This document shows, one piece after another, positions 1 through 64,000 of a stretch of DNA of 64,000 nucleotides. Both the position numbers and the translations under genes were made by a program. This DNA comes from Bacteroidales bacterium (lineage in GTDB: Bacteria; Bacteroidota; Bacteroidia; Bacteroidales; UBA10428), in assembly GCA_016938235.1 (NCBI GenBank), contig JAFGVA010000159.1, positions 1,296-65,295 on the forward strand, written 5' to 3'. Below the pieces are notes generated by a model. That model saw only the letters and a list, made by a program, of their open reading frames with translations. It was not told the DNA's origin and made no database searches. Positions within the stretch are counted from its first letter, which is position 1. Every line of letters starts with the position of its first letter.

Positions 1-2625
1 TTTATTTTTGCAGTATTGGTTTTATGTGCTGTATTATTTCATTCTCAACGACTGCATTATCCCGATAATATTGATGCTTACTTAATAAGTTTATCGCCCT
101 GGATTAATTTAATTTTCAATTTCTTTCTTATAGCTATTATTATTGTGTTTATTGTTCATGGTGTGATTCAGGCACAGGAACAAACAAATATTCAATTAAC
201 ACAAAACGAAGCCCGGTATAAGATGTTATTTAATGGGAGTACAGATGCAATTTTTGTTCATCGAATTAATTCAGAAGGGAAGTTTGAAAAATATCTTGAA
301 GTTAATGATGAAGCTTGTAAACGACTTGGCTACACCAGAGAAGAGCTTCTTGATTTATCGCCTTACCAGACTGTATCGCCATTTTCAAAAACAAATACAA
401 AAGAGATTTTTGAAATAATACGTAAGAAGCAAAACATAGTTTATGAACAACTGCAGCGCACCAAAGATGGCAAGGATATTCCGGTGGAAATGAGTTCCCG
501 TTTATTTGTTTTTGAAAATGAATCAATAATATTATCGGTTGCAAGAGACATCTCTGAGCGCAAAAAGAAAGAGTTGCTTAGTGGCGCCAGGTACAATATT
601 CTTGAATATTCAACCAAATGTAATCTTAATGAACTGCTTACTAAAACACTTGACGAAATTGAAAGGATAACCGATAGTAATATTGGGTTTTATCATTTTT
701 TAGAACCAGATCAAAACACACTCGTTTTACAGGCATGGTCTACAAATACCATGAAAAATATGTGCAAAGCGGAAACCAAAAACATGCACTATAATATAGA
801 TTCTGCCGGAGTCTGGGTAGATTGTGTCAAAGAAAAAAAACCGGTAATACATAACGATTATAGCAGCTTGCCAAACAGAAAAGGAATGCCTGAAGGACAT
901 GCTCCGGTAATAAGAGAACTCGTGGTTCCTGTTTTTCGTGACAATAAAATAGTGGCCATAATTGGCGTTGGGAACAAACCGGCCAACTACGATAATCGCG
1001 ATCTTGATCTTATAAATGAAATTGCCGATTTATCATGGGACATTGTTGAAAATAAAATAAAAGAAGAAGCCTTAATTGAAAGTGAAAACAGGTTTAGGTC
1101 AATTATTGAACAGGCAGCCGATGCCGTTTTTCTATGTACGGCACAGGCTAAAATTATTGACGTTAATAAACAGGCATGCAGGATATTAGGCTATTCCAGA
1201 GATGAGCTTTTGACAAAAACAATAATGGATCTGGATGATTCAGTTGAAACATATGAATCTTTAGATACCATGAAGGAAAGAATTAAGCCCGGGAAAGCTG
1301 TAAACATCGAAAGTAAATATGTTCATAAAAATGGAAGTCTGATTCCTTTTGAAGTTAATATTAGTTGTGTTGATATACGTGGAAAAACACATTATCTTGG
1401 TTTTGCCAGGGATATTTCGAAGCGAAAAACAGCGGAAAGAGATCTTAAATTGTATAAAAATAAGCTTGAGGTTATGGTGAAAGAGCGTACCCAGGAACTT
1501 TTAAAATCTGAAACCATGCGCTCACTGGCACTCGAAGCTGCAAATATCGGTTCCTGGAATTGCCAGGTTGTTATTCAGAAAGGTAACGTGGAGATTATTG
1601 AATCGAGTTTGGTTTATGATAAAAAAATGCTAGAGATTCTTGATGTCAGGCATAAGAAAGAACTTAGGATTAAGGATTGGATAAATTTGATTGTTGAAGA
1701 AAAAAGAGAAAACTCGGTGAAACAATTTATGAATAACTTAATGAAGAAAGGTAATTTTAGGCAAGAGCTAAAAATACTTGATTACGATAAAAGAGTGAGG
1801 TATATTTTACTGTATGGAAAGGTTTCACCTACTAGAGAAAAAAGTGTTGTCAGGGTTGATGGGCTTGTTATAAACGAAACAACAGAGAAGCTTATTAGCG
1901 CTAATTTAAAAGCCATGCTTATTAAGGAGAAGGAACTTAATAAACTCAAGAGCAATTTTGTTTCTATGGCATCGCACCAGTTCAGAACCCCTTTAACTAC
2001 CATCCGATCCAATAGCGACCTCATTAAAATGTACAGCTCAAAAACCGATTCAAAGATTGAGCCACTTTTAAAACAGTCTACCCTTAGGATTGACGAGGAA
2101 ATTTCAAAACTTAATGATCTGATTTCTGATGTAATGCTTTTGGGAAAAGCCGGAGCAGAAAAAATACCCTTCAAGCCTGAATTAACCGATTTTGTGGCCC
2201 TGACTCAGAAACTGGTAAAAGAAACAAAATTTATTAAACAAAACCACCGTGTTGTTGAAATAAGTGTCACTGGGCAGGCTGTGCGTGTTTTAATAGATAG
2301 AAATCTTATGCAGCAGATTCTAAGTAATCTTTTATCCAATGCCTTTAAATATTCCGATAATAATCCTGTTTTGCTTATAAACTTTAAAGAAAATGAAGTT
2401 ATAATTACAATTTCAGACCAGGGAATAGGCATTCCGGACCAGGTGCAGAAAAACGTATTCCAGGAGTTTTTTAGAGCAGAAAATGCTCAGAATATTCAGG
2501 GTTCAGGTTTAGGTCTTGTAATTGCAAAAGAATACATTGACTTGCATGGCGGTAAAATTGAGTTCAATAGTAAAGAAAATGTCGGAAGTGAATTCATATT
2601 TACAATTCCAATTAAAAACAAATAA
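1..2625 (+). CDS. Multi-sensor histidine kinase (TM helix, PAS, GAF, PAS, HisKA, HATPase_c); probably 5'-partial
   Basis: ORF track 16..2625 starts at TTG and the frame stays open back to nt 1, so the true start is probably upstream of the window. TM-like WINLIFNFFLIAIIIVFIV. PAS-like ARYKMLFNGSTDAIFVH and ENRFRSIIEQAADAVFL. GAF-like HFLEPDQNTLVLQAW...ELVVPVF. H-box SMASHQFRTPLTTI, N-box LLSNAFKYS, G-boxes DQGIGIP and GSGLGL. Confidence 0.85.
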   Translation, partial: FIFAVLVLCAVLFHSQRLHYPDNIDAYLISLSPWINLIFNFFLIAIIIVFIVHGVIQAQEQTNIQLTQNEARYKMLFNGSTDAIFVHRINSEGKFEKYLEVNDEACKRLGYTREELLDLSPYQTVSPFSKTNTKEIFEIIRKKQNIVYEQLQRTKDGKDIPVEMSSRLFVFENESIILSVARDISERKKKELLSGARYNILEYSTKCNLNELLTKTLDEIERITDSNIGFYHFLEPDQNTLVLQAWSTNTMKNMCKAETKNMHYNIDSAGVWVDCVKEKKPVIHNDYSSLPNRKGMPEGHAPVIRELVVPVFRDNKIVAIIGVGNKPANYDNRDLDLINEIADLSWDIVENKIKEEALIESENRFRSIIEQAADAVFLCTAQAKIIDVNKQACRILGYSRDELLTKTIMDLDDSVETYESLDTMKERIKPGKAVNIESKYVHKNGSLIPFEVNISCVDIRGKTHYLGFARDISKRKTAERDLKLYKNKLEVMVKERTQELLKSETMRSLALEAANIGSWNCQVVIQKGNVEIIESSLVYDKKMLEILDVRHKKELRIKDWINLIVEEKRENSVKQFMNNLMKKGNFRQELKILDYDKRVRYILLYGKVSPTREKSVVRVDGLVINETTEKLISANLKAMLIKEKELNKLKSNFVSMASHQFRTPLTTIRSNSDLIKMYSSKTDSKIEPLLKQSTLRIDEEISKLNDLISDVMLLGKAGAEKIPFKPELTDFVALTQKLVKETKFIKQNHRVVEISVTGQAVRVLIDRNLMQQILSNLLSNAFKYSDNNPVLLINFKENEVIITISDQGIGIPDQVQKNVFQEFFRAENAQNIQGSGLGLVIAKEYIDLHGGKIEFNSKENVGSEFIFTIPIKNK

Positions 2626-2666
2626 GCGTTTTCAGAAATAAAGTTTAATTTTCCAACTAAAGCACT

Positions 2667-3758
2667 ATGAAGAAGATACTAATCATTGAAGATGAAGAGA
2701 ATATCAGAGATTCCATTTCGGATATTTTAACATTCCATGATTTTCAAACTTATAAAGCTAAAGACGGAAAAGAAGGAATCTATTTGGCTCTTGAGCAAAA
2801 ACCTGATTTAATATTGTGCGACATTATGATGCCCCAAATGGATGGCTACAAAGTTCTGGAAGTGTTAAAAAGCAACTCGGATTTTGTTTATATTCCTTTC
2901 ATTTTTCTTACTGCAAAAACTGCCCGTGAAGATTTTAGAGAAGGAATGAGCCTTGGAGCAGATGATTATATTTTTAAACCTTTTACTGCTGACGAGCTTG
3001 TTAATTCAATAAATACCAGACTTGCTAAGGTAAGCACAATTAAGGATGAAGCTCAAAAACAACTTCAAAAAGTTATCAAAGAACTAAACGAGTCATCGTC
3101 GCATGATTTTAATACCCCTTTAAACGGTATTATAGGTTTATCCGAACTCTTGTTGCATCAGGTTGACCATTATTCTAAAGAAAAAATTTCAAATTTTATT
3201 CAGGGGATAAATGAAGCGGGTAAAAAACTTAAAATTGTACTTGAAAATATTTTGTTATATAAGCAACTTGTTGCTGTTAAGCACAATGAAATTTCCGATT
3301 CTTTATTTTTTGAAGGAGAATATGCTTTGTTTGAAGATATTGTTGCACGCGATTTATATGATATTGCCGATGATTTTGGCAGAACCGATGATTTGCTTAT
3401 CGCTTTACAGGAAGCTACTTTGAATATTTCTAAAAGGTCTTTCAATAAAATAATTGAAGAAGTTTTAAGTAATGCCTTCAAATTTTCGACAAATGAAAAG
3501 CCGGTTTCGGTTATCGGAAAAATCAAAAAAGAGAAATACACTGTTGAGATAATTGACTTTGGTGTTGGTTTTAACAGCCTCGATGTTGACAAAATAGCCC
3601 CATTTACAAAGTTCAATACGGGTGAATTAGCGCAGGACGGAAATGGACTGGGGCTTTTTATTGCAAAAACACTAATTGAACTCAGGAAAGGTACACTTAA
3701 TATTGTAAGTGAGATAAACGGACAAACTACTGTTAAACTTGAGTTTATGCTGGCATAA
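2667..3758 (+). CDS. Hybrid response regulator / histidine kinase (REC, HisKA, HATPase_c)
   Basis: Receiver motifs ILIIEDEENIRD, LILCDIMMPQMDGY, FLTAK. These are followed by H-box SSHDFNTPLNGIIG, N-box VLSNAFKFS and G-boxes DFGVGF, GNGLGL. Starts 41 nt after the upstream kinase on the same strand. Confidence 0.85.
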   Translation: MKKILIIEDEENIRDSISDILTFHDFQTYKAKDGKEGIYLALEQKPDLILCDIMMPQMDGYKVLEVLKSNSDFVYIPFIFLTAKTAREDFREGMSLGADDYIFKPFTADELVNSINTRLAKVSTIKDEAQKQLQKVIKELNESSSHDFNTPLNGIIGLSELLLHQVDHYSKEKISNFIQGINEAGKKLKIVLENILLYKQLVAVKHNEISDSLFFEGEYALFEDIVARDLYDIADDFGRTDDLLIALQEATLNISKRSFNKIIEEVLSNAFKFSTNEKPVSVIGKIKKEKYTVEIIDFGVGFNSLDVDKIAPFTKFNTGELAQDGNGLGLFIAKTLIELRKGTLNIVSEINGQTTVKLEFMLA

Positions 3759-3857
3759 TCTATTGTTTAAACATTCATATTGCAGTTTTATCAAATGAGA
3801 ATTTGATATTTTTTAATTTCTGAATACTTTCGTCCGGAATACCTACATAAATTAACT

Positions 3858-4853
3858 ATGATAATTGAAACAAGAGCCTTTGCAAGGGCAGGTTTATTGG
3901 GCAACCCTTCCGATGGATATTTTGGGAAAACCATTTCAGTTTCGGTCAGAAATTTTGGTGCACGAATCCTGATTTATGAATCACCCGAACTTGTAATTGA
4001 GGAGCAGGAAGTTGATAAAAATGAATACAGAAATATGTACCAACTGGTCGATTCTGTGAAACAAACCGGTTATTATGGAGGTTCCCGTCTTGTAAAAGCT
4101 GCAATAGTAAAGTTCTGGCAATACTGTGAAGAAAATGGGATAAAATTTGAAAACAAAAATTTCACCATACGGTATCAGACTTCTATACCCAGGCAGGTTG
4201 GCCTCGCAGGTTCAAGCGCTATAGTAACAGCAGCTTTTAAAGCCTTATTAAAATTCTATCAGATTGACATACCTAAACATATACTTGCAACATTAATTTT
4301 AAAAGCTGAGACAGAAGAACTAAATATCAATGCCGGCTTACAAGACAGAGTGATACAGGTATATGAGGGTTGTGTGTTTATGGACTTTGAAAAGAAGCAT
4401 CTCATCAAAAACGGTTTTGGTAAATATGAATCATTAAAAGCAGAAAATTTGCCTAATTTGTACCTTGCCTACAAAACCGAATTAAGTAAGGTTTCCGGTA
4501 CCGTTTTAAATAATATTAAAGAGGGCTTCAACAGTGGCGATAAACTGGTTATTGAAACCCTGGCAGAAATAGCTGATTGTGCCGAAGAAGGTAAAAAAGC
4601 AATTCAGGAGAAAAATTTTGGCAGATTAAATGATCTGATTAACCTGAATTTCGATTTAAGGAAAAAAATAATGAACATATCTGATAGCAACATAGAACTT
4701 GTAGAAACGGCCAGGAAGTGCGGCGCTTCAGCAAAGTTTTCAGGCTCAGGAGGTGCTATTATAGGTACATTCGAAGACGATGAAATGCTGAGGAAGCTTA
4801 TTGTTGAACTCAGAAATATTAATGCAAGAGTAATAAAACCTTATATCATATAA
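3858..4853 (+). CDS. GHMP-family sugar kinase, glucuronokinase-like
   Basis: GHMP phosphate-binding motif PRQVGLAGSSAIVTA. The N-terminus RAFARAGLLGNPSDGYFGKTIS resembles the plant glucuronokinase N-terminus (recalled from memory, not searched). Its stop is 2 nt before the galU start. Confidence 0.7.
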   Translation: MIIETRAFARAGLLGNPSDGYFGKTISVSVRNFGARILIYESPELVIEEQEVDKNEYRNMYQLVDSVKQTGYYGGSRLVKAAIVKFWQYCEENGIKFENKNFTIRYQTSIPRQVGLAGSSAIVTAAFKALLKFYQIDIPKHILATLILKAETEELNINAGLQDRVIQVYEGCVFMDFEKKHLIKNGFGKYESLKAENLPNLYLAYKTELSKVSGTVLNNIKEGFNSGDKLVIETLAEIADCAEEGKKAIQEKNFGRLNDLINLNFDLRKKIMNISDSNIELVETARKCGASAKFSGSGGAIIGTFEDDEMLRKLIVELRNINARVIKPYII

Positions 4854-4855
4854 AA

Positions 4856-5722
4856 ATGGTTAAAAAAGCAGTTATTCCGGCAGCAGGATTTGGAACCAGA
4901 TTTCTGCCTGCTACAAAAGCCCAACCGAAAGAAATGTTGCCTATTATTGACACCCCTGTAATTCAATACGTAGTTCAGGAGGCTGTTGATTCAGGAATTG
5001 AAGACATATTGATAATTTCAGGAAAGGGAAAACGTTCAATCGAAGACCATTTCGACAGGAATTTTGAACTTGAGTCGCGCATTGTTGAGAAAGAAGAGGA
5101 AGCGCTCTACAACCAGCTCCGGCATATAGAAAATATGGCGAATATTCATTATGTCCGCCAAAAAGAACTTAATGGTTTAGGCGATGCAATTTATCATGCC
5201 CGGTTTCATTGTGGAAATGAGCCCTTTGCTGTTCTTTTGGGAGATACAATTTTGAACTCTGTTATTCCGGTTACACAGCAGATAATTGATGCCTATGAAC
5301 AATACGGTCACACTGTTATTGCTGTTGAAGAAGTGCCTTACGATATTGTTAACAGGTACGGAATTGTAGGTGGTGATAGTATGAGTGAAAGAGTTCTTCG
5401 GTTAACCGAAATGGTTGAAAAACCCGAAGTTGGAAAAGCGCCATCGAACCTGGCCATTGCAGGCCGGTATATTCTTACACCCGAAATATTTTCTGCGCTT
5501 GAACAAACACAAAGAGGAAAAGGGAATGAAATTCAGCTTACCGATGCATTACGGATTGTTCTGAAGCAGGAAGATATCATGGCCACAATTATTGAGGGCA
5601 AGCGTTACGATATCGGTAATAAGATCGATTTCCTGAAAACCACGGTTGAATTTGCCTTAAAAAGAAAAGAATTTGCTAAACCCTTTGCCGAGTTTTTAAA
5701 GGAAATAGTTAAAGATCTTTAA
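4856..5722 (+). CDS. galU: UTP--glucose-1-phosphate uridylyltransferase
   Basis: N-terminal KAVIPAAGFGTRFLPATKAQPKEMLPI and the later YVRQKELNGLGDAI and VEKP motifs are classic GalU. Length 288 aa. Confidence 0.9.
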   Translation: MVKKAVIPAAGFGTRFLPATKAQPKEMLPIIDTPVIQYVVQEAVDSGIEDILIISGKGKRSIEDHFDRNFELESRIVEKEEEALYNQLRHIENMANIHYVRQKELNGLGDAIYHARFHCGNEPFAVLLGDTILNSVIPVTQQIIDAYEQYGHTVIAVEEVPYDIVNRYGIVGGDSMSERVLRLTEMVEKPEVGKAPSNLAIAGRYILTPEIFSALEQTQRGKGNEIQLTDALRIVLKQEDIMATIIEGKRYDIGNKIDFLKTTVEFALKRKEFAKPFAEFLKEIVKDL

Positions 5723-5735
5723 AAAGTTGATGCCT

Positions 5736-5766
5736 GGAGCGCGTTTTTAAACGCGTTCCTTTTTTC
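5736..5766 (+). terminator. Rho-independent terminator after galU
   Basis: GGAGCGCGTTT / AAACGCGTTCC inverted repeat followed by CTTTTTTC. Confidence 0.7.
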
Positions 5767-6106
5767 AATTAGTTACAATTACATAACTATAGAAACTCCT
5801 GATACCAAAATTTTTATACTGGACCGCTGAAACGCGTTCCCTTTCTATAATTTACTAAATAAATATAAAATCAATCCTAAGTTACTTATCCTGAGTTGAT
5901 ATAGATCAATCAATAAAAATTGTTATTTGAACTAAAAACAGATTTTATTGATAAAGTTTTATTTGTTTTTTATATAACAAAATTTAACTTGCATCATTAT
6001 AAAAGGAGTTTGTATAATTATTAAGCATGTGCCATTATTAAGTTATGGGTAAGTTATTGCCAGCAACTTCTTGAATAAATTAAAATCTAATCAAACCTAA
6101 TTTACT

Positions 6107-9100
6107 ATGAAAAAATCATTTCTGATTCTTTTCCTGGCTCTCGCACTTTCTGCGATTTCCAGCCTTTCAACAAAAGCTGTTGTTGTTTTTGATGCATCAA
6201 CTTATGCTGGTTCTTTACCTGCTAATATGTCAATAGTTAATATTGAAGGAAGAGATTACCTGCAGGTAATTCTTAATGGATCTTCGCAAACCTTAATGCT
6301 TGATTCACCTGTTGATATTCCTGTTAGTATTGACCACTACCTGGGTTATTATTTTAGATATGGTTGCCATCCAGATTCTACAAATAGCGATTATCGAACC
6401 TATATTTATCTGAATGGTTCCTCGGATACTTACTTTATGGATCTATACTGTTATGAGACCTTTACTACCTTTTCTTATATCAACCAGACCGAATCTGCAT
6501 TTACAGTTTCATCTATTTCTTTTCAAGGAATTTATTCACCTACCGGAGAATATGTTTCAGGCGATACCATTTTGTTTAATCAAATTAGGACTTACGAGAA
6601 ATATCATGAGGAACCTTTGAGAATCATGAGCCCTATTTCTGAAAAAACTTCTTCAATTACAATAGATGGAGTTGGTAGTGAGACTGATTACTCTTCGTCA
6701 GAATTATTATTAGAATATTTCAGAAGCAGTGGATGGGATGCTAGCGCAGCTGATTTTTCGGGAAGCTTTAAACTAACTTACGACTGGGATAATCTATACC
6801 TGTTTGCTGACATTTCTGATGACATTGCTGTTAATTATGATGGATCTGGTGATGTATGGTCTTACGACAATGTTGAGATCTATTTAGATATGGACACTAC
6901 AATTACAAATCAGGGTAAATATATCGGAGACGAACGTCAACTAAGATACAATAGAGGCTATGATTATTATACTGATCCAGCACCCAGAAATGGTGTAAGT
7001 CTTGAGAATTTTGTGCAGGCAGACGGTAGCGGCAGCTGGCAATTAGAGGTTGCAATACCCTGGCTGGCATTTCTCCCTGAAGGTACCTTGCATGAAGATA
7101 TTTTTGATTCAATAGATATTAATGCCATTGGGTTTGATATTCATTTTGCTGATAATGATTCAGATTATCGGGATGCCCAACTTGCATGGGATGCTGATGT
7201 TGAGGGTTCAGGTGCTACTGAAGATAATGCCTGGAAAGACACCAGGGTCTTTGGTGTGCTGATGTTAGCTAACGAACCTACGTACGATGCTCTTCCAGTG
7301 GCCAATGCTGGTAATGATGATGTTGTAGATGAAAATACTTTGGTAACTTTGGATGGAACCAGCTCTAGCGATGCAGAAGCTGGAACTTTGAGTTATCTAT
7401 GGTTTCCGCCGGAAGGTATTACCTTATCGGATGCAACAATTGCACAACCTACTTTCGATGCTCCCGAAGTTACGGAGACAACCGATTTCTCTTTTGGTCT
7501 GATTATTAATGACGGAGTACATGATTCACCTATCGATTATGTAATTGTTACCGTAAACGATATCAGTCCCGTTGCAGATGCTGGTCCTGACCAGGTTGCT
7601 GATGATGGAGTTATAGTAACTCTTGATGGCAGTGGCTCTTACGACCCTAAAGGTGCTTCAATTAATTATAATTGGACTTCACCAGCTGGCATCACATTGT
7701 CAGATCCTACAATTGCCAAGCCCACATTTATCATGCCGAATCCGGCTGCCAGTAATGAGTATGTGTTTGGATTACAGGTTGATAACGGCTCAATATTTTC
7801 TGAATACGATTATATAACAGTAAGGCCGACTTCTGCAACAGGTCTCATATTACCAATTGAAAAGGACACTAGCTATGCTTTTGTCGGCAATATGATAACA
7901 CTTGATGGATATGAATCTGAAGCTGAATGGAGCGATATAAATATCATTACAACTCCATTTCAATCTCCTATAGGTTTTAGAGGGGCAGATGACTTGAGTG
8001 CGTATTTTCGAACATGTTTCAATGATAGAGCATTTTATGTTTTTGCTAATATAAGTGATGACACAGCGGCTTATTATGATGGAGAAAATGGTGGTTGGTG
8101 GGATTTTGATGCTTTCGAAGTTATGTTTAATCTGGATACTGTCGGAATCTATCCTGATGGCTCGTATCTGGATGATGCCATATTAATTGGTTTTAATAGG
8201 GGCTATGCTAATGTTTCTACTATCATAGTAGGTTCAAAAGTAGATGGTTATGATGATCCTGAATTAAAATTTGCACAAATCGAAAATGGAACTGGTTGGC
8301 AAATAGAAATTGAGATTCCCTGGAATTATATTTTACCATCTGGTTTAGAACCTGAAGATATTGTAAATTATGTAAATACCTTTATAGGTTTTGATATTAA
8401 GATTGACGACGCTGATACCGATGATCCATATTACCCTGGCCGTGATGCCCAACTGACATGGGATACAGATGGACTTGATGGTACCGAAGACAATGCATGG
8501 AATGATACAAGAGTATTTGGGCTTATGAAATTAATTGCAACACAGACTGCTCCAAATGCTAATGCCGGCGAAGATTTTTCAGCCTACGAAAAAGAAACAG
8601 TTCAACTCGATGGTTCTAAATCATTCGATTACCAGGGTGACGAAATTACATTCTCTTGGAGTTCGCTGGAGGGTATTACGCTATTCAACTCAAATACACC
8701 TTATCCAAGCTTTACACTTCCTGATATCACCGCTTCACCCGAGCAATATATGTTTGAACTTACTGTTTATGATGGTCTAGAGTACTCATTACCCGATACA
8801 ATAACAGTTACATCATTACTGGAATTGCCTGCAGCTAATGCCGGAGAAGATCAGATAAAAGATGATGGCGTATTAGTTACTTTAGACGGAAGTGGTTCCA
8901 GCGATCCTGATGGATTACCTTTAAATTACTATTGGATTGCACCAGATTGGATTTCCCTATCTGATAACACTGCAGAGCAACCCACTTTTACCATGCCCAA
9001 TCCTGCATTTGCTAGCGAATATATTTTCCAGTTACAGGTTGATAATGGAACTTCATACTCAGAAATTGATGAGGTTTCTATTATTCCTTCTGAAGCACTT

Positions 9101-12100
9101 ACAGGTTTGTATTTGCCCTATGCAACAACAACAGCTGAAGCTTTTGCCGGAGATAGTATTGTGCTTGATGGCGTGAACGATGAAAAATTCTGGGGAGCTG
9201 ATATTGATGTTGATAGTATGTTCTATTCTAATGGTACACATACGGGCGATGCAGATTTAAAAGCAACAATAAACGTCTGTTTCAATGAAAAAGCATTCTA
9301 TATTTTTGCCGGGATTTCCGATGATATTGCCATTAATTATGATCCTCTTACTTCTGTTTATCCATCCTCATACTTTGACAACATTGAAGTTTACTTTAAT
9401 ATTGATACTGCAGGTATTTACTATTCAGGGGCTTATGCCGAAGACGGTATATACTTCAGGTTTAACAGGGGGCTTGATGGTGATGATGGACAACCCAGTA
9501 CTACAAAAGCTGAAGGTTTTAATGATCCTGCACTAGATTATGTGCAAATTGATAACAATGGCTCCTGGGTTGTTGAAGCAGAAATACCATGGAAATATAT
9601 TTTACCATCTGGTTCAGATGCAACAGATTATATCAATTATATTAATGCTTATACGGGTTTTGATGTTATTATCACTGATTCAGATTATTTAATTTCCTCC
9701 GGATATGCTCGCCAGGATGCAAGAATAGCATGGGATGCTGATGGAATATCTGGTCAGGAATCAAATGCAACAACTAATGTCGGTGCACTTGGTATTATGC
9801 AATTAACATCTTCAATAACCAAACCAATAGCTAATGCCGGCAATGATTTCATTGCTTATGAATTTGAGGATGTAACACTTGATGGTACAGGCTCTTTTGA
9901 CTACCAGGGTGATGCGATTACTTATGAATGGACCTCTATTGATGGAATGACTCTTGATGACAATACTTTATCTACCCCTTCATTTACAATACCCGATTTG
10001 TCATCCAATCAGGATTATCGATTCTCTCTTATTGTATATGATGGAACGGAATATTCTGTATCTGATACAGTAATAGTCCATGCCCAGGTTTCTCCACCTT
10101 TAGCATATGCTGGTACGCAGCAAATAGCATCAGAAGGTGAACTGCTTACACTTGATGGTAGTGGTTCATCTGATCCGAACGGATTATCATTGACATACTC
10201 CTGGTCGGCACCAGATGGTATAATTCTCTCAGATGAAACTGCTGTAAATCCCACATTTACTGCTCCGGATACTGCTTTTGTTACTGAATATATTTTCAGC
10301 CTCGTAGTTTTTAACGGATATAGTTATTCCAGTCCGAGTTATGTGAGTATTTTAACTGAAGCTGGACTTACTAATCTCACTCTTGCTGTCTATAAAGATT
10401 CAGCATTTGGTTTTACCGGGAAACAAATAATTATAGATGGTATTGCCAATGAAGCAGGATGGGGTGAGCTTATTCCTATAACCGCCTTATATAATCAGCC
10501 CTATGACTTTTATGGAGATATGGATCTTAGCGGGGAATTTCGTGTAGCATTCAATGAGGAGTCATTTTTCTTTTACGGTGAAATTTTAGACGATGAGGCT
10601 CATGTATGGAATGCTGATGGGAATGATACTTACATGTATGATAACCTAGAACTTTATTTCAATATTGACACTAATGGTGTTTTTGAAACTTCAGAATACC
10701 TCGAGGATGGCGCTCAGATTAGGTTTAATAGAGGTGTGTCGCTTGAAATGATGCCTGATCCGGTCTGGGATGGTTCATCTCCATTTAAATCAGCTGGATA
10801 CAATAACCCGCTAATAAACTATATTGTTACAGAACAAAGTTCTGGCTGGTCTGTAGAGGCTGAACTTCCATGGAAATACATTTTACCTGCCGGTGCTTTA
10901 ACAGAAGATATTCTGGATTATATCAATAAATCAATTGGTTTTGATGTTACTATTGCTGATTCTGATGGTTCTGATCCGGATTTTGGAGAGCGTGATGCTC
11001 AAATAGCATGGGATTCGGATGGACTTGATGGATATGAAGACAATGCATGGCAGAATACCCGGACTTTTGGTGTAGTTTATCTCGATGCGAGTGACATGGA
11101 GCCTGTTGCAGATGCAGGTTCAGATATTGATGTAAATGAAAATGAACCCGTTACTTTGGATGGTTCTGGCTCGTATGATGTTAATAATAAGTCAATTACC
11201 TATTTGTGGAACTCTATTGATGGTGTTACACTGAGTAGTACTAATTCTGTCGCACCTTCATTTACTGCTCCAATAATTACTTCCGATGCAGTTTACCGCT
11301 TCGGGCTTACTGTAAATAACGGCACTGATGATTCATTTGCAGATACGGTTGAGGTTTTTGTGTCAAATACTCCTCCTGTAGCTGTTGCTGGCAATGATAA
11401 CGTTGTTGATGAGCTTGAATCCGGTACTCTTGATGGATCTTCTTCAAGTGATCTTGGCGATGATATTGTATCATACTTATGGTATTGTGCTACCGACCTG
11501 AGTTTTGGTACACCAACCGATGCAACTACTTCATTTACAGCCCCGGAAGTGATAGTTGACGAAATTTATGAAGTAATACTGACTGTTTCAAATTCTGATG
11601 GTCTGTTTGACAGAGATACACTCGAAATTACAGTACATGATGCTAATAAACCGCCTGTTGGAAATGCAGGAAGCGATTTTTCAGAAGATGAGGGTGTGTT
11701 TGTAACACTAGATGGTTCTGGTTCTTCAGATTCTGATGGTGATGCATTAACTTATAGCTGGACTTCAATAGATGGAGCTACTATAAGTGGTGCCAATAGT
11801 GTTGCTCCGACATTTACAGTATCTACAGTTACATCGGATACTGAATACCGTTTCAGTCTTATAGTAAATGATGGACTGACAAATTCCGAAGCCGATACGG
11901 TTATTGTTACCATTACAAATACAAAGCCTGTGGCTAATGCCGGAACAGATATCAACATTAATGAGCAGGAAACCGGTAATCTTAATGCCAGCGGTTCTAC
12001 AGATAATGGTAATGATATTGTTTCCTATTTGTGGACTTCTGAATTGCCAATTGATTTTGCTGATGATGACGCTGTTACAACCAGTTTTACAGCACCTGCA

Positions 12101-13861
12101 ACCCAGGTTGATATGAGCTTTGAAATATATGTACAGGTTACAAATGGCAGTGGTTTATCCGATACAGACACACTAATAGTAAATGTAACAAACAATAATC
12201 AGGACCCCATTGCTAGTGCAGGAACAGATATTGAGCAGGACGAAAATACATTGGTTACCCTTGATGGATCGGGCTCTTCTGATCCTCAGACTGATCCAAT
12301 TACATACTCCTGGTCAGCTCCTGTGGGTGTTACATTAAGCAGCAACAACGCGCAATCACCAAGTTTTACTACTCCGGTTGTTTTGAGCGATACTGATTTA
12401 GAATTTATTCTTGTTGTAAGCGATGGAACATATATTTCCGTTGCCGATACGGTTGTCGTTACCGTTAAGAATACGATTCCTGTTGCAGTAGCTGGCGATG
12501 ATGTTACTCTAACAGAAAAATTGTCCGGATCACTGAATGCTGGTTCTTCTTCCGATTTGGGAGATGATATACAATCCTATGAGTGGATTGCAGATGCAGC
12601 GCTTGGTCTTATTGATCCCGATAATGTTACATGTTCGTTTACAGCTCCTGCAGTTGATGCCGATACAAGCTATATGGTTATTCTTGTCGTAACCAACAGC
12701 GATGGACTGTCGGGCAGAGATACACTATATATAAATGTTGAAAACTATATTCCTGCACCGATAGCTGATGCTGGCGATGATGCTTCATATAACGAAGGAG
12801 AAACGGTTATACTTGATGGTACTGGTTCGTCTGATCCTGAAGATAGGGCATTAACATATATATGGTTTTCGGTTGATAATATTGAACTGAATGACAGCAC
12901 CTTATCTCAGCCTTCATTTGACCTGCCGTATGCCAATTCTGATACAAGTTACAGTTTTGTGCTTATAGTAAACAATGGAAGTCTTGATTCTGAAAAGGAT
13001 ACGGTTGTTATTAGTGCTGTTAATTTAGCTCCGGCTGCAAATGCAGGTGCAGATTTTAGTGTGGCTGAGTTAAGTATTGTAAATCTCGATGGCTCATTAA
13101 GTTCGGATAATAACGATGATATAACAACTTATTTATGGACAGTTCCTGCCGGAATAACATTAGCAGCTGCCAACGCCAGTAACACAAGTTTTACTGCCCC
13201 TGAGGTTGAAAGTGATACGGAATATAAAATTGTACTTCAGGTTAGTAACAGTGGAGGGCTTTCAGACAAAGATACCATCACTGTAACTGTTACCAATGTT
13301 AATAAAGCTCCTGTAGCAGATGCCGGAAGCGATATTGAAGCCGCATCAGAAACAACTGTGTCACTGGATGGATCTGGATCTTCTGATTCTGAGGGTTCAA
13401 GTCTGACCTACAGCTGGACATCGCTTGATGGAATTATCCTTTCGGGTGCTGCAACTGTTAATCCACAGTTTATTGTACCTGTTGTTACAGAAGATACTGA
13501 ATTCAGATTCGTTTTAGTTGTTAATGATGGTGAAACAGATTCTAAGCCAGATACGGTAATAGTATTTGTTGATTTTGAAGAGACAAATATTTCATCTCTT
13601 ACTGCTTCGGAGTTAGTTAAAATATCACCAAATCCTGCTCAAAGCTTTGTGTTTATCGACTTAAGTTTGATAGAATCAGGTTCTGAATACCATACTATCA
13701 AAATGTATGATGTAAACGGAAAATTTCTTTCAGCAACTAAAACCGATATGGAGTTAATTAAAGTAACTTTAGATAACAGGGTTCGTTCAGGATTACAAAT
13801 CATTAAAATATTTAATGATCAGGATGAACTGATTTCAATAAACAAACTTATTATAGAATAA
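6107..13861 (+). CDS. Giant T9SS-secreted modular surface protein: N-terminal domain, 4 CBM9-like modules, 15 PKD-like Ig domains, C-terminal T9SS sorting domain
   Basis: Signal peptide MKKSFLILFLALALSAISSLSTKA. A ~210-aa module occurs four times (F..ISDD...YDG...DN.E.Y...DT...RFNRG...W..E..IPW...P.G...IGFD....D.D.....RDAQ.AWD.DG..G.EDNAW..TR.FG); I assign it to CBM9/DOMON-like sugar-binding folds. A ~92-aa module P.A.AG.D......V.LDGSGS.D......Y.W......L.......P.F.AP.......Y.F.L.V.DG...S..DT..V.V occurs 15 times. The C-terminus KISPNPAQSFVFIDL...MYDVNGK...LQIIKIF is Por_Secre_tail-like. Confidence 0.85.
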   Translation: MKKSFLILFLALALSAISSLSTKAVVVFDASTYAGSLPANMSIVNIEGRDYLQVILNGSSQTLMLDSPVDIPVSIDHYLGYYFRYGCHPDSTNSDYRTYIYLNGSSDTYFMDLYCYETFTTFSYINQTESAFTVSSISFQGIYSPTGEYVSGDTILFNQIRTYEKYHEEPLRIMSPISEKTSSITIDGVGSETDYSSSELLLEYFRSSGWDASAADFSGSFKLTYDWDNLYLFADISDDIAVNYDGSGDVWSYDNVEIYLDMDTTITNQGKYIGDERQLRYNRGYDYYTDPAPRNGVSLENFVQADGSGSWQLEVAIPWLAFLPEGTLHEDIFDSIDINAIGFDIHFADNDSDYRDAQLAWDADVEGSGATEDNAWKDTRVFGVLMLANEPTYDALPVANAGNDDVVDENTLVTLDGTSSSDAEAGTLSYLWFPPEGITLSDATIAQPTFDAPEVTETTDFSFGLIINDGVHDSPIDYVIVTVNDISPVADAGPDQVADDGVIVTLDGSGSYDPKGASINYNWTSPAGITLSDPTIAKPTFIMPNPAASNEYVFGLQVDNGSIFSEYDYITVRPTSATGLILPIEKDTSYAFVGNMITLDGYESEAEWSDINIITTPFQSPIGFRGADDLSAYFRTCFNDRAFYVFANISDDTAAYYDGENGGWWDFDAFEVMFNLDTVGIYPDGSYLDDAILIGFNRGYANVSTIIVGSKVDGYDDPELKFAQIENGTGWQIEIEIPWNYILPSGLEPEDIVNYVNTFIGFDIKIDDADTDDPYYPGRDAQLTWDTDGLDGTEDNAWNDTRVFGLMKLIATQTAPNANAGEDFSAYEKETVQLDGSKSFDYQGDEITFSWSSLEGITLFNSNTPYPSFTLPDITASPEQYMFELTVYDGLEYSLPDTITVTSLLELPAANAGEDQIKDDGVLVTLDGSGSSDPDGLPLNYYWIAPDWISLSDNTAEQPTFTMPNPAFASEYIFQLQVDNGTSYSEIDEVSIIPSEALTGLYLPYATTTAEAFAGDSIVLDGVNDEKFWGADIDVDSMFYSNGTHTGDADLKATINVCFNEKAFYIFAGISDDIAINYDPLTSVYPSSYFDNIEVYFNIDTAGIYYSGAYAEDGIYFRFNRGLDGDDGQPSTTKAEGFNDPALDYVQIDNNGSWVVEAEIPWKYILPSGSDATDYINYINAYTGFDVIITDSDYLISSGYARQDARIAWDADGISGQESNATTNVGALGIMQLTSSITKPIANAGNDFIAYEFEDVTLDGTGSFDYQGDAITYEWTSIDGMTLDDNTLSTPSFTIPDLSSNQDYRFSLIVYDGTEYSVSDTVIVHAQVSPPLAYAGTQQIASEGELLTLDGSGSSDPNGLSLTYSWSAPDGIILSDETAVNPTFTAPDTAFVTEYIFSLVVFNGYSYSSPSYVSILTEAGLTNLTLAVYKDSAFGFTGKQIIIDGIANEAGWGELIPITALYNQPYDFYGDMDLSGEFRVAFNEESFFFYGEILDDEAHVWNADGNDTYMYDNLELYFNIDTNGVFETSEYLEDGAQIRFNRGVSLEMMPDPVWDGSSPFKSAGYNNPLINYIVTEQSSGWSVEAELPWKYILPAGALTEDILDYINKSIGFDVTIADSDGSDPDFGERDAQIAWDSDGLDGYEDNAWQNTRTFGVVYLDASDMEPVADAGSDIDVNENEPVTLDGSGSYDVNNKSITYLWNSIDGVTLSSTNSVAPSFTAPIITSDAVYRFGLTVNNGTDDSFADTVEVFVSNTPPVAVAGNDNVVDELESGTLDGSSSSDLGDDIVSYLWYCATDLSFGTPTDATTSFTAPEVIVDEIYEVILTVSNSDGLFDRDTLEITVHDANKPPVGNAGSDFSEDEGVFVTLDGSGSSDSDGDALTYSWTSIDGATISGANSVAPTFTVSTVTSDTEYRFSLIVNDGLTNSEADTVIVTITNTKPVANAGTDININEQETGNLNASGSTDNGNDIVSYLWTSELPIDFADDDAVTTSFTAPATQVDMSFEIYVQVTNGSGLSDTDTLIVNVTNNNQDPIASAGTDIEQDENTLVTLDGSGSSDPQTDPITYSWSAPVGVTLSSNNAQSPSFTTPVVLSDTDLEFILVVSDGTYISVADTVVVTVKNTIPVAVAGDDVTLTEKLSGSLNAGSSSDLGDDIQSYEWIADAALGLIDPDNVTCSFTAPAVDADTSYMVILVVTNSDGLSGRDTLYINVENYIPAPIADAGDDASYNEGETVILDGTGSSDPEDRALTYIWFSVDNIELNDSTLSQPSFDLPYANSDTSYSFVLIVNNGSLDSEKDTVVISAVNLAPAANAGADFSVAELSIVNLDGSLSSDNNDDITTYLWTVPAGITLAAANASNTSFTAPEVESDTEYKIVLQVSNSGGLSDKDTITVTVTNVNKAPVADAGSDIEAASETTVSLDGSGSSDSEGSSLTYSWTSLDGIILSGAATVNPQFIVPVVTEDTEFRFVLVVNDGETDSKPDTVIVFVDFEETNISSLTASELVKISPNPAQSFVFIDLSLIESGSEYHTIKMYDVNGKFLSATKTDMELIKVTLDNRVRSGLQIIKIFNDQDELISINKLIIE
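6620..11100 (+). repeat. In-frame super-modules inside the giant ORF: 4 CBM9-like modules, the first three each followed by two PKD-like domains
   Basis: CBM9-like modules start near 6620, 7825, 9085 and 10360. The anchor P-x-ANAG-x-D recurs near 7295, 8550, 9821 and 11101 (spacings 1255, 1271 and 1280 nt). Copies are diverged at the DNA level but collinear at the protein level. Confidence 0.7.
11101..13570 (+). repeat. Nine tandem ~270-280 bp PKD-like domain repeats alternating between two subtypes (A-B-A-B-A-B-A-B-A)
   Basis: Subtype A (..AG.D......VTLDGSGSSD...D.LTYSWTS.DG) starts near 11101, 11651, 12206, 12752 and 13308. Subtype B (PVA.AG.D.....SG.L..S.S.D.GDDI.SY.W......SFTAP......Y...L.V.NS.GLS..DTL) starts near 11380, 11925, 12478 and 13030. 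Confidence 0.75.
13621..13858 (+). other. T9SS C-terminal sorting domain of the giant protein
   Basis: The last ~80 aa (ISPNPAQSFVFIDL ... IKMYDVNGKFL ... GLQIIKIFNDQDELISINKLIIE) match the usual T9SS CTD pattern (P-N-P, hydrophobic beta strands, D..G.). Confidence 0.75.
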
Positions 13862-13883
13862 GATTGATATACAAATAATTTTT

Positions 13884-13930
13884 ACTCCCCGTTTTGATCC
13901 TGTAAATCAAGATGGGGAGTTTATTTTTGT
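13884..13930. terminator. Bidirectional hairpin between the convergent giant gene and aminotransferase gene
   Basis: ACTCCCC-G-TTTTGAT-CCTGTAA-ATCAAGA-T-GGGGAGT (13884..13920) followed by TTATTTTT. On the other strand the run is A/T-rich upstream. The T-run overlaps the aminotransferase stop codon. Confidence 0.6.
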
Positions 13931-15222
13931 ATCGAATACCTGCAAGCCTCAGCAATCAATTTTACAGCACGTACAAATACTTCATTTTCTTCAAATCCGT
14001 AAGAAATCCTCAGCTGGTATCTGGCTTGAGGTTCTTTACTGCATATTGTTCCGGGAATATAAACCAGTCGGGGATTTTTTTCTTTCACACCGTCAATTTC
14101 AGGTGTTTCTGTTGTTCGGGAGAGGAACTTAAAAAAATCAGAGTCCCTATCTGTTGGTATGTTTTTAAGAGTTATATAGAAATAGAATGCAGCATCGCCA
14201 CCCGAATAGCTTTCAATATATTCTGAAAGATGTTCCTTAAAAAGCTTTTTAATGAAAGTCGATTTTTCCTGGTATCCTTTGTTAACTTTTACTTTTTGTT
14301 TTTCAATGTAATTGTCAAGCAGCCAGCTTGAGATTTCCTGGTTTATGAGCGGAGCACTAAAACCTATATCAGATGTTCTTTGAATCAGGATTTTTGCGAT
14401 ATTTTTGTCCGGGCAAATTGCATAGCCTATTCTCAGTGCAGGTGCAATAATTTTCGACAGAGTTCCAATTTCATATACCTGCTCCAGTTTATCATATTTA
14501 ATGCCCGAAACCGGGTTGGGAATTGCCGGGTTATGTATGATATCCTCATAAGCTTTATCGAAAATAACGGGTATGATTTTACCTGTTTTTTCAGACAGTT
14601 TTTGTGCTAATTTAACTATTGCTTTTCTTCTGTCGTTTGAAAGGATGACTGTTGAAGGGTTGTTAACTGTTACGATATAAAAAAAGCTGATTTTTTCAAT
14701 GTCAACAGATTCAATCGCTTTTTCTAATTCCGTAATAATTATTCCCCGATTGTCTTCGGCTATTGGAAGTATCTCGTATCCCTTTCTCTCCAATGTTTCA
14801 GTGAAAATATAGTAAAAAGGATCAGCTGTTATTACAATACCCGGTTCAAATAAATCAGATAAACTATCTAATAAACTTGTAGCCCCGTTTGCGCCGATTA
14901 CAATTCTTCTGTCTTCAAAATCTGATTGTGACAGTTCTCCGATTGCGTATTTCAGATAATAATTTTTTATTGATCTCCTTAAGTTTGGAGAACCTTCCGA
15001 ACCTCCGTAATTAAGGGCATTGCGGTATTTTTCGGGTTGTTTAATTATATGCTGAAAAGCTTGTAAAATAGCATCTGCAGGAATGGTTTTGTCGTTAACA
15101 TATCCAACACCAAGATTTATATCGGTTCCTTCCCTGAAATCTTCAGCAAACTCGGTAGTTAGCTGATTGACAGCTGAAGGAGTGGTTGAATTTATGCCTA
15201 ACTTTGAGAGCTTTTCTTTCAC
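13921..15222 (-). CDS. PLP-dependent aminotransferase, class I/II fold
   Basis: GANGATSLL, VNNPST, and the PLP-lysine context IGTLSKIIAPALRIGY are typical of class I aminotransferases. GTG start at 15222. Confidence 0.8.
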   Translation of the reverse strand: MKEKLSKLGINSTTPSAVNQLTTEFAEDFREGTDINLGVGYVNDKTIPADAILQAFQHIIKQPEKYRNALNYGGSEGSPNLRRSIKNYYLKYAIGELSQSDFEDRRIVIGANGATSLLDSLSDLFEPGIVITADPFYYIFTETLERKGYEILPIAEDNRGIIITELEKAIESVDIEKISFFYIVTVNNPSTVILSNDRRKAIVKLAQKLSEKTGKIIPVIFDKAYEDIIHNPAIPNPVSGIKYDKLEQVYEIGTLSKIIAPALRIGYAICPDKNIAKILIQRTSDIGFSAPLINQEISSWLLDNYIEKQKVKVNKGYQEKSTFIKKLFKEHLSEYIESYSGGDAAFYFYITLKNIPTDRDSDFFKFLSRTTETPEIDGVKEKNPRLVYIPGTICSKEPQARYQLRISYGFEENEVFVRAVKLIAEACRYSIQK

Positions 15223-15402
15223 TTACCATCATTTTTATTCAAAATAAACGAATAAAAGACTTATAAAAAAGATTATTTCTCATGTAATCAGTCAGGGTCT
15301 CTTACAAGGCTTAAATCTCTGATTCTAATTAATTTGGTTGTTTATACTCACTTAATTGTCAATTATTTTATTCATCTTTGTACCCTATTTAAATACTGTG
15401 AT

Positions 15403-17877
15403 ATGATTAAGGGGGGAGCAGATAAAATCGCGTTGATTTCGGGGGATAACAACATAACCTACAGACAACTGGGAATTTACACCCAACAGTTTTCTGCTTT
15501 GTTTTCCGATATTAAGCCGCAGAGCAGGGTTGGTATATTTTCTGAAAACAGCTTAGAGTGGATTTATACTTTCTATTCAATTCTGAATAATAAGAGTATA
15601 CCCGTGCCAATTGATTTTATGGCCGGCATCGACGATGTTGCCTTTATTGTCAGCGATTGTACTCCAGAGGTAATTTTTTGCTCAAAAGCTAAGCTGACAT
15701 TAATGAAGGAAGCATTGACTCTGGTTAAATATGAGCCAAGACTCATTATTATTGATGATGTAGAAATTAATGACGAGGTAGTTGTTCCTGAGCTGAACAT
15801 TCAATACAATCTTTACGATACCGCTGTGATAATTTACACCAGCGGAACAACCGGAAGTCCGAAAGGCGTTATGTTATCTTTTGACAACCTGATAGCTAAT
15901 GTTGAGGCGGTTAGTGAGAGGGTGCCAATTTATACTCCTTCTGATCGGTTGATGATATTGTTACCCATGCATCATATTTTTCCTTTGCTGGGATCATTAA
16001 TTGCTCCGCTGATGGTTGGAGCTTCAGCCGCGATTTGCCCATCGCTCAATGCTGACGATATTATTAAAACTCTTCAAAGAAATAAAATTACTATTGTAAT
16101 TGGGGTTCCACGGTTATATAGTCTAATCCGAAAAGGAATTATCGATAAAATAAACCAAAAGAAACTGGCCGTTATGCTTTTTAAATTGGCAAAGCGGATA
16201 AATTCACCCAAATTTTCTAAAATAATCTTCAAAGAGATTCACACTAAGTTTGGAGGATCAGTGAAATCTCTGGTTTCGGGAGGTGCTGCACTTGACCCTG
16301 AAGTTGGTAAAGATTTTAAAGCCTTGGGTTTCGATATTCTTGAAGGTTTTGGAATGACAGAATCAGCGCCCATGATTACTTTTACTCGTCCCGGGAAGTT
16401 TAAAGCAGGATCTGCTGGTCAACCCGTACCAGGAGTTAAGGTTGAATCGAGAGATGGTGAAATTGTAGCTTCGGGCAGAAATGTGATGCTTGGCTATTAC
16501 AACAGGCCGGAAGAAACTGCTGAAGTCTTGCGTGACGGATGGCTTTATACTGGCGATTTAGGGCATCTTGATAAGAATGGTTTTTTATTTATCACAGGGC
16601 GTAAAAAAGAGATAATAGTACTTTCGAACGGGAAAAATATTAATCCTAACGAAATAGAATATAAACTTGAAAAGCACGAAGCCGTTCAGGAAGTAGGCGT
16701 TTTTCTGCTTAGCGATAAATTATCGGCTATATTTGTGCCCAATGAGAAGTTTTTGAAGGATAATAAAATTGAAGATTTTAACCTTTATGTAAAGAATGAA
16801 ATCATAAAGCCATTTAACGAAAGAGCTTCTGTATCGAAAAGAATTTTAAAATATTTTATTTCCAGTGATGAGCTTCCCCGCACCCGGTTAAGCAAATTAC
16901 AAAGGTTTAAACTCGAAGAGGTTGCTTTAAATTGTTCCAATATAAAAATCAGGAAGGAGCAGCCGGAGCAAAAACAATTTAAAGAATTAAGTACTTTAAT
17001 CAGTTTTCTCGAGGAACAGCTTGCAACCCAGATTAGCCCCGAAGATATTCTTGCTGAGGATTTGGCAATAGATTCACTTGCCAAAATTACTCTGCTGGTT
17101 TATATTGAAAATACATTCGGAGTTGTTATTGCCGAAGATGGATTAAATGAGTTTAAAACCGTTCACGATCTGGCAAATTATATTCGTGAAAAGAAGACAA
17201 GAATTACTCCGGAATCTATTGACTGGAAAGAAATTCTTAAAGAGAAAATCAATTTTTCACTCCCTAAGGTTGGCCTGTCTTTCAATTTCTTTAATTGGTC
17301 ATACCGGGCACTTTTAAAATCCTTTTTAAGGATAAAAGCTGATGGTGTTACAAATGTTCCCGATGGCCCTTGCATTCTGGTACCTAATCATCAGAGTTTT
17401 CTTGACGGAGTTGTAGTTGCCTCTATTTTGAAGCGCAAAGACATGCAGAAAACTTTCTTCTATGCAAAAGAGAAATACTGGAAAAGATGGTGGCAGAAGT
17501 TTGTTGCAAAAAAGAACAACATAATCCTTATGGATTTGAATTCAGATTTAAAGCTCTCTATTCAGAAAATGGCTGAAGTTTTAAAGAAGGGACGAAAGTT
17601 GGTAATATTTCCTGAAGGCACACGTTCAAAAGACGGTAAATTAGGAGATTTTAAGAAGACCTTTGCAATTCTCTCTCAGGAACTTAACGTACCTATTGTT
17701 CCGGTAGTTATTGATGGAGCGCACAAGGCCTTTCCTGTTGGAGCCAAGTTTCCCAGGCTTTTTAAAAAGGTAAAGGTAAAGTTTTTACCTCCGGTAAATC
17801 CATTAAATCATACTTACGAAACGCTTAAATCTAAAGTTGAAGATTTGGTTTCGTCACATTTGAATAAAGCAGTCTGA
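15403..17877 (+). CDS. Tri-domain fusion: AMP-dependent acyl synthetase/ligase, phosphopantetheine carrier domain, PlsC-type lysophospholipid acyltransferase
   Basis: AMP-binding motifs IIYTSGTTGSPKGV, GFGMTE, YTGDLGHLDKNGFLFITGRKKE. Carrier motif LAIDSLAKITLL (Ser codon at 17074). Acyltransferase motifs NHQSFLDG (H-x4-D) and FPEGTRS. The first ATG in frame is at 15403; the ORF-track TTG at 15334 only adds a hydrophobic junk-like extension. Confidence 0.85.
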   Translation: MIKGGADKIALISGDNNITYRQLGIYTQQFSALFSDIKPQSRVGIFSENSLEWIYTFYSILNNKSIPVPIDFMAGIDDVAFIVSDCTPEVIFCSKAKLTLMKEALTLVKYEPRLIIIDDVEINDEVVVPELNIQYNLYDTAVIIYTSGTTGSPKGVMLSFDNLIANVEAVSERVPIYTPSDRLMILLPMHHIFPLLGSLIAPLMVGASAAICPSLNADDIIKTLQRNKITIVIGVPRLYSLIRKGIIDKINQKKLAVMLFKLAKRINSPKFSKIIFKEIHTKFGGSVKSLVSGGAALDPEVGKDFKALGFDILEGFGMTESAPMITFTRPGKFKAGSAGQPVPGVKVESRDGEIVASGRNVMLGYYNRPEETAEVLRDGWLYTGDLGHLDKNGFLFITGRKKEIIVLSNGKNINPNEIEYKLEKHEAVQEVGVFLLSDKLSAIFVPNEKFLKDNKIEDFNLYVKNEIIKPFNERASVSKRILKYFISSDELPRTRLSKLQRFKLEEVALNCSNIKIRKEQPEQKQFKELSTLISFLEEQLATQISPEDILAEDLAIDSLAKITLLVYIENTFGVVIAEDGLNEFKTVHDLANYIREKKTRITPESIDWKEILKEKINFSLPKVGLSFNFFNWSYRALLKSFLRIKADGVTNVPDGPCILVPNHQSFLDGVVVASILKRKDMQKTFFYAKEKYWKRWWQKFVAKKNNIILMDLNSDLKLSIQKMAEVLKKGRKLVIFPEGTRSKDGKLGDFKKTFAILSQELNVPIVPVVIDGAHKAFPVGAKFPRLFKKVKVKFLPPVNPLNHTYETLKSKVEDLVSSHLNKAV

Positions 17878-17904
17878 TAAAAAATAAAAAGACATACATT
17901 AATA

Positions 17905-17934
17905 AAAAACCCCGGATTGTGTCCGGGGTTTTTC
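17905..17934. terminator. Bidirectional Rho-independent terminator
   Basis: AAAAACCCCGGA-TTGTG-TCCGGGGTTTTT has an A-run and a T-run on either side, so it could serve the fusion gene (+). It could also serve rpoD (-), but lies ~140 nt from the rpoD stop. Confidence 0.8.
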
Positions 17935-18070
17935 TGTTTACCTGTAATCTTTTGCGTGAAACTCAAATTTCAAAAACAACCTGTCCTGCATAATAAATAG
18001 ATGGAAAGTGCTTTGAAATTTGTAAGTTGAACAATCCCCCCAAAGGCGGAGAGTAACATACCTGCATTTT

Positions 18071-18931
18071 TTAACCTAAATAGGTCTTTAAGAGCCTGCT
18101 CTTTGCTCTCTGTCTGAGATGCTTAATTGCTTTTTCTTTTATTTGTCTGGTGCGCTCTCTTGAAATACCAATTGAATCTCCAATTTCTTCGAGCGACATA
18201 GGTTTGCGACCAATGCCATAGAACGCCCTGATTACTTTCCGTTCTTTTTCCGGAAGCGTATTTAAAGTTCTTTCAATTTCTTGTTGTAGCGATTCTTCAA
18301 TTAAAGTCTGATCGGTACTAGGGTTATCAGGATTTGAAAGCACATCAAGCAGACTGTTGTCTTCTCCTTCCTGGAAAGGTGCGTCTACCGACATGTGTCT
18401 TCCTGAAAGTTCCATGGTACTGAAAATCTTTTCCTTTGGCATATCCAGTGCCTCAGCAAGCTCATCGGCTGATGGTTCACGTTCGTGTTCCTGCTCAAGC
18501 TGGCTAAAAGTGCGGTTCATTTTATTGAGCGCCCCGATTTTATTCAGCGGGAGCCGCACAATTCTCGACTGCTCGGCTAAAGCCTGCAGAATACATTGCC
18601 TAATCCACCAAACGGCGTATGATATGAATTTGAATCCTTTTGTTTCATCAAATTTTTGTGCCGCTTTTATCAATCCCAGGTTACCTTCATTAATTAAATC
18701 AGGAAGGCTAAGCCCCTGATGCTGATATTGCTTTGCTACAGAAACAACAAATCTAAGGTTGGCCTTGGTTAACTTCTCAAGCGCAACCTGATCTCCTTTT
18801 TTTATCCTCCGGGCCAATTCAACTTCTTCTTCAGGAGTTATAAGTTCCTCTTTACCAATATCATGTAAATATTTCTCTAAAGAGTCACTGTTCCGGTTTG
18901 TTATTGATTTTGTAATTTTTAACTGCCTCAT
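18071..18931 (-). CDS. rpoD: Primary RNA polymerase sigma factor (Bacteroidota-type short sigma-70)
   Basis: 286 aa, the size of Bacteroidota SigA. Region 2 [15 protein letters not shown]; region 4.2 [29 protein letters not shown]. Confidence 0.9.
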
Positions 18932-19179
18932 AATACATTAAAAAAAAAATTATCAGTCTACCATATTCACATTAAAAACAAATATAAGTGCAAAAAGTTG
19001 GCAGGTGTTTGCACATATAACGGGTAAAATTATCGAAATAGTCTTAAAAGCAGAGCAATTTAACATTTTTTATGACGCGATTCAAGACCCTCCAGCAATT
19101 ATTTAGTCTTAATCCAGATAAACATGATTTTTCAATATAAACTATCGATAAAAAGTTAGTTTATTTGTTTTCAATAATC

Positions 19180-20121
19180 ATGTTTATGAAAGAGACAAAC
19201 AATGGATTGGGGTTAACGTATTTTTTCCTTGTTTTAGCAATGATTTGCTGGGGATTAAGTTTTGTGTGGTATAAACTTGCACTGGTTCATTTCAGGCCGA
19301 TTTCTCTGGTGTTGGCACGTCTGATTTTCTCTTTTCCCTTGTTAATGCTTTCGGCCTTATTAATGAAGCGCTTAAATAAAATTAACAGGAAAGATATTCC
19401 TAATTTTATGTTGCTTGCCTTATTCGAACCTTTTCTTTACTTCATGGGCGAAAGTTTTGGAATGCAATACGTTTCGTCAACAGTTGCTTCAATACTAATT
19501 GCCACTATCCCGATTTTCACTTCTGTTTTGGCATATTTCATTTACAAAGAAAAACTTACAGCAAACAATTATTTTGGTGTTATGTTATCATTTGCCGGAG
19601 TTCTCATTGTTATTTTTGCTGATAGCAGGGGTTTTTCTGCTTCCTGGCTGGGAATTCTCCTCATGCTGGTTGCCGTTTTTTCGGGTATGTGGTATGGCTT
19701 TTCAATTAAACGTATTGGTGGTAAATACAATTCTTTAACAATTGTTTCGGTACAAAATCTAATTGGAACAATATACTTTCTGCCTTTCTTTTTTATTTTC
19801 GATTTTAACGAAGTGATATCAAAAAAATGGACTTTTGAGATGCTGCTGCCAATGCTCTATCTCTCTTTGTTTGCAAGCACCATTGCCTATATTGGATTTA
19901 TACAGGGATTGCGAAAACTTGGTGTTTCCAAAGCTACAGTATTTGCTAATTTTATTCCTGTATTTACAGCAGTTTTTGCGTTTTTTATTTTGGGAGAACC
20001 AATTACCTTTTTTAAAATTGCAGGAATTATTTTGGTAATTGCCGGCTTAATTATGGCGCAAGCTTCCAATCGCCGGAGACTGAAAAAGCCAGAAGAAATA
20101 ATACTTGATGAGCGCTACTAG
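19180..20121 (+). CDS. EamA/DMT-family transporter
   Basis: About 10 predicted TM helices in two halves, each resembling an EamA repeat. The first ATG is at 19180 (alternative 19186); the ORF-track start at 19165 is TTG. Confidence 0.75.
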   Translation: MFMKETNNGLGLTYFFLVLAMICWGLSFVWYKLALVHFRPISLVLARLIFSFPLLMLSALLMKRLNKINRKDIPNFMLLALFEPFLYFMGESFGMQYVSSTVASILIATIPIFTSVLAYFIYKEKLTANNYFGVMLSFAGVLIVIFADSRGFSASWLGILLMLVAVFSGMWYGFSIKRIGGKYNSLTIVSVQNLIGTIYFLPFFFIFDFNEVISKKWTFEMLLPMLYLSLFASTIAYIGFIQGLRKLGVSKATVFANFIPVFTAVFAFFILGEPITFFKIAGIILVIAGLIMAQASNRRRLKKPEEIILDERY

Positions 20122-20608
20122 ACAACTAATAGAGGAAATGGAGAGAAAAGCAATCTCTATGGCTCCCGAAAATAAAGCTTTTCTTGACAAACTGGCTCGT
20201 ACAAAGCCTAAAAACCTCGATCGCATAATTCACAAGATACATTACGAGGTTTTTAACGAAGTAGACTGCCTTGATTGCGGAAGATGCTGTTCATCTCTCG
20301 GTCCGATGATTTTCGAAAGTGATATAGATAGAATGTCGTCGGCAGTTAAAATGAAAACTTCGGCTTTTAAAGATATGTACATACGGATGGATGAGGATGG
20401 AGATTATGTTTTTAAAGAAATGCCCTGTCCATTTTTAGGTCATGATAATTACTGCTTTATTTACCAAAACAGGCCTAAAGCCTGCCGCGAATATCCCCAT
20501 ACCGACAGAAAAAGGTTTTACCAGGTTGCCCTTAAAACATATTACAATATAACTACCTGTCCCGCTGTTTTTGAAATTGTAAATCGGTTAAAAAGGGAAA
20601 TGGTATAG
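20108..20608 (+). CDS. YkgJ-family cysteine-cluster protein (UPF0153)
   Basis: CLDCGRCCS ... CPFL ... NYCFIYQNRPKACREYP is the characteristic Cys pattern. The ATG at 20108 overlaps the EamA stop. Confidence 0.75.
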   Translation: MSATRQLIEEMERKAISMAPENKAFLDKLARTKPKNLDRIIHKIHYEVFNEVDCLDCGRCCSSLGPMIFESDIDRMSSAVKMKTSAFKDMYIRMDEDGDYVFKEMPCPFLGHDNYCFIYQNRPKACREYPHTDRKRFYQVALKTYYNITTCPAVFEIVNRLKREMV

Positions 20609-21488
20609 CGGGTACTATTACATTTAATCCTTTCGGAATAATCCTTATTTTAACAGGACCTTGCAGTATTAAGGGTTCTCCGTCAATATGAAATTCGTAT
20701 TCCTTTTTTTTTCTGAAGGTAACTTTTTCAACCTGGAAAGTTTCAATATATCGGCTTCTGTCAATATTTCTGGCAAATAACCTTAAGGCCAGTTGAAGAG
20801 CTTTGTACCAGGGGAAAGGTTTTAGTACGGAAACCTCCAGTTTGCCGTCGTTAAGTTTTGCTTTTGGTGCTATATATGCATTATTGCCATATTGTCCGGC
20901 ATTTGCAACAGTTACCAGAAAAGCTCTTTTTGTATATTTTTGGCCATCGAGTTTTAGCTTGAATTTTTTCGACCCGTAGCCAAAAAATTCGCGCAGAATC
21001 ATTTTTATGTATGTCTTGAAACCTCGTGTTTCGCTTTTGGAGAATTTGTAACCAATGTGTGCATCAAAACCTGAACCACAGGTGCAAAAGAAATACCGGT
21101 CTTGCACAGAACCCAAATCAATTCTCGTTAAATGACCTTTTTTGATAATATAAATGGCTATTTTATGGTTTATCGGTATTCTTAACGAACGGGCAAGACC
21201 GTTTCCCGACCCATTCGGAATGATTCCCATAATAAGTCCCTCGGTATACGCAGCTGAAGCGACTTCATTCACCGTTCCATCACCACCAACAGCAACCACT
21301 ATATCGAAGTTGTTTTGCCTGCATTCCTTGACCAGTTCACTGGCATGCCCCTGGTACTTCGTAAATAAAATTTCGTGTTCCCAGGCATCAGAATTAAACT
21401 TTTTCGACAACAGTTTGGCCAGGTTTCGGTTTTTGCCTTTTCCTGAAACCGGATTAATAATAAACGCTATTTTCTGTTTTGCTGTCAT
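20553..21488 (-). CDS. Diacylglycerol kinase-family lipid kinase (YegS-like)
   Basis: IAFIINPVSGKGK and VVAVGGDGTVNEV motifs. ATG at 21488 (ORF-track TTG at 21497). The 3' end overlaps the convergent ykgJ-like gene by 56 nt. Confidence 0.85.
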   Translation of the reverse strand: MTAKQKIAFIINPVSGKGKNRNLAKLLSKKFNSDAWEHEILFTKYQGHASELVKECRQNNFDIVVAVGGDGTVNEVASAAYTEGLIMGIIPNGSGNGLARSLRIPINHKIAIYIIKKGHLTRIDLGSVQDRYFFCTCGSGFDAHIGYKFSKSETRGFKTYIKMILREFFGYGSKKFKLKLDGQKYTKRAFLVTVANAGQYGNNAYIAPKAKLNDGKLEVSVLKPFPWYKALQLALRLFARNIDRSRYIETFQVEKVTFRKKKEYEFHIDGEPLILQGPVKIRIIPKGLNVIVPAIPFPFLTDLQFQKQRDR

Positions 21489-21597
21489 CAGAAGCAAATT
21501 TATGATTCCAATCTGTACTAAAAGAAAAAAAATGTCGTTTAGTTACAACAATAAGATTATTTTTGACAACAGACCTAATCTACAAGACAGATATTGA

Positions 21598-22674
21598 ATG
21601 TTCAGTCAGGGTAAAAGTATAGCTTACATTATTTGTATTTTTCTGTTAGGCTTTTCAGTTTTATTGAAAGGACAGTCTTCAGGAGGAGATAATGCATATG
21701 ATTTTCTGAATGTTACTAATTCTGCCCGGGTAGCATCGTTGGGGGGCCAGCAGATTAGTCTCTGCGATGACGATTTAAACCTGGTATTTCACAATCCATC
21801 GTTGCTTACGCCGCAAATGGATAATAATATGGTACTGAATTATGTGAACTATTTTGCGGGTGTTAATTATGGTTATGCTGCCTATGCCTGGAAGCCTCAA
21901 AAACCATATACCTTAGCAGCAGGAATTCATTATGTTTACTATGGCGAGTTTACCGAGACAAATGCTTCAGCAGATATAACCGGCACATTCAGAGCGGCTG
22001 ATTATGCACTAAACTTGTTTTACTCCAGGCCGGTACTCGACAGCCTTTTGAATTTTGGTGTCAATATAAAGCCTGTTTATTCCGATTTAGAAAGCTATAT
22101 GTCTTTTGGAATGGCTTTTGATGCCGGCTTGACATACCACAATCCCGATAAACTTTTTACTGCTGCCCTGGTTGTGAAAAATACCGGTTTGCAGATTGTA
22201 AAATATTATGCAGATCAGGAACGTGAGAACCTGCCTTTCGAATTACAAATGGCAATAACACAGGAACTGAAACATGCTCCGTTCAGGTTTTCAATACTTG
22301 GGCAACAATTACAGCGTCCCAATTTAAGTTATATGAGCGATATTGATTTGGAAAAGTCAATTGATCCGCTTACAGGTGAAGTGAGAGAACAAGATCCGCT
22401 TGCAGGTTTTGCCGATAATTTTATGCGGCACATTATCTTTGGAATGGAGTTTATTCCTACTAAGAATTTTAATGTGAGAGTAGGCTATAACTACAAACGC
22501 AGGCAGGAAATGAAGCTCAGTGATGCCCCCGGAACAGTTGGTTTTTCATGGGGCTTTGGCTTAAAAGTAAGCAAATTCCATATAAGTTATGGGCGTGCAT
22601 CTTACCATGCCGCTCGTGGTTCCAATCACTTTTCTGTAGCGATGAACCTTTCTGAGTTTACGACACGATTATAA
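21598..22674 (+). CDS. porQ: Type IX secretion system protein PorQ
   Basis: Signal peptide followed by GGDNAYDFLNVTNSARVASLGG. The size (358 aa) and beta-barrel-like alternating pattern ending in aromatic residues fit my recollection of the PorQ family. Confidence 0.7.
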   Translation: MFSQGKSIAYIICIFLLGFSVLLKGQSSGGDNAYDFLNVTNSARVASLGGQQISLCDDDLNLVFHNPSLLTPQMDNNMVLNYVNYFAGVNYGYAAYAWKPQKPYTLAAGIHYVYYGEFTETNASADITGTFRAADYALNLFYSRPVLDSLLNFGVNIKPVYSDLESYMSFGMAFDAGLTYHNPDKLFTAALVVKNTGLQIVKYYADQERENLPFELQMAITQELKHAPFRFSILGQQLQRPNLSYMSDIDLEKSIDPLTGEVREQDPLAGFADNFMRHIIFGMEFIPTKNFNVRVGYNYKRRQEMKLSDAPGTVGFSWGFGLKVSKFHISYGRASYHAARGSNHFSVAMNLSEFTTRL

Positions 22675-22937
22675 ACTAAATAGCACTTTAAAATCTTCTC
22701 TTTCTTTTATTTGGGAAAAACTATTTGTAATAACCATTGAAATTTGAAGTTACTATGTCATGATCTTCCTTTGCCAAGGTGGACTAGAAAATAATTGCAG
22801 ATATGACAGATTGTAAATGTTATGATTTATTGCCAATCACTTCTGAACTTATACTTTGGACTTCATTCCTTGCTGGAATTGTGTTGTTGTGTTAAAGTAG
22901 AATTATTATCCTTATTTTTGAATTCTATTAGCAGAAA

Positions 22938-23636
22938 ATGAAGTTAAAGAACAAAATAGTGATAGCAGTTGATGGATTTTCATCATGCGGCAAAAGTACT
23001 TTTGCAAAACTTCTGGCAAAAAAGTTTGGATATATATTTATCGACACAGGCGCCATGTATCGTGCCGTTTCTTTGTTTGCCTGGAGAAACGGACTTACCA
23101 CAGGAGGTAAAATAGAAGAACAGGAACTGATTAGTAAGTTACAGCATATTAAAATTGATTTTCGGTACTCAGGCGATAAGGTTTGTACTTTTCTGAATAA
23201 TGAAAATGTTGAGAACGAAATTAGGGGAGTTGAAGTTTCAAACTTGGTTAGCGAGGTCAGTAAAATAAAAGAAGTTAGAAAATACCTGGTTAGTCTGCAG
23301 CAGGCAATGGGAAAAAATAAGGGCATTGTTATGGATGGCCGCGATATAGGTACAGTTGTATTTCCTGATGCCGAGGTTAAATTGTATATGACGGCAACCA
23401 GCAATGTAAGGGCAAAAAGGAGATATGATGAACTTATTGAAAAGGGATTTGATGTTTCGTTCGAAGAAATAAAAAAGAATATCGAAGAACGGGATAATAA
23501 CGACATGAGCCGTAAAGAAAGTCCCCTGATGAAAGCTGATGATGCTATTGAGCTGGATAATAGTAATATGACAGTTGATGAACAGGTGTTGTGGTTTAAC
23601 AGACTGTTACTGGAAAAAGGTTTAGCAATTAAATAA
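22938..23636 (+). CDS. cmk: Cytidylate kinase
   Basis: P-loop IAVDGFSSCGKSTFAKLLA, IDTGAMYRA and VMDGRDIGTVVFPDA. Confidence 0.9.
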   Translation: MKLKNKIVIAVDGFSSCGKSTFAKLLAKKFGYIFIDTGAMYRAVSLFAWRNGLTTGGKIEEQELISKLQHIKIDFRYSGDKVCTFLNNENVENEIRGVEVSNLVSEVSKIKEVRKYLVSLQQAMGKNKGIVMDGRDIGTVVFPDAEVKLYMTATSNVRAKRRYDELIEKGFDVSFEEIKKNIEERDNNDMSRKESPLMKADDAIELDNSNMTVDEQVLWFNRLLLEKGLAIK

Positions 23637-23637
23637 T

Positions 23638-24498
23638 ATGCAGGTAATTGTCGACGATAAATCAGGTTTTTGTTTTGGAGTTAAGAAGGCTATAGAACTC
23701 TCCGAGGCTGAACTAAACAAAAATAGTTCGCTTTACTGTCTGGGCGATATTGTTCATAACGAAGAAGAAGTAGACCGCCTGCAAAAGTTAGGGTTAAAGG
23801 TAATTGACAGGGAAGAATTTTTTTCCCTCAGGAATGCTACCGTTTTAATCAGAGCTCATGGTGAACCTCCATCAACATACAATTATGCAAAAAAAAATAA
23901 GCTCACGCTTATTGAGGGAACCTGTCCTGTTGTATTAAAGCTTCAGCAGCGCATGAAGAAAAAATACGAAGAACTTGGCGATAAGGGCAACATTGTCATT
24001 TTCGGAAAAGCTCAACATCCTGAGGTAATTGGACTAAACGGACAGGTTGATAACAAGGCTAAAATTGTTCAGGATAAATCGGATTTGGATGATATTGATT
24101 TTTCGAAACCTGTAGTGTTGTTCTCCCAGACAACCATGAATCGCGACAGATACCATGTACTTAAAGCAGAACTTGAAAAGCGACTTAAAACACCCGAATT
24201 GCTGGAAGCATACGATACTATTTGCGGGCAAATGGCAAACCGTGCTCCCTGGCTAAAGGAATTTAGTAAAACAGTTGATGCCATAGTATTTGTGGGAGGT
24301 AAAAAAAGCTCAAACAGTAAGGTTTTGTATGGGCATTGCAAAGATACAAACCCAAACAGCTATTTTGTGAGCTCTGTTTCGGAAAGTGAAAATCTTGAAT
24401 TGTCTGAATTTGATAAAGTGGGTGTTTGCGGGGCCACATCAACCCCCCAGTGGTTAATGGAGAATGTTGCCGACTCTATTCGAAGGAGGTATACCTGA
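23638..24498 (+). CDS. ispH: 4-hydroxy-3-methylbut-2-enyl diphosphate reductase
   Basis: Three cluster cysteines in GFCFGVKKAI, EGTCPVV and DTICGQMANR, plus SSNS. Starts 2 nt after cmk. Confidence 0.9.
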   Translation: MQVIVDDKSGFCFGVKKAIELSEAELNKNSSLYCLGDIVHNEEEVDRLQKLGLKVIDREEFFSLRNATVLIRAHGEPPSTYNYAKKNKLTLIEGTCPVVLKLQQRMKKKYEELGDKGNIVIFGKAQHPEVIGLNGQVDNKAKIVQDKSDLDDIDFSKPVVLFSQTTMNRDRYHVLKAELEKRLKTPELLEAYDTICGQMANRAPWLKEFSKTVDAIVFVGGKKSSNSKVLYGHCKDTNPNSYFVSSVSESENLELSEFDKVGVCGATSTPQWLMENVADSIRRRYT

Positions 24499-24499
24499 T

Positions 24500-26992
24500 A
24501 TGCAGGTTCACACACCAAAATATGTTGATGTAATATTACCGGTTTCGGTACCTAAGCTATATACTTATAACTTGCCTGAGAATATCTCTGAAGAGGAAGT
24601 TAGGCCCGGCATGAGGGTTTGTGTGCAGTTTGGAAAGAGAAAATTATTTACGGCACTTGTTGTTAAAATCCATTCCCAGGCTCCTGCTGAATACGAAACA
24701 AAAGAGATAATTGCTTTGCTTGACGACTACCCTGTGGTTCTGGATTGGCAAATAAAGTTTTGGGAATGGATTGCGGAATATTACATGTGTACCCGGGGCG
24801 AGGTGTTGAATGCGGCTTTACCTGTCGGACTGCGTCCCGAAGGACAAACACAGGTTTTTCTGAATGAAATTCCGGAATCGGGAATTGATCTAAAAACAAA
24901 CGAAGAAAACATAGTAAAAGCCATTGAAAACAATCCGGGAATAACTATTGATAAGCTCACTCAGCTTTCCGGCAGGAAAGAAGTTATGCCAGTCCTTCGT
25001 CAGTTACTCTACAGAGAGGTAATCAGTTTTAGTGAGTCTTTACGGGAAAACTATAAACCAAAATTGGTTCCGGTACTTCATCTGCACGAAAATCTGAAAC
25101 ATGAAAAAATATTGGGTGAATTGATGAATCACCTCGAAAAAAGAGCGCCGAAACAGCTACAGGCATTGCTGGCTTTCCTCGATTTGTCAGGTTTTATTAA
25201 AGAGAAGAAATTTTCTCCTGTATTAAAATCTTTAGTCATAAGCAAAGCAAAGGTACCCTCTGCTGCAGTAAAGGCTTTGGTTGACCGTGATGTTTTTATT
25301 GTTGAAGAAGTTGAATCTTCGAGGTTTCTGAATGAGGAAAAAACACAGGCCGATAAGGTAGTTCTTAACGAATACCAGGAGAAAGCATTAAAAGAGATAA
25401 AAGAAACTTTTGAAAATAACGAAGTTACATTGCTTCGCGGGGTAACCTCCAGCGGTAAAACTGAAATATATATCCACCTGATTGAAGAACAACTGGGACA
25501 AGGAAAGCAGGTGTTGTATTTATTGCCCGAGATTGCACTTACAACACAGATAATTCTGCGTCTTCAGAATGTTTTTGGAAACAGAATCGGGATTTACCAT
25601 TCGAAATACAACGATGCCGAGCGTGTTGAAGTCTGGAATAATTTGCTTGGTTACAGGGCTTCCGATGCTGTAACTTATGATATTATTCTTGGAGTACGCT
25701 CATCGGTATTTCTTCCTTATAAAAATCTGGGCTTAATTATTGTTGATGAGGAACATGAAAATACCTATAAACAGTTTGATCCTGCACCACGATATCATGC
25801 CCGTGATACTGCCATAGTGCTTGCCTCGCTGCATAAGGCAAAGGTACTTTTAGGCACGGCCACCCCTTCGGTCGAAAGTTATTTGAATGCAAAAACAGGT
25901 AAATACGGCTATGTTGAATTGTTAAACCGCTACCTCGATATTCAGTTGCCAGAGATTAAAGTTGCGGATGTCAGGAGAGCCCGAAAAAAAAAGCAAATGA
26001 GTGGGCATTTTTCGCCGGATTTAATTACCGAAATTCAGCAGGCTTTAAATAATAATGAGCAGATTATTTTATTTCAGAACCGAAGAGGATTTGCTCCCTA
26101 CCTTGAATGTGCCGATTGCGGATGGATACCGGGCTGTAAACACTGCGATGTTAGTCTGACCTACCATAAACTGAAAAACAGGCTTAATTGCCATTATTGT
26201 GGGTACAATATGCCTGCTGTTGTGCGCTGTAATGCCTGTGGCAGTCATAATATTCAAACCCGCGGATTTGGAACCGAGAAGGTCGAAGACGATATTCAAC
26301 TTATTTTTCCTGAGGCACGTCTGCTGAGATTAGATATGGATACTACAAGGAAAAAGCGCTCTTATGATGAGATTATTGATAAATTCTCAACCGGACAGGT
26401 AGATGTTCTTATCGGAACACAAATGGTATCAAAAGGACTTGATTTTGATAATGTGAGTGTGGTGGGTATCCTAAATGCCGATAATATGCTGAATTTCCCC
26501 GATTTCAGAGCATTTGAACGTAGTTTCCAAATGATGGCGCAGGTGAGTGGCCGGGCAGGACGCAAAAAGAAACGGGGAAAGGTTATTATTCAAACGGGAG
26601 AACCGGAACATTCAATTATTAAACAGGTTGTTAATAATGATATTGAGGGGTTTTTTAATATTCAACTTTCGGAGCGCAAAAAATATATTTATCCACCCTA
26701 CATTCGTCTGGTAAAAATAATTATCAAACATGGCGATAGCAAAACACTTAGGGAAGCTTCAAACAAGCTTGCCTCAGAATTGCGAAAACTGTTTGGGAAT
26801 CGTGTTCTTGGTCCCGAGCCACCCGTAATTGGAAGAATTCAGAACTGGTACATCAATCATATACTTATCAAGCTCAATAAATCACAGAATGTAGGGCAGC
26901 AAAAGAAACAAATTGCTGATTTAAGCTATAATTTAAAGACACATACAGGCTACTCCGGATTGCAGCTATTTTTCGATGTGGATCCTTTTTAA
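24500..26992 (+). CDS. priA: Primosomal replication restart helicase PriA
   Basis: Walker A GVTSSGKTEIY, DEEH box IVDEEHE, Zn-finger cysteines CADCGW..CKHCD...CHYCGY...CNACGS. ATG at 24500 lies just after the ispH stop; the ORF-track start at 24464 overlaps ispH. Confidence 0.9.
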   Translation: MQVHTPKYVDVILPVSVPKLYTYNLPENISEEEVRPGMRVCVQFGKRKLFTALVVKIHSQAPAEYETKEIIALLDDYPVVLDWQIKFWEWIAEYYMCTRGEVLNAALPVGLRPEGQTQVFLNEIPESGIDLKTNEENIVKAIENNPGITIDKLTQLSGRKEVMPVLRQLLYREVISFSESLRENYKPKLVPVLHLHENLKHEKILGELMNHLEKRAPKQLQALLAFLDLSGFIKEKKFSPVLKSLVISKAKVPSAAVKALVDRDVFIVEEVESSRFLNEEKTQADKVVLNEYQEKALKEIKETFENNEVTLLRGVTSSGKTEIYIHLIEEQLGQGKQVLYLLPEIALTTQIILRLQNVFGNRIGIYHSKYNDAERVEVWNNLLGYRASDAVTYDIILGVRSSVFLPYKNLGLIIVDEEHENTYKQFDPAPRYHARDTAIVLASLHKAKVLLGTATPSVESYLNAKTGKYGYVELLNRYLDIQLPEIKVADVRRARKKKQMSGHFSPDLITEIQQALNNNEQIILFQNRRGFAPYLECADCGWIPGCKHCDVSLTYHKLKNRLNCHYCGYNMPAVVRCNACGSHNIQTRGFGTEKVEDDIQLIFPEARLLRLDMDTTRKKRSYDEIIDKFSTGQVDVLIGTQMVSKGLDFDNVSVVGILNADNMLNFPDFRAFERSFQMMAQVSGRAGRKKKRGKVIIQTGEPEHSIIKQVVNNDIEGFFNIQLSERKKYIYPPYIRLVKIIIKHGDSKTLREASNKLASELRKLFGNRVLGPEPPVIGRIQNWYINHILIKLNKSQNVGQQKKQIADLSYNLKTHTGYSGLQLFFDVDPF

Positions 26993-28197
26993 TCGGCTGC
27001 ATCGTTCGAAGCTTTTGCTTCTGCTTCTGCCTGGGCCTGGGCAGCAAAATCATATATAAATGCAAGATTAAATATGTCTTCTAATTGCTCTTCAGACAGG
27101 CTATTATGAATAAACAGAACTTTGCGATCTCCAAGTTCATTTATCAGAATTTTAAGTCCATCATCGGTTGTTACTTCGGCACAATAAAATTCGGGAATCC
27201 AGATTATTTTATATTTTTTTTCCTTAAAAGTTCCTTCCAATTCATTGTAGCTATATTGAAATTCACCAACATCTTCTTTTTTATCGTTTTGAATGGCTAT
27301 TTGCACACCCGAAGAGATGCTTAAAAAATTAAAAAGTGTACTTTCGCTTGATTTTATCTTAATAATGTAATCTTCATTTTTTAAGGTGTTTGTGAGGCGA
27401 TAGCTATATCGAACCTTATTACCTTCAAAAATATTTCCCAAATCAAATTCATTATCCAGTCCATCAAAGAATTTATCCTTGAAAGTCACAACCTCTTTTA
27501 AATCGTCCATGCTTCTTCCGTAAAGGTATGAGCGATAGTTCGGTACGAGGTAGAATTTTTCAGCGTTTGACAAAAATTCAGAATAATGCTCAGTTGGGGG
27601 CTTCAAATTATATCGTTTTTCTTCCCGTTTTATTTTGCCCTCAAACGCATTTAACAAACCATCAAAATAAAATACATAAAAATCCTGCTCACTCATCTCA
27701 ACTGCTCCCACAATATCTTCCTCAATCATGGGTGTAAAGGGAATTTTGTTTTTGAATTTATATACACTTCTGCCTTTGTGGTTATATGCTTTAACACGTG
27801 TCATGAAGGAGTATGTCACTCCTGTATTCGTCATAATACTTAATTGAAGAATTGTCTCAACAGAAATATAGATCGTTCCTTTCTCGCCTGATTTTGCAGC
27901 CTCTTTCACTTTTAATTTTGGGGCTGTAAAATTTTCGAGGTAGTTAATCTTCCCCGGATTATCAAAGATTACAGTATCCACACCAAAACGATTTTTAGAA
28001 TACCGGGCAATATCAGATTGTATATCGTTTATAAATTCCTGGTGCTGAAAATACATTGGAAATGTTTCCTGATTTGTGCCCTCGCCTAATCGTAATAGGT
28101 AATTTATATCGGTTACTACAGCTTTATGGTATTTTTGAGCAGCCAGGTTCTGGCTAAAAAGAATAATACCGATGGATAAGATAGTTGTAACTCTCAT
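26989..28197 (-). CDS. Hypothetical secreted protein (signal peptide, Ala/Gln/Glu-rich tail)
   Basis: N-terminal MRVTTILSIGIILFSQNLAAQ looks like a signal peptide. I recognise no family motif. The C-terminus is AAQAQAEAEAKASNDAAD. Confidence 0.5.
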   Translation of the reverse strand: MRVTTILSIGIILFSQNLAAQKYHKAVVTDINYLLRLGEGTNQETFPMYFQHQEFINDIQSDIARYSKNRFGVDTVIFDNPGKINYLENFTAPKLKVKEAAKSGEKGTIYISVETILQLSIMTNTGVTYSFMTRVKAYNHKGRSVYKFKNKIPFTPMIEEDIVGAVEMSEQDFYVFYFDGLLNAFEGKIKREEKRYNLKPPTEHYSEFLSNAEKFYLVPNYRSYLYGRSMDDLKEVVTFKDKFFDGLDNEFDLGNIFEGNKVRYSYRLTNTLKNEDYIIKIKSSESTLFNFLSISSGVQIAIQNDKKEDVGEFQYSYNELEGTFKEKKYKIIWIPEFYCAEVTTDDGLKILINELGDRKVLFIHNSLSEEQLEDIFNLAFIYDFAAQAQAEAEAKASNDAAD

Positions 28198-28376
28198 CTG
28201 ATGCTTATGTTTGGTTTATGCAAATTTTACAAATTTCCTTCCAGAACTATTTGTAAAACTTACTGATTTGGGAAAATTATTAATTGCTATTTTATAACAA
28301 ACAGACATTAAAATTTCTTACAGGCTGCATGCTGTGCTTTTTAAAATTAAATATTTTATCAATTCAATAGAATACT

Positions 28377-28384
28377 TAAATTTG
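28377..28384 (+). promoter_or_regulatory. Bacteroidota -7 promoter box (TAnnTTTG) upstream of the tRNA-Pro leader array
   Basis: TAAATTTG is a perfect match to TAnnTTTG. It lies 17 nt before the first tRNA-like unit. Confidence 0.5.
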
Positions 28385-28401
28385 CTGTCTGATATTTTAT
28401 G

Positions 28402-28611
28402 CGGGGCATAGCGCTTCCGATAGTTATCGGGACCGGTGAGCGAGTTGAGGATGTCCCGCAGAAATTATAGAATTATTTCGACCGCAAAACGTGAAACTAA
28501 TATTTACGGGGCATAGCGCTCCCGATAGTTATCGGGACCGGTAAGTGAGTTGAGGATGTTCCGCAGACATTATAGAATTATTTCGACTGCAAAACGTGAA
28601 ACTAATATTTA
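28402..28611 (+). repeat. Two head-to-tail 105-bp units, each an anticodon-less tRNA-Pro look-alike (~57 nt) plus spacer, abutting tRNA-Pro
   Basis: Units 28402..28506 and 28507..28611 are 99/105 identical. Each starts with CGGGGCATAGCGC, the first 13 nt of the tRNA. Next comes the hairpin T(T/C)CCGAT-AGTT-ATCGGGA, then CCGGT, and later TGT(C/T)CCG, which can pair back to CGGGGCA. Confidence 0.9.
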
Positions 28612-28685
28612 CGGGGCATAGCGCAGTCCGGTAGCGCGCTACGTTCGGGACGTAGAGGTCGTGGGTTCGAATCCCGCTGCCCCGA
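28612..28685 (+). tRNA. tRNA-Pro (anticodon CGG)
   Basis: Cloverleaf folded by hand: acceptor CGGGGCA/TGCCCCG, D-stem GCGC/GCGC, anticodon stem CTACG/CGTAG with loop TTCGGGA (CGG at 28646..28648), T-arm GTGGG-TTCGAAT-CCCGC, discriminator A. CCA is not encoded. Confidence 0.9.
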
Positions 28686-28695
28686 CAAAAGAAAA

Positions 28696-28724
28696 GTCTG
28701 ACACCGAAGTGTTGGACTTTTTTT
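28696..28724 (+). terminator. Rho-independent terminator after tRNA-Pro
   Basis: GTCTGACAC-CGAA-GTGTTGGAC (9 bp including 2 G.U pairs) followed by TTTTTTT. Confidence 0.7.
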
Positions 28725-28822
28725 AGTATTTCCTCTTTTTGGTGCTTATGTGAAAATCAAATCAAATCTAATTATTGTTCTTGATATAAGCTGATCGGGT
28801 TACCTATGAAAACAAGTTTTTG

Positions 28823-28908
28823 CTAAAAAAAAGAGGTTGCTCCTGCAGAACAACCTCTTCTAAATCCAACCAAACCCTACATCAAAATGCTATGAAAACT
28901 TGTATCTT
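28823..28908 (-). repeat. Copy A of an ~85-bp element (minus-strand hairpin + T-run, terminator-like), orphan copy upstream of GH31
   Basis: About 90% identical to 31353..31435. On the minus strand it reads ...GATGTAGGGTTTGGTTGGATTTAGAAGAGGTTGTTCTGCAGGAGCAACCTCTTTTTTTTAG. Confidence 0.85.
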
Positions 28909-29161
28909 ACTTTTCTTGATATTTACTTGATTTTACGGGAATAACAACTAAAAGTTTTAAGTAGAAATACCCGAAAAATGCTTTTTAATACTTATTTATT
29001 TATGAGTATAAACCGAAAAATCTGCGTATTATTTCCCGGATACAAGTTTTTATGATTATTTTAACTTTTAATCAAAAGTTCCCGAGAACCAAATAACTGT
29101 TTTTCAAGTTCCATTTTATTATTTTTAATTGCATTACAATGTTTTAAACAATAGAAATGTT

Positions 29162-31315
29162 ATGAAGAAAATACTTAACAGACCTATAAAAATTATTATG
29201 CTCTTGTTGAACTTAATTATTGGAGGTTTTTGTTTTTCCCTCATTTCGCAAGAACGCTCTGCCTTGATTGGCGAAGGAATAACCATTTATTACCCAAATA
29301 ATTATCAATCAGTTTTTCATGAGCCATCGTTTGCACTTGTTCAGGAACCCATTGAACAAGGAGACCTGCCAGAAGATAGGAACATAAGTGTTGCTTTCGA
29401 TAGTATACAAGGCAAAAGCATTGCCACAATTAATGTTGGTGAAGAAGTTGATTTTTATGGAACGGGAGAAGTTACAGGTGAGCTGTTAAGAAACGGAAAA
29501 GTCAGAACGCTCTGGAATACCGATAATTATGGTTATATGAGATATCATGCTCTTCAGCTTTACCAGTCTCATCCCTGGGTAATGGGAGTCAGGAGCGATG
29601 GTACTGCTATTGGCGTATTGGCCGATAATACCTGGAAACAACGCATTGTTCTTGATGACAAAATCAGCTTTGAGTCAGAAGGACCGGCATTCAGAGTTAT
29701 TGTAATTCAGAAAAAAGATCCGGCTGAATTGTTACATGCTTTGGCCGATTTAACTGGCCATATGCCATTACCACCCCTTTGGAGTTTGGGATACCAGCAA
29801 TGTCGGTGGTCGTATTATCCCGATAGCCGGGTAAGAGAAATAGCTGATACTTTCAGACTGAAAAAAATTCCCTGCGATGTTATTTGGATGGATATTCATT
29901 ACATGGAAGGATACCGCATTTTTACTTTTTCTGAGGAATATTTTCCAAATCCTGTAGGGCTAAATAATTACCTGCATGCAAAGGATTTTAAGTCGATTTG
30001 GATGATTGATCCGGGTGTAAAATACGATGAAGATTATTTTATTTACAAATCGGGTACTGATAAGGATGTTTGGGTAAAAAATGCACAGGGAGAAGATTTT
30101 GTTGGTGATGTTTGGCCAGGGCCATGTGTTTTCCCCGATTTCACTCAACAAAAAACGCAAAAATGGTGGGCATCGCAATATAAAGATTATTTGGCAACCG
30201 GTATCGATGGTGTCTGGAACGATATGAATGAGCCATCGGTATTTAATGGACCGGGATGGACAATGCCGGTTGATAATATGCATTTGGGTGATGAAATCTT
30301 ACCAAAAGCCAGTCATGAAAGATACCATAATGTTTATGGGATGCTTATGGTTAAATCTTCGCGTGAGGGTATTTTAGCAGCAATTCCCGAAAAACGACCT
30401 TTTATTTTAACACGTTCCAATTTCTTGGGTGGACAGCGGTATGCGGCTACATGGACAGGCGACAATCTTGCCATTTGGGATCACTTAAAGACCTCAATTC
30501 CAATGGTTCTGAATTTTGGGCTTTCCGGACAGCCTTGTAGTGGCCCGGATATTGGAGGATTTGGAGGTAATGCTACTCCCGAGCTTTATGGACAATGGAT
30601 AGCAACCGGAGTATTTTATCCTTTCTCCAGATCGCATACTGCCGAGGGAACAAACAACCAGGAACCTTGGGCATTTGGCGAAGAAATTGAACAAGTGTCA
30701 AGAACCGCTATTAGCAGGCGATACAGACTATTGCCTTATTTGTACACCTTGTTTTATAAGGCCTCTCAAACCGGAATGCCGGTTATGCAGCCTGTGTTTT
30801 TTGCCGATTTTAAAGATGAAAGTTTAAGAAGCGAGGATGAAGCTTTTCTTTTAGGCAGCGATTTATTGATTATTCCTAAATGGGCAACAGAACCATCACT
30901 CCCTGAAGGAAATTGGAGAACAGTATCTTTGGTTGGAGAGGACAGTAAAAACGATGCGTATCAGCCTGAGATAAAAATCAGAGAGGGTGCAATTGTTCCT
31001 CTTACAAGCATTATTCAAAATACAACTTCGTACAAATTAGATACAATTACCCTGTTGGTTTCTTTAGACGAACAGGAGAAGGCCCGGGGCGAACTTTATT
31101 ATGATGAAGGTGAAGGCTTTGGATACCAGGAAGGTATGTATAAACTTTTTGAGCTTAAAGCCGAGAAAAACAACGATAAATTAAGCGTTTCTGTTAGCGG
31201 AATTCAAGGTAAAATGGAAATAGCTCCATTTAATATAAAGGTAGAATGGATAACTGATGAGCCAGCTAAAAAATCAATTGCTTCAGGGGAAATAGTTTTG
31301 GATGTGAATCAATAA
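29162..31315 (+). CDS. Glycoside hydrolase family 31 (alpha-glucosidase / alpha-xylosidase type)
   Basis: GH31 signatures WMDIHYMEGYRIFTF and GVWNDMNEPSVF, plus FSRSHT. N-terminal TM/signal KIIMLLLNLIIGGFCFSLIS. ATG at 29162 (ORF-track TTG at 29129). Confidence 0.85.
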   Translation: MKKILNRPIKIIMLLLNLIIGGFCFSLISQERSALIGEGITIYYPNNYQSVFHEPSFALVQEPIEQGDLPEDRNISVAFDSIQGKSIATINVGEEVDFYGTGEVTGELLRNGKVRTLWNTDNYGYMRYHALQLYQSHPWVMGVRSDGTAIGVLADNTWKQRIVLDDKISFESEGPAFRVIVIQKKDPAELLHALADLTGHMPLPPLWSLGYQQCRWSYYPDSRVREIADTFRLKKIPCDVIWMDIHYMEGYRIFTFSEEYFPNPVGLNNYLHAKDFKSIWMIDPGVKYDEDYFIYKSGTDKDVWVKNAQGEDFVGDVWPGPCVFPDFTQQKTQKWWASQYKDYLATGIDGVWNDMNEPSVFNGPGWTMPVDNMHLGDEILPKASHERYHNVYGMLMVKSSREGILAAIPEKRPFILTRSNFLGGQRYAATWTGDNLAIWDHLKTSIPMVLNFGLSGQPCSGPDIGGFGGNATPELYGQWIATGVFYPFSRSHTAEGTNNQEPWAFGEEIEQVSRTAISRRYRLLPYLYTLFYKASQTGMPVMQPVFFADFKDESLRSEDEAFLLGSDLLIIPKWATEPSLPEGNWRTVSLVGEDSKNDAYQPEIKIREGAIVPLTSIIQNTTSYKLDTITLLVSLDEQEKARGELYYDEGEGFGYQEGMYKLFELKAEKNNDKLSVSVSGIQGKMEIAPFNIKVEWITDEPAKKSIASGEIVLDVNQ

Positions 31316-31352
31316 AAGCTAAGATTCCGATTCAGTGTCAGCCAATGATATA

Positions 31353-31435
31353 CTAAAAAGAGGTTGCTCGTGGAGAACAACCTCTTCTAAATCCAATCAA
31401 ACCCTACATCAAGATGCTATGAAATCTTATATCTT
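31353..31435 (-). repeat. Copy B of the ~85-bp element; here it is the 3' UTR and terminator of the PfkB kinase gene
   Basis: Begins 6 nt downstream of the kinase stop codon (31442..31444) on the minus strand. Hairpin AGAGGTTGTTCTCCACGAGCAACCTCT followed by TTTTAG. Confidence 0.85.
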
Positions 31436-31441
31436 GTTTTT

Positions 31442-32335
31442 TTATGAATGTTTTTCTTTCAGTCGTTTGTAAACCTCATCCATTGTGCCGCTAAAAGGAC
31501 CGGGAGTTTCCATTTTTATTGAAACAAGAGCTGCTGCAAATTTCACTGACTCAGCAACGCTGTGATCCAATAGGTGCGAAAGGTATGCTACGAAAGTTGT
31601 ATCACCCCTTCCGGTTCTTCCTGAAACATTACTGTTAGAGAATTTCTCGTAGTACGATTTTCCATCAACCCGTGCTATAACACCCTCAGATTGCGTAATC
31701 ATAACATTAGAACAACCCCACGATTCAACAATTTTTGCAGCTTCTTCCAAATTATCTGTGCCGGTTAAAATTTTGGCTTCCAGAACATCCAGTTTCAGTT
31801 TATCCATCATGGCTGCGATCTCTTTCTTATCAGCCACATCGCTATACTCGTGATTTTTAGTTACGGGATCGACGTGGCGAACAAAACTTTGCATATCAAC
31901 CGAAAGGCTTGGATAGTTTCTTGCCTTTAGAGCTTTCATAAGAGGCATGTCGAATTCCGTATCAGAAATTCCTGCCAGGTGAACACAAGTAGAATCAAGT
32001 TCAGGAACATCCTTGATATCTATTATACCTGCTGATTTAATCAGAGTCATAGTTCGTTCATCCATGTTTTCAGATTCATGAACTACCCTGTTGTACGAAG
32101 TTTCTTCGCTTGGAATGAGGTAGCAATCTACACCTAAATCTTTCATAGGCTGAAGAATATGCTCGTCTTTTGGTGACATTTTAACAACAGCGGCAACTTT
32201 TTTGCCTACTCTTGCAGCAACCATAGCACCACACAAAACAGCGCTGCCGGGGGCTACTTTAGCTTCCTGGCCAAAATGCTTAATCTCGTCATAACACATA
32301 TGTCCTATGAAGGTGATGTCATATTTTTTGCTCAT
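31442..32335 (-). CDS. PfkB/ribokinase-family carbohydrate kinase
   Basis: Ribokinase-like size (297 aa), N-terminal Gly-rich sugar-binding region and C-terminal GRTGRGDTTFVAY (a variant of the DTxGAGD motif). Lies downstream of GH3 on the same strand. Confidence 0.7.
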   Translation of the reverse strand: MSKKYDITFIGHMCYDEIKHFGQEAKVAPGSAVLCGAMVAARVGKKVAAVVKMSPKDEHILQPMKDLGVDCYLIPSEETSYNRVVHESENMDERTMTLIKSAGIIDIKDVPELDSTCVHLAGISDTEFDMPLMKALKARNYPSLSVDMQSFVRHVDPVTKNHEYSDVADKKEIAAMMDKLKLDVLEAKILTGTDNLEEAAKIVESWGCSNVMITQSEGVIARVDGKSYYEKFSNSNVSGRTGRGDTTFVAYLSHLLDHSVAESVKFAAALVSIKMETPGPFSGTMDEVYKRLKEKHS

Positions 32336-32500
32336 TTTAACTAATTTATAATTGATTATTTCTTTAATATGGCTTCGGGATTTATCTCTTTAAGCCTTTA
32401 ATTAAAATCCGAGAGCCAGTTGCAAAGTTTATTTCACAAATGACACTCGGAATATTGTTTAGATTTTATTGTCAATCAAGGACACTATGTTCTTTGTGCC

Positions 32501-34282
32501 TTAATCGAACTTTTCTTCTGGCAGATTTTCTTCCGCGCTTAAATCAATAGGCATTTTTGTTGTTGAATAAGGCTTAAACTTACCCCAAAGCAAATCAACT
32601 GAAGACCTGATAGAATCGGGCGTTCCGGAGAAGTTACAAACCACAGCATCAGCAGTGGTGGTTGTGCCTTTACGGTATGGAAAGTTTGTCATTACAACAA
32701 CATCTTTACCCATATCTTTCAATTTCTTAACCAGGCGGGCATTATTGCCTTTTTTCTCAATACGTGCATAATAATTGGTCATTACAACCATATCAGCCTC
32801 TTTTGCAAGTTTCAGCGCTTCTTCTATCTGTTCGTCATCAGCATAAAAGCCTGTATCATCAAGAATAAGATTGGTAGAATATTTAGTCATCTGTTCACAG
32901 AAAATGTGTGAATGACTGTACATATCTTTACCGGCAAATTCATATGGGAAACACTGCTCAATAACAAGTATTTTCTTGTCTTTACTTAGAGGGATAAGAT
33001 TTTTAGTATCTCGAACAACAATTTGAGCTTTTTGAGCAACTTCCATTGAGAAATCGATGTTTATCTTGTCTCTCACAACAGCAGTTGTTTCTTTAGGATC
33101 CATTTTTCCGGCTTGCTCAAACAGTCCCTGGTCGTATTTTCTTTCGAGCTGGCGACGTACAGCATCATCAACACGCTCCATTGAAAGTTCACCACTTTCA
33201 ACAGCCATTTTAATTCCGAACAGACATTGAGAACGCGATTCATCATCGGCTTTTAGCAGAATGTGGTCTACGCCGGCAGCAACAGCCATAGCGCAAGCTT
33301 TAGGTAAAGGCCATTTTTTCAAAATTGCAGCCATACCAATTGCATCAGAAACAATTATTCCTTTAAAGCCCATCTCACCTCTTAAAAGATCGGTAAGAAT
33401 CTTCTTAGATAAAGTAGCAGGATATTCATCATCAAAAGCAGGGTATATTGTGTGAGCTGTCATCAGTGCTGATGCACCGGCATCAACACCTGCCTGAAAT
33501 GCTGCAAGTTCAACTTCCTGCATACGTTTTTTATCTCCACGACATCTGTCTAGTACATCGTGCGCATCAGTATCTGAGTCACCACGTCCTGCAAAGTGTT
33601 TAATAGTTGCAGTAATGCCTGCATCTTCATAACCACGAACAGTAGCATCAATAAATTTCGAAATAACTTTAACATTGTCGCCAAACGAACGAACACCAAT
33701 CTCAGGGTTTAATGGATTGATATTCACATCACATACCGGATGATAAAATTGTGTTACACCAATAGCGCGCATTTGACGAGCCATCAGGTTAGCAATTTTG
33801 TAAGCTACATCAACATCACCAATTGCTGTGATACCCATGGGGGGAGGGAACTGTAAAATACGACCGGAAGAATAATCATTCTTAAAGTCGCCTTCCATAT
33901 CAATTGTAATATGAAGCGGTATTCCCGATTCACGCCCCAAGGCAATTTTCTGCAGGTTATTTAAGGCTTCAGTAAGCTCTTCAGGTGTTACACTTATGCC
34001 AAAAGCTTTTGAATCGAAATAGGTGTGTGCAATATCGAAATAATCTTTTGGCGGTTTAAAATTAGGGTCAATTTGTGTTCTTCCCCAATACAGGTTTTTA
34101 CAAGTTTCAAGTGCGTATGGTTCTAAACATAAACCACCTGCCTGCAGTTTAGTTATTTGTTCAATTCCCGATGGTGTTGCAATTGCTCCACGCCAGGTGA
34201 ACGTAAGAATCTGGCCGCATTTTTCAAGCAGACTCATTTTCGCAATTTTTGCCGAAACAAAAGCATCTCTTTCTTTTGACAT
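32501..34282 (-). CDS. Glycoside hydrolase family 3 (beta-glucosidase / beta-N-acetylhexosaminidase type), no signal peptide
   Basis: KHFAGRGDSDTDAH and the nucleophile region GIIVSDAIGMAAI are GH3 N-domain hallmarks. A C-terminal alpha/beta sandwich-like region is also present. Confidence 0.8.
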   Translation of the reverse strand: MSKERDAFVSAKIAKMSLLEKCGQILTFTWRGAIATPSGIEQITKLQAGGLCLEPYALETCKNLYWGRTQIDPNFKPPKDYFDIAHTYFDSKAFGISVTPEELTEALNNLQKIALGRESGIPLHITIDMEGDFKNDYSSGRILQFPPPMGITAIGDVDVAYKIANLMARQMRAIGVTQFYHPVCDVNINPLNPEIGVRSFGDNVKVISKFIDATVRGYEDAGITATIKHFAGRGDSDTDAHDVLDRCRGDKKRMQEVELAAFQAGVDAGASALMTAHTIYPAFDDEYPATLSKKILTDLLRGEMGFKGIIVSDAIGMAAILKKWPLPKACAMAVAAGVDHILLKADDESRSQCLFGIKMAVESGELSMERVDDAVRRQLERKYDQGLFEQAGKMDPKETTAVVRDKINIDFSMEVAQKAQIVVRDTKNLIPLSKDKKILVIEQCFPYEFAGKDMYSHSHIFCEQMTKYSTNLILDDTGFYADDEQIEEALKLAKEADMVVMTNYYARIEKKGNNARLVKKLKDMGKDVVVMTNFPYRKGTTTTADAVVCNFSGTPDSIRSSVDLLWGKFKPYSTTKMPIDLSAEENLPEEKFD

Positions 34283-34895
34283 TTTTTATCTCCTTATTGT
34301 TTTTGGTTATTTATTGTAGTCTAAAAAATTTAATTTGAAATCTCTTAGTAATTTTTATCTTCAATCACAAATAAACAAATTTTTCACATATGAAAAGTTT
34401 TAATAGTGGCCTCAAATGTCTTTAAATTGGACGCTCATGTCAAAAACAAGCTTGTTTCTAACTCTTTCCAATTTACAAAAAAGAACAAAGGTTTTTAATT
34501 ACATATGGAAATAAAATTAAGCAATCTTTAAAAATAGCTAGAACTATTTTCATATTCTTTTTCTGAAATTTTTAATTACAGGGATTTTCTCGAAAACATC
34601 TCTCAGGGTTCTGCATCTGCTTAACTTACATCGCTTTCGTTCGAAAATAGTAGAGATATTAAATCTTTTTTGGTACTTTTAGTTAATGTATTGGAACATG
34701 TATAATATTTGCAATTATAGAATAGATTGGTGTTTTGTAATTTTAATTTTTTGAAAAAAACAGGATGCCAGGAAGCGATCCGTAGTATTTCTTCAGAACA
34801 TGTGCTGCGAGTTTTAGATTTTTATTGTAGCTTTTTTTTTCAATAAATCATTTAATTTTGCGAACCTATATAGACAAAACTTAACACATAATATT

Positions 34896-36500
34896 ATGAA
34901 AATTCAAAATCCTATTCTACCGGGTTTTAATCCAGATCCTTCAATACTCAGAGTTGGTGACGATTATTATATTGCTACCTCAACCTTTGAATGGTTTCCC
35001 GGAGTGCAGATTCATCATTCAAAAGATTTGGTAAACTGGAAGCTTATTGCCCGTCCCCTAAACAGGACTTCGCAACTTAATATGGCCGGAAATCCTAATT
35101 CGTGTGGTATTTGGGCACCTTGTCTTTCATATCATGAGGGAACATTTTACCTGATTTATACCGATCAGAAAATATTTGAAACTACGTTTAAAGATCCGCA
35201 TAACTACCTGGTAACAACCGACGATATTACCGGAGATTGGTCAGAGCCTATTTACATGAACAGGTCAGGTTTTGATCCCAGTCTGTTTCATGATGATGAC
35301 GGAAGAAAATGGTTTGTAAATATGCTGTGGGATCATCGGGTTGGTAAACCAAAGTTTGCAGGTATTGTATTGCAGGAGTATGATCACAAACAAAAAAAGC
35401 TTGTAGGGCCAATAAAAAACATATACCAGGGAACAAAAATTGATTGGGTTGAAGGACCTCACCTTTATAAGAGAAACGGATATTACTATCTGATGACTGC
35501 TGAAGGAGGAACAGTTCTTAAACATGCTGTTACCATGGCTCGTTCTAAAAATATTGACGGACCTTATGAAACCGATCCTCAGAATCCTGTACTAACTTCA
35601 TATTTTAATCCTGAACTGGAATTGCAAAGAGCAGGACATGCATCTTATGTTGAAACTCAAACCGGCGAACAATACATGGTACATCTTTGTGGCAGACGCA
35701 TGCCCGCAAGAGGCAGATGTGTTATGGGTCGCGAAACTGCCATTCAAAAGATGAAATGGACCGATGATGGCTGGTTGCGTTTGGCATGCGGTGGAAATGA
35801 ACCTCAGTATGTTGTAGATGTGCCAAACTTACCGGAGCATAAATGGGAACCTGTAAATGTTAGAGATGATTTTGATTCGGATAAACTGGACATAAATTTT
35901 CAGTCACTACGTGTTGATATCAGCGATCTTTATTCATTAACAGAGCGTCCCGGATATTTAAGGTTGAAAGGTTATGAATCGCTTAGTTCATTTCATAAGC
36001 AGGCGCTTTTGGCACGTCGTCAGCAATCGTTCTTCTACACTGCTGAAACCTGTGTTGAATTTGAACCCGATAATTTCCAGCAAATGGCCGGTTTGATTTG
36101 CATGTATGATAACAGGAATTTTTACTACCTGAACATTAGCCGGGATGAAGAAAAAGGTAAATGCCTTGATATTCTTAATTGTGTGGGTGGTCAGTTTGAA
36201 GCTCCGCTTAAGGAAGTTATTGCATTGAAAGAAGGACCCACATACCTTAGAGTAAATGTTTACTACGATAAATTAAGATTTTATTACTCTGAAAACGGAT
36301 CTGACTGGAAGTTACTGGATGCATTAATGGATGCCAGCACCTTATCTGATGAATTTGATGCAGGTGGTGGAAATTCACATTTCACAGGTGCTTTTGTTGG
36401 GCTTTGCTGTCAGGATATGGCTGAAAGTAAAAAATATGCCGACTTCGATTATTTTGAATATCGTGAGAATGATAATACAATTCCATCCAGAGAGCATTAA
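34896..36500 (+). CDS. GH43 beta-xylosidase / alpha-L-arabinofuranosidase (XynB-like, with C-terminal ConA-like domain)
   Basis: Near-collinear with my recollection of Selenomonas XynB: NPILPGFNPDPSILRVGDDYYIATSTFEWFPGVQIHHSKDLVNW, EGPHLYK, LMTAEGGT, GRETAIQK, FTGAFVGL. Confidence 0.9.
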   Translation: MKIQNPILPGFNPDPSILRVGDDYYIATSTFEWFPGVQIHHSKDLVNWKLIARPLNRTSQLNMAGNPNSCGIWAPCLSYHEGTFYLIYTDQKIFETTFKDPHNYLVTTDDITGDWSEPIYMNRSGFDPSLFHDDDGRKWFVNMLWDHRVGKPKFAGIVLQEYDHKQKKLVGPIKNIYQGTKIDWVEGPHLYKRNGYYYLMTAEGGTVLKHAVTMARSKNIDGPYETDPQNPVLTSYFNPELELQRAGHASYVETQTGEQYMVHLCGRRMPARGRCVMGRETAIQKMKWTDDGWLRLACGGNEPQYVVDVPNLPEHKWEPVNVRDDFDSDKLDINFQSLRVDISDLYSLTERPGYLRLKGYESLSSFHKQALLARRQQSFFYTAETCVEFEPDNFQQMAGLICMYDNRNFYYLNISRDEEKGKCLDILNCVGGQFEAPLKEVIALKEGPTYLRVNVYYDKLRFYYSENGSDWKLLDALMDASTLSDEFDAGGGNSHFTGAFVGLCCQDMAESKKYADFDYFEYRENDNTIPSREH

Positions 36501-36556
36501 AAATTAAAGACTTATATATAAAAAGCTTCGGGTTTTATCCTGAAGCTTTTTTTTTA

Positions 36557-38872
36557 TTAAACTTCAGTAAGATTTGGACCAAAAGAATAAGTTTTACCTG
36601 ATTCTGTATCAAGCTCAATATCCTTTTCTCTTAACCTGATTTTGCATTTCCCTCCTTTTACCGATTTTATTTTTGCAGATTTGAGTTCACCCTTTTCCCA
36701 TTCCATGTCAACTTCAAAATTTCCACGGGCTTTTAATCCACACACAGAACCAGAACTCCAGGCTTTTGGTAAAGCGGGCAAAAGATGAATTTCATCAGCA
36801 TGGCTTTGTAAAAGCATTTCTGCAATACCAGCAGTTCCGCCAAAGTTACCATCAATCTGGAATGGGGGATGAACATCAAAGAGATTGTTTAAAGTTGATT
36901 TTTGTAACAAAGCTTCAAGATTCTCATACGCTTTGTCTCCATTGAGCATACGGGCATAGAAATTAATTATCCAGGCTCTGCTCCATCCGGTGTGGCCACC
37001 TCCATGCGATAAACGGTATTCAATGGTTTTCCTGGCAGCTCCCATAAGTTCGGGAGTATGCATAGTAATCTGTTTCCCCGGATGCAACGCAAATAAGTGC
37101 GAAATATGTCTGTGGCCTGGCTCCGGTTCTTCAAACTCTTTGCTCCACTCCATTATTCTTCCGTCGTTTCCAATCTTCAGGGGACTTAATCGCGAACGCA
37201 ATATCTCAAGGCTGTCTCGGAATTCCTGGTCTATGTCAAGTATTTTTGCTGCTTCCATAGTATTGGAAAACAGATCGTAGCATATTTCCATATCCATGGC
37301 TGGCCCCATGGTTATGTTGGATATTTTGCCATCGGGAGTTTTGAATTTGTTTTCCGGAGAGCTTGAAGGTCCGGTTACCAGGTAGCCTGTTTTTGGATCT
37401 TCTGTTAAATAATCGAAGAAAAAAAGTGAAGCTTCTTTAAGAATCGGGTAAGCATACTCAAGGTATTCTATCTCTTGGGTGAAAGCATAATGTTCCCATA
37501 AATGTTGTGAACACCAGGCAGCACCCATTGGCCACATACCCCATTCAGCTTTCCCTACCGAGGTGGTCCAATACCAGGCATCGGTTGTGAAGTGAGCAGT
37601 AAATCCCCTGCTGTTATACATTGTCTTAGCAGTTTTTCTGCCATTTTTTCTTAAACTGTCGACCAATGCTATAAAAGGCAGATGGCATTCGCTCAGATTA
37701 GTCACTTCTGCCGGCCAGTAATTCATCTGAATATTAATATTGATATGATAGTCGGCACTCCAGGGTGGAATTAACCCATCGGCCCAGATACCCTGGAGGT
37801 TTGCAGCTAAATCGTCAGGCCTGGAGCTACTTATTAGCATGTAACGGCCATACTGAAAATATAAACTTAACAGTGATGGATCGTCAGATCCGTTCTTAAA
37901 GGCTTCTAACCTTTTATCGGTGGGCAGGTTTGAATTTTCACTGGTACCTAAATCAAGTTTTACCCTGTTAAAAAGCCTTTGATGCTCAGAAATATGATCT
38001 TGTTTAATCTTTTTCAGGTCTTTGTTAGTTACTTTTTCCAATCTTTCAGAACAAACCAAATGTGGATCATCTCCCCAATAGTTGGTTGCTGCAACCAGAT
38101 AAATGGTAGCCTTTGAGGCATCTTTTATCATTAAACTGTCGCCAGATATTTGTATTTCACCCGCTTCTTTTACAACCATAATCTGAGTTTCGTAATGAAC
38201 CCCCGGATTAAGATCTTTCATATCAGCAGGTCCGGCAGTAACCTGACCTGACATAGTTATTGTATTCTTGTCAACTGAAATTGTGGCATCTTTTTCTCTC
38301 TTCATACTCATAGAGAAACTTAAAGCTTTAGAATTGCTTGCATTCAGCTCTATAATTAAAACCTGGTCGGGCACACTGGAGTAATATTCACGCTTGTATT
38401 CTGTTTTTCCTGATTTATAACTCACCTTTGCTATTGCATTATCAAGTGAAAGTTCCCGGCGATACTCAGAACAGGTATCTTTATGCCGGAATCCCAGAAA
38501 TAAATCTCCAAGGGTTTGATACATGTTCCAGCCTTCTTTAGCCATTATCTCTTTCTCGGTAATTTCCTGGGCTTTGGAATATTCTCCTTTAAAAAGCAGA
38601 TTTCTTACCTCCGGCAGGTATTTATATGCATCAGGTTTGTCGGGTACCTGACCGGGACTGCCGGTCCAGACAGATTCTTCATTTAACTGTATGCGTTCGT
38701 AATCGACCCTGCCAAAGACCATACCTCCCAGTTTCCCATTTCCGATTGGTAATGCTTCATTCCAGTCTTTTGCCGGGTTTTCGTACCATAAAGTGTTTGT
38801 AGTTTGTATTTCAGGTTGATTACAACCATAAAAGAAGGCGCAAAAAATATTCAAGTAAATGGCTTTCTTCAT
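36557..38872 (-). CDS. Glycoside hydrolase family 95 (alpha-L-fucosidase / alpha-L-galactosidase type) lipoprotein
   Basis: Lipobox-like NIFCAFFYGC. GH95 N-terminal motif LWYENPAKDWNEALPIGNGKLGGMVFG. Size 771 aa. Confidence 0.8.
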   Translation of the reverse strand: MKKAIYLNIFCAFFYGCNQPEIQTTNTLWYENPAKDWNEALPIGNGKLGGMVFGRVDYERIQLNEESVWTGSPGQVPDKPDAYKYLPEVRNLLFKGEYSKAQEITEKEIMAKEGWNMYQTLGDLFLGFRHKDTCSEYRRELSLDNAIAKVSYKSGKTEYKREYYSSVPDQVLIIELNASNSKALSFSMSMKREKDATISVDKNTITMSGQVTAGPADMKDLNPGVHYETQIMVVKEAGEIQISGDSLMIKDASKATIYLVAATNYWGDDPHLVCSERLEKVTNKDLKKIKQDHISEHQRLFNRVKLDLGTSENSNLPTDKRLEAFKNGSDDPSLLSLYFQYGRYMLISSSRPDDLAANLQGIWADGLIPPWSADYHININIQMNYWPAEVTNLSECHLPFIALVDSLRKNGRKTAKTMYNSRGFTAHFTTDAWYWTTSVGKAEWGMWPMGAAWCSQHLWEHYAFTQEIEYLEYAYPILKEASLFFFDYLTEDPKTGYLVTGPSSSPENKFKTPDGKISNITMGPAMDMEICYDLFSNTMEAAKILDIDQEFRDSLEILRSRLSPLKIGNDGRIMEWSKEFEEPEPGHRHISHLFALHPGKQITMHTPELMGAARKTIEYRLSHGGGHTGWSRAWIINFYARMLNGDKAYENLEALLQKSTLNNLFDVHPPFQIDGNFGGTAGIAEMLLQSHADEIHLLPALPKAWSSGSVCGLKARGNFEVDMEWEKGELKSAKIKSVKGGKCKIRLREKDIELDTESGKTYSFGPNLTEV

Positions 38873-39103
38873 TATATATCAGTTTTCTGTTATTTTTTAA
38901 GCATAATCAATAAAATAAACTTGCTATTTAAAGTTACAAAACTTTGTTTCATAGAAGTTTATCGATAGATAAACATGTTAATGTTAAAAAAAGCAGGGGT
39001 TATTTATAGTAAATGTGCAGGGAAAACAAAAATAACATTTCTGTGAGAAACTGCTATAGGTTTTCTTCGTTACCTTATAGAATACAATTAAAAAGCTTAT
39101 CAT

Positions 39104-39111
39104 TAACTTTG
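39104..39111 (+). promoter_or_regulatory. -7 promoter box (TAACTTTG) upstream of the VIT gene
   Basis: Perfect TAnnTTTG match, starting 33 nt before the ATG at 39137. Confidence 0.4.
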
Positions 39112-39136
39112 CATATTATTATTCATACATTTCAAC

Positions 39137-40000
39137 ATGAACAAGAACGATAAGAGACAAATAGCTATTTTCCAGCAACAGGAGATAAATGGTTATTATA
39201 TATACAAATACCTGGCAAACAAGGATAAAAATGAAGATAACAAGGCAGTTCTGAATAAAATTGCTTCTGATGAAAAACATCATTACGAAGTTTACAAAAG
39301 ATATACCGGAATAGATACCAAGCCTCAAAAATTCAGAATTTTCCTTTACAAACTGGCTGCAAGTATTCTGGGACCGACTTTTGCTATTAAACTTCTGGAA
39401 AAAAATGAAGTTGAAGCGCAGAATGCTTATGCCACGATTAATAATGTGCCCGAAATAAAAAAAATAATTGCCGACGAGGAAGAGCACGAAATTAAGCTTA
39501 TTGAAATGCTGGAGGAAGAAAGGCTTAATTATATGGGGTCGATTGTCCTTGGCTTAAACGATGCTCTGGTAGAACTTACAGGTGCACTGGCTGGCCTGAC
39601 TCTTGCTTTGAGAGATCCCGAACTTATTGCATTAACAGGGTCAATTACAGGTGTGGCTGCAGCATTTTCAATGGCGGCATCAGAATATCTTTCTACAAAA
39701 TCTGAAGGCAGCGAAAAAGGAGCTCTCAAAGCTTCGTTGTATACCGGGGTCGCTTATATTTTTACTGTTATTGTACTTATTTTGCCTTTTTTACTTTTAA
39801 CAAATGTTTTTTTATCGCTCGGACTTACCGTATTGGGAGCTGTTTTAATAATTGCTGCGTTTAATTATTATTATTCGGTGGTTAAAGATGAAAAATTCTC
39901 AAGGAGATTTACAGAAATGGTACTTCTCAGCTTTGGGGTTGCATTGTTTAGTTTTGGAATAGGATTTGTTTTGCGCAAGTCTTTTGGAGTTGAAGTATAG
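39137..40000 (+). CDS. Er-VIT1: ferritin/rubrerythrin-like domain fused to a VIT1/CCC1 iron transporter
   Basis: The N-terminal half has paired E..H motifs (DEKHHYEVY, DEEEHEIKLIEML). The C-terminal half has the VIT1 motif GSIVLGLNDALVELTGALAGL plus TM helices. Confidence 0.8.
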   Translation: MNKNDKRQIAIFQQQEINGYYIYKYLANKDKNEDNKAVLNKIASDEKHHYEVYKRYTGIDTKPQKFRIFLYKLAASILGPTFAIKLLEKNEVEAQNAYATINNVPEIKKIIADEEEHEIKLIEMLEEERLNYMGSIVLGLNDALVELTGALAGLTLALRDPELIALTGSITGVAAAFSMAASEYLSTKSEGSEKGALKASLYTGVAYIFTVIVLILPFLLLTNVFLSLGLTVLGAVLIIAAFNYYYSVVKDEKFSRRFTEMVLLSFGVALFSFGIGFVLRKSFGVEV

Positions 40001-40162
40001 CATAGAATTTGTTTTAACTCCATACCTTTAAGATTTTAAGAGTTATATTAACTTTATTAAAAGGCTTTAAAAGCTTTATGGCTCAATTCATGCAGAAAGT
40101 GAACCAGGGAAGGGCAGTAAATTTTATTTCTTTTTACCCCAAAAGAATAGTTAGTAAGTTTT

Positions 40163-40528
40163 TTATTTAACTAACCAATCTTTAGCTTCTTCAATATTGC
40201 TAAAAGGTTTTAGAGAGTTTTCGCTGCCAATAACCATATTATATGCTTTTAATAGTATTACTCTTGCCGGACTATTTATACCTACAATGGCTCTTTTCTT
40301 GGCTAGTTTTGGAGCATCCTGAGCAATTTTTTTTGCCTCTTTCATATAACCCGGTGTAGCAAAGGCGTTGGTCATATCGGTAAGTTGGAGGTATTCTTTA
40401 TTGTCAGTAATTATAATCTCCACAGCCTTTTTCATAAGCTGAATCATTTCTTCATCAGATTTACAGCCCTGGTAGTTAATGTAAAGAATTTCTTTTCCTT
40501 TATGGTTTATTTTCTCGACTCCCGGCAT
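40163..40528 (-). CDS. Hypothetical protein, SpoIIAA/STAS-like (DUF3478-type) fold suspected
   Basis: 121 aa with the C-terminal pattern KPFSNIEEAKDWLVK, typical of STAS/SEC14-like orphan proteins. Weak, motif-level only. Confidence 0.4.
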   Translation of the reverse strand: MPGVEKINHKGKEILYINYQGCKSDEEMIQLMKKAVEIIITDNKEYLQLTDMTNAFATPGYMKEAKKIAQDAPKLAKKRAIVGINSPARVILLKAYNMVIGSENSLKPFSNIEEAKDWLVK

Positions 40529-40914
40529 AATATTTCATTTTTGGTTTAATCTACTTGTTAAATTTAAGGAAATTCTTAATCTAATTATTCAGCTTCGCTT
40601 GTTTATTTTGGTCTCGATATATTTATCATGAACTAAAATAACCATTGCGATTCAGCAATAATATTTTGTAAAGTTTAGAAATACAAAAGATAACATTAAT
40701 TATAACTCTTTGCAATCGATATAAATTGTATTTTTTTTTAGAGTAATAACCTTTAAAACTAAACTAACAGATTGCAATGATGAATGCAAAATGGGTTGGG
40801 AAAAAATATAAAAATTCATTCCTCAAAAACCTGTTTTATTGCAATTATCCTGATAAAAATGTTGTATTACTATGTAAGTATTCTTAATTTTAATAAGAGC
40901 ATGATCATTTCGCA

Positions 40915-41196
40915 ATGTTTTACAGGGAATTATTCTTTTTTATTTTTTTGTCAGCAAGTTTGTTTCTATACAGTCAGGAAGACTCATTAAAGCAATCAAT
41001 AAATTTGATTTTTGAGGAACGGCTTGATGTTATGGGGAAAGTATCGGGCGTAAAAGCTATTAGTTTACTTAAGACACCCTCAACTGTTACTATTATTGAC
41101 AGATCAACCATCAAGAAATATACTTTCATGACGGTTGCTGAAGCTTTGGCCATTGTCCCCGGAATTGATGTTCTTCAGACAGAAGTTTGCATATGA
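40915..41196 (+). pseudogene. TonB-dependent receptor stub: signal peptide plus the first part of the plug domain only (93 codons)
   Basis: LLKTPSTVTIIDRSTIKKYTFMTVAEALAIVPGIDVLQT matches the start of TBDR plug domains. The ORF stops immediately afterwards and overlaps the DUF4154 start by 10 nt. The ~600-aa barrel is absent. Confidence 0.55.
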
Positions 41197-41711
41197 AATA
41201 CAGAATACTATTTATATTGATAATTATTTTTTTCCCTGTGTTGAATGCAAATTCGCAAATAGAGGAAGGAATTTTAAAAGCTGCATTTATTGAAAAGTTC
41301 ACCAAGCTGATAAACTGGCCCGAAAAAACCACTCAAAACGATAAGTTTACAATCTGTGTTGTTGGAAATAAAAGTTTTTACGACCAATTACATAAAGCCT
41401 ATTCAAAAAGAGAATTAAAGGGTAAAGAAGTTGTCGTATTGTTCAATGAAAAGATTCCTGTTAACCAGGAAATTGATATTCTTTACCTGGGAGTTGAAAG
41501 CAATAAATTATTAGATGATGCTGTTGAACATCTGAAAAATTGTCTGATAGTTTCTGAATACGAGGGTTTCGCCAAAAAGGGAGCGCATATTAACTTTTAT
41601 TTAACCGAGAAAGAAACAATGCATTTTGAAATTAATAAAAGTAGTATGGACGATTCAGGATTTAAAATGGATTTTTTACTGCTTGATTTTGCAAAAGTTG
41701 TAAATAAATAA
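41187..41711 (+). CDS. DUF4154 / YfiR-like periplasmic protein
   Basis: Signal peptide, then [15 protein letters not shown], as in the three paralogs at 62392, 63051 and 63748. The C-terminal F.IN...A...G......LL...K pattern is also present. Confidence 0.75.
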
Positions 41712-44320
41712 TGGTTAATTTTAAAAACATATCAATTAAGGTAAAAATTATTTCCATTGTAACGGGGATAGCTGCTATTGCTGTGTTCTTTAGCTTGTTT
41801 TTTACCACCATAAACCAGGTTAGCGTTGTTAAAAGTGAGATTGTTGATGATTTACAAAAAGAAATGATTTTAATAGGTGACTACTGTGTAATGCCTATTG
41901 AATTTAATTATCCCGAAAGAGTTGATAAGATTCTTAGTGAATATATGGATGATAAAGAATTTCTTGTTTTGACTGTTTACGACAATGAAGATCACATAAT
42001 TTCAGAATTAAGAAACGACAGTCTTTACCAGAAAACACTTCAACCCAATTCAAAATCAACGAAAACTTTTTATGCTAATATTGTTGAGATAATTGAACCT
42101 ATTCGATATGATCATAAAGATTATGGCAGTATACATCTGGTTTATTATACAGGTCTGAGAACCTACATTATAAAAAAAATTGGAGTAGCACTACTGCTAT
42201 TTTTTATAATATTATGTGTTTCTTTTTTCCTGGCTCTTTATTTTCAAAAATACATTTCTCAGCCTATTCAGGACTTGGCTACTCTGGCTTCACAAGTTTC
42301 AAAAAATCGTGATTATTCTTTACGGATAGTAAAGCACTCGAATGACGAAGTTGGAACCCTCGTTGAAAATTTCAATAATATGCTTACGACCATTGGTATG
42401 CAGCAAAAGGAAAATGAAGAAGCAGCCATTGCGGTAGCTGAAAGCGAGGAAAAATTCAGAAATATATTCAATTTCAGCCTTGATGGAATTTTGGTTGTGA
42501 GAAAAGAAGGAGAAATCTTAGAAGCTAGCAAAACAGCTTGTTTGATTCTTGGCTACAATCGGGACGATCTTATCGGAAGTTCAATACTTACAATCATGCC
42601 GGAAGGTTATTTCAAGCAGCGTAGTGAAGCTATGAAAATTCTAAATGCCGAGGGGAAATATACATTTTTCAGTAAATATATAACGCATAAAGGGGCCGAG
42701 ATTTTTCTGGAGTTTAGCAGTAAATTTATTAATTATGAAGGTACCGAAGTAATACTAACCTTCTTAAGGAATATAACAGACAGGATTAAAAACGAGGAAG
42801 ACCTGAGGGAAAGTGAGGAACGGTATAAAAGGTTGGTTGAACATTTGCCCAGTGCAATAATTCTGCATCACAAAGGCAAAATTATGTACATTAATAACTC
42901 TGTTAAACAACTTTTAGGTGGCCGGTTTGTGAATGAATTCTTGAACAAAGACTTCATAAGTTTTATAAGCGAAGCAGATAGACCAAGATTACTCAGCCAG
43001 ATCGAACAAGCTGAAGAATTGAATCTTCCATCAGAATCCATTGAGATTAAGATGATTAAAACCGATAATCAGAGAATTTTAGCAGAGATGGTTTCAATTC
43101 CATTGGTGGTTAACAGAAGACGGGTTATTTTATCAGTCTTTAATGATATAACAGAGCGAAAACGGATAGAAAAAGAATTGATAGTTGCCAAAAACCAGGC
43201 TGAAGAAAGTGACAGATTAAAATCGGCATTCTTAGCCAATATGAGTCATGAAATAAGAACGCCGATGAATGGTATAATTGGTTTTACTGATTTACTTGAA
43301 AGCGATAGGTTAACCGATAAAGACAAGAAGCGTTATATCAATATTATAAAGGCCAGTGCCGATAGGTTATTGTCCATAATTAATGATATTATAGATATTT
43401 CAAAAATTGAATCAGGGGCAATAAATATAAGCCTGGCCGAATTTGAATTGAAAAAGCTTGTCAATGATTTATACCAGTTCTTCATACCGCAAATGAGCGG
43501 GAAAAAACTTGGTTTTACTCTTGAAGTTGATACTGAAGACGATATTATACTAAACTCAGATAAAGGAAAAATTAATCAGGTTATTACTAATTTGCTCTCG
43601 AATGCCTATAAATTTACAAATGAAGGTTCGATAAAGATTAAAGTTTTGACTGATGAAATCTCAGAAACAGTTTCGGTTACTGTTGAAGATACAGGTATTG
43701 GAATACCTGAAAATCAGCTTAATATGGTGTTTGAGCGATTCCGTCAGGCAGAGCATTTCGCTTCAGAATTTCATGAAGGAACCGGGCTTGGACTTTCAAT
43801 TTCAAAGGGCTTTATAGAGGCATTAGGAGGCAGAATTTCTGTAAACTCCCAGGAGAATATCGGAACAAAATTCACCATCATACTGCCTTTCGAGAGACTA
43901 GAGTCGGTCTCAGCCTCAAACCCGGAAAGCAAGACAGATATTACTGAGGTTGACGATTATAGTTCAAAAACCATCTTAATTGTTGAGGATGAACAGTATA
44001 ATTATGAATACCTGGTTGAAGCTCTAAAACCAACAAAAGTTAATACTTTATGGGCAGTAAACGGACTTGAGGCTCTGCAAAAAGTAGTTGAAAATAAAAA
44101 AATTGATTTAGTCCTCATGGATATAAAGCTTCCGATTATGGATGGATATACTGCTACCGAGAAAATTAAAGAGCATAAAAAGGAATTACCGGTTGTGATA
44201 CAAACTGCTTACGGCCTTGAAGATGACAGGCAAAAATCTCTTAGCATTGGAGGCGATGATTATATCTCAAAACCTATTGTTAAGGATGATTTGTATCAAA
44301 TCCTTAAACGGTTCCTGTAA
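41711..44320 (+). CDS. Hybrid sensor histidine kinase / response regulator (2 TM + HAMP, 2 PAS, HisKA, HATPase_c, REC)
   Basis: HAMP-like [19 protein letters not shown]...[16 protein letters not shown] blocks [17 protein letters not shown] and [18 protein letters not shown]-box [15 protein letters not shown]-box [10 protein letters not shown]-boxes DTGIGIP and GTGLGL. Receiver [10 protein letters not shown]...[14 protein letters not shown]. The ATG overlaps the DUF4154 stop (TAATG). Confidence 0.9.
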
Positions 44321-44422
44321 TCTAATCAAAAAGTTGCTTCAGTCTAAATCAGCTAAAAAGCGATTTTAGAATTCGTTAGCTTGCTAGGAGGGAATGGATA
44401 ATGATTTTAAGTGCAAAAACAG

Positions 44423-46114
44423 CTATTGTTTAGCTATTTTTGCCCATGAATCACGCAAGGTTGCAGTTCTGTTAAATACAGGTTTTTCTCCGGTAATTTT
44501 TCTGTCCCTGTAAAAATACCCAAGCCTTTCAAATTGGTAATGGTTCATTGTGGCATCTTTAATAAAGGGTTCAATATAACCGGTTACAATCTTAAGCGAA
44601 TCCTTGTTCATATTATCAAGGAATGTTTCACCTTCTTTGGTGTCGTATGGATTTTCTTTTTCGAAAAGCCTGTCATACAGTCTTATCTCCGATTCAACAG
44701 CATGTTCAGCAGAAACCCAATGGAGCGTTCCTTTTACTTTTCTTCCATCGGGCGAATTACCTCCTTTGCTTTCAGGATCATAGGTGCAAATTAGCTCAAC
44801 AACTTCGCCATTCTCATTTTTTACTACTTTTTTACAGGTAATAAAATACGCATACCTGAGCCTGACCTCACTGCCGGGAGCCAACCTAAAGAATTTTTTC
44901 GGTGGTTCTTCCATAAAGTCGTCCTGTTCAATAAAAAGGTTTCTTGAAAACGGAACTTTACGTGTACCCATATTTTCATCTTCAGGGTTGTTAACGGCAT
45001 CCAGATCTTCTGATTTACCCTCAGGGTAATTTTCAATAGTAACTTTCAGCGGATTAATAACACCCATAATTCTTTGCGAACTTTTATTCAGGTCTTCTCT
45101 TACACAATGTTCAAGTAAGCCAACATCAATTGTGTTCTCGCGTTTGGCAACGCCAACGCGCTCAGCAAAATTACGAACCGATTCAGGTGTATAACCCCTT
45201 CGTCGTAACCCTGAAATTGTAGGCATGCGGGGGTCGTCCCAGCCATCAACATGATTTTCTTTTACTAACTGCAACAACAGTCTTTTACTCATTACAGTAT
45301 AGTTCATGTTTAAGCGTGCAAATTCAGTTTGATGTGTTCTTTTTGCGTTCACATCAGAATCTTCTATAATGTTATCTAAGAACCAGTCGTAAAGTGGCCT
45401 GTGAACTTCGAATTCCAAGGTACATAATGAGTGAGTTATTCCTTCAATAAAATCTGACTGTCCATGCGCGAAATCATACATCGGGTAAATGCACCATTTA
45501 TTTCCTGTACGGTGGTGATGAGCGTGCTTAATACGATACATCACAGGATCACGCATGTGCATGTTAGGCGAGGCCATATCGATTTTTGCACGTAAAACCC
45601 TTGAACCATCTGGAAATTCACCACTTTTCATTCGCTCCAGCAAATCAAGGTTTTCTTCTACCGGACGATTACGAAAAGGGCTTTCTTTTCCAGGTACAGT
45701 GGGTGTGCCTCTTGTAGCTGCAACTTCATCTGCACTACTTTCATCAACGTATGCAAGTCCTTTTTTTACAAGCAGCTTAGCCCATTCGTAAAGTTGATCA
45801 AAATAATCCGAAGCAAAATATTCCCGGTCTTCCCATTCAAAGCCCAGCCAGCGTATATCTTCTTTAATTGAATCTACATATTCAACATCCTCTTTCACGG
45901 GGTTGGTGTCGTCGAATCTCAGATTACATTTCCCGTTATATTTTTTTGCCAAACCAAAATTCAGGCAAATAGATTTAGCATGGCCAATATGCAGATAACC
46001 ATTAGGTTCAGGGGGGAATCGTGTTTGAATTCTGCCATTATGTTTGCCACTTTTTAAATCCTCCTCTATCATTGCTTCAATAAAATTCAACGATTTATTT
46101 TCTTCTGAACTCAT
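44423..46114 (-). CDS. glnS: Glutamine--tRNA ligase
   Basis: Collinear with E. coli GlnRS as I recall it: [70 protein letters not shown]. Confidence 0.95.
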
Positions 46115-46240
46115 AATGCTTTTCTTTGAATAACCGGTAAAAGAATGTGTTGTTTTTATAATTATGCAAAAGTAAGGATTTTCTCTTATTCAGCTATTGC
46201 CACTGAATTATATAGGCTATTTTTACATAAATTTTTTTCT

Positions 46241-46603
46241 ATGGCGAAGATATTTCTCGAAGGACTGGAGTTTTATGCTCATCACGGGTATTTTTCTGAA
46301 GAACAAAAGATAGGGGGCAAATACCTTATTGATATTGAGATTGAAGCAGATATTAATAAATCGGTTATTAGCGATGAATTGAAATCGACAATTAACTATG
46401 CTGAAGTTTATGAACTCATTAAACAGGAAATGAACATAAGTTCTAGACTAATCGAACATCTTGCCGGAAGAATTCTCAGGGCTGTTTTTATTAATTTCCC
46501 ATTAGTTTCGGGAGTAAAAGTCAAAGTGTCAAAAATAAATCCTCCTTTGGGAGCCGATTTAAAAAGTGTAAGTGTTGTATTGGAAGAAAGGAGACCAGAA
46601 TGA
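46241..46603 (+). CDS. folB: Dihydroneopterin aldolase
   Basis: IFLEGLEFYAHHGYFSEEQKIGGKYLIDIEI and NYAEVYELI are typical of FolB. ATG at 46241; the ORF-track start at 46145 adds 32 unsupported residues. Confidence 0.85.
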   Translation: MAKIFLEGLEFYAHHGYFSEEQKIGGKYLIDIEIEADINKSVISDELKSTINYAEVYELIKQEMNISSRLIEHLAGRILRAVFINFPLVSGVKVKVSKINPPLGADLKSVSVVLEERRPE

Positions 46604-46773
46604 GTGGAAAACTTAAAAAGTGTCCGTCATGTGGCAATTTATTTACATGTGATGGGGAAAATGATTGTTGGTGTGAGAAGGTAAATATTCATAAAAAAGA
46701 TTTTCTTGTATTAAACCAAAAGTTTACAGATTGCATATGTCCTGCATGCCTTGATAAGTATGCGGAGAAATAG
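46600..46773 (+). CDS. Small cysteine-rich protein (57 aa, CWC-type)
   Basis: Not in the ORF track (under 60 aa). Hand translation gives MSGKLKKCPSCGNLFTCDGENDCWCEKVNIHKKDFLVLNQKFTDCICPACLDKYAEK. The ATG overlaps the folB stop (ATGA). It has 8 Cys including CPSC, CWC and CPAC. Confidence 0.6.
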   Translation: MSGKLKKCPSCGNLFTCDGENDCWCEKVNIHKKDFLVLNQKFTDCICPACLDKYAEK

Positions 46774-46818
46774 GATTTAGAAAAATGGGAAAAGGGTATG
46801 TAGTTTTAAAAAAAACTC

Positions 46819-46826
46819 TATCTTTG
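46819..46826 (+). promoter_or_regulatory. -7 promoter box (TATCTTTG) upstream of the tRNA-Cys leader array
   Basis: Perfect TAnnTTTG match, 13 nt before the first tRNA-like unit. Confidence 0.5.
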
Positions 46827-46839
46827 CAACCCGAATAAT

Positions 46840-46982
46840 GATTTCGTGTCCGCCGGTTGGCGGATAGACAGTGGTAAAAAAAATACCGGTTTCGTGTCCG
46901 CCGGTTGGCGGATAGGCAGTGGTAAAAAAATACCGGTTTCGTGTCCGCCGGTTGGCGGATAGACAGTGGTAAAAAAAATACC
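46840..46982 (+). repeat. Three head-to-tail 48/47/48-bp units, each a 5'-half tRNA-Cys look-alike, abutting tRNA-Cys
   Basis: Units are 46840..46887, 46888..46934 and 46935..46982. Consensus is GGTTTCGTG + TCCGCC-GGTT-GGCGGA + TAG(A/G)CAGTGGT + A7-8 + TACC. The first 9 nt and the TAGGCAGTGGT block are shared with the tRNA that starts at 46983. Confidence 0.9.
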
Positions 46983-47053
46983 GGTTTCGTGGCCGAGTGG
47001 CTAGGCAGTGGTCTGCAAAACCATGTACAGCGGTTCGAATCCGCTCGAAACCT
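46983..47053 (+). tRNA. tRNA-Cys (anticodon GCA)
   Basis: Acceptor GGTTTCG/CGAAACC, D-arm GCC-GAGTGGCTA-GGC, anticodon stem GTGGT/ACCAT with loop CTGCAAA (GCA at 47015..47017), T-arm AGCGG-TTCGAAT-CCGCT, discriminator T. CCA is not encoded. Confidence 0.9.
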
Positions 47054-47064
47054 CAGGCAGGAAA

Positions 47065-47091
47065 GCTCATCGAACCGATGGGCTTTTTTTT
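47065..47091 (+). terminator. Rho-independent terminator after tRNA-Cys
   Basis: GCTCATCG-AAC-CGATGGGC followed by TTTTTTTT. Confidence 0.75.
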
Positions 47092-47470
47092 ATACAAAGT
47101 ATTTTATCTGACAGGAAAAAATGTTCTTTGTTGGGGATCGGAATGTGAAGATTTCTTTGTTCAGGCGATCCTGGGTATATGTTTCGGTTATATTCCAAAC
47201 CTGAAAACAGATTTCGTGCAACGATAATCGGTTGGTTAGTTTGAGGTATTTTTCTGCGATATGTGCCACGAAACAAATCAGCACAGGTGACTTAATTGAT
47301 TCGTGCTTATGGTGATAAATTGGCCTGGCCTGCAAAACGTGTTTGCTCATCCTGAACGATTCTTCTGCTTACCAAAGCTGATGATAACGGTGGATTACCA
47401 ATTCGTTCGACAGTTGTTGCTCGGTTAAATCGGTACAGTCCCGGAAACAAGACTGTTTTTGTCAAAATAT
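47092..47470 (-). pseudogene. Decayed 3' fragment of an IS1634-like transposase gene (same family as the element at 58116..59666)
   Basis: Hand translation gives CTDLTEQQLSNELVIHRYHQLW*AEESFRMSKHVLQARPIYHHKHESIKSPVLICFVAHIAEKYLKLTNRLSLHEICFQVWNITETYTQDRLNKEIFTFRSPTK. This aligns with residues ~375-485 of the intact transposase and carries an in-frame TAA. The N-terminal ~370 codons and both IS ends are absent. Confidence 0.8.
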
Positions 47471-47707
47471 TTTTCAAAAAAATGCTGTTAATATCTGCTC
47501 CCGACCATCCTGATAATATCATTGGAATTTATTATTTTTAGCAAATTTTAAGAACAGGGGATAAATTTCTGATTCTTCATTTCAAATTGAAAGATATTTA
47601 AGACTTGGTTTATGTTTATTTTTATCTCAAAACCATAGTCATGGAAATAATATCAGAAAATTATTTATCTTGTAACAGCTTGTTATTCAGGCTAAAACAT
47701 TTGATAT

Positions 47708-48760
47708 ATGAAACATGACAAGATAGTATTAGGAATAACACAGGGAGATATTAACAGCATAAGCTACGAAGTAATTATAAAATCACTGATGGATAACCGC
47801 TTATTCGATAACTGTATTCCTGTGGTATATGGCTCGGCAAAAGTTGCAGCTTATCATCGTAAGGCATTAAATATCGATAACTTCAGTTTTAATAATGTTC
47901 GTAACGCCGATGAAGCAAATCAGAAAAGAGCCAACATAATAAATTGCATCGACGAGAATATCAGGGTTGAATTAGGAAAGCCAACAGATATTGCAGGAGA
48001 AGCAGCAATTGCCGCACTCGAAATGGCCACCGACGATTTAATAAACGGCAAAATTGATGTGCTTGTAACCGGGCCTATTAATAAACAAACTGCACAATCT
48101 GATAAATTTAAATTCCCGGGTCACACCGAATACCTCCAAGAAAAATTCAGGGCAGACGATGTTTTAATGCTATTAATAAACGATTTCTTTAAAATTGGTG
48201 TTGTAACAGGTCATATCCCTATTAATGAAGTCTCAAAATCTTTATCCAAAGAAGGAATTGTATCGAAAATAGAGGTGTTAAACCAATCTCTTATCACCGA
48301 TTTTAGAGTTCGAAAACCACGCATTGCAGTACTTGGATTAAACCCGCATGCCAGTGATAATGGTCTTATTGGTAGCGAAGAAGCTGAAATAATTATGCCG
48401 GCAATTGAAGAAGCCCGCGAAAAAAACATTTTAGCCTTTGGCCCTTTCCCCGCTGATGGTTTTTTTGGTGCTGCTTCCTATATGAAATTCGATGCAGTTT
48501 TAGGAATGTACCACGACCAGGGATTAATACCGTTTAAATCCATGTCGTACGATGGCGGGGTTAATTACACTGCAGGAATGGATTTTATCCGGACTTCGCC
48601 CTCGCATGGTACTGCTTTTGAACTTGCCGGACAAAATGAAGCCTCACCGGATTCTTTTAGAAAAGCAATTTATGCAGCATGCGATATTTTCAGAGCGAGA
48701 AAAGGGTTTGATGAAATTACTTCTGATCCATTAAAATCTTACGATATTTCAGAACTTTAA
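47708..48760 (+). CDS. pdxA: 4-hydroxythreonine-4-phosphate dehydrogenase
   Basis: ITQGDINSISYEV, VLVTGPINK, FPGHTEYL, GLNPHASDNG, MYHDQGLIP. Confidence 0.9.
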   Translation: MKHDKIVLGITQGDINSISYEVIIKSLMDNRLFDNCIPVVYGSAKVAAYHRKALNIDNFSFNNVRNADEANQKRANIINCIDENIRVELGKPTDIAGEAAIAALEMATDDLINGKIDVLVTGPINKQTAQSDKFKFPGHTEYLQEKFRADDVLMLLINDFFKIGVVTGHIPINEVSKSLSKEGIVSKIEVLNQSLITDFRVRKPRIAVLGLNPHASDNGLIGSEEAEIIMPAIEEAREKNILAFGPFPADGFFGAASYMKFDAVLGMYHDQGLIPFKSMSYDGGVNYTAGMDFIRTSPSHGTAFELAGQNEASPDSFRKAIYAACDIFRARKGFDEITSDPLKSYDISEL

Positions 48761-48791
48761 TCTTTATCAGACTTTATTTCTACCACAAGGC

Positions 48792-49373
48792 ATGTACGAA
48801 TATATAAAAGGAAAAATAACTGAACTGACACCGGCCTTTGCTATTATAGAAACAAGCGGAATAGGCTATTACATCAACATTACTTTAAACACGTTTTCTG
48901 AACTTCAAGGCAAAGAGGAATGCAAGCTTTTTCTGCATCAAAGCATCCGTGAAGACGCCCATGTGCTTTTTGGATTCATACAAAACAGCGAAAGAGAAAT
49001 GTTCCGATTGCTTATCTCAGTATCTGGTGTCGGACCTAACACAGCACGCATGATGCTTTCATCCATGCCAACTCCTGAAGTAAAAACTGCCATAGTAAAC
49101 GAAGATGTTAAAACACTGCAGAAAATAAAGGGAATTGGCGGCAAATCTGCTCAGCGAATAATAATCGATTTAAAGGATAAAATTCAAATATCAGCGGAAG
49201 ATCAACTTTTCGTGCCTGCTTTGGACAATACATTAAAGATCGAAACGTTATCTGCTTTGGAAGTTCTGGGGTTTCAAATAAAACATGCCGGAAAAACTGT
49301 TGACAAACTGATATCCGAAAATCCGGGGATATCGGTTGAAGATTTAATTAAACAGGCGCTTAAAGTATTATAG
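48792..49373 (+). CDS. ruvA: Holliday junction branch migration complex subunit RuvA
   Basis: MYEYIKGKI start, HhH motifs ISVSGVGPNTARMMLS and IKGIGGKSAQRIIIDLK, size 193 aa. Confidence 0.9.
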   Translation: MYEYIKGKITELTPAFAIIETSGIGYYINITLNTFSELQGKEECKLFLHQSIREDAHVLFGFIQNSEREMFRLLISVSGVGPNTARMMLSSMPTPEVKTAIVNEDVKTLQKIKGIGGKSAQRIIIDLKDKIQISAEDQLFVPALDNTLKIETLSALEVLGFQIKHAGKTVDKLISENPGISVEDLIKQALKVL

Positions 49374-49387
49374 TTAAAAGTTCCAGT

Positions 49388-52300
49388 GTGCTTAGTATAA
49401 AGAAGGAAAAGAAATATAGAACAAAACACTCATTTTCAGGACAGGTTTTACTTATCCTGTTTTTTTTATTATATGCACCTTCGGCCTTTGCCGAAAGTCC
49501 AGGTAATCCTTTACCACCGCCCGATACTTTAAAATCATCAACCCTCAGGTACCCCTTAGAATCAAAATACAACTATCCATATTCAACCTCGGGTATAGTT
49601 TCTCCGCTTATGCTGCCACCGCCCGATAATATTGAGCAAAAAGTTGTTTACGATCCTGAAACAAACTCATATATTCTAAGCGAAAAAATTGGCCAGATTA
49701 ATTACAGGCCACCTTCTAGTATGAGTTTCGAGGATTATAACAAATATCAGTCTCAACAAATAAAATCGACCTATTGGTATGAGCGAGCCAAAGAAGAATC
49801 AGGTGCCGGACCTTCTTTTCTCAAAGGCTTGCATCTTGGAAATGAGTCAGTTGATAAACTTTTTGGCGGAGAGGGAATTACTATTACCCCCCAGGGAAGT
49901 GCAGAACTCAGATTTGGATACTCAATTACAAATAACGAAAACCCGTCAATTCCGGTAAGAAACCAAAGAAACGGATCATTCATTTTTAAAGAAAAAATTA
50001 TGATGAATGTTACCGGTAATATTGGTGATAAGATGGAAGTAGGATTAAACTACAATACCGAAGCTACCTTTGATTTTGAAAATAAAACTAAACTGGAATA
50101 TTCGGGCAAAGAAGATGAAATTATAAAAAAGATTGAAGCCGGAGATGTTTCCTTCAGTCTGCCGGGCAATTTAATAACCGGAAGTCAGAGCCTTTTTGGT
50201 ATCAAAACCGAATTACAATTTGGCCGTTTATCGGTCGCAACCGTGTTTAGCCATCAGCGAAGCGAGTCCTCCTCAATAAATGTTCAGGGCGGAGCACAGC
50301 AAACCGAATTTGAAATTGACATCGACCTGTATGATATTAACAGACACTTCTTCCTGTCTCACTTCTTTCGCGATAATTACGACAGGTGGATGAAGAATCT
50401 TCCCTATATCGAATCGCAGTTAAATATCGATGAAATTGAAGTCTGGGTTGTAAACAAACAAAACAACTTTACCGAATCGCGCGATATCGTTGCTGTTATG
50501 GACCTTGGCGAGGGTTATGGCCCACAGGGAGTATTAAACTACCAGGCAAATGGGGGCCTTTCTGTTAACACCTTCGATTATAATCAGCCGGCCAGTAACT
50601 CACTGAATAATTTGTACGCATCTTTGGCAGGCCGAGATGCTATTCGACAATTAAAACAAACAGATATAGTTTTTGCTCAGATAAATACAGGCTTATATAC
50701 CTACGCTCAGGGCAGAGATTATATTTCCCTTGAAAATGCCCGACCATTATCAACCAGAGAATATACTGTAAATAAGGAACTGGGATTTATCTCACTTAAT
50801 TCACCTCTGCGAAACGATGAAGTTCTGGCCGTTGCTTTTACCTATACATACAAAGGTAAAAAATACACAGTTGGTGAACTAACCAATTACATTAAAGCCC
50901 CCGATGCTCTAATTGTAAAATTGCTGAAAGGAACCACCCAGACTCCCAAATACAAGAACTGGGATCTTATGATGAAAAACATCTATTCCATTGGAGCATA
51001 TCAGGTTAGCAGAGATGGATTTGTTCTTGATATCATGTACAGAAACGATAAAACCGGAGTTTTTACCAACTATCTTACCGAAGAAGAGAGTGCCATACAT
51101 GAAGGTATTTACAAACAGACCCTGCTTAAAATATTAAGACTCGATAATCTGGATTACCGCAATGAAGCCTTTCCTGATGGAAAATTTGACTTTGTTGAGG
51201 GCATAACAATTAACTCAAAGAATGGCCGGATTATGTTCCCTGTTGTTGAACCCTTTGGTAGTCATTTGTACGACACCATCTCAAACTATATGGGCGTTAC
51301 AAAGGAAGAATGGCAAAAAGTTGCTCAAAAATACGTATTCCAGGAATTATACGATTCAACACAAACTAAAGCGCAACAGGTAGCCGAGAAAAATAAATTT
51401 GTTCTTAAAGGCTATTATCAATCCTCTTCAAGTTCCGACATCATGCTGAATGCTATGAACGTTCCGCGAGGTTCCGTAATTGTTATGGCCGGAGGCCGTG
51501 AACTTCAGGAAAATGTAGATTACACCGTTGACTATACCCTGGGTCGCGTAAAAATTATTAATACCGGACTTATTGAGTCCGGAACACCCATTCAGGTTAA
51601 ACTGGAAAGTAATTCCATGTTTAATATGCAGACAAAAACACTAATCGGTACCCATCTCGATTACAAATTCTCAGAAAATTTCAACTTCGGAGGTACTGTG
51701 ATGCGCCTGACCGAAAGACCGCTAACATCAAAAGTTAACATTGGTGACGAACCTATCTCCAACACCATTTGGGGTTTAAATACTTCATACAGAACAGAGT
51801 CGCAATTGCTTACTTCAATTATCGATAAGATACCTTTAATCGAGACCAAAGAACTCTCAAGCCTGACTTTCGATGGAGAGTTTGCACAACTTGTTCCCGG
51901 TCAGTCGAAAATGATTAGTAAATCGGGAATAGCTTATGTTGATGACTTTGAAGGAGCCCAAACAAAAATAGAACTGAAAAATGCTTTTAGCTGGGTACTC
52001 TGCAGCCCGCCAAAAGACTCGAGGGCAGGATCCTTTTATCTGTCAGCTGAAGATGGACTTGCCTCAGGTTATGGCCGTGCAAAACTATCCTGGTATTCCA
52101 TTGACCCGATTTTTTATGGCAATTACAAACCGGCTAATCTAAATACCGGTAGCCATTATGTTAGAAGAGTTGAGCAAAAGGAACTTTTCCCCTTTAAGGA
52201 CGAAGATATTATAGGTTTGCCAACTCCAATCAGAACCTTAAACTTAAATTACTTTCCGACAGAACGCGGTCCATATAACTTTGACCCTTCTGCCAGCGAC

Positions 52301-55300
52301 GATGGACAATTACCATTCCCTGAGGACAGGTGGGCAGGTATCATGAGAGAAATTATCATGAGCGATTTTGAAACCTCAAACATCGAATTCATTGAATTCT
52401 GGCTCATGGATCCGTTTGTTGAGCAACCATCAAGCACTGGGGGCGATTTATACTTCCACATTGGAGAAATTTCTGAAGATATTTTGCGTGATGCCCAAAA
52501 ATCATTTGAAAACGGCTTGCCTACCAGTGAGGTTATAGAAAATATTGACACAACAATTTGGGGCTTTGTTCCAACCGGGAAAGCTATAGTTACCGGTTTT
52601 GCCGGTGATGCCGTAGAACGTGAATATCAGGACATTGGTCTTGACGGACTTAATGACGAAAAAGAAAGCAGCTTTTTCCCTGACTTTGCTGATTTTGACG
52701 ATCCATCTGCTGATGATTTTGAATATTACCTGGGCTCTGATCACGACAATGCTCAACATAATATAATTCAGCGATACAAAAATTACAACGGACTCGAAGG
52801 GAACTCTCCTTCTCCCTCTGATAATTCAAATGTTTCGGAGGCATATAAAACAACCCCCGATATCGAAGATATCAACGACGACAATACTCTGAATACCTCA
52901 GAAACATACTATCAGTATAAGATTAGCCTCCGTCCTGAAGATTTTGTTGTTGGAGAAAACTTCATTATTGATCAGATTGAAGGTGAAGAAAACGACGGGA
53001 AAGTTCCTGTAATGTGGTACCAGTTCAGAATACCTATTGATGAATTTGAAAGTAAAATTGGTGAAATAGAAGATTTTAAATCCATTCGTTTCATGCGTAT
53101 CATGTTGAATGGATTTGCCGATACTACTATACTTCGTTTTGCCACGCTTGATTTAATTCGTGGAGAATGGAGAAGATACAAACAGGATTTATATACCTCG
53201 TCGCCTACTATTGCTCAGCAATACGACGAAACCAGTTTCGAAGTATCATCGGTTAATATTGAAGAAAACGGGAATAAAACTCCGGTTAACTACATTCTAC
53301 CTCCGGGAATTGACAGGGTTCAGGATCCCAGTCAACCCCAGATAAAACAATTAAATGAGCAGTCGTTAATGGTTAAAGTTTATAACCTTGAAGACAACGA
53401 TGCCCGGGCAGTTTATAAAACAACACAGCTTGATTTACGGCAGTACAAAAACCTTAAAATGTTTATACACGCCGAAAATCTGCCAAATGTACCCGAAGAC
53501 GAATTACAAGATTATGACCTGACCGCATTTATCCGATTAGGCTCCGACTACCTGAATAACTACTACGAATTTGAAATTCCATTAAAACGAACTCCTTATG
53601 GCACCTACAATCAGAATGATCCCGATGATCCGTACATAGTCTGGCCACTTGAAAACACAATGATACTGGAACTTCAGAAACTAGTTGATTTAAAGATAGA
53701 ACGTAACGAAGCCATGGAGAATGATCCAACCGGCCTGATAAACACACAGAGCATTTACGTTAAAAACGATGAGAAACTTGGTGATGAAAACTCGATATAT
53801 AATAAACTAAAAATAAAAGGTAACCCGAATCTGAGCAACATACGGCAGATTATGCTGGGAATTCGAAACCCCGGAGATGATGAGTCGCTTACCAAAAACG
53901 ATGGTGAACCGAAAACTGCTGAGATCTGGTTTAACGAATTACGGTTAACCGACTTTGACAATGAGGGAGGCTGGGCAGCCAATGGTCAGTTCCAGGCAAA
54001 ACTGGCCGATTTAGGAATTGTTAGCTTTGCAGGAGCTACAAGCAAGCCCGGATTTGGCTCAATTGAACAAACCGTTGAGCAACGCCAGCAGGAAGAAATA
54101 AACCAGGTAGATGTATCATCGAACCTCGAATTAGGTAAATTCTTTCCGGAGAAAGCAAAAGTTACCGTGCCTTTGTATATGGCCTATAGCAACACAACAA
54201 TTAACCCTGAATATTATCCAAAAGATCCGGATATTAAGTTGGCTGATGCTATTGCCATGGCAAAAACAGATGAAGAAAAACAAGCTATAAAGGATTATTC
54301 AAGAGATATAACAGAGCGTAAAAGTATCAACCTGACTAATGTAAGATGGAATAAGCAATTTGAAAAGGTAAAACTTGCTTCGCCGGGAAACCTGTCGGCA
54401 ACTGTGGGCTATTCAGAAACAAATATGTCTGACTACAGCGTTGATTATAATCGCCTGCGAAAATATGGTGCAAACCTGAATTACAACTATAACAACAGGC
54501 CGCAAACCATTACACCATTTTCGAAATGGAAGGCTGTAAGGAAACCGGCGTTCAGAATTGTGCGCGATATTAATTTCAACTACGCACCATCATCATTCTC
54601 TTTCAGCACCAAATTTGACCGCGATTACCAGACAATGAAACTGAGAAATCTTTATGACGATGCGGATGTTATTATTGACTCGACAACCAGCAAAGGATTT
54701 TACTGGGACAGAAATTATACTTTACGATGGGATTTTACCCGAAGCCTGAAGTTTAACTACAACGCAAGCAACCATGCTTTGATTGGAGAACCAACGGGCG
54801 CCTCCGACTGGTTTGAACCAAGCAACGAAGAATGGAAAGACAGTGTATGGACAAGCATAGTTACAGGCGGCAGGAACCTTCAGTTTAATCAGAAATTTGG
54901 ATTAGAATATACACTTCCTCTCAACAAAATACCAATATTAAACTGGACAAATATTCGTGCTTCATACGATGGAACATACACATGGACCAGGGGGGCTGAA
55001 CTTGCCGATAAAACTGCGGGAGTGCCAGGAAACAACATTAAAAACTCCAATTCAGTTAAATTGAATGGAAATTTTAACCTGGATAATCTTTATTCGAAGG
55101 TGGGCTATTTTAAGAAACTCGACTCGAAATATTCAAAAAAAGGCAAGAAAAACCAGGATGTCGATTACAAAACAGTTGAATATTCAAAACGGACCTTCCT
55201 GAAGAAAGACAGCCCGAAAAACATTATACATAAACTGGGTACCGAAAAAATTGAGGTTAAGGCCATTGACGACCAAGGAAAAGAAGTAAAAATAGCATAT

Positions 55301-56836
55301 ATGGTTGAAAGTGAAAATAAGGTATCTGTTGAATCTGAAGAAGATCTTACCGGCATTACCATAATTGTAACAGGTAGGGTAGAAAAAGGTCCAAATCCAT
55401 TTGTCTTCATTGGTGAAAATGCTATCAGAACGGTTTTAGGTTTTAAAAATATTAATCTTGTTTATAATCGAACAGAATCAACCATGCTCCCGGGATATAT
55501 CCCAACAACTGATATTATTGGTTTAAACCAGAGCGACTATTATGGTGCTCCGGGTATTCCATTTATTCTGGGCTGGCAGGACGAAGATATTTTATATACT
55601 GCGAGAAATAATGAATGGCTCACTCAATACGAATATTTCAGCCAGCCAACAATTTTTGCAGTAAACGAATCTTTCAATTTCAGGTCTTCCTATGAGCCTT
55701 TTGACGGACTGAGAATTGATTTCTCCGGATTAAGAACACACTCGCATAATACAGAACAAAATTATTACCCTATGATGGAGAATAGCCGCGATTCCATTAC
55801 TAATAAATATAGGGGAGGAACATTCTCAATATCCGCAATTACATTGTTTACGGCTTTTGAAAACTTCTCAAAAGATAATAACTGGAGCTCCGAAGCTTAT
55901 GAAAAATTAAAGTCGAACCGAAAAATTATTGCCGGTAGATTAAACAGATTAAAGACCGAAGAGATTAAAGATTATCACGACGGACTTGCACACAGCAGAT
56001 ATGATAAATATTATGCCGATGGATACAATGAAAGTTCAAGCGAAGTTTTAATGTACTCCTTCCTGTCGGCATATACAGGAAAAAGCCCCTGGAATATGGC
56101 CCTTGAGCAGTTCCCCTGGTCGGTTGCCCCAAACTGGAAAGTAACTTTTGATGGATTATCCGATTTAGACTTCGTCCAGAAGTTTGTAAAAAATCTTACC
56201 TTGACGCACTCATACAAATCGCTTTATAATATTAACGCCTACACAACCAATGTAAACTACTATGAAAGTGAGCAGGAAGGCTTATTTACAGGTAAAGATG
56301 CCCGGGGTTTGGTGCGCGACATACAGTCGAATATGCTGGCACTTTACCAGCCAAATTCCATATCGATTAACGAACAACTTAACCCGCTAATCAGTTTCGA
56401 TATGACCTGGCATAACAGTTTGCTTACAAAGTTCGAAATCAGTAAATCGCGAATGATTTCGTTAAGTATGAGTAATAACCAGCTTACCGAAACAAGAAAC
56501 AATGATCTCGTTTTTGGTGCCGGATACAAGTTTAAAGATGTTCCGTTAAACATAACCACAGGTGGTGGTTCCAGAACAATTAAAAGCGACCTCAATATCA
56601 GATTCGATCTCTCCGTAAGGGACAATACAACTATACTTCGATCACTTGCTGATTACTCAGACGACATCACAACGGGTGCCAGAAGATTTGCTGTGGATAT
56701 GACTGCCGACTACGTTTTAAGTCAAAGAGTAAATATGCAGGTTTATATTCGCAGGGATGTAAACGACCCCTATGTTTCCAACTACTATAAAAATTCTGAA
56801 ACTGAATTCGGATTCAGTCTGAGGATGTCGCTGTAA
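49388..56836 (+). CDS. sprA: T9SS translocon protein SprA (Sov family)
   Basis: 2482 aa with a signal-like FSGQVLLILFFLLYAPSAFA and a beta-rich composition ending in an aromatic-rich barrel-like tail. The ruvA-sprA-gcvH neighbourhood is the usual one in Bacteroidota as I recall. GTG start at 49388. Confidence 0.8.
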   Translation: MLSIKKEKKYRTKHSFSGQVLLILFFLLYAPSAFAESPGNPLPPPDTLKSSTLRYPLESKYNYPYSTSGIVSPLMLPPPDNIEQKVVYDPETNSYILSEKIGQINYRPPSSMSFEDYNKYQSQQIKSTYWYERAKEESGAGPSFLKGLHLGNESVDKLFGGEGITITPQGSAELRFGYSITNNENPSIPVRNQRNGSFIFKEKIMMNVTGNIGDKMEVGLNYNTEATFDFENKTKLEYSGKEDEIIKKIEAGDVSFSLPGNLITGSQSLFGIKTELQFGRLSVATVFSHQRSESSSINVQGGAQQTEFEIDIDLYDINRHFFLSHFFRDNYDRWMKNLPYIESQLNIDEIEVWVVNKQNNFTESRDIVAVMDLGEGYGPQGVLNYQANGGLSVNTFDYNQPASNSLNNLYASLAGRDAIRQLKQTDIVFAQINTGLYTYAQGRDYISLENARPLSTREYTVNKELGFISLNSPLRNDEVLAVAFTYTYKGKKYTVGELTNYIKAPDALIVKLLKGTTQTPKYKNWDLMMKNIYSIGAYQVSRDGFVLDIMYRNDKTGVFTNYLTEEESAIHEGIYKQTLLKILRLDNLDYRNEAFPDGKFDFVEGITINSKNGRIMFPVVEPFGSHLYDTISNYMGVTKEEWQKVAQKYVFQELYDSTQTKAQQVAEKNKFVLKGYYQSSSSSDIMLNAMNVPRGSVIVMAGGRELQENVDYTVDYTLGRVKIINTGLIESGTPIQVKLESNSMFNMQTKTLIGTHLDYKFSENFNFGGTVMRLTERPLTSKVNIGDEPISNTIWGLNTSYRTESQLLTSIIDKIPLIETKELSSLTFDGEFAQLVPGQSKMISKSGIAYVDDFEGAQTKIELKNAFSWVLCSPPKDSRAGSFYLSAEDGLASGYGRAKLSWYSIDPIFYGNYKPANLNTGSHYVRRVEQKELFPFKDEDIIGLPTPIRTLNLNYFPTERGPYNFDPSASDDGQLPFPEDRWAGIMREIIMSDFETSNIEFIEFWLMDPFVEQPSSTGGDLYFHIGEISEDILRDAQKSFENGLPTSEVIENIDTTIWGFVPTGKAIVTGFAGDAVEREYQDIGLDGLNDEKESSFFPDFADFDDPSADDFEYYLGSDHDNAQHNIIQRYKNYNGLEGNSPSPSDNSNVSEAYKTTPDIEDINDDNTLNTSETYYQYKISLRPEDFVVGENFIIDQIEGEENDGKVPVMWYQFRIPIDEFESKIGEIEDFKSIRFMRIMLNGFADTTILRFATLDLIRGEWRRYKQDLYTSSPTIAQQYDETSFEVSSVNIEENGNKTPVNYILPPGIDRVQDPSQPQIKQLNEQSLMVKVYNLEDNDARAVYKTTQLDLRQYKNLKMFIHAENLPNVPEDELQDYDLTAFIRLGSDYLNNYYEFEIPLKRTPYGTYNQNDPDDPYIVWPLENTMILELQKLVDLKIERNEAMENDPTGLINTQSIYVKNDEKLGDENSIYNKLKIKGNPNLSNIRQIMLGIRNPGDDESLTKNDGEPKTAEIWFNELRLTDFDNEGGWAANGQFQAKLADLGIVSFAGATSKPGFGSIEQTVEQRQQEEINQVDVSSNLELGKFFPEKAKVTVPLYMAYSNTTINPEYYPKDPDIKLADAIAMAKTDEEKQAIKDYSRDITERKSINLTNVRWNKQFEKVKLASPGNLSATVGYSETNMSDYSVDYNRLRKYGANLNYNYNNRPQTITPFSKWKAVRKPAFRIVRDINFNYAPSSFSFSTKFDRDYQTMKLRNLYDDADVIIDSTTSKGFYWDRNYTLRWDFTRSLKFNYNASNHALIGEPTGASDWFEPSNEEWKDSVWTSIVTGGRNLQFNQKFGLEYTLPLNKIPILNWTNIRASYDGTYTWTRGAELADKTAGVPGNNIKNSNSVKLNGNFNLDNLYSKVGYFKKLDSKYSKKGKKNQDVDYKTVEYSKRTFLKKDSPKNIIHKLGTEKIEVKAIDDQGKEVKIAYMVESENKVSVESEEDLTGITIIVTGRVEKGPNPFVFIGENAIRTVLGFKNINLVYNRTESTMLPGYIPTTDIIGLNQSDYYGAPGIPFILGWQDEDILYTARNNEWLTQYEYFSQPTIFAVNESFNFRSSYEPFDGLRIDFSGLRTHSHNTEQNYYPMMENSRDSITNKYRGGTFSISAITLFTAFENFSKDNNWSSEAYEKLKSNRKIIAGRLNRLKTEEIKDYHDGLAHSRYDKYYADGYNESSSEVLMYSFLSAYTGKSPWNMALEQFPWSVAPNWKVTFDGLSDLDFVQKFVKNLTLTHSYKSLYNINAYTTNVNYYESEQEGLFTGKDARGLVRDIQSNMLALYQPNSISINEQLNPLISFDMTWHNSLLTKFEISKSRMISLSMSNNQLTETRNNDLVFGAGYKFKDVPLNITTGGGSRTIKSDLNIRFDLSVRDNTTILRSLADYSDDITTGARRFAVDMTADYVLSQRVNMQVYIRRDVNDPYVSNYYKNSETEFGFSLRMSL

Positions 56837-56937
56837 TGAATTTCTGATAAAAATCATTCATGAAATTCGTTTTCAATAGAATGAAAAACATACATTTGTT
56901 CTAACAATTAATTATTTTACTGGAAAAAGAATCAAAA

Positions 56938-57318
56938 ATGAATATTCCTGATAACTTAAAGTACACAAAAGACCACGAATGGATACGCCTTGAAGGCGAT
57001 GTTGCTCTTATTGGCGTAACTGACTATGCTCAAGGTGAGTTGGGCGATATTGTCTTTATCGAAATTGAAACCGAGGGTGAAGAACTACAAAAAGAAGAAG
57101 TTTTTGGTACCATTGAAGCTGTAAAAACTGTTTCTGATTTATTTATGCCTGTTGGTGGAAAAGTAATTGAGATTAATCCGGCATTAGAAGATGCTCCTGA
57201 TTTAGTTAATAAAGACCCTTACGGCGATGGCTGGCTTATTAAAGTTATGGTTGCCGACAGTTCTGAAATGGATGATTTATTAGACAGTGCTGCATACAAA
57301 GAATTAATCAGCGCTTAA
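56938..57318 (+). CDS. gcvH: Glycine cleavage system protein H
   Basis: [29 protein letters not shown], and the lipoyl-lysine context [12 protein letters not shown]. Confidence 0.9.
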
Positions 57319-57341
57319 ACCATACACATAAAATATTCTGA

Positions 57342-57395
57342 CTGTAACGCCGGGAATGAAATTCAAGACTTATATTTCCGGCCTTACAGTTTTTT
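57342..57395 (+). terminator. Probable terminator after gcvH (long imperfect hairpin + T-run)
   Basis: CTGTAACGCCGGGAA ... TTCCGGCCTTACAG (one mismatch, one bulge, ~20-nt loop) followed by TTTTTT. Confidence 0.5.
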
Positions 57396-57520
57396 ATTAT
57401 TATTCGCTCAATTTTATGCGAATCCATTCACTGTGATGTGTTTTATATATCCGATAAATAGATATATTTGAAAAGACAGTAATATTATTAACAGAGCAGC
57501 TTATTTACCTTCCCAAATTA

Positions 57521-57964
57521 ATGGAACGCATTTTAAAATATATCATTTTACCTACCGAGAAGCTTATTGTTGAATATTTAGGTGGCAAGGCAAACTGGAT
57601 TGACTACCTTGAAATGAAGAAAAAAGAGGTAGCAGACACAAATTATAACGGGAGTTATAGTGTGCTTACTGATATCAGCGATGTTGACACCAAATATACC
57701 AGAGAAATGGAAGGTCAGATTATGGAGTATATAAACTATTTAACTAACCAGAAAATTGAGCTTAATCATTTAACCTCAATTATTACCAATTCGCCCACCC
57801 AATACCTTCATTCTGAATTTCTTAAAAAGCACAGTCAGAAAATAAATATCAAAGTGCAGATATTTAGCACTCAGGAGGCTGCCTTTAATTGGATAAGATT
57901 AAATCCCTCTGAACATGCTAATGCAAGCCTTGCTTTGCGAATATTAAGAGATAACGACGAATAA
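57521..57964 (+). CDS. Hypothetical protein, possibly SpoIIAA/STAS-like
   Basis: 147 aa. The only recognisable feature is a C-terminal pattern QIFSTQEAAFNWIRL that resembles the tail of the 40163..40528 product. Confidence 0.4.
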   Translation: MERILKYIILPTEKLIVEYLGGKANWIDYLEMKKKEVADTNYNGSYSVLTDISDVDTKYTREMEGQIMEYINYLTNQKIELNHLTSIITNSPTQYLHSEFLKKHSQKINIKVQIFSTQEAAFNWIRLNPSEHANASLALRILRDNDE

Positions 57965-58115
57965 CTCCTGAAACAATTAAAATTAAATTAATTAAGCTGA
58001 ATTTTCATTCATAAAAAGGTGCTTATGCATTCATTCCTACTATAAATTTTATTATCTTAAAGTTTAAATGAATGCGGTGCCATCCATATAGATTTTGTTA
58101 ACAGATCCTGAGTTC

Positions 58116-59666
58116 TAACAATTAGTGCGGTAATAAATTCCATTTTGATATTAGCGGTGCAAGTTTACTATTTTGGATTTCCTTGGTAGGCGATCTAAAC
58201 ACAAAGGTTTCTTTGGTCAGATTGTCTTGTATGTGCGTTTCAGTAATGTTCCAAACTAAAAACCGGATTTCACGCAATGATAGCTTTGTAGTCAATTCCA
58301 AGTATTTTTCAGCTATTAGTGCCACAAAACAAATTAGTACATGGGCTTTTATTGCTTCGTGTTTTTGATGGTATATTGGCCTGGTTTGCAAATCAAACTT
58401 GCTCATTCTGAAAGATTGCTCAACGCGCCAAAGCTGGTGATAGCGGTCAATGACCTTCTCGTTGGATAATTGCTGTTCGTTCAAATCGGTACAATATCCC
58501 TTAATGCCCAGCAATAACCTCCTTTTTTCAATCAACACAGTATTTAACTCTATTTTCTCTTTGGTAACCTTCCGGATAAATCGGGTTTTAACTTTCAGTT
58601 CCTGTTTTGCTACCAGCTCCTCGGCTTTTAGTATGAGTTTGTTTAGCTCGTTCAATTCTTTTTTATACCTCTTTAAGGAAAAATCGCATACCAAATCGCC
58701 ATGCTTTGATGGGAAGCGAGCCATTCCCCCGTTTTTCCCGTTCAATGTAGAATGTATCTGTTTTACTAATCCAAGAGTAGCATTTGGTAGCCGGGCGCCC
58801 ACAATGTACGATAGTTCCTTTTTCCTGAGTTCAGCGAGCCTTTCTTCATCGAGCATTGCGGCATCGGCCACAATAACCGGTTTTGTCTGGGGATGTGCTG
58901 AAATAAACGTTTCAAGCACTGGCAGCATGGTTTTACCTTCAAATGTATTGCCCGCAAATATCTGGTACGACAATGGAAAACCCGATTGGGTAACAAGCAA
59001 ACCGATAACAATCTGCGGCTGCTGCGATTTGTTGTCTTTTGAAAACCCTTGGATTTTAAACTCATCAGCCTTAAAAGACTCAAAATACAGCGTGGTAACA
59101 TCGTACAAAACAAAATAGAAAGGCTCGTTGAACTTTTGCTGTGCTACATTGTAGGCACATTGCTCAATATCTGCCTTATAAATTGTTAATTCAGGAATTT
59201 TACGGTAGATACGCTGCGAATATTTGATGCCAAAATAATGTTGCAACAGTTCTATTGAGCGATATTTTGAAGCAGGTTCAACAAGCCGCATGATGGCCAA
59301 ATCAATCAGTAAGCGTGGCAGGTAGTTTAAACTACATTCTTCGATACATTTCATGAAAAACTGATAAGCAAAATGGTGGGTTACTCCAATACACTCGCCC
59401 CTGTCAACAACCATAAGCTTCTGCTTTTGGACAGGGAATAACGATAACTGAGGGGTGTTATCTTCAATCCAATCAAGCGCCTTTCGTTGCAAAACAGATA
59501 ACTCAATATCGTCTTTTGCACTACCAATATGTTTTAACACCATTGACTTATGGCCAATATACCGTACAACTTGAATTGCAGTTGAGCCCGATTTGGTTTT
59601 AACTTTTCGAATCGAATACATACCCCAAAATTATGCGTTAGTGCGGTAAATACGCACTAATTTTAA
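58116..59666 (-). mobile_element. IS1634-family-like insertion sequence (~1.55 kb), apparently intact
   Basis: Single transposase ORF. A 10-bp perfect terminal inverted core AATTAGTGCG lies at 58120..58129 and, inverted, at 59653..59662 (12/14 over the extended ends). The transposase stop codon lies inside the left IR. No target-site duplication could be resolved, so the ends are approximate. Confidence 0.7.
58122..59621 (-). CDS. IS1634-family DDE transposase
   Basis: N-terminus MYSIRKVKTKSGSTAIQVV matches the usual IS1634-family start. DDE-region motifs are VLYDVTTLYFES, VIVADAAMLDE and YHQLWRVEQSFRMSK. Confidence 0.8.
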   Translation of the reverse strand: MYSIRKVKTKSGSTAIQVVRYIGHKSMVLKHIGSAKDDIELSVLQRKALDWIEDNTPQLSLFPVQKQKLMVVDRGECIGVTHHFAYQFFMKCIEECSLNYLPRLLIDLAIMRLVEPASKYRSIELLQHYFGIKYSQRIYRKIPELTIYKADIEQCAYNVAQQKFNEPFYFVLYDVTTLYFESFKADEFKIQGFSKDNKSQQPQIVIGLLVTQSGFPLSYQIFAGNTFEGKTMLPVLETFISAHPQTKPVIVADAAMLDEERLAELRKKELSYIVGARLPNATLGLVKQIHSTLNGKNGGMARFPSKHGDLVCDFSLKRYKKELNELNKLILKAEELVAKQELKVKTRFIRKVTKEKIELNTVLIEKRRLLLGIKGYCTDLNEQQLSNEKVIDRYHQLWRVEQSFRMSKFDLQTRPIYHQKHEAIKAHVLICFVALIAEKYLELTTKLSLREIRFLVWNITETHIQDNLTKETFVFRSPTKEIQNSKLAPLISKWNLLPH

Positions 59667-59752
59667 AGTTAAATATCTCGTTTCCTGATATTTAAAAAAT
59701 GAAAATTTTAGAAATACAGTAAGTGTCAGAAGTCAGGACAGATTATTTGATA

Positions 59753-59995
59753 ATGAAGCACAGCTTTATTCAGTATCTACCCTTATTGTTAACATTATTA
59801 AGCAATGAAGTATGCTCACATGAAACTAATACAACGTTCAACAGAATAACTGTAAAGGGCGGCTTGACTCAATCTACAGGTACATTTATATTACAAGATG
59901 AAGCGGGTTTTATTTGGTTAGCAACCCATATAGATTTTGTTGCAGCGCTCAGAGTAAAGAACATAAGTTGTATACATAGTTTTGGTTTTAACTAA
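59753..59995 (+). pseudogene. N-terminal fragment of a two-component 'regulator propeller' sensor (HTCS-like), truncated after ~58 codons of recognisable sequence
   Basis: Signal/TM MKHSFIQYLPLLLTLLSNEVCS, then FNRITVKGGLTQSTGTFILQDEAGFIWLAT, which matches the first blade motif of Reg_prop sensors (F..L....GL......I.QD..GF.W..T). Similarity ends near 59926 and the frame stops at 59995. Confidence 0.6.
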
Positions 59996-60025
59996 AAAAG
60001 CCTCCTGAATGTTCAGAAGGCTTTT
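59994..60025 (-). terminator. Rho-independent terminator after tRNA-Met (hairpin usable on both strands)
   Basis: The minus strand reads AAAAGCCTTCTGAACATTCAGGAGGCTTTTTTAG immediately 3' of the tRNA. One C/A mismatch in the stem. Confidence 0.7.
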
Positions 60026-60031
60026 ACTTAG

Positions 60032-60104
<73 letters not shown>

Positions 60105-60150
60105 ATATATTTTAAATGTTTCATTTCTCTTTAACCGAACTATTTAATTT

Positions 60151-60202
60151 TAGGACTCGTCCTACGAGCTTCTCCCGATGTATATCGGGACTCTACTCCG
60201 CA
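60151..60202 (-). repeat. Single 52-nt 5'-half tRNA-Met look-alike upstream of tRNA-Met
   Basis: The minus strand reads TGCGGAGTAGAG + TCCCGAT-ATAC-ATCGGGA + GA + AGCTCGT + AGGA-CGAG-TCCT + A. It shares TGCGG(G/A)GTAGAG and AGCTCGT with the tRNA located 46 nt downstream. Confidence 0.85.
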
Positions 60203-60242
60203 AAATCTTAACTTAAATGTTTCGTCGCTGCTAAAGCGGTGG

Positions 60243-60250
60243 CAAATATA
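60243..60250 (-). promoter_or_regulatory. -7 promoter box (TATATTTG on the minus strand) upstream of the tRNA-Met leader
   Basis: Perfect TAnnTTTG match, 40 nt upstream of the tRNA-like unit. No hairpin + T-run lies between it and the tRNA. Confidence 0.45.
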
Positions 60251-60378
60251 TACAAGTTTTTTCGTTACACAAAATTATTTCGTTTTTATTCTGATTATTC
60301 ATTTCTTTAGAAGTTTTTAACAATTCCTGCCAAACTGACACAGAATTCAACTGTTTCATAATTTGGTAAACTTTTTGT

Positions 60379-61116
60379 ATGCCAAGCAATAAAAAAGGAG
60401 ACATTAAAATGATTGATATTGGTTATATTTTAATTTTTGCAGTTTTTGCCATTTTCAGCATGATAATTGGGCAAACATTGAAATCGAAGTTCAGGAAATA
60501 CTCTAAAATTCCTATAAATTATGGAATGAGTGGTAAAGATGTAGCTGTTAAAATGCTACAGGACAATGGTATTTATGATGTGGATGTTGTTCCAACTAAA
60601 GGACAACTTAGCGACCATTATAATCCGGTTACAAAAACTGTTGCATTAAGTCATGACGTTTATTACGGGCAAAACGTTTCAGCAGCTGCTGTGGCAGCCC
60701 ATGAATGCGGACATGCCATTCAACATGCAAATGCTTATGCTCCCTTAAAATTAAGAACAGCCCTCGTGCCTTTACAAAATATCAGCGCACAGATTCTGAA
60801 TACTATCTTTACCCTGATGTTTTTCGGGATTTTCTTTTTCAATGCTAGCAGTGGTTTTGGGACTATAGCTTTAACAATAATAGTTGCAGCCTACGCAGTA
60901 TTTACTCTTGTTGCATTTGTTACATTGCCGGTAGAAATAAACGCAAGCCAGCGAGCACTGGCCTGGTTGTCAAACAGTGGAATAACAAATTACAACAATC
61001 ATTCCCAGGCAAAAGATGCTCTCAAATGGGCCGCTTATACATACGTAGTTGCAGCTTTATCTTCGCTTGCTATGCTGCTTTACTTCTTGTTACGTTTAGT
61101 TGGAAGCAGAGACTAA
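60379..61116 (+). CDS. Membrane zinc metallopeptidase, YugP-like (Zn_peptidase_2)
   Basis: HExxH in VAAHECGHAIQH, an N-terminal TM helix and C-terminal TM helices. An alternative start is M11 at 60409. Confidence 0.75.
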   Translation: MPSNKKGDIKMIDIGYILIFAVFAIFSMIIGQTLKSKFRKYSKIPINYGMSGKDVAVKMLQDNGIYDVDVVPTKGQLSDHYNPVTKTVALSHDVYYGQNVSAAAVAAHECGHAIQHANAYAPLKLRTALVPLQNISAQILNTIFTLMFFGIFFFNASSGFGTIALTIIVAAYAVFTLVAFVTLPVEINASQRALAWLSNSGITNYNNHSQAKDALKWAAYTYVVAALSSLAMLLYFLLRLVGSRD

Positions 61117-61175
61117 TTAATATTAATATTAATCTTTCAGAATAGGCCTGGTAATTATCAGGTCTTTTTTTTGCT

Positions 61176-62300
61176 TTATACCATACCCGAAACTGCCATG
61201 CCAAAATGTTCAAGCAACATGGGAGCATTCTGAATTGATTCTTCGAGTGACATGGGCTTATTTGTTATGGGCCAGATTGAATCAAATCCCGAATTATATA
61301 GTTTTTCATAACCCTCACCCAGAGTTCCGGCAACAGCGATTACATTTTTGTTATACTTCCGCGCAATATTTGCCACTCCCTGGGGTGTTTTTCCAAATTG
61401 AGTTTGTTCGTCAATTTTACCTTCCCCGGTAATTACAATATCTGCCCACTTACAATGTTCATGCAGGTTTACTGCCTCCTGTACAATCTCAAACCCACTT
61501 TTAAGCCTGGCGTTAAGAAAAGCCATGAGTCCGGCTCCCAGACCCCCTGCAGCACCGGCACCTGGTACTTCAGCAATATCTTTCTTTAATTGCATTTTAA
61601 TTTTCGATGCATAATGCTGCAAGTTTTTATCAAGATTATGTACCATAGAATTGTCGGCACCTTTTTGCAGTCCGTACACGTAACTTGCACCTTCACTGCC
61701 GACTAATGAATTTCTCACATCACAGGCAACTAAAAACTCTGATTCGAAAATTCTTGTGTCGATTGAAGAAATGTCAATCGTTTCAATTTCGCCTAAAAAT
61801 CCACCGCCATGTTTAATGTTTTGTCTATGCTTATCAAGAAACCGAACCCCCAAAGCTTCAGCCATTCCTGCTCCTCCATCGTTTGTAGCACTTCCGCCAA
61901 TCGCAATTATAAACTTCCTGCAACCATGTGCAAGTGCATCTTTAATTAATTCGCCTGTACCAAAGGTTGTTGTTATCCAGGGGTTACGCTCTTCTTTACT
62001 CAGAATTTCAATACCAGAGGCTGTTGCCATTTCAATTACTGCTGTTTTGCCATCGCCACAAACTCCATATTTACTGTCAATTGGCCTGAACAATGGATCA
62101 TGTACCTTAATGGGTACCATTTCACCTTTTGTTGCCTTAATAATAACATCCAATGTACCCTCTCCACCATCTGCAACAGGGATTATCCTGCATTGTATAT
62201 CTTTATTCCTACTCAACAATCCTTTCTCGATATGTTTGGCAACTTCAAAAGCAGATAAACAATCCTTGAAAGAATCTGGTGAAATAAGAATTTTTTTCAT
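61176..62300 (-). CDS. Glycerate kinase
   Basis: MKKILISPDSFKDCLSA start, PVADGGEGT, IIAIGGSATNDGGAGM, ITGEGKIDEQT. Confidence 0.9.
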   Translation of the reverse strand: MKKILISPDSFKDCLSAFEVAKHIEKGLLSRNKDIQCRIIPVADGGEGTLDVIIKATKGEMVPIKVHDPLFRPIDSKYGVCGDGKTAVIEMATASGIEILSKEERNPWITTTFGTGELIKDALAHGCRKFIIAIGGSATNDGGAGMAEALGVRFLDKHRQNIKHGGGFLGEIETIDISSIDTRIFESEFLVACDVRNSLVGSEGASYVYGLQKGADNSMVHNLDKNLQHYASKIKMQLKKDIAEVPGAGAAGGLGAGLMAFLNARLKSGFEIVQEAVNLHEHCKWADIVITGEGKIDEQTQFGKTPQGVANIARKYNKNVIAVAGTLGEGYEKLYNSGFDSIWPITNKPMSLEESIQNAPMLLEHFGMAVSGMV

Positions 62301-62391
62301 GAAATTTTGGTTTTCAGGTTACAACATTTGCAAGAAGCTATTAACTTTATATAGGTATACCCTACAAAAATAATAACTAAATCATCAATAT

Positions 62392-62901
62392 ATGGGGCAA
62401 AAATCTATTAAAATCCTGATTGCTATGTTATTTGCTTTTCAGGTAAGTGTTCATGCTCAAACTAATGTTGACAAAGCGCAGGCACTATTTATTTATAATT
62501 TCCTTTCGCACACAATGTGGCCTGAAAATTTTCCGATGGATAATATTAAAATCGGAATATACGGAACAACAAATACCTCAAACACACTTCAGGAATTTAC
62601 CAAGGAAAGAAAAGTTGGCACTAAAGGTATTATGGTATTTCCTGTTAACTCGCTTGAAGAATTGTCGAATTGTAATGTTCTACTGGTTGCCTATAATAGT
62701 AGCAATAAATTACCTGACATCATGAGCAAGGTAAAAAACAAACCATGTCTGGTAATTACAGAAAAATCCGGCTGTATTGCGTCAGGAGCTGCAATTGAAT
62801 TTGAGATTGTAAATGACAAACTGAAATTCAGAGCTAACCTTGATAATGCAAAAAATCAAAAGCTTATGCTTAGTTCTGCTCTTCTTAATATGTCTCTCTA
62901 A
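62392..62901 (+). CDS. DUF4154 / YfiR-like periplasmic protein (paralog 1 of the tandem set)
   Basis: Signal peptide, AQALFIYNFLSHTMWPE, NVLLVAYNSSNKL, KPCLVITEK, IEFEIVNDKLKFRANLDNA. Confidence 0.75.
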   Translation: MGQKSIKILIAMLFAFQVSVHAQTNVDKAQALFIYNFLSHTMWPENFPMDNIKIGIYGTTNTSNTLQEFTKERKVGTKGIMVFPVNSLEELSNCNVLLVAYNSSNKLPDIMSKVKNKPCLVITEKSGCIASGAAIEFEIVNDKLKFRANLDNAKNQKLMLSSALLNMSL

Positions 62902-63050
62902 TAAAATTTTTAATAAGTTTATAACGGTACTTATAGTAAGTAAGTATAAATACCCATTTTAGTTTCGGATTTTACCTATTTCACCTTTATTCAGTAACAA
63001 AACTTTATTTTGCAACGTATTGAAGTGAAATATTATAATAATTATTTAAA

Positions 63051-63560
63051 ATGGGTTCAAGAATCGTTAAATTATTAATTGTTTGTTTTGCTTTTTTTAG
63101 CAATAATGTTTGGGCGCAAACCAGTGTAGATGAAGCGCAAGCCATTTTTATTTACAATTTTCTGTCGCATACATTATGGCCAGAAACTGTTAGTAATAAT
63201 ACAATAGAGATAGGCGTGTATGGGGAAACTAATACCTATAAAACCTTATGTGACTACACTCAAAACCGTAAAGTCGGTACAAAGTCAATTGCAGTTAAGA
63301 AACTAAATTCTATTAATGAAGCTGTAAACTGCAATGTGATTTTAATAGCTTATAACAGCTCAAACCAGATGAGCCAGATAAATGAAAAGCTTAAAAACAA
63401 GCCATGCCTTGTAATTACTGAGAAAGCCGGCACAACCAATCTGGGAGCTATCATCGAGTTCACTCTGGTAAATGACAAACTAAAATACAGGGCTAACCAG
63501 GAAAACGCAATAGATCACAACCTTTATCTAAGTGCGGCTCTGCTGAAGATGTCGCTATAA
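63051..63560 (+). CDS. DUF4154 / YfiR-like periplasmic protein (paralog 2)
   Basis: 169 aa, collinear with the 62392 product and roughly 60% identical by eye: AQAIFIYNFLSHTLWPE, NVILIAYNSSNQM, KPCLVITEK, IEFTLVNDKLKYRANQENA. Confidence 0.75.
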   Translation: MGSRIVKLLIVCFAFFSNNVWAQTSVDEAQAIFIYNFLSHTLWPETVSNNTIEIGVYGETNTYKTLCDYTQNRKVGTKSIAVKKLNSINEAVNCNVILIAYNSSNQMSQINEKLKNKPCLVITEKAGTTNLGAIIEFTLVNDKLKYRANQENAIDHNLYLSAALLKMSL

Positions 63561-63584
63561 TAACTGATATAATATAACTGCAAA

Positions 63585-63617
63585 CGGAGATGATTTTTTC
63601 ATCTCCGTTTTTTTTCT
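63585..63617 (+). terminator. Rho-independent terminator after DUF4154 paralog 2
   Basis: ACGGAGATGA-TTTTT-TCATCTCCGT followed by TTTTTTTT. Confidence 0.8.
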
Positions 63618-63747
63618 GTCAATTAATCAAATAAGGTATTAAACGTAACAGACATGTCGGTAAATACCTAATTTACTGTGTTTTTGAAACGTTATCGGTC
63701 ACTTCGCGTAATATAGTTAAAATGACTATAACACTTTAATTGATATT

Positions 63748-64000
63748 ATGAGAAAAATGAAATTTGTTTTAATTGTTCTGTTGGCATTCTTACCAATGAA
63801 CAAAGCTTTTCATGCCGAAACCGAAATAAGCAATGCAAGAGCACTCTTTATATATAACTTCCTGTCACATATTCAATGGCCCGAAGAATCTTTAGGAACC
63901 AATTTTATATTAGGAGTTATTGGGAATACCACCACCTACGATTATTTGCTTAAATATACCGAACAAAGAAAAATCGGAAAAAGAGGAATTGAAGTTAAAA
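63748..64000 (+). CDS. DUF4154 / YfiR-like periplasmic protein (paralog 3), 3'-partial at the window edge
   Basis: Hand translation gives MRKMKFVLIVLLAFLPMNKAFHAETEISNARALFIYNFLSHIQWPEESLGTNFILGVIGNTTTYDYLLKYTEQRKIGKRGIEVK..., the same motif set as the two upstream paralogs. It is not in the ORF track because it runs off the window. Confidence 0.7.
   Translation, partial: MRKMKFVLIVLLAFLPMNKAFHAETEISNARALFIYNFLSHIQWPEESLGTNFILGVIGNTTTYDYLLKYTEQRKIGKRGIEVK

Follow-up and report, generated by a model that had tools for sequence, protein, structure and literature searches.

Hairpin-bearing tandem copies of the tRNA 5′ part in the leaders of Bacteroidota tRNA genes

Modules that are derived from tRNA, or shaped like it, are found within longer transcripts as the t-elements of plant mitochondria, the mascRNA of MALAT1 and the bacterial Y RNA YrlA, in which another helix takes the place of the anticodon arm. 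All of these keep the minihelix of acceptor stem and T-arm that is read by RNase P and RNase Z. A substrate for RNase P can also be assembled from two strands; in an external guide sequence, following the principle of Forster and Altman, an RNA strand is paired with a 3′ strand of acceptor type that is supplied separately. The REP, BIME and REPIN sequences (with their RAYT transposases) and the Rickettsia palindromic elements are short palindromes, specific to a genome, that are gained and lost, are often nested or paired, and can be transcribed as hairpins; REPs number in the hundreds and are dispersed over extragenic DNA. Arrays of hairpin repeats that lie behind one promoter and are processed into units occur as CRISPR arrays and as the ToxI antitoxin repeats of type III. 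Repeats of another kind lie at tyrT-tyrV of E. coli K-12, where three copies are spaced 178 bp apart and rttR is annotated over them; the last copy shares about 19 nt with the 3′ end of tyrV. Strain SK1144 is without this K-12 arrangement.

Leaders of the tRNA genes in the window

The window, by which we mean the whole 64-kb stretch of Bacteroidales DNA that was analyzed, has repeat units ahead of each of its three tRNA genes (Table 1). Two head-to-tail units of 105 bp precede tRNA-Pro(CGG). Their coordinates and sequence agree with the original prediction: the units are identical at 99 of 105 positions, and the six differences (unit 1/unit 2) comprise five transitions, T/C at position 15, G/A at 37 and C/T at 40, 54 and 82, and one transversion, A/C at 62. 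Tandem Repeats Finder places the array at 28402–28624 with a period of 105, 2.1 copies and a score of 404. Both units begin with the letters CGGGGCATAGCGC, identical to nt 1–13 of tRNA-Pro. A 7-bp G+C hairpin then occupies the place of AGT in the tRNA, and D-loop remnants beginning with CCGGT come after it, an arrangement that was claimed beforehand and is seen directly in the sequence. The units are derived from the adjacent tRNA and are in register with it, as expected of tandem duplicates. None of the units is matched as a tRNA by Rfam RF00005 or ARAGORN, even at E ≤ 10, and calls in the window are confined to the three true tRNAs.

The same design had been reported for the two remaining tRNA genes, and we find it there too. 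The load is two units for tRNA-Pro, three for tRNA-Cys and one for the initiator tRNA-Met. Each Cys unit consists of tRNA-Cys nt 1–9, the hairpin, TAGRCAGTGGT (equivalent to tRNA nt 20–30) and an A-run replacing the anticodon loop; unit 1 begins with GA, not GG. In the Met unit TGCGGAGTAGAG corresponds to tRNA-Met nt 1–12 with one change. The hairpin pattern occurs three times in the 64 kb, against 0.10 expected, and all three occurrences are in tRNA leaders. The genes flanking the three tRNAs (two to four checked for each) are housekeeping genes, one gene without a Pfam match and a DDE transposase; there is no cas, toxin or RAYT gene among them.

Table 1. Features of the three tRNA loci and their leaders in the window
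Feature	Position	Strand	Remarks
Bacteroidota-type −7 promoter box TAAATTTG	28377..28384	+	17 nt 5′ of Pro unit 1
Pro unit 1	28402..28506	+	Copy of tRNA nt 1–13, hairpin, D-loop remnant CCGGT, acceptor-3′-like TGTCCCG, A/T-rich spacer
Pro unit 1 hairpin TTCCGAT-AGTT-ATCGGGA	28415..28432	+	D-loop position; one U•G pair
Pro unit 2	28507..28611	+	99/105 identity to Pro unit 1
Pro unit 2 hairpin TCCCGAT-AGTT-ATCGGGA	28520..28537	+	D-loop position
tRNA-Pro(CGG)	28612..28685/6	+	CCA not encoded; ARAGORN and Rfam, 67.4 bits
Intrinsic-terminator-like hairpin and T-run, 3′ of tRNA-Pro	28689..28724	+	Sole such site within 28250–28800
−7 box TATCTTTG, 5′ of Cys array	46819..46826	+	Ortholog: box 18 nt before tRNA-Cys in locus L138
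Cys array	46840..46982	+	Three tandem units of 48, 47 and 48 nt
Cys unit 1 hairpin TCCGCC-GGTT-GGCGGA	46849..46864	+	
Cys unit 2 hairpin TCCGCC-GGTT-GGCGGA	46897..46912	+	
Cys unit 3 hairpin TCCGCC-GGTT-GGCGGA	46944..46959	+	
tRNA-Cys(GCA)	46983..47054	+	ARAGORN, Rfam
Terminator-like hairpin and T-run, 3′ of tRNA-Cys	47064..47091	+	By reading the sequence, no tool scan
−7 box TATATTTG	60243..60250	−	40 nt 5′ of Met unit
Met unit, single, 98 nt	60105..60202	−	TGCGGAGTAGAG, hairpin, GAAGCTCGT, second small hairpin CTCGT-AGG-ACGAG, A/T-rich spacer
Met unit hairpin TCCCGAT-ATAC-ATCGGGA	60173..60190	−	D-loop position; stem same as in Pro units
Initiator-type tRNA-Met(CAT)	60031..60104	−	1:72 mismatch; GGG/CCC in anticodon stem
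Terminator-like hairpin and T-run, 3′ of tRNA-Met	59994..60021	−	By reading the sequence

The Pro array and its tRNA had been proposed to form one transcript, and the motifs are in keeping with this, with a −7 box 5′ of the copies and the sole terminator-like site after the tRNA. Of 81 cases in other genomes, 37 have a perfect −7 box 5′ of the copy and 3 have one within the spacer; among 109 initiator-tRNA leaders, 44 have it 5′ of the first unit and two inside the leader. The location of the box upstream of the copies would make them part of a transcribed tRNA leader. Thus array and tRNA look like a single transcript, and it is from these motifs that we infer co-transcription and processing. 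The motif TAnnTTTG by itself is not enriched in the A+T-rich window (84 found, 86 expected), so that the assignment of promoters in the window relies on position and on the orthologous boxes in the related loci L379, L381 and L138. Those orthologous to the Pro box are placed 12–13 nt before tRNA-Pro in L379 (TAAATTTG) and L381 (TATATTTG). Hits of a sigma-70 promoter scan within the units (TTGAGG/TAGAAT) were disregarded, since such a scan is inapplicable to Bacteroidota. Nor do the unit hairpins have the form of an intrinsic terminator or attenuator; no U-run comes after them, and CCGGT, GGTAGAGC or similar is found instead. Restriction of the units to the first tRNA of an operon is ruled out, as 11 of 102 lie between clustered tRNAs. 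The spacer motif GTTCTT is found 11–20 nt before the tRNA in 17 instances where 1.4 are expected, and could be a decayed T-loop or a signal.

Occurrence and anatomy in other genomes

How widespread are these leaders? Scanning 185,579 species genomes gives 111 loci with the same arrangement upstream of the initiator tRNA, nearly all of them in Bacteroidota; they include cultured isolates and closed chromosomes, and initiator-tRNA leaders of this kind are found in many families. Among the cultured carriers of such leaders are Chryseolinea serpens DSM 24574 (L173), Dawidia soli PWU37 (L166), Pedobacter cryotolerans AR-2-6 (L179), Pedobacter sp. Leaf170 (L136), Chryseolinea lacunae Jin1 (L183) and Saccharicrinis sp. 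FJH54 (L145). At least 120 further loci come from a metagenome scan, in which the same hairpin lies upstream of tRNAs with about 30 different anticodons among the matches listed. The recurrence that was suggested by the three genes of the window therefore extends well beyond it. The view that no family of such tRNA leaders has been described also stands. Rfam 15, searched at gathering and permissive thresholds with the window leaders and eight other loci, returned no family (the best stray match was Acido-1, with E = 3), and we found no description of such leaders in the literature that we searched, including searches for the hairpin sequence and transcriptome papers on Bacteroidota. Hairpin-bearing leader copies are thus apparently a widespread and previously undescribed feature of tRNA genes in Bacteroidota and their relatives.

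The anatomy of the units follows a limited number of patterns. They open with the 5′ part of their own downstream tRNA, comprising nt 1–13/14, 1–21 or 1–26/28; among the metagenome loci listed the copy ends at nt 13–14 in 49 cases, at 21 in 7 and at 26–28 in 22, and it is exact or near-exact in 83 of the 116 cases listed. The hairpin, which has a conserved base UCC…GGA, replaces nt 14–17 of the D-loop or the whole anticodon arm, and more rarely part of the T-loop or anticodon loop. Past the hairpin the similarity to tRNA picks up again at nt 17–18 or 44–46, and the remainder of the copy is truncated or has decayed to an A/U-rich spacer that reaches the true tRNA. The number of units ranges from one to at least 12, and near-identical units are seen in arrays of two to at least 12. 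Initiator-tRNA leader copies track their own tRNA at variable sites; an apparent T28 signature of the leader copy was rejected, because it just matches the tRNA concerned. Every partial initiator-tRNA copy from Bacteroidota has at least one such hairpin. The leaders can be placed in a decay series that runs from full-length copies through those that keep the T-arm and those cut after the D-arm to degenerate 5′ strands (the Met unit and Cys unit 1 of the window, L305 and L359) and leaders with the hairpin and no tRNA copy (L284/L363 and L324).

The hairpin is nearly confined to tRNA-like sequence, both in the window and in about 1.6 Mb of related loci. In L357 and L309 it forms the tip of a terminator-like hairpin, and there are nested or partly duplicated hairpins in L185, L269, L273, L267 and L285. 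The left flank has no fixed target sequence, and the loop varies from 2 to 8 nt. At the D-position the loop is mostly AGCT whatever the local D-loop, making a perfect 18-nt palindrome, so the idea that this loop is the retained local D-loop is ruled out. The loops of hairpins at the anticodon position resemble the local anticodon loop (permutation P = 0.001). A scan of viral contigs for the bare hairpin gave mostly chance or terminator-like matches, with only L048 and L236 informative; L048 is a phage contig with a tRNA-Met-like sequence that bears the hairpin. In Oscillospiraceae there is an analogous initiator-tRNA leader, made of nt 1–43 and a different hairpin.

Related genomes differ greatly in the number of units they carry. 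Throughout Crocinitomicaceae/Fluviicola, an orthologous leader of the initiator tRNA has been kept, together with a conserved spacer motif. At the loci orthologous to those of the window (L381 and L379 for Pro, L138 for Cys) the promoter stands directly before the tRNA, with zero units; the tRNA-Pro of L381 is identical to that of the window, and an integrase gene adjoins it. Absence of the units from such orthologous loci had been named as a result that would count against the proposal. For Pro and Cys this is what we observe.

Pairing within the units and within the precursor

Among 50 distinct hairpins there are 348 Watson–Crick pairs, seven G•U pairs and about two mismatches. In the alignment 98% of cells are paired, with double changes at five of the seven pairs, and the stem stays paired through compensatory and G•U changes. 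The covariation score is 0.433 for sequences selected for at least six contiguous pairs, compared with 0.095 in shuffles; none of 500 shuffles scored as high, and slid controls were low. G•U pairs are tolerated on the sense strand only (an excess of seven against two, in small numbers), and together with the variable loop length this points to a constraint on RNA and not on DNA. Perfect palindromes can self-correct by intrastrand template switching, by which covariation can be mimicked without selection. The units are not plain neutral decay, as every partial copy from Bacteroidota has a G+C hairpin in which pairing is kept through double changes. The null model of decaying duplicates disrupted by a palindrome survives in a modified form, one that must explain the presence of the hairpin in each of these copies, and its placement at a loop or arm of the tRNA.

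The original prediction included conserved pairing in an acceptor-like stem as well as in the hairpin, so that each unit would be a self-closing tRNA look-alike. The hairpin part of this is upheld by the compensatory changes; the acceptor-like stem is no better than shuffles. In the Pro units TGTCCCG and TGTTCCG pair 7/7 with CGGGGCA if G•U is counted, and the same is true in L286 and L303, but closure reaches only 6/7 in the Met unit and 4/7 in the Cys unit. Over 81 units the 5′ strand can pair with its own spacer at 5.36/7, against 5.27/7 in shuffles, and closure does not look like a general feature of the units.

The 5′ strand of a unit might find its partner elsewhere. In predicted folds of 48 precursors the 3′ acceptor strand has two partners of nearly equal energy, the leader copy and the true 5′ strand. 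The identity of the copy would permit a 7-bp acceptor helix with that strand next to the T-arm, a guide-strand pairing that RNase P could read. Exchanging the hairpin for the native segment hardly alters the predicted competition between strands, and in the partition functions the multiloop term of the energy model favours the alternative fold. With so little change on replacement, a ‘lock’ effect of the hairpin is not demonstrated in silico.

Origin, possible function and relation to known systems

The explanation that we tentatively favour, with somewhat less than even confidence, is that the units are fast-evolving tandem duplicates of the 5′ part of the tRNA gene, transcribed in its leader, and that each is locked by a hairpin kept at the RNA level. 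The part of the gene nearest its promoter would be duplicated locally in tandem and undergo unequal recombination, and the resulting units would be transcribed only through their position behind that strong promoter. The precursor would then hold several identical 5′ acceptor/D strands and one 3′ acceptor strand. If the hairpin folds first, each surplus copy would be locked in a stable non-tRNA shape without an anticodon, and would thus be unable to mature into a tRNA or to trap the inner strands of the real one. The whole leader would be removed by RNase P, possibly stepwise, and the 5′ strand of a copy may pair with the 3′ strand of the tRNA in the manner of an internal guide sequence. The selected part would be the hairpin, the arrays being largely tolerated by-products of fast turnover that at most slow or tune maturation. 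There is a precedent at E. coli tyrT-tyrV, where tandem repeats that include a tRNA end are the source of a small RNA. Duplication and locking leave unexplained how the same stem TCCCGAT/ATCGGGA spread to the leaders of many different tRNAs, and do not account for the loops at the anticodon position that resemble the local anticodon loop. Leaders with a hairpin and no tRNA copy suggest that the hairpin has a role of its own. Moreover, were surplus copies harmful, they should soon be lost by deletion between the direct repeats; the initiator-tRNA leaders nevertheless persist across a family-level clade, and this suggests that they have a positive function.

Could the units themselves be selected, as decoy, sponge or timer? 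They might yield small RNAs with a tRNA 5′-strand ‘seed’ and a protective 3′ hairpin, or compete in cis for the 3′ acceptor strand, and so titrate either an enzyme that binds tRNA or a nuclease directed at it, or else govern the speed of maturation by RNase P, with more units having more effect. The pairing of the hairpin kept at the RNA level, the usually exact 5′ copy (83 of 116 cases listed) that tracks its own tRNA at variable sites, and the initiator-tRNA orthologs maintained in Crocinitomicaceae/Fluviicola are all consistent with such a role, as are the predicted ability of the leader copy to compete for the tRNA 3′ strand, the likeness of multi-copy arrays behind a strong promoter to sponge or antitoxin arrays, and the analogous Oscillospiraceae leader of nt 1–43 with its other hairpin. 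Yet the Pro and Cys arrays are missing in relatives, the 5′ strands are decayed in the Met unit and Cys unit 1 of the window, L305 and L359, and most units are without the features recognized by known tRNA-binding proteins, namely an acceptor helix, an anticodon and a T-arm. There is no enrichment for acceptor closure, no partner is known, and under the pattern used the initiator-tRNA form is present in only about 100 of the species genomes scanned. We regard a selected role of the units as possible and rather doubtful. Much the same doubt attaches to a bolder scheme, a phylum-wide layer of tRNA gene control in which hairpin-marked 5′-strand copies are read by a hairpin-binding factor or guide stepwise cleavage by RNase P. 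This would yield small RNAs that mimic tRNA 5′ halves and that time maturation or titrate an enzyme or toxin, and some mechanism guided by structure would copy the cassette from one tRNA gene to another.

Other readings place the origin of the pattern in DNA. One is a selfish or mutational element, a palindromic cassette that would use conserved tRNA homology to enter the hairpin loops of redundant tRNA-like DNA, through template switching or gene conversion, and would also promote local duplication. The RNA would then have no role, and pairing would be kept by self-correction of the palindrome. Such an element would fit the occurrence of one stem in different tRNA leaders of a single genome (Pro and Met) and in some 30 tRNA types, the perfect 18-nt palindrome with AGCT in most D-position loops, the nested or partly duplicated hairpins of L185, L269, L273, L267 and L285, and those in phage contigs and at the terminator-like apex in L357 and L309. 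The strongly different load among related genomes and the coincidence of junctions with the ends of conserved tRNA flanks agree with it too. We nevertheless consider it unlikely: it comes with neither an enzyme nor a mechanism, the left flank has no fixed target, a loop of 2 to 8 nt and G•U on the sense strand alone indicate an RNA constraint, simple insertion of a cassette does not predict locally derived loops at the anticodon position, and unlike REP-type elements the hairpin is virtually missing from the rest of the intergenic DNA. A 7-4-7 palindrome might also be an operator, at which a DNA-binding protein would sit as a dimer just 3′ of the promoter and block or regulate transcription of the tRNA; the outer half-site TCC…GGA is conserved, both halves change together, and the palindrome lies 20–50 bp downstream of the start site. 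This becomes very improbable when anything from about 1 to 11 nt or more can separate the conserved halves, asymmetry of the G•U type is tolerated, and many sites lie in long arrays distant from the promoter. That the copies are scars of integration, att-site duplications left by tRNA-targeting phages or conjugative elements, is hardly credible, and is already contradicted by the anatomy as read from the sequence. tRNA genes do commonly serve as integration sites, an integrase gene lies next to the tRNA-Pro of L381, and phage contig L048 has its hairpin-bearing tRNA-Met-like sequence. But it is the 5′ end that is duplicated and not the 3′ end, the copies sit between promoter and gene, a period of 48–105 bp leaves no room for an element and there is no ORF between copies, while L381, which has the integrase, has no units.

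These leaders matter because tRNA genes are among the best-studied of all, and yet many of those in Bacteroidota of gut, soil and water carry a structured leader derived from themselves. If the copies act on maturation they would offer a new handle on tRNA supply, in a phylum whose promoters and translation initiation are unusual. Should they prove to be selfish or tolerated repeats, they would provide a clean natural case of interference in RNA folding neutralized by a portable hairpin, and would also imply a mechanism that sets a palindrome precisely at tRNA loops. There are traps for annotation too. ARAGORN labels a 98-nt hairpin-bearing copy of initiator-tRNA type in L210 as ‘tRNA-Leu(CAG)’, and regularly spaced hairpin arrays can be mistaken for CRISPRs.

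With CRISPR and ToxI arrays the leaders share tandem units, a conserved hairpin in each and a single promoter. They differ in that the ‘spacers’ are derived from tRNA and near-identical (99/105 for Pro), so that the Pro units do not have the unique spacers of a CRISPR, and in that the array ends in an in-register tRNA gene; no cas or toxin gene is adjacent among the immediate neighbours checked. In contrast to REP and BIME sequences the hairpin is 16–18 nt long, sits almost exclusively in the loops or arms of tRNA-like sequence and is not flanked by a fixed tetranucleotide, and its three copies in 64 kb, all in tRNA leaders, are not dispersed. Unlike t-elements, mascRNA and YrlA, most units are without the T-arm and 3′ acceptor strand; they copy the adjacent tRNA and are tandemly repeated. 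Like an external guide sequence, a leader copy could in the predicted folds make use of the 3′ half of the true tRNA, here as a natural pairing in cis. The 178-bp repeats of E. coli tyrT-tyrV (RttR/rtT RNA, tpr) resemble the units in being in register with the tRNA, in each containing a terminal piece of it, and in being co-transcribed to give a small RNA, and they are thought to come from unequal recombination. They repeat the 3′ end downstream of the gene, whereas here it is the 5′ end that is repeated, in the leader; and where they have no hairpin swapped into a tRNA loop and belong to one locus in one lineage, the hairpin-bearing leaders extend to many tRNAs of a phylum.

Hairpin-bearing tRNA copies in the window

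ARAGORN and Rfam call three tRNA genes in the whole window, which comes from a Bacteroidales metagenome-assembled genome. The genes near them (PriA, IspH, Cmk, a GH31 hydrolase, a GlnS/GltX-type synthetase, FolB, PdxA and RuvA) are ordinary.

Features of the tRNA loci and their surroundings, in window coordinates
Feature	Position	Strand	Source or remark
-7 box TAAATTTG	28377-28384	+	upstream of Pro unit 1
105-bp period	28402-28624		Tandem Repeats Finder
Pro unit 1	28402-28506	+	
Pro unit 2	28507-28611	+	
tRNA-Pro(CGG)	28612-28686	+	ARAGORN, Rfam
Terminator-like site	28689-28724		3' of the tRNA, the only one at the Pro locus
Cys array, three units	46840-46982	+	upstream of tRNA-Cys
48-bp period	46842-46995		Tandem Repeats Finder
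tRNA-Cys(GCA)	46983-47054	+	ARAGORN, Rfam
Very long ORF, 2482 aa	49388-56836	+	3' of ruvA
DDE transposase-domain ORF (PF01609)	58122-59621	-	~400 nt downstream of the initiator tRNA gene
Initiator-type tRNA-Met(CAT)	60031-60104	-	ARAGORN, Rfam
Met unit, one copy	60202-60105	-	upstream of the initiator tRNA

Both Pro units open with CGGGGCATAGCGC, identical to nt 1-13 of tRNA-Pro. There follows a 7-bp hairpin with the loop AGTT, where the tRNA has AGT, then CCGGT and a divergent stretch that has TGTCCCG (unit 1) or TGTTCCG (unit 2) at its end. These ends can pair with the opening strand at 7 of 7 positions, counting G.U. Between the two units there are six differences, of which five are transitions; the original prediction of tandem 105-bp units copying the 5' part of the tRNA is confirmed by the sequence and by Tandem Repeats Finder.

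The recurrence of the design at the other two tRNA genes, also predicted, holds. Each Cys unit runs from tRNA nt 1-9 through the hairpin TCCGCC-GGTT-GGCGGA and TAGRCAGTGGT, a match to tRNA-Cys nt 20-30, to an A-run at the anticodon-loop position. The Met unit comprises TGCGGAGTAGAG, TCCCGAT-ATAC-ATCGGGA, GAAGCTCGT and a second small hairpin. Three instances of the hairpin pattern are found in the 64 kb against 0.10 expected, all of them in the tRNA leaders. The Cys stem has three exact matches in the window (0.05 expected), all inside its array; an extra match with one mismatch, at 18035, forms no hairpin.

Distribution and variety of the leader copies

The hairpin-bearing leader copies are a family and not a local accident. 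One genome for each of 185,579 species was scanned for the first 11 nt of the initiator tRNA, followed by 41-101 nt of any sequence and the true tRNA start. This gave 111 loci, nearly all in Bacteroidota, with carriers in Cyclobacteriaceae, Saprospiraceae, Chitinophagales, Crocinitomicaceae, Pedobacter, Chryseolinea, Bacteroidales and Flavobacteriales. Because cultured isolates and closed chromosomes are among them, the copies are no assembly artefact. Two or three loci are full tandem genes; in Bacteroidota all the partial copies have at least one G+C hairpin replacing a loop or arm of the tRNA. At these initiator-tRNA loci the hairpin lies in the D-loop in ~66 cases and stands for nt 38-47, after CTCATA, in ~38, while CCCGTACGGG takes the place of the anticodon arm in nine.

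The metagenomes, scanned for TCCCGAT-N4-ATCGGGA with a T-loop 71-131 nt downstream, yielded at least 120 loci where fewer than one is expected by chance. Among the 125 matches listed, 116 precede a tRNA called by ARAGORN; these tRNAs have ~30 anticodon types, and in 83 of the 116 cases an exact or near-exact copy of the start of that same tRNA directly precedes the hairpin. In 49 listed cases the copy ends at nt 13-14 and similarity resumes at nt 17-18, the hairpin standing for D-loop nt 14-17; in 22 it ends at nt 26-28 and similarity resumes at nt 44-46, exactly the 17-nt anticodon arm being replaced; and in seven, all class II tRNAs, it ends at nt 21. In most of the remaining 33 cases the hairpins are doubled or nested or the copy is decayed; in a few there is a hairpin with no recognisable tRNA copy.

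Arrays elsewhere contain from one to at least 12 near-identical units, and in 11 of 102 cases units lie between the tRNAs of one cluster. The longest, L261:3480-4680, has at least 12 tandem 97-nt units in a leader of ~1.1 kb before an elongator tRNA-Met, each unit with two hairpins, one in the D-loop (CCGAT-AGCG-ATCGG) and one within the anticodon loop (TCCCGAT-GGCT-ATCGGGA). A decay series runs from full-length hairpin copies through T-arm-keeping and D-arm-cut copies and degenerate 5' strands to hairpin-only leaders. The full-length copies, at L210:5837-5934 and 6026-6123, are 98-nt initiator-tRNA-like genes downstream of the true gene; the former, which was inspected closely, has hairpins in the D-loop and variable region. 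ARAGORN names them tRNA-Leu(CAG) and tRNA-Met(CAT); as well as being a trap for annotation, they may be expressed as tRNA-like RNAs.

Other arrangements were also seen. The hairpin is at the T-loop position in two 3' partial copies of initiator tRNA (L145:7044-7061 and L175:2360-2377), which lie beyond the terminator of the true gene. A phage or prophage contig has a stand-alone tRNA-Met-like sequence (L048:4826-4912). Its D-loop contains TCCCGATAGCTATCGGGA; the CAT anticodon arm and the T-arm are intact, the acceptor stem is imperfect, and the sequence has a terminator of its own, with no normal tRNA after it. In Oscillospiraceae (Dysosmobacter, Bengtsoniella and others; L122, L142, L143, L181, L193, L198 and L224) an analogous initiator-tRNA leader retains nt 1-43, including the CAU anticodon arm, followed by a different hairpin, TTTCCGG-GGCAGTA-CCGGAAA, and CCGCGG; this may be convergence in a second phylum. 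In one Saprospiraceae initiator tRNA gene with a hairpin-bearing leader, a group I intron (L134:1901-2087; Rfam RF00028, 61 bits) lies shortly 3' of the matched start; it probably interrupts the gene, and this would account for the lack of an ARAGORN call there. The motif GTTCTT, often AAGTTCTTAAAA, is enriched in the spacers of L259, L271, L274, L275, L315, L341, L354, L364 and L366 and in those of many initiator-tRNA leaders, with 17 occurrences at 11-20 nt before the true tRNA where 1.4 are expected. It may derive from a decayed T-loop or serve as a processing signal.

Pairing within the hairpin

The 50 distinct D-position hairpins of initiator-tRNA leaders, with loops of 2-8 nt, contain 348 Watson-Crick pairs, 7 G.U pairs and ~2 true mismatches. 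This excess of G.U over mismatches, nine events in all, argues for constraint on the hairpin at the RNA level. In an anchored alignment of 49 sequences, selected for at least 6 contiguous pairs, 98% of cells are paired and five of the seven pairs change on both sides, though these are not independent events because the species are related. The two outer pairs (U-A and C-G) are invariant. The covariation score is 0.433 against 0.095 in shuffles, none of 500 shuffles being as high and all slid controls low; intrastrand template switching can also keep perfect palindromes perfect. The anticodon-position hairpin covaries as well (TCCGCC, TCCGTC, TCCGCT, TCCGGC, TCAGGC, TTCTTC). In Crocinitomicaceae/Fluviicola, where the initiator-tRNA leader is orthologous and the spacer motif GAAATA..GCAATAAAGATATATT is common to the clade, compensatory changes such as TCCGCC/GGCGGA to TCAGCC/GGCTGA are found. 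Loops of D-position hairpins are mostly AGCT regardless of the local D-loop; those at the anticodon position resemble the local anticodon loop (permutation P = 0.001, for non-independent cases).

Several identities for the hairpin were rejected. It is rare outside tRNA-like sequence, unlike a general REP-type repeat; no U-run follows it, so it is not a terminator; the spacing between conserved halves varies, against a DNA operator; and an att scar would duplicate the other tRNA end and leave no room for an element. The hairpin sometimes caps longer terminator-like hairpins that are not tRNA-related (apices at L357:1714-1731 and L309:832-849), behaving like a portable stabilising module. The sequence AAAAAA-TCCCGATATATATCGGGA-TTAATTATTTAATTA, nearly unchanged from contig to contig, recurs in IMG/VR viral contigs (L004, L012, L015, L020, L022, L028 and ~15 more) and looks like a bidirectional terminator of one phage group.

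Transcription, turnover and relation to known systems

In 37 of 81 metagenome cases a perfect TAnnTTTG, the Bacteroidota -7 box, precedes the copy by no more than 60 nt and mostly by 9-17 nt; just 3 of the 81 have one in the spacer that separates copy and tRNA. For initiator-tRNA leaders the box is upstream in 44 of 109 and inside the leader in 2. All three window arrays have such a box upstream, orthologous to boxes 12-18 nt before plain, unit-free tRNA genes in relatives. By itself TAnnTTTG is not enriched in the A+T-rich window, so the promoter argument rests on position and orthology. We infer from the sequence that the units form a transcribed leader rather than upstream DNA.

The arrays are labile. 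The relatives L381 and L379 have an identical and a close tRNA-Pro(CGG), respectively, adjoining a homologue of the window's neighbouring gene; no units are present at either locus, and the -7 box directly precedes the tRNA. A tyrosine integrase gene (L381:928-2136) directly 3' of the unit-free tRNA-Pro of L381 suggests an integrated element at the 3' end of that tRNA. In a related Bacteroidales genome, L138, the initiator-tRNA leader is very similar to that of the window, and the orthologous tRNA-Cys locus has no units.

Tentatively, and at a little under an even chance, we favour tandem duplication behind the tRNA promoter, selection of the hairpin as a lock and removal of the leader by RNase P. 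The duplicates would be transcribed because of their location, and the precursor would then have multiple identical 5' acceptor/D strands for a single 3' acceptor strand. In folding predictions the true 5' strand and the copy in the leader are near iso-energetic partners; a strong predicted preference for the copy was discounted as an artefact of the multiloop energy term. Selection would act on the hairpin because every surplus copy is locked by it into a non-tRNA shape that has no anticodon, and RNase P might take off the leader stepwise via guide-like pairing. A positive function of the units as decoy, sponge or timer, which we think unlikely, fits the long arrays, the leaders that have only a hairpin and the way in which initiator-tRNA leaders persist. 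Least probable of the three is a selfish, structure-seeking palindrome, a reading favoured by nested copies, by uneven load among related genomes and by stems common to different tRNAs, as where one stem serves both Pro and Met in the window.

Hairpin-bearing tRNA-copy leaders are real and widespread, and apparently undescribed. The Pro units and the tRNA-Pro(GGG) leaders at L286 and L303 match the closed mini-tRNA originally predicted; the family in general does not. We place the units with tRNA-derived repeats and tRNA pseudo-copies. The tRNA mimics known as t-elements, mascRNA and YrlA retain the acceptor/T-arm, which most leader units lack. The closest tested precedent is tyrT-tyrV of E. 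coli K-12, with three 178-bp repeats that extend over roughly the final 19 nt of tyrV and give rise to the small RNA RttR. There too tandem units contain a tRNA end, but on the 3' side, without a hairpin and at a single locus.

Follow-up and report, generated by a model that had tools for sequence, protein, structure and literature searches.

Tandem partial copies of tRNA-Cys in a candidate pre-tRNA leader of a Bacteroidales bacterium

In the 64-kb window (the whole stretch of 64,000 nucleotides that we analysed), the tRNA-Cys(GCA) gene of this Bacteroidales bacterium is preceded by folB and a gene for a CWC protein and followed by a DDE transposase remnant and pdxA. An array at 46840-46982 consists of three contiguous units of 48, 47 and 48 bp, which are in phase with the tRNA at 46983; unit 3 adjoins position 1 of the tRNA with zero bases between them. 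Tandem Repeats Finder detected the repeat at 46842..46995 (period 48, 3.2 copies, 95% matches), and this result, together with the sequence itself, ARAGORN and Rfam, confirmed the three in-phase units that the initial annotation had described. The features of this locus and of two sister instances in the window are collected in Table 1.

Table 1. Coordinates of the tRNA-Cys array, its flanking signals and the sister instances in the window.
Feature	Position	Strand	Description
-7 box TATCTTTG	46819..46826	+	Perfect TAnnTTTG, Bacteroidota-type; 13 nt before unit 1
Promoter-proximal leader CAACCCGAATAAT	46827..46839	+	Presumed site of transcription start
Unit 1	46840..46887	+	48 bp; GATTTCGTG / TCCGCC-GGTT-GGCGGA / TAGACAGTGGT / A8 / TACC; covariance model R1 47.2 bits
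Clamp hairpin, unit 1	46847..46866	+	8 bp: U8-A, G9.U, UCCGCC/GGCGGA; GGUU loop
Unit 2	46888..46934	+	47 bp; GGTTTCGTG / hairpin / TAGGCAGTGGT / A7 / TACC; R1 53.4 bits
Unit 3	46935..46982	+	48 bp; GGTTTCGTG / hairpin / TAGACAGTGGT / A8 / TACC; R1 50.9 bits
Clamp hairpin, units 2 and 3	46895-46914, 46942-46961	+	Same hairpin as unit 1
tRNA-Cys(GCA)	46983..47053/47054	+	ARAGORN; Rfam RF00005 62.2 bits; cloverleaf intact, CCA not encoded
Intrinsic terminator	47064-47091	+	9-bp hairpin AGCTCATCG-AAC-CGATGGGCT, then T8; first terminator past the promoter
tRNA-Pro sister instance	28402..28611	+	Two 105-bp units CGGGGCATAGCGC / T(T/C)CCGAT-AGTT-ATCGGGA / CCGGTAAG(C/T)G...
-7 box TAAATTTG of tRNA-Pro array	28377-28384		
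tRNA-Met sister instance	60105..60201	-	One unit GCGGAGTAGAG / TCCCGAT-ATAC-ATCGGGA / ...; upstream of tRNA-Met(CAT) at 60104..60031
-7 box TATATTTG of tRNA-Met leader	60250..60243		

Each unit is a partial copy of tRNA-Cys covering approximately positions 1-31, the first third of the tRNA. Of the acceptor stem and of the anticodon stem the units keep the 5' strand, and they have no T arm, anticodon or 3' acceptor strand; the earlier structural reading, namely 5' parts of tRNA-Cys with a rebuilt D region and neither T arm nor 3' acceptor strand, was right. The unit sequence proposed with it holds overall, except that unit 1 starts with GATTTCGTG and not with GGTTTCGTG. We also found the variation claimed among the units, with A-runs of 8/7/8 and TAGGCAG in unit 2 against TAGACAG in units 1 and 3. 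Unit 2 is identical to the tRNA at 20/20 scored 5'-derived positions, and unit 1, an edge unit, shows a single mismatch to the tRNA 5' end.

The D region carries the main alteration. The native tRNA sequence can already form a latent helix from U8-A21 to C12-G17, and in the units UCC and GGA are inserted inside this helix, which yields a hairpin (the clamp) that sequesters U8 to A21. The initial annotation had claimed a perfect 6-bp GC hairpin with a GGTT loop; the D region is indeed rebuilt, but the helix is effectively 8 bp long because U8-A and G9.U extend it. The predicted fold of a single unit has -16.7 kcal/mol (z = -2.9). Exact matches to the 16-nt hairpin core in the 64-kb window are limited to 46849, 46897 and 46944, and one further match occurs at 3 mismatches (shuffles expect 0.05 matches). 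The small GGTA/TACC stem-loop proposed for the A-run segment is predicted by folding here, but it is absent from the units of the relatives L062 and L200, so it is not conserved. The likeness of a 6-bp, 4-nt D hairpin to that of tRNA-Sec is superficial, as the units have no anticodon arm, variable arm or T arm. They were also rejected as tRNA genes (RF00005): a permissive cmscan of 46780-47110 with E up to 10 found only the tRNA at 46983, and ARAGORN called none of the units. Nor did Rfam give any family match for the units, either at gathering thresholds over the whole window or at permissive thresholds on the leader, L016 and L201. A small self-cleaving ribozyme in the T-loop inserts of L016 and L032 was likewise rejected after no Rfam match was obtained.

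The promoter and terminator enclose units and tRNA together. Both the perfect -7 box 13 nt before unit 1 and the placement of the first terminator after the tRNA, as previously claimed, were verified in the sequence. The box lies at -164 relative to the tRNA and is the sole one within 450 nt upstream of it in a regex scan, and the fold of 46827-47095 contains a strong 3' hairpin at the terminator. Internal promoters were rejected, since no TAnnTTTG occurs inside the units or at the unit-tRNA junction and TACCGGTTTCG is wrongly spaced. Moreover, each examined locus with a perfect TAnnTTTG box has a single one, which precedes the first unit; the stretch between units and tRNA is free of such boxes, and L220 lacks a perfect box altogether. 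These positions and comparisons fit the proposal of a transcribed leader, and we infer that the array is part of the co-transcribed 5' leader of the tRNA-Cys precursor.

The hairpins themselves are not plus-strand terminators, as had been argued from the A-runs that follow them. A terminator scan found no terminator inside the array. An intrinsic terminator or attenuator, which calls for a U-run right after the hairpin, was rejected because the plus strand there reads UAGRCAGUGGU and then an A-run, with no U-run; an antisense terminator was rejected because the minus-strand T-run starts 13 nt after the stem.

Comparison with relatives suggests where the units were inserted. The leader at 46827..46839 is homologous to caacccgaacaat of L063 and to caacccgatt... 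of L062/L066. In the unit-free L063 and L064, the tRNA comes immediately after a homologous box and a 13-nt spacer, and in the unit-free L063 and L227 the tRNA begins 13 nt after the box, where unit 1 begins here. Given this equal distance from the box, unit 1 sits where the tRNA began ancestrally.

The array is no artefact of assembly: Logan short-read contigs from this organism (L058, L059 and L060) end or start within it, as expected from a real repeat, and for the same reason the exact copy number of three rests on the MAG assembly.

The repeat is not confined to this assembly, which the initial annotation had named as a finding that would point to a recent neutral duplication: related and distant Bacteroidota carry the module. 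L061 and L062, whose FolB is 58% identical, have from 2 to at least 4 units, and L200, a Bacteroidales-like contig with FolB upstream, has at least 4 units of 47 bp. Upstream of tRNA-Cys, L220 carries 2 units, and L191, L195, L206, L213 and L229 carry one unit apiece. Several Chitinophagaceae have 1-2 units; L191, L213 and L201 were assigned to this family by 90%-identity protein clusters. The pseudogenes 1-3 of L201 are located downstream of the tRNA. One unit with a different clamp, TCCCGA/TCGGGA, is found in L018 (Prolixibacteraceae), and GCCGCC..GGCGGA, a possible clamp intermediate, occurs in L220 unit 1 and L201 pseudogene 2. A specific structural lesion, a clamp burying U8 to A21 including G18 G19, recurs across Bacteroidota orders. 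The metagenome examples were found by a pattern requiring the clamp sequence, so that their clamp conservation is partly ascertainment. As a background set, we used 57 FolB-linked loci from a FolB search of species-representative genomes in the genome database, in which the best match was only 51% identical; none of the 57 had the window-type clamp.

Close relatives also differ in whether they have units at all. L063 and L066 have none, and L227 is without the unit present in L191, though the GlnS proteins of both fall in one 90% cluster. The existence of unit-free close relatives implies that unit gain and loss are fast. Similar modules upstream of tRNA-Cys are scattered over Bacteroidota lineages in a patchy distribution. 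This patchiness and the differences between close relatives are explained as well, or better, by a disabled duplicate that the cell tolerates as by a dedicated regulator.

The same theme had been claimed for tRNA-Pro and tRNA-Met, and it is present at both genes in the window (Table 1). The tRNA-Pro units are in phase with tRNA-Pro(CGG) at 28612. The tRNA-Met unit is absent from the orthologous leaders of L221-L223, in which the neighbouring gene is 81-86% identical. As a negative control, viral contigs were scanned with the generic hairpin pattern TCCCGATN{3,5}ATCGGGA, and 0/120 loci lay upstream of a tRNA; hairpins of this type are a common terminator stem in low-GC contigs.

The part of each unit that derives from the tRNA follows the tRNA next to it. 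Units match their own tRNA at 198/220 (90%) of the 5'-derived positions, despite acceptor and anticodon stems that differ between lineages, whereas the unit tails are unalignable, with 48% identity in the best alignment, which is noise level. The single unit of L213 has 20/20 identical 5' positions against 2/30 in the tail. The most degenerate units are edge units (unit 1 of the window, of L200 and of L220), as expected for arrays homogenised by unequal exchange. We built a covariance model, R1, from 16 training units, 15 of them from 7 loci outside the window and including the three L201 pseudogenes. The R1 family, which is defined here and not curated anywhere, comprises the tRNA 5' 9 nt, the 8-bp hairpin (U8-A, G9.U, UCCGCC/GGCGGA), and UAGGCA with the 5' strand of the anticodon stem, on the tRNA strand and usually between promoter and tRNA-Cys. 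Clamped units score 38-53 bits with R1 versus 14-28 bits for genuine tRNA-Cys 5' halves, and the three window units are members at 47-53 bits.

These comparative data bear on the possibility that the array is a purely neutral and recent product of slippage in which the whole unit is free of selection. The 95% identity among units, the unstable copy number with assemblies that break in the array, and the repeat-free relatives speak for it. On the other side, the same clamped architecture is found in the relative with 58% FolB identity and in two other orders, the 20 5' positions of the L213 unit are fully identical to the tRNA next to an unalignable tail, and the 3-bp extension requires matched changes on both arms of the hairpin. 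Neutral slippage is largely refuted by these comparisons and retains only a slight chance.

We instead favour, at a little less than an even chance, a leader of three disabled partial tRNA duplicates that was born by duplication, varied by slippage, neutralised by the clamp and removed by RNase P. A short tandem duplication of the last leader bases and approximately tRNA positions 1-31 would have placed a second 5' half between promoter and gene, and slipped-strand misalignment between identical 9-nt and 11-nt blocks could then change the copy number. Insertion of the three base pairs UCC/GGA into the latent D-region helix of each copy would lock U8 to A21, including the elbow-forming G18 G19, in the 8-bp hairpin, so that neither a D arm nor a tRNA core could form. 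Transcription from the single -7 box at 46819 would cover the whole leader, which RNase P would then remove by cleavage at 46983. The selected part would be the clamp, which may fold the additional 5' half back on itself and so stop it from interfering, and the units would be tolerated by-products, repeatedly born, locked and lost, and not a dedicated regulator.

Folding predictions offer partial support in silico for the idea of a lock. With one unit, the leader copy is predicted to capture the tRNA 3' acceptor strand (-46.5 vs -37.5 kcal/mol). In a model that ignores tertiary structure, Mg2+ and co-transcriptional order, the native acceptor stem was predicted to be more probable with the clamp in 5/8 loci, equally probable in 2/8 and slightly less probable in 1/8. 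The benefit was clear for the three-unit window array, L195, L206 and L229; there was none for L191 and L220, nor for one or two window units, and this last result counts against disabled by-products. So do three further points. An identical UCC...GGA clamp in Bacteroidales and Chitinophagales needs either very old age or convergence, and would be more simply explained by a dedicated function. Mutation alone can hardly account for sequence that tracks the tRNA on either side of a clamp that has not been converted. Additionally, bacteria normally delete harmful or useless tandem repeats quickly.

A dedicated function could be that of a selected decoy acting in cis. The 5' acceptor and anticodon-stem strands of the units would compete for the 3' half of the nascent tRNA and thereby delay or reduce folding and RNase P maturation; the copy number set by slippage would tune the output of a single-copy tRNA gene, and the clamp would tune this competition and not abolish it, with the same logic at Cys, Pro and Met in several Bacteroidota orders. 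Such a role accords with unit flanks that are kept identical to the local tRNA even though stems differ between lineages, next to decaying tails, with the clamp kept in three orders and with a copy number of 1, 2, 3 or at least 4 units. In 6/8 loci the leader is predicted to capture the 3' acceptor strand strongly, and the alternative fold is predicted still to stack the T arm on the acceptor helix, so that RNase P could still see the precursor; nearest-neighbour predictions of this kind are crude. The principle has precedents among structured leaders that modulate RNase P: one report describes how pairing between leader and 3' end in pre-tRNAs can change RNase P processing (PMC9433436), and another presents synthetic RNase P riboswitches in which a structured leader affects this processing (PMC7897497). 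However, close relatives do well without units, the clamp is missing from the 57 FolB-linked loci, and the Pro units have their own 3'-acceptor-like strand, so that a free 5' strand is not universal. We consider a cis-acting decoy rather unlikely. As a variant of it, excised units could serve as tRNA-specific decoys for a tRNA-binding enzyme or toxin.

Comparable tandem repeats in a tRNA transcription unit are the tyrT distal repeats of Escherichia coli, which encode rtT RNA (RF00391), reportedly measure 178 bp, lie downstream of tRNA-Tyr and copy its 3' 19 nt. These repeats are co-transcribed and freed when the tRNA is processed, and unequal recombination is their presumed origin. They resemble the window units in that each repeat carries a segment of the adjacent tRNA, but the window units are 47-48 bp long, lie upstream, copy the 5' third, contain the clamp hairpin and belong to another phylum. 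RtT RNA was rejected as their identity on account of the upstream position and the 5' segment, and no Rfam match was found at gathering or permissive thresholds.

Spacers of tRNA operons can yield functional RNAs, such as rtT from the tyrT repeats and the 3'ETS of leuZ in E. coli, and this lends some weight to the possibility that the units are trans-acting small RNAs. The leader cut off by RNase P would be trimmed to exonuclease-resistant hairpins and cut in the A-runs, giving unit-length RNAs that might sequester a nuclease or another tRNA-binding protein, or base-pair with any RNA that is complementary to the tRNA 5' strand. Each unit does combine a single-stranded tRNA-like segment, a strong GC hairpin and an A-rich linker, and a tandem array would multiply the dose. 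Nevertheless, no target, partner protein or conserved seed was identified; the "seed" changes with the local tRNA, which would leave that tRNA as the only candidate target; relatives do not conserve the A-run or the small second stem; and the distribution is patchy. We regard such RNAs as improbable. The antitoxin RNA repeats of type III toxin-antitoxin systems (ToxI-like) are comparable as tandem units of ~36-48 nt in one precursor with A-rich junctions as possible cleavage sites, but a ToxI array has a terminator and a toxN-type endoribonuclease gene behind it, and its RNA folds into pseudoknots. This identity was rejected, as the window array is followed by the tRNA and then by the transposase remnant and pdxA, and its units are tRNA-derived. 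A CRISPR array was rejected because the units are contiguous and without unique spacers.

The array might also be a DNA-level element whose RNA is irrelevant, either REP-like palindromes moved by a Y1 (RAYT/IS200-type) enzyme, or integration scars or attachment-site copies. A REPIN family with GTGTCCGCC-N4-GGCGGATAGACA in high-GC soil contigs matches the window unit everywhere outside the loop, and a Y1_Tnp gene lies between two REPIN copies; the hairpin halves are not independent, however, so this 19-nt REP match may be coincidence. REP and REPIN sequences share with the units a short GC-rich hairpin with conserved flanks, but REPINs are dispersed, form inverted pairs and accompany a RAYT gene, whereas the window hairpin occurs in direct tandem copies, is confined to the leader and has host-tRNA flanks. 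A REP/REPIN-RAYT system was rejected because the hairpin core occurs nowhere else in the 64 kb and always in direct tandem. No RAYT homologue was found in the window, where tblastn with the L199 RAYT (Pfam Y1_Tnp) gave only spurious matches (E >= 0.8).

Integrating elements commonly produce partial tRNA copies (van der Gulik et al. 2023, PMC9897764), and these resemble the present array as truncated copies next to an intact gene in direct repeat. An integrase gene 3' of tRNA-Cys in L229, the only such neighbour seen, marks an integration site in at least one relative, and the window has IS copies downstream of both tRNA-Cys and tRNA-Met. Integration scars, however, lie on either side of kilobases of element DNA that includes an integrase, and the duplicated part is usually the 3' one, whereas the window copies are 5' parts that abut the gene in tandem and contain an engineered-looking hairpin. 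Attachment-site duplication was rejected, as there is no DNA between the units and the gene and no integrase between or beside them. Target-site duplication by a mini-element, or tandem site-specific integration, was rejected for the Cys units as well: the sequence after the hairpin follows each host's tRNA, which that of a fixed-sequence mobile element would not, and a 47-bp double-stranded circle is implausible as a recombination substrate. A DNA-level origin is very improbable on this evidence.

Bacterial tRNA leaders are usually treated as short and disposable, and our literature and Rfam searches found no natural leader of repeated copies of a tRNA's own 5' half in bacteria. The sequence comparisons point to a genuine type of pre-tRNA leader, not described before, that is assembled from copies of its own tRNA. 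Whether as disabled duplicates or as decoys, such arrays break short-read assemblies beside tRNA genes, their units may be mistaken for tRNA fragments or integration scars, and they can now be searched for by covariance model. If the units are disabled duplicates, they would constitute a natural record of how cells neutralise partial tRNA copies that might otherwise mis-pair with the genuine tRNA, and of the speed at which such copies are born and lost. If they are decoys, they would represent a new, slippage-tunable control of the output of single-copy tRNA genes.

Three contiguous partial copies of the 5' part of tRNA-Cys(GCA), the units, follow a Bacteroidota-type promoter box (-7 box, TAnnTTTG) and precede the tRNA and a terminator hairpin, as the initial annotation had described (46819-47091); the start of unit 1 is corrected to GATTTCGTG. 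Tandem Repeats Finder gave a period of 48, 3.2 copies and 95% matches. The window contains three copies of the 16-nt hairpin core, where shuffles predict 0.05 matches; one extra match comes at the cost of 3 mismatches. The array is a real repeat because short-read assemblies of the same organism end or begin within it (L058, L059, L060); the exact unit number in the window rests on the assembly of a MAG of an uncultured Bacteroidales. The gene order is glnS (minus strand), folB, a Cys-rich CWC protein, tRNA-Cys, a transposase remnant, pdxA, ruvA and sprA, and the folB-tRNA-Cys linkage is kept across Bacteroidota.

Features of the tRNA-Cys array and of the related units at tRNA-Pro and tRNA-Met
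Feature	Position	Strand	Basis or location
-7 box TATCTTTG, perfect Bacteroidota type	46819-46826	+	sequence
Leader, 13 nt between -7 box and unit 1			sequence
Unit 1	46840-46887	+	sequence
Unit 2	46888-46934	+	sequence
Unit 3	46935-46982	+	sequence
tRNA-Cys(GCA)	from 46983	+	ARAGORN and Rfam
9-bp hairpin and T8	47064-47091	+	sequence
Two 105-bp units, CGGGGCATAGCGC / T(T/C)CCGAT-AGTT-ATCGGGA / CCGGTAAG...	28402-28611	+	upstream of tRNA-Pro(CGG), 28612-28686
One pseudo-unit, GCGGAGTAGAG / TCCCGAT-ATAC-ATCGGGA / ...	60105-60201	-	upstream of tRNA-Met, 60104..60031

The tRNA reads GGTTTCG TG GCC GAGT GGC TAGGCA GTGGT CTGCAAA... and the unit GGTTTCG TG [TCC] GCC GGTT GGC [GGA] TAGRCA GTGGT A7-8 TACC. 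The native sequence is by itself able to fold into an alternative helix of 5 bp (U8-A21, G9.U20, G10-C19, C11-G18, C12-G17), inside which the unit adds 3 bp on each arm. This UCC/GGA insertion, the clamp, buries U8 to A21, including G18 G19, the pair that normally forms the tRNA elbow. The six GC-rich pairs annotated for the hairpin are present, with U8-A and G9.U extending the stem to an effective 8 bp, while the GGTA/TACC mini-stem proposed with them was not found in units of relatives. What stays single-stranded is the 5' acceptor strand, together with the anticodon stem's 5' strand, and the unit has no T arm, no anticodon and no 3' acceptor strand. Clamp variants GCCGCC...GGCGGA in unit 1 of contig L220 and pseudogene 2 of contig L201 suggest an origin of the clamp in which the GCC and GGC triplets of the arms were duplicated and then altered by point changes.

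About 35 of 40 loci from species-representative genomes are unit-free, with the -7 box 17-28 nt before tRNA-Cys. Wherever an examined locus has a perfect TAnnTTTG box (L220 has none), that box is the sole one and precedes the first unit, with no second box separating units from tRNA. Because the promoter lies upstream of the units, the unit hairpins precede A-rich sequence and not U-runs, as first noted, and the first terminator comes after the tRNA, the units should be transcribed within the tRNA-Cys precursor, from which RNase P would cut them off. That they act as a source of trans-acting leader RNA is less likely than the duplication history favoured below.

Some 400 nt beyond the 3' side of tRNA-Met is an IS4-type DDE transposase gene that is intact (Pfam DDE_Tnp_1; 58122-59621, minus strand), and a transposase remnant 72% identical to its C-terminus lies just past the tRNA-Cys terminator (47090-47350, minus strand); thus, one IS family is found 3' of two of the three window tRNAs. 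Scattered short tRNA-Cys matches in the remnant region (47200-47345, plus strand; GATTTCGTG at 47211, complement CACGAAAC at 47268, CCTGCAAAAC at about 47326) may be due to chance.

Close relatives were found by protein-based look-ups and distant carriers by a metagenome pattern scan. In a relative whose FolB is 58% identical (JGI sample 3300039062), promoter TATATTTG and a 48-nt leader precede units of the form CAGTTC(C/T)GTG / TCCGCC-GACT-GGCTGA / TAGGCACAGG(G/A)C / A7-8, two on one contig and at least four before the end of the other (L062, L061). Units are absent in two other relatives (57% and 54% identical); at the unit-free locus L063, the tRNA starts exactly 13 nt past the box. The distant carriers are all low-GC contigs with units upstream of tRNA-Cys: L200 (at least four units of 47 bp, FolB upstream), L220 (two units), L191, L195, L206 and L213 (one each), and L201, with one unit upstream and three full-length pseudo-tRNA-Cys downstream that have the clamp and T-loop TCCCGAT-AGCT-ATCGGGA. 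Cluster look-ups assigned L191, L213 and L201 to Chitinophagaceae. Additionally, FolB synteny led to a Prolixibacteraceae MAG (L018) with one unit and a different clamp, TCCCGA-CCAAA-TCGGGA; directly upstream of its tRNA-Cys promoter are long arrays of simple sequence, (GGGCGAA/GGGCTGA)n and (GGGATTT/GGAATTT)n (L018:4190-4420). With carriers in Bacteroidales, Chitinophagaceae and Prolixibacteraceae, the architecture is present in at least three orders. It is also sparse: a covariance model trained on 16 units, scoring clamped units at 38-53 bits versus 14-28 bits for genuine tRNA-Cys 5' halves, found no additional clamped unit among 57 representative loci. L191, which recurs identically in three further samples, has the unit and L227/L228 have none; the GlnS proteins of L191 and L227/L228 fall in one 90% cluster.

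Carrier acceptor stems vary (GGTTTCG, GGTTCCG, GGTCGCG, GGTCCTG, GGTACCT), as do the anticodon stems, and the units follow their own tRNA: across 11 units, 198 of 220 scored 5'-derived positions equal the local tRNA, versus 48% identity in the best alignment of the tails, which is noise level (in L213, 20/20 versus 2/30). The recognisable 3' remnant is variable: in L195 and L191 the anticodon arm persists in degenerate form along with some of the T arm, and other units end at about position 31. The most degenerate unit in an array is the first. Together with presence or absence in close relatives, these patterns indicate frequent duplication and deletion of units, ongoing homogenisation with the tRNA gene, and apparent retention of the clamp in spite of it. 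Pure neutral slippage is a less likely explanation of the units.

The same theme recurs, as annotated, at the other two window tRNAs. At both, the first unit is preceded by a -7 box, and the place of the D loop is taken by a strong hairpin. Each tRNA-Pro unit keeps the first 13 nt of the tRNA, with TCCCGAT-AGTT-ATCGGGA instead of the D-loop bases, and its 3' segment ATGT(C/T)CCG can pair with its own CGGGGCAT via G.U pairs, so that each unit may form a small stem resembling an acceptor stem. The hairpin of Pro unit 1 has a U.G wobble (TTCCGAT/ATCGGGA), and its pairing survives only if the plus strand is read as RNA. The tRNA-Met unit duplicates about 20 nt of leader too (GAAACATTTAA...). No such unit occurs in the orthologous leaders of L221, L222 and L223 (neighbouring gene 81-86% identical), which are 60-130 nt long with other 5' hairpins; it is therefore specific to the window's lineage.

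The TCCCGA(T)...(A)TCGGGA hairpin occupies the D position in the window Pro and Met units and the L018 unit, the anticodon position in a Rikenellaceae pseudo-tRNA-Cys (L032), and the T loop in the L201 pseudogenes. It also forms the tRNA-Cys intrinsic terminator of a Chitinophagaceae MAG (L227:4809-4826, L228:3059-3076) and terminators at L028:3476-3492 and in low-GC viral contigs (L076, L088, L092). It is strongly over-represented in low-GC Bacteroidota loci, with 6 in about 1.1 Mb versus roughly 0.07 expected, as estimated from base composition. Because it serves both in pseudo-tRNA units and as a terminator, it is a common terminator-type stem of these genomes, re-used within pseudo-tRNA loops. 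The terminators of this type are partly bidirectional.

Other tRNA-Cys-derived or repeated elements were also observed. Nearly full-length pseudo-tRNA-Cys lie upstream of the real gene in Bacteroidales/Rikenellaceae (L016:9651-9775, L032:13881-14010, L008:3574-3520, minus strand), with a T-loop insertion of about 50 nt carrying repeated GARCGAAGYGA / CTCGTGAG motifs; the L008 copy has its own terminator, and that of L032 has TCCCGA-GTCC-TCGGGA instead of the 5' side of the anticodon arm. They match no Rfam family and may represent an RNA family of their own, derived from tRNA-Cys. Downstream of the real tRNA-Cys, L201:3764-4158 (minus strand) holds 2.7 tandem 147-bp copies of pseudo-tRNA-Cys plus terminator, each with a D clamp, the third truncated; in the two complete copies the CTGCAAA anticodon loop is intact and the T loop contains an inserted perfect palindrome of 18 bp, TCCCGATAGCTATCGGGA. 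In the close relative L229 these copies are absent, and an integrase gene is found on the 3' side of the tRNA instead. A viral contig of GC 0.56 (L070:3250-5300) carries GAGCG(A/T)AGCGAG-TCCCGACCTGTCGGGA three times and a related GAACGCAGTGAG-TCCCGATTCAGAATCGGGA; its GAGCGAAGCGAG part resembles the L016/L032 insert motifs.

The nearest known analogue of the Cys units is the E. coli tyrT operon, whose 178-bp repeats give rise to rtT RNA and each include the 3'-terminal 19 nt of tRNA-Tyr; the Rfam model RF00391 (rtT) had no match here. ToxI-type array, CRISPR array and attenuator each fail their defining features at the Cys units. A DNA-level element, REP-like or an integration scar, is less likely. 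High-GC soil metagenome contigs (L188, L193-L199, L202-L205, L207-L210, L214-L219) carry a REPIN family, (c)tgtgGTGTCCGCC-tTTa-GGCGGATAGACA with inverted partner TATCCGGCTAAAGCCGGACACCAC, and in L199 a Y1_Tnp (RAYT) gene lies between two copies. Its REP equals the window tRNA-Cys unit at all positions outside the loop, a match that may be coincidental because the two hairpin arms are not independent; the window has no dispersed hairpin copies and no RAYT gene. Partial tRNA genes do arise from element integration, and these differ from the Cys units in position, in copied segment and in having intervening DNA (PMC9897764).

Nearest-neighbour folding with one unit gave -46.5 kcal/mol when the unit's 5' strand pairs with the 3' acceptor strand versus -37.5 kcal/mol for leader plus cloverleaf, and the model, which ignores tertiary structure and co-transcriptional order, prefers the unit's 5' strand over the genuine one as partner. 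Leader capture of the 3' acceptor strand is predicted with a probability of 0.2-0.99 in six of eight loci. In-silico clamp removal lowered native acceptor stem probability in five of the eight, left it unchanged in two and raised it slightly in one. The modelling thus shows the extra 5' half to be a credible competitor, whose effect the clamp tends to mitigate.

We favour a 'birth, lock, death' picture. Units would be born when a single tRNA gene undergoes partial tandem duplication of its promoter-proximal part; copies able to mis-pair with the real tRNA would be counter-selected, except those in which a local hairpin locks the D (or T) region; locked copies would be tolerated within the leader, expand or contract by slippage and finally be deleted. 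Such a history would explain why the units are patchily distributed, vary in copy number and decay, are degenerate at the array edge and affect three different tRNAs in one genome. Two facts fit it less well: distant orders share the identical UCC/GGA clamp, and both flanks track the tRNA exactly. The alternative that the units are a selected cis-decoy, competing for the 3' acceptor strand of the tRNA, therefore keeps a substantial probability, even if we judge it rather unlikely.

Taken together, the leader architecture is real, recurrent and undescribed, a literature search having found no account of such tRNA leaders, and the origin of the units by partial tRNA duplication is well supported. 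The arrays are a further form of an already known kind, namely partial-tRNA repeats inside tRNA transcription units.

Follow-up and report, generated by a model that had tools for sequence, protein, structure and literature searches.

Results

Partial copies carrying related hairpins precede three tRNA genes

Why should one and the same hairpin stem, TCCCGAT/ATCGGGA, lie within partial copies of two different tRNA genes, and what could have put it there? The stretch of DNA analyzed here (the window, 64 kb) encodes exactly three tRNAs according to both ARAGORN and Rfam, namely tRNA-Pro (CGG; 28612-28686, plus strand; Rfam score, 67.4 bits), tRNA-Cys (GCA; 46983-47054, plus strand), and tRNA-Met (CAT; 60031-60104, minus strand). 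The last of these has the 5' start CGCGGGG and a GGG/CCC anticodon stem, both of them initiator features, and it appears to be of the initiator type. Each gene has upstream of it between one and three incomplete copies of the 5' part of the same gene, which we refer to here as units. The window also encodes SprA, which is typical of Bacteroidota, and one flanking protein is identical to a protein of a 'Bacteroidales bacterium' MAG at NCBI. The only transposase encoded in the window, a DDE-type ORF, lies downstream of tRNA-Met.

Two units precede tRNA-Pro (28402..28461 and 28507..28566, plus strand), the first of which, when aligned to tRNA-Pro by eye, is made up of tRNA positions 1-13, a hairpin, CCGGT, a variable-loop remnant, and the acceptor 3' strand. 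Both units follow the same order, from CGGGGCATAGCGC through T(T/C)CCGAT-AGTT-ATCGGGA and CCGGT to the acceptor 3' strand, and neither unit retains an anticodon arm or a T arm. A 45-nt A/T-rich spacer (28462..28506, plus strand) recurs after each unit, and the two units, at 105 nt each, are approximately 93% identical over 105 nt. The array ahead of tRNA-Cys comprises three tandem units of 47-48 nt (46840..46982, plus strand), each consisting of the acceptor 5' strand, TG, a hairpin, TAG(A/G)CAGTGGT, and GGTA-A7/8-TACC. A single unit precedes tRNA-Met (60153..60201, minus strand) and is composed of GCGGAGTAGAG, a hairpin, GA, and AGCTCGT, followed by a small hairpin, CTCGT-AGG-ACGAG. None of the window units matched the Rfam tRNA model (RF00005) even at an E value of ≤1, only the three intact genes doing so, and the leaders had no match to any Rfam family, whether scanned at the gathering threshold or at E ≤1.

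Each of the three arrays has, at its 5' side, a sequence that reads as the Bacteroidota-type -7 promoter box (TAnnTTTG): TAAATTTG for the Pro array (28377..28384, plus strand), TATCTTTG for the Cys array (46819..46826, plus strand), and TATATTTG for the Met unit (60243..60250, minus strand). As the box stands upstream of all three, the units are part of the tRNA leader transcript. In two relatives (L005 and L007; 55% and 49% identity in the flanking protein), tRNA-Pro-CGG lies straight behind the same -7 box without any units, and the units are therefore lineage-specific gains. On the sequence evidence, the tRNA "mimics" of the original prediction are best read as nonfunctional partial duplicates of the adjacent tRNA gene that would be cotranscribed with it as a leader.

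The original prediction also placed the identical stem at the same D-loop position in the Pro and Met units, with a related hairpin at the equivalent place in the Cys units. The sequences and coordinates of the Pro and Met stems were all as described. In Pro unit 2, TCCCGAT-AGTT-ATCGGGA (28520..28537) stands exactly behind the D-stem 5' strand and replaces the AGT of the D-loop, after which the tRNA sequence resumes with CCGGTA; the hairpin of unit 1 (TTCCGAT-AGTT-ATCGGGA; 28415..28432) is placed in the same way, and its one changed pair would be a U·G wobble on the tRNA strand. The Met hairpin (TCCCGAT-ATAC-ATCGGGA; 60173..60190, read on the minus, or tRNA, strand) begins one base within the 5' strand of the D-stem and takes the place of the D-loop, and AGCTCGT then resumes, making the shared position exact for Pro and nearly so for Met. 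In the Cys units, TCCGCC-GGTT-GGCGGA is confirmed in three copies (46849-46864, 46897-46912, and 46944-46959) and takes the place of the whole 10-nt D-arm, with TAGGCAGTGGT resuming after it, for which "equivalent place" is a fair description. The AGTT loop of Pro unit 2 is a common variant within the hairpin family described below, and the Met-unit hairpin is present in the predicted minimum-free-energy fold.

Exact matches to TCCCGAT-N3-6-ATCGGGA numbered two in the window, against 0.00 expected from 100 shuffles, and the Cys pattern (TCCGCC...GGCGGA) matched three times, against 0.01 expected in shuffles. The window contains 15 perfect hairpins that are GC rich (stem of ≥6 bp); five are of the TCC...GGA type, and these five are all situated in tRNA leaders. 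No copy of the hairpin module was found elsewhere in the 64 kb. The TCCCGAT heptamer taken by itself occurs 20 times in the window, with 5 copies expected, the surplus consisting of solitary copies in coding sequence. A terminator or attenuator was rejected, as none of the window hairpins is followed by a T-run, and so was duplication of an integrase att site, the duplicated part being the 5' end of the gene, in tandem and within 50-100 nt of it.

The hairpin belongs to a family of short palindromic modules

An unbiased scan for TCCCGAT-N4-ATCGGGA in one genome per species (185,579 species) matched at least 120 loci. Among the matches listed, approximately 85% of 80 records belonged to Bacteroidota, with all orders represented, and the dominant form was a perfect 18-nt palindrome with an AGCT center, TCCCGATAGCTATCGGGA. 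Variants occur in which both arms have changed together (ACCCGAT...ATCGGGT, TTCCGAT...ATCGGAA, and GCCCGAT...ATCGGGC). Hundreds of copies share 14-18 nt, and they come from MAGs, isolate genomes, and complete genomes alike; because the scans demanded exact stems, decayed copies are under-sampled. A second family, TCCGCC...GGCGGA, was also found in L045 (twice) and in L207, there in a tRNA-Val-like context, and in L300 a hairpin of this type is nested inside a TCCCGAC...GTCGGGA hairpin.

Most copies are intergenic, some of them forming the tip of a longer hairpin or lying within 7-8-nt tandem arrays, and some loci hold several copies per 8 kb. Long ORFs contain 7 of the 57 canonical copies. Approximately 11 of 135 copies among the matches listed (~8%) have a tRNA no more than 150 nt away, and almost every one of these is part of an incomplete copy of the tRNA in question. 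The share corresponds to a roughly 10- to 20-fold enrichment over the ~0.4% of the genome that is near tRNAs. These results bear on the idea, put forward in the original prediction, of a tiny REP- or MITE-like palindromic module that inserts specifically into tRNA D-loops. The module itself is real and insertion-like, recurs at the D-loop in at least 18 tRNA species, and is present across Bacteroidota, in partial tRNA copies as elsewhere; a tRNA-specific target is contradicted by the small tRNA-proximal share in this unbiased scan. A REP-like scatter with no enrichment near tRNAs had been named as the outcome that would speak against such a module; the genome-wide search found the scatter, but not the lack of enrichment.

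Searches of the literature for the 18-mer and for the 14-mer core returned no paper containing either, and searches on Bacteroidota palindromic elements, on GIY-YIG together with tRNA, and on pseudo-tRNA leaders returned nothing relevant. We conclude that the window hairpin is real and belongs to a family of insertion modules, short and palindromic, that extends throughout Bacteroidota and has no prior description in the literature searched. Its canonical form is TCCCGATAGCTATCGGGA and its defining basal stem is TCCCG/CGGGA, and TCCGCC...GGCGGA is a sister family. The Pro and Met stems are identical because both are copies of the same module rather than products of independent evolution, and the convergent selection for a binding hairpin that had been offered as an alternative is not needed for them, common descent from one module family being sufficient.

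The module replaces a few nucleotides and leaves no target-site duplication

In aroA of Lacibacter cauensis, a filled allele (...gactcac-TCCCGATAGCTATCGGGA-tcacgac...) can be set beside an empty allele that is 96% identical at the protein level (...gactcac-AAC-tcatgac...). Eighteen nucleotides stand in place of 3, for a net gain of 15 nt and 5 amino acids that extends the protein from 423 to 428 aa. A third aroA allele has the module in a different reading frame. The module also lies in frame in a sensor kinase gene and in the GlnRS gene of one member of the Bacteroidota, in the latter case within a 12-aa insert relative to the Escherichia coli enzyme, and it can occupy the loop of a preexisting hairpin. 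Its presence in one aroA allele and absence from the other show, at the level of sequence comparison, a module that behaves as an insertion.

The [X][hairpin][X] flanks seen in the 7-8-nt arrays had prompted the idea of a target-site duplication. This was rejected: no such duplication emerged from the flanks of 74 unique copies, in which an exact repeat of ≥4 nt is found in 3 of 74, and the empty aroA allele already has the repeat. In the same flanks, T is almost never found at -1 and A almost never at +1, and there is no other signal.

Hairpins replace loops and arms in tRNA pseudo-copies of many genomes

A second scan, conducted in metagenomes for the hairpin directly after the D-stem sequence TAGC(G/T)C, yielded at least 143 copies in at least 120 loci. 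A same-strand tRNA lies downstream of 112 of the 143 listed copies, and in 105 of these 112 the left flank of the hairpin matches the 5' end of that tRNA. At least 18 tRNA species are involved in this D-loop-context scan, with 3-4 D-loop nucleotides replaced, mainly GTT, AGC, AGT, ATT, AGCT, or AGTT. The similarity of the units to the tRNA stops mostly at positions 27-31, and the intact tRNA follows at a distance of 17-411 nt (median, ~45). Tandem units are frequent between promoter and tRNA, with up to 5 units per array; of 94 loci, 42 have a -7 box in the 50 nt that precede the first unit (4 expected), and only 4 have one in the interval from the last hairpin to the tRNA. Units are absent from 59 of the 160 tRNAs in the same loci.

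The D-loop, which had been proposed as the site of insertion, proved not to be the only one within tRNA copies. In longer units the anticodon arm is swapped for a hairpin exactly at the arm boundaries, and in further units it is the T-loop or the variable region that is replaced. Fifteen of 19 anticodon-arm replacement hairpins, which the search pattern did not select, have the form TCCCG(A/C)...(T/G)CGGGA, with inner parts that are variable yet paired. The conserved basal TCCCG/CGGGA and the covarying inner pairs together show what appears to be some recognition constraint acting on the hairpin. Origin of the hairpin from a natural anticodon arm (tRNA-Lys-UUU, following one 'Lys' call in L210) was rejected, since a TCCCG...CGGGA arm is found in no other natural tRNA.

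The loops of the leader hairpins differ in strand symmetry. AGTT is about as common as its complement, AACT (10 versus 8), and GGCT was counted 10 times, with no example of its complement, AGCC. Among single stem mismatches (four cases in all), the three that are wobbles all place G·U on the sense strand.

Small GIY-YIG genes accompany the pseudo-copies in related loci

A profile built from ORFs located between a pseudo-copy and a tRNA matched the Pfam GIY-YIG family (PF01541). The related loci analyzed contain 36 such ORFs, all codirectional with the tRNAs and 0-530 nt from the hairpin, in either of two gene orders: plugged 5' copy, ORF, and intact tRNA, or intact tRNA, ORF, and plugged copy. 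The single Pfam hit spans nearly the whole of these 81-112-aa proteins, which would accordingly be essentially a catalytic domain alone, without a joined DNA-binding domain. The family comprises at least 3980 clusters of proteins of 81-112 aa, with named members from Flavobacteriaceae, other Bacteroidota, Ignavibacteria, and Nomurabacteria. When homologues were picked by protein similarity only, five of five were found in tRNA operons beside pseudo-copies with hairpin-replaced loops. An Asn unit without the nuclease gene and Asn cassettes with it have the motif 'aagttcttaaa' in common.

No ORF lies close to approximately 80% of the unit arrays, and no GIY-YIG gene was found in the 64-kb window by tblastn or Pfam. 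In related loci, the 36 ORFs and the five homologues show an association of hairpin-plugged pseudo-copies with what is, by its Pfam match, a GIY-YIG gene. RAYT/IS200-type or other transposase genes had been suggested as candidates for mobilizing such palindromes; a Pfam scan of the 37 window ORFs found no Y1 transposase, and the associated gene in related loci is the small GIY-YIG nuclease.

Discussion

The explanation to which we give a slightly better than even chance is that of selfish DNA, in which a REP-like hairpin module is combined with nuclease-driven duplication of tRNA segments and the window holds versions without the nuclease gene. Small stand-alone GIY-YIG genes would reside in tRNA operons with pseudo-copies on their flanks, as observed in related loci. 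The nuclease would cut conserved tRNA-gene motifs and repair would give rise to tandem segmental duplications, by analogy with phage SegB. The hairpin module, which would be recognized through its basal stem, would replace the D-loop, anticodon arm, or T-loop of redundant copies, as is observed, and the replacement would abolish both tRNA function and the conserved motifs. In the window, the nuclease gene would have been lost or would act from elsewhere in the genome. We infer, rather than observe, that the duplications result from the action of the nuclease, that the hairpin is moved either by this enzyme or by a different one, and that the window units originated in such events. The dominance of the AGCT center and the near-equality of AGTT and AACT loops represent a symmetry that points to DNA.

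Several observations count against selfish DNA. The window has neither a GIY-YIG gene nor hairpins outside tRNA leaders, so the mobility of the module in this genome is putative. The 81-112-aa ORFs are unlike sequence-specific homing endonucleases, and their nuclease activity is predicted. The intact tRNA beside each cassette retains the supposed target motifs, which leaves a simple homing-immunity logic incomplete. Finally, the covarying inner pairs, the sense-strand wobbles, and the GGCT bias are hints of selection at the RNA level.

Selection on RNA would follow if the units were a functional leader, made of cotranscribed half-tRNA mimics with a stable hairpin and active in cis or in trans; they might tune pre-tRNA folding or processing by RNase P, stabilize the precursor, or titrate a tRNA-binding protein via the UCCCG/CGGGA stem. 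The units do lie within a transcribed leader, hairpin formation is predicted, and entire arms are replaced precisely at their boundaries. The basal 5 bp are constant and the inner pairs covary in hairpins that the search pattern did not choose, the differences at paired positions between the two Pro units are wobble compatible on the sense strand, and the loop count is 10 for GGCT and 0 for AGCC. We nevertheless consider such a function rather unlikely, because the same module is also found in unrelated intergenic DNA and, in frame, within housekeeping genes, and close relatives manage without units, as do 59 of 160 tRNAs in the same loci. The amount of tRNA retained also varies widely between units, the AGCT loop is a DNA palindrome and not a stabilizing RNA tetraloop, and the near identity of tandem units suggests that they were amplified recently, not that they have been conserved over a long time. 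A different role for the units would be that of decoys: the GIY-YIG protein would attack tRNAs or tRNA genes, and loop-plugged pseudo-tRNAs, as RNA or DNA, would bind it uncut in the manner of a type III antitoxin. Arrays that lack a nuclease, those in the window among them, would in that case be orphans, each protecting a particular tRNA. The succession of promoter, tandem repeats, and small nuclease ORF resembles ToxIN, the plugged parts are exactly the loops (D-loop, anticodon arm, and T-loop), and every unit is specific to the neighboring tRNA. However, ~80% of the unit arrays lack a nearby ORF, copies of the module are also found at sites remote from tRNA genes, the toxicity of the GIY-YIG ORF is putative, and all characterized GIY-YIG enzymes are, to our knowledge, DNases, which together make decoys quite improbable.

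If the hairpin were instead excised from the transcript like an intron, tRNA genes bearing it could stay functional, and there are indeed full-length hairpin-bearing tRNA genes without an intact copy in the part of the locus analyzed (Asn in L190; Val-GAC in L209, L226, and L283; Pro-TGG in L202; and Ala in L234). Yet an intact copy follows at a short distance downstream in 105 of the 112 cases, most hairpin-bearing copies end at positions 27-31, the window units have no anticodon or T arm, the 18-mer is also read through in frame as part of proteins, and we know of no splicing motif or enzyme for such removal in bacteria; excision is thus very improbable. Chance, independent convergence, or an assembly artifact has the shortness of the motif in its favor and nothing else, against 0 matches expected in shuffles and hundreds of copies that include isolate and complete genomes, and its probability is negligible.

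Selfish DNA of the kind that we favor has parallels in several known systems. As in REP/BIME elements and their RAYT genes (REPtrons), the stem base is conserved and the tip variable, and a dedicated nuclease-type gene has hairpin copies on its flanks. Dispersal of many short hairpin palindromes through a genome, mainly between genes, may be a further likeness: the module is scattered and mostly intergenic across Bacteroidota, and in the window it is confined to tRNA leaders. The present module differs in being 18 nt long and often a perfect palindrome, in replacing 3 nt, and in lying in frame in genes. Its sequence is conserved across a phylum, whereas that of a REP is conserved within one species, and the linked gene is a GIY-YIG gene in a tRNA operon and not a Y1 (HUH) transposase gene. 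One end of a REP is marked by a conserved tetranucleotide, GTAG or CGTC (PMC3733652), a tag that is absent from the flank profile of the 74 unique module copies. The in-frame insertion into protein genes (here aroA, GlnRS, and the sensor kinase) is shared with the Rickettsia palindromic elements (RPEs), but these are ~100-150 bp long, compared with 18 nt for the inserted piece here, are restricted to Rickettsia, and have no known link to tRNA pseudo-copies or GIY-YIG genes.

SegB, a GIY-YIG homing endonuclease of the T4 tRNA cluster, recognizes a tRNA-gene T-loop motif (PMC2330249) and drives tandem amplification of tRNA and segB (PMC13096335). The free-standing SegB of phages T4 and T6 is similar in that a GIY-YIG gene is embedded among tRNA genes, a likeness that holds for the related loci and not for the window. 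SegB is larger, has DNA-binding parts, and is phage-borne, in contrast to the chromosomal ORFs of 81-112 aa described here, and neither a conserved hairpin module nor loop-replaced pseudo-tRNAs have been described for it. The element thus resembles REP, RPE, and SegB cassettes and fails the defining features of each, and there is a real chance that it represents a new nuclease-hairpin system. A broader proposal, which we regard as possible but on the whole doubtful, is that the hairpins and the 81-112-aa GIY-YIG proteins form an unrecognized mobile or conflict system of Bacteroidota and relatives. This might be a GIY-YIG REPtron that swaps hairpins into DNA loops, or a tRNA-targeting nuclease checked by decoys, with the window arrays protecting Pro, Cys, and initiator Met.

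Other comparisons are more distant. Fungal mitochondria contain very short, conserved, mobile-looking GC palindromes clustered near tRNA genes and also in coding regions (Neurospora PstI palindromes, yeast GC clusters, and Allomyces double-hairpin elements); these belong to organelle genomes, have other sequences, and flank tRNA genes instead of replacing the loops of duplicated copies. In type III toxin-antitoxin systems (ToxIN), tandem short RNA repeats are likewise transcribed upstream of a small nuclease gene, but the toxin is an endoRNase of unrelated fold and the repeats are not tRNA derived, whereas most arrays here are without an ORF; in the window no ORF follows the repeats, and in related loci the ORF is GIY-YIG and not of the ToxN type. 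Noncanonical tRNA introns of Thermoproteales archaea are short, related inserts at several positions, including the D-loop, of many tRNA genes, and they may spread between genes. Those introns are spliced at a bulge-helix-bulge from the only copy of the gene, whereas the carriers described here are mostly truncated bacterial duplicates beside an intact gene.

If the selfish-DNA explanation is correct, a single 18-nt palindrome would have spread through a whole phylum, editing spare tRNA copies loop by loop, adding five residues to housekeeping enzymes, and traveling with a minimal GIY-YIG nuclease. Its insertion chemistry, 18 nt for 3 nt without target duplication, would be undescribed, and the associated loci would constitute a cellular parallel of the SegB-driven tRNA amplification in phage. 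On a practical level, tandem pseudo-tRNAs confound tRNA annotation, and the hairpins give rise to spurious 'hypothetical' peptides and to indels in protein alignments. The leaders also alter pre-tRNA transcripts in Bacteroidota, a phylum in which tRNA processing has been little studied.

Full-length tRNA genes carrying the hairpin

In loci found by scanning metagenomes for the hairpin in a D-loop context, the hairpin also occupies the D-loop of full-length tRNA genes, namely those for Asn, Pro-TGG, Val-GAC and Ala (L190, L202, L209, L226, L283 and L234). ARAGORN made no call for any of these hairpin-bearing genes, and no intact copy of the matching tRNA was present within the fetched stretches of the same loci.

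Among the matches listed for the metagenome loci (L177-L296), loop variants differed in their symmetry relative to the tRNA strand. Read on that strand, the loop GGCT occurred 10 times versus none for its complement AGCC, while AGTT (10) and AACT (8) were in balance.

Hairpins in viral contigs, repeats and a coding gene

The exact 18-mer was present in 53 copies over 46 stretches of IMG/VR viral-collection contigs (L131-L176), with 4 of the 53 lying within long reading frames and 1 near a tRNA. The small GIY-YIG nuclease ORF of the tRNA-operon family was not found on these stretches.

Some hairpin copies are enclosed by tandem arrays of 7-8-nt repeats, such as ACGGTTT or GGGAGAAT (L083 2060-2130, L046 1210-1345, L024, L043 and L127), and one copy among these loci adjoins a 13-copy GGTGGATT array. 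Each time, the array register is kept across the hairpin, as though 3 nt had been replaced. At a related locus, L300 (1751-1870), a TCCGCC...GGCGGA module is nested in the loop of a TCCCGAC...GTCGGGA module within a tRNA-Asn pseudo-copy, which suggests that modules insert into hairpin loops already present.

In the Lacibacter AroA protein, the hairpin site also holds different inserts, for example SAQSSAETPSTS and SRLRSAGQAS, and a second variable site bears SPNPSKGG-type inserts (alignment A2, columns 187-207 and 258-272). These further inserts indicate that short insertion modules other than the hairpin exist in these genomes.

Other features of the window

BSnc120 was the sole additional Rfam match at E<=1 (17864-17951; 24 bits, E=0.48), and is most likely due to chance. 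The matched segment shares sequence with a plain hairpin, AAACCCCGG...CCGGGGTTT, a possible terminator located right behind an ORF whose end is at 17877.

Three paralogous DUF4154 (YfiR/HmsC-like) genes lie at 41187-41711, 62392-62901 and 63051-63560, the first directly followed by a hybrid PAS sensor kinase gene (41711-44320). Directly downstream of tRNA-Met, a minus-strand ORF encodes a 499-aa DDE_Tnp_1 transposase (58122-59621), flanked on either side by CCATATAGATTTTGTT in direct orientation, near 58086 and 59927. Finally, each of the three tandem Cys units ends in GGTA-A7/8-TACC (46865-46887, 46913-46934 and 46960-46982), a 4-bp stem with a 7-8-nt loop of A only that occupies the position of the anticodon arm.
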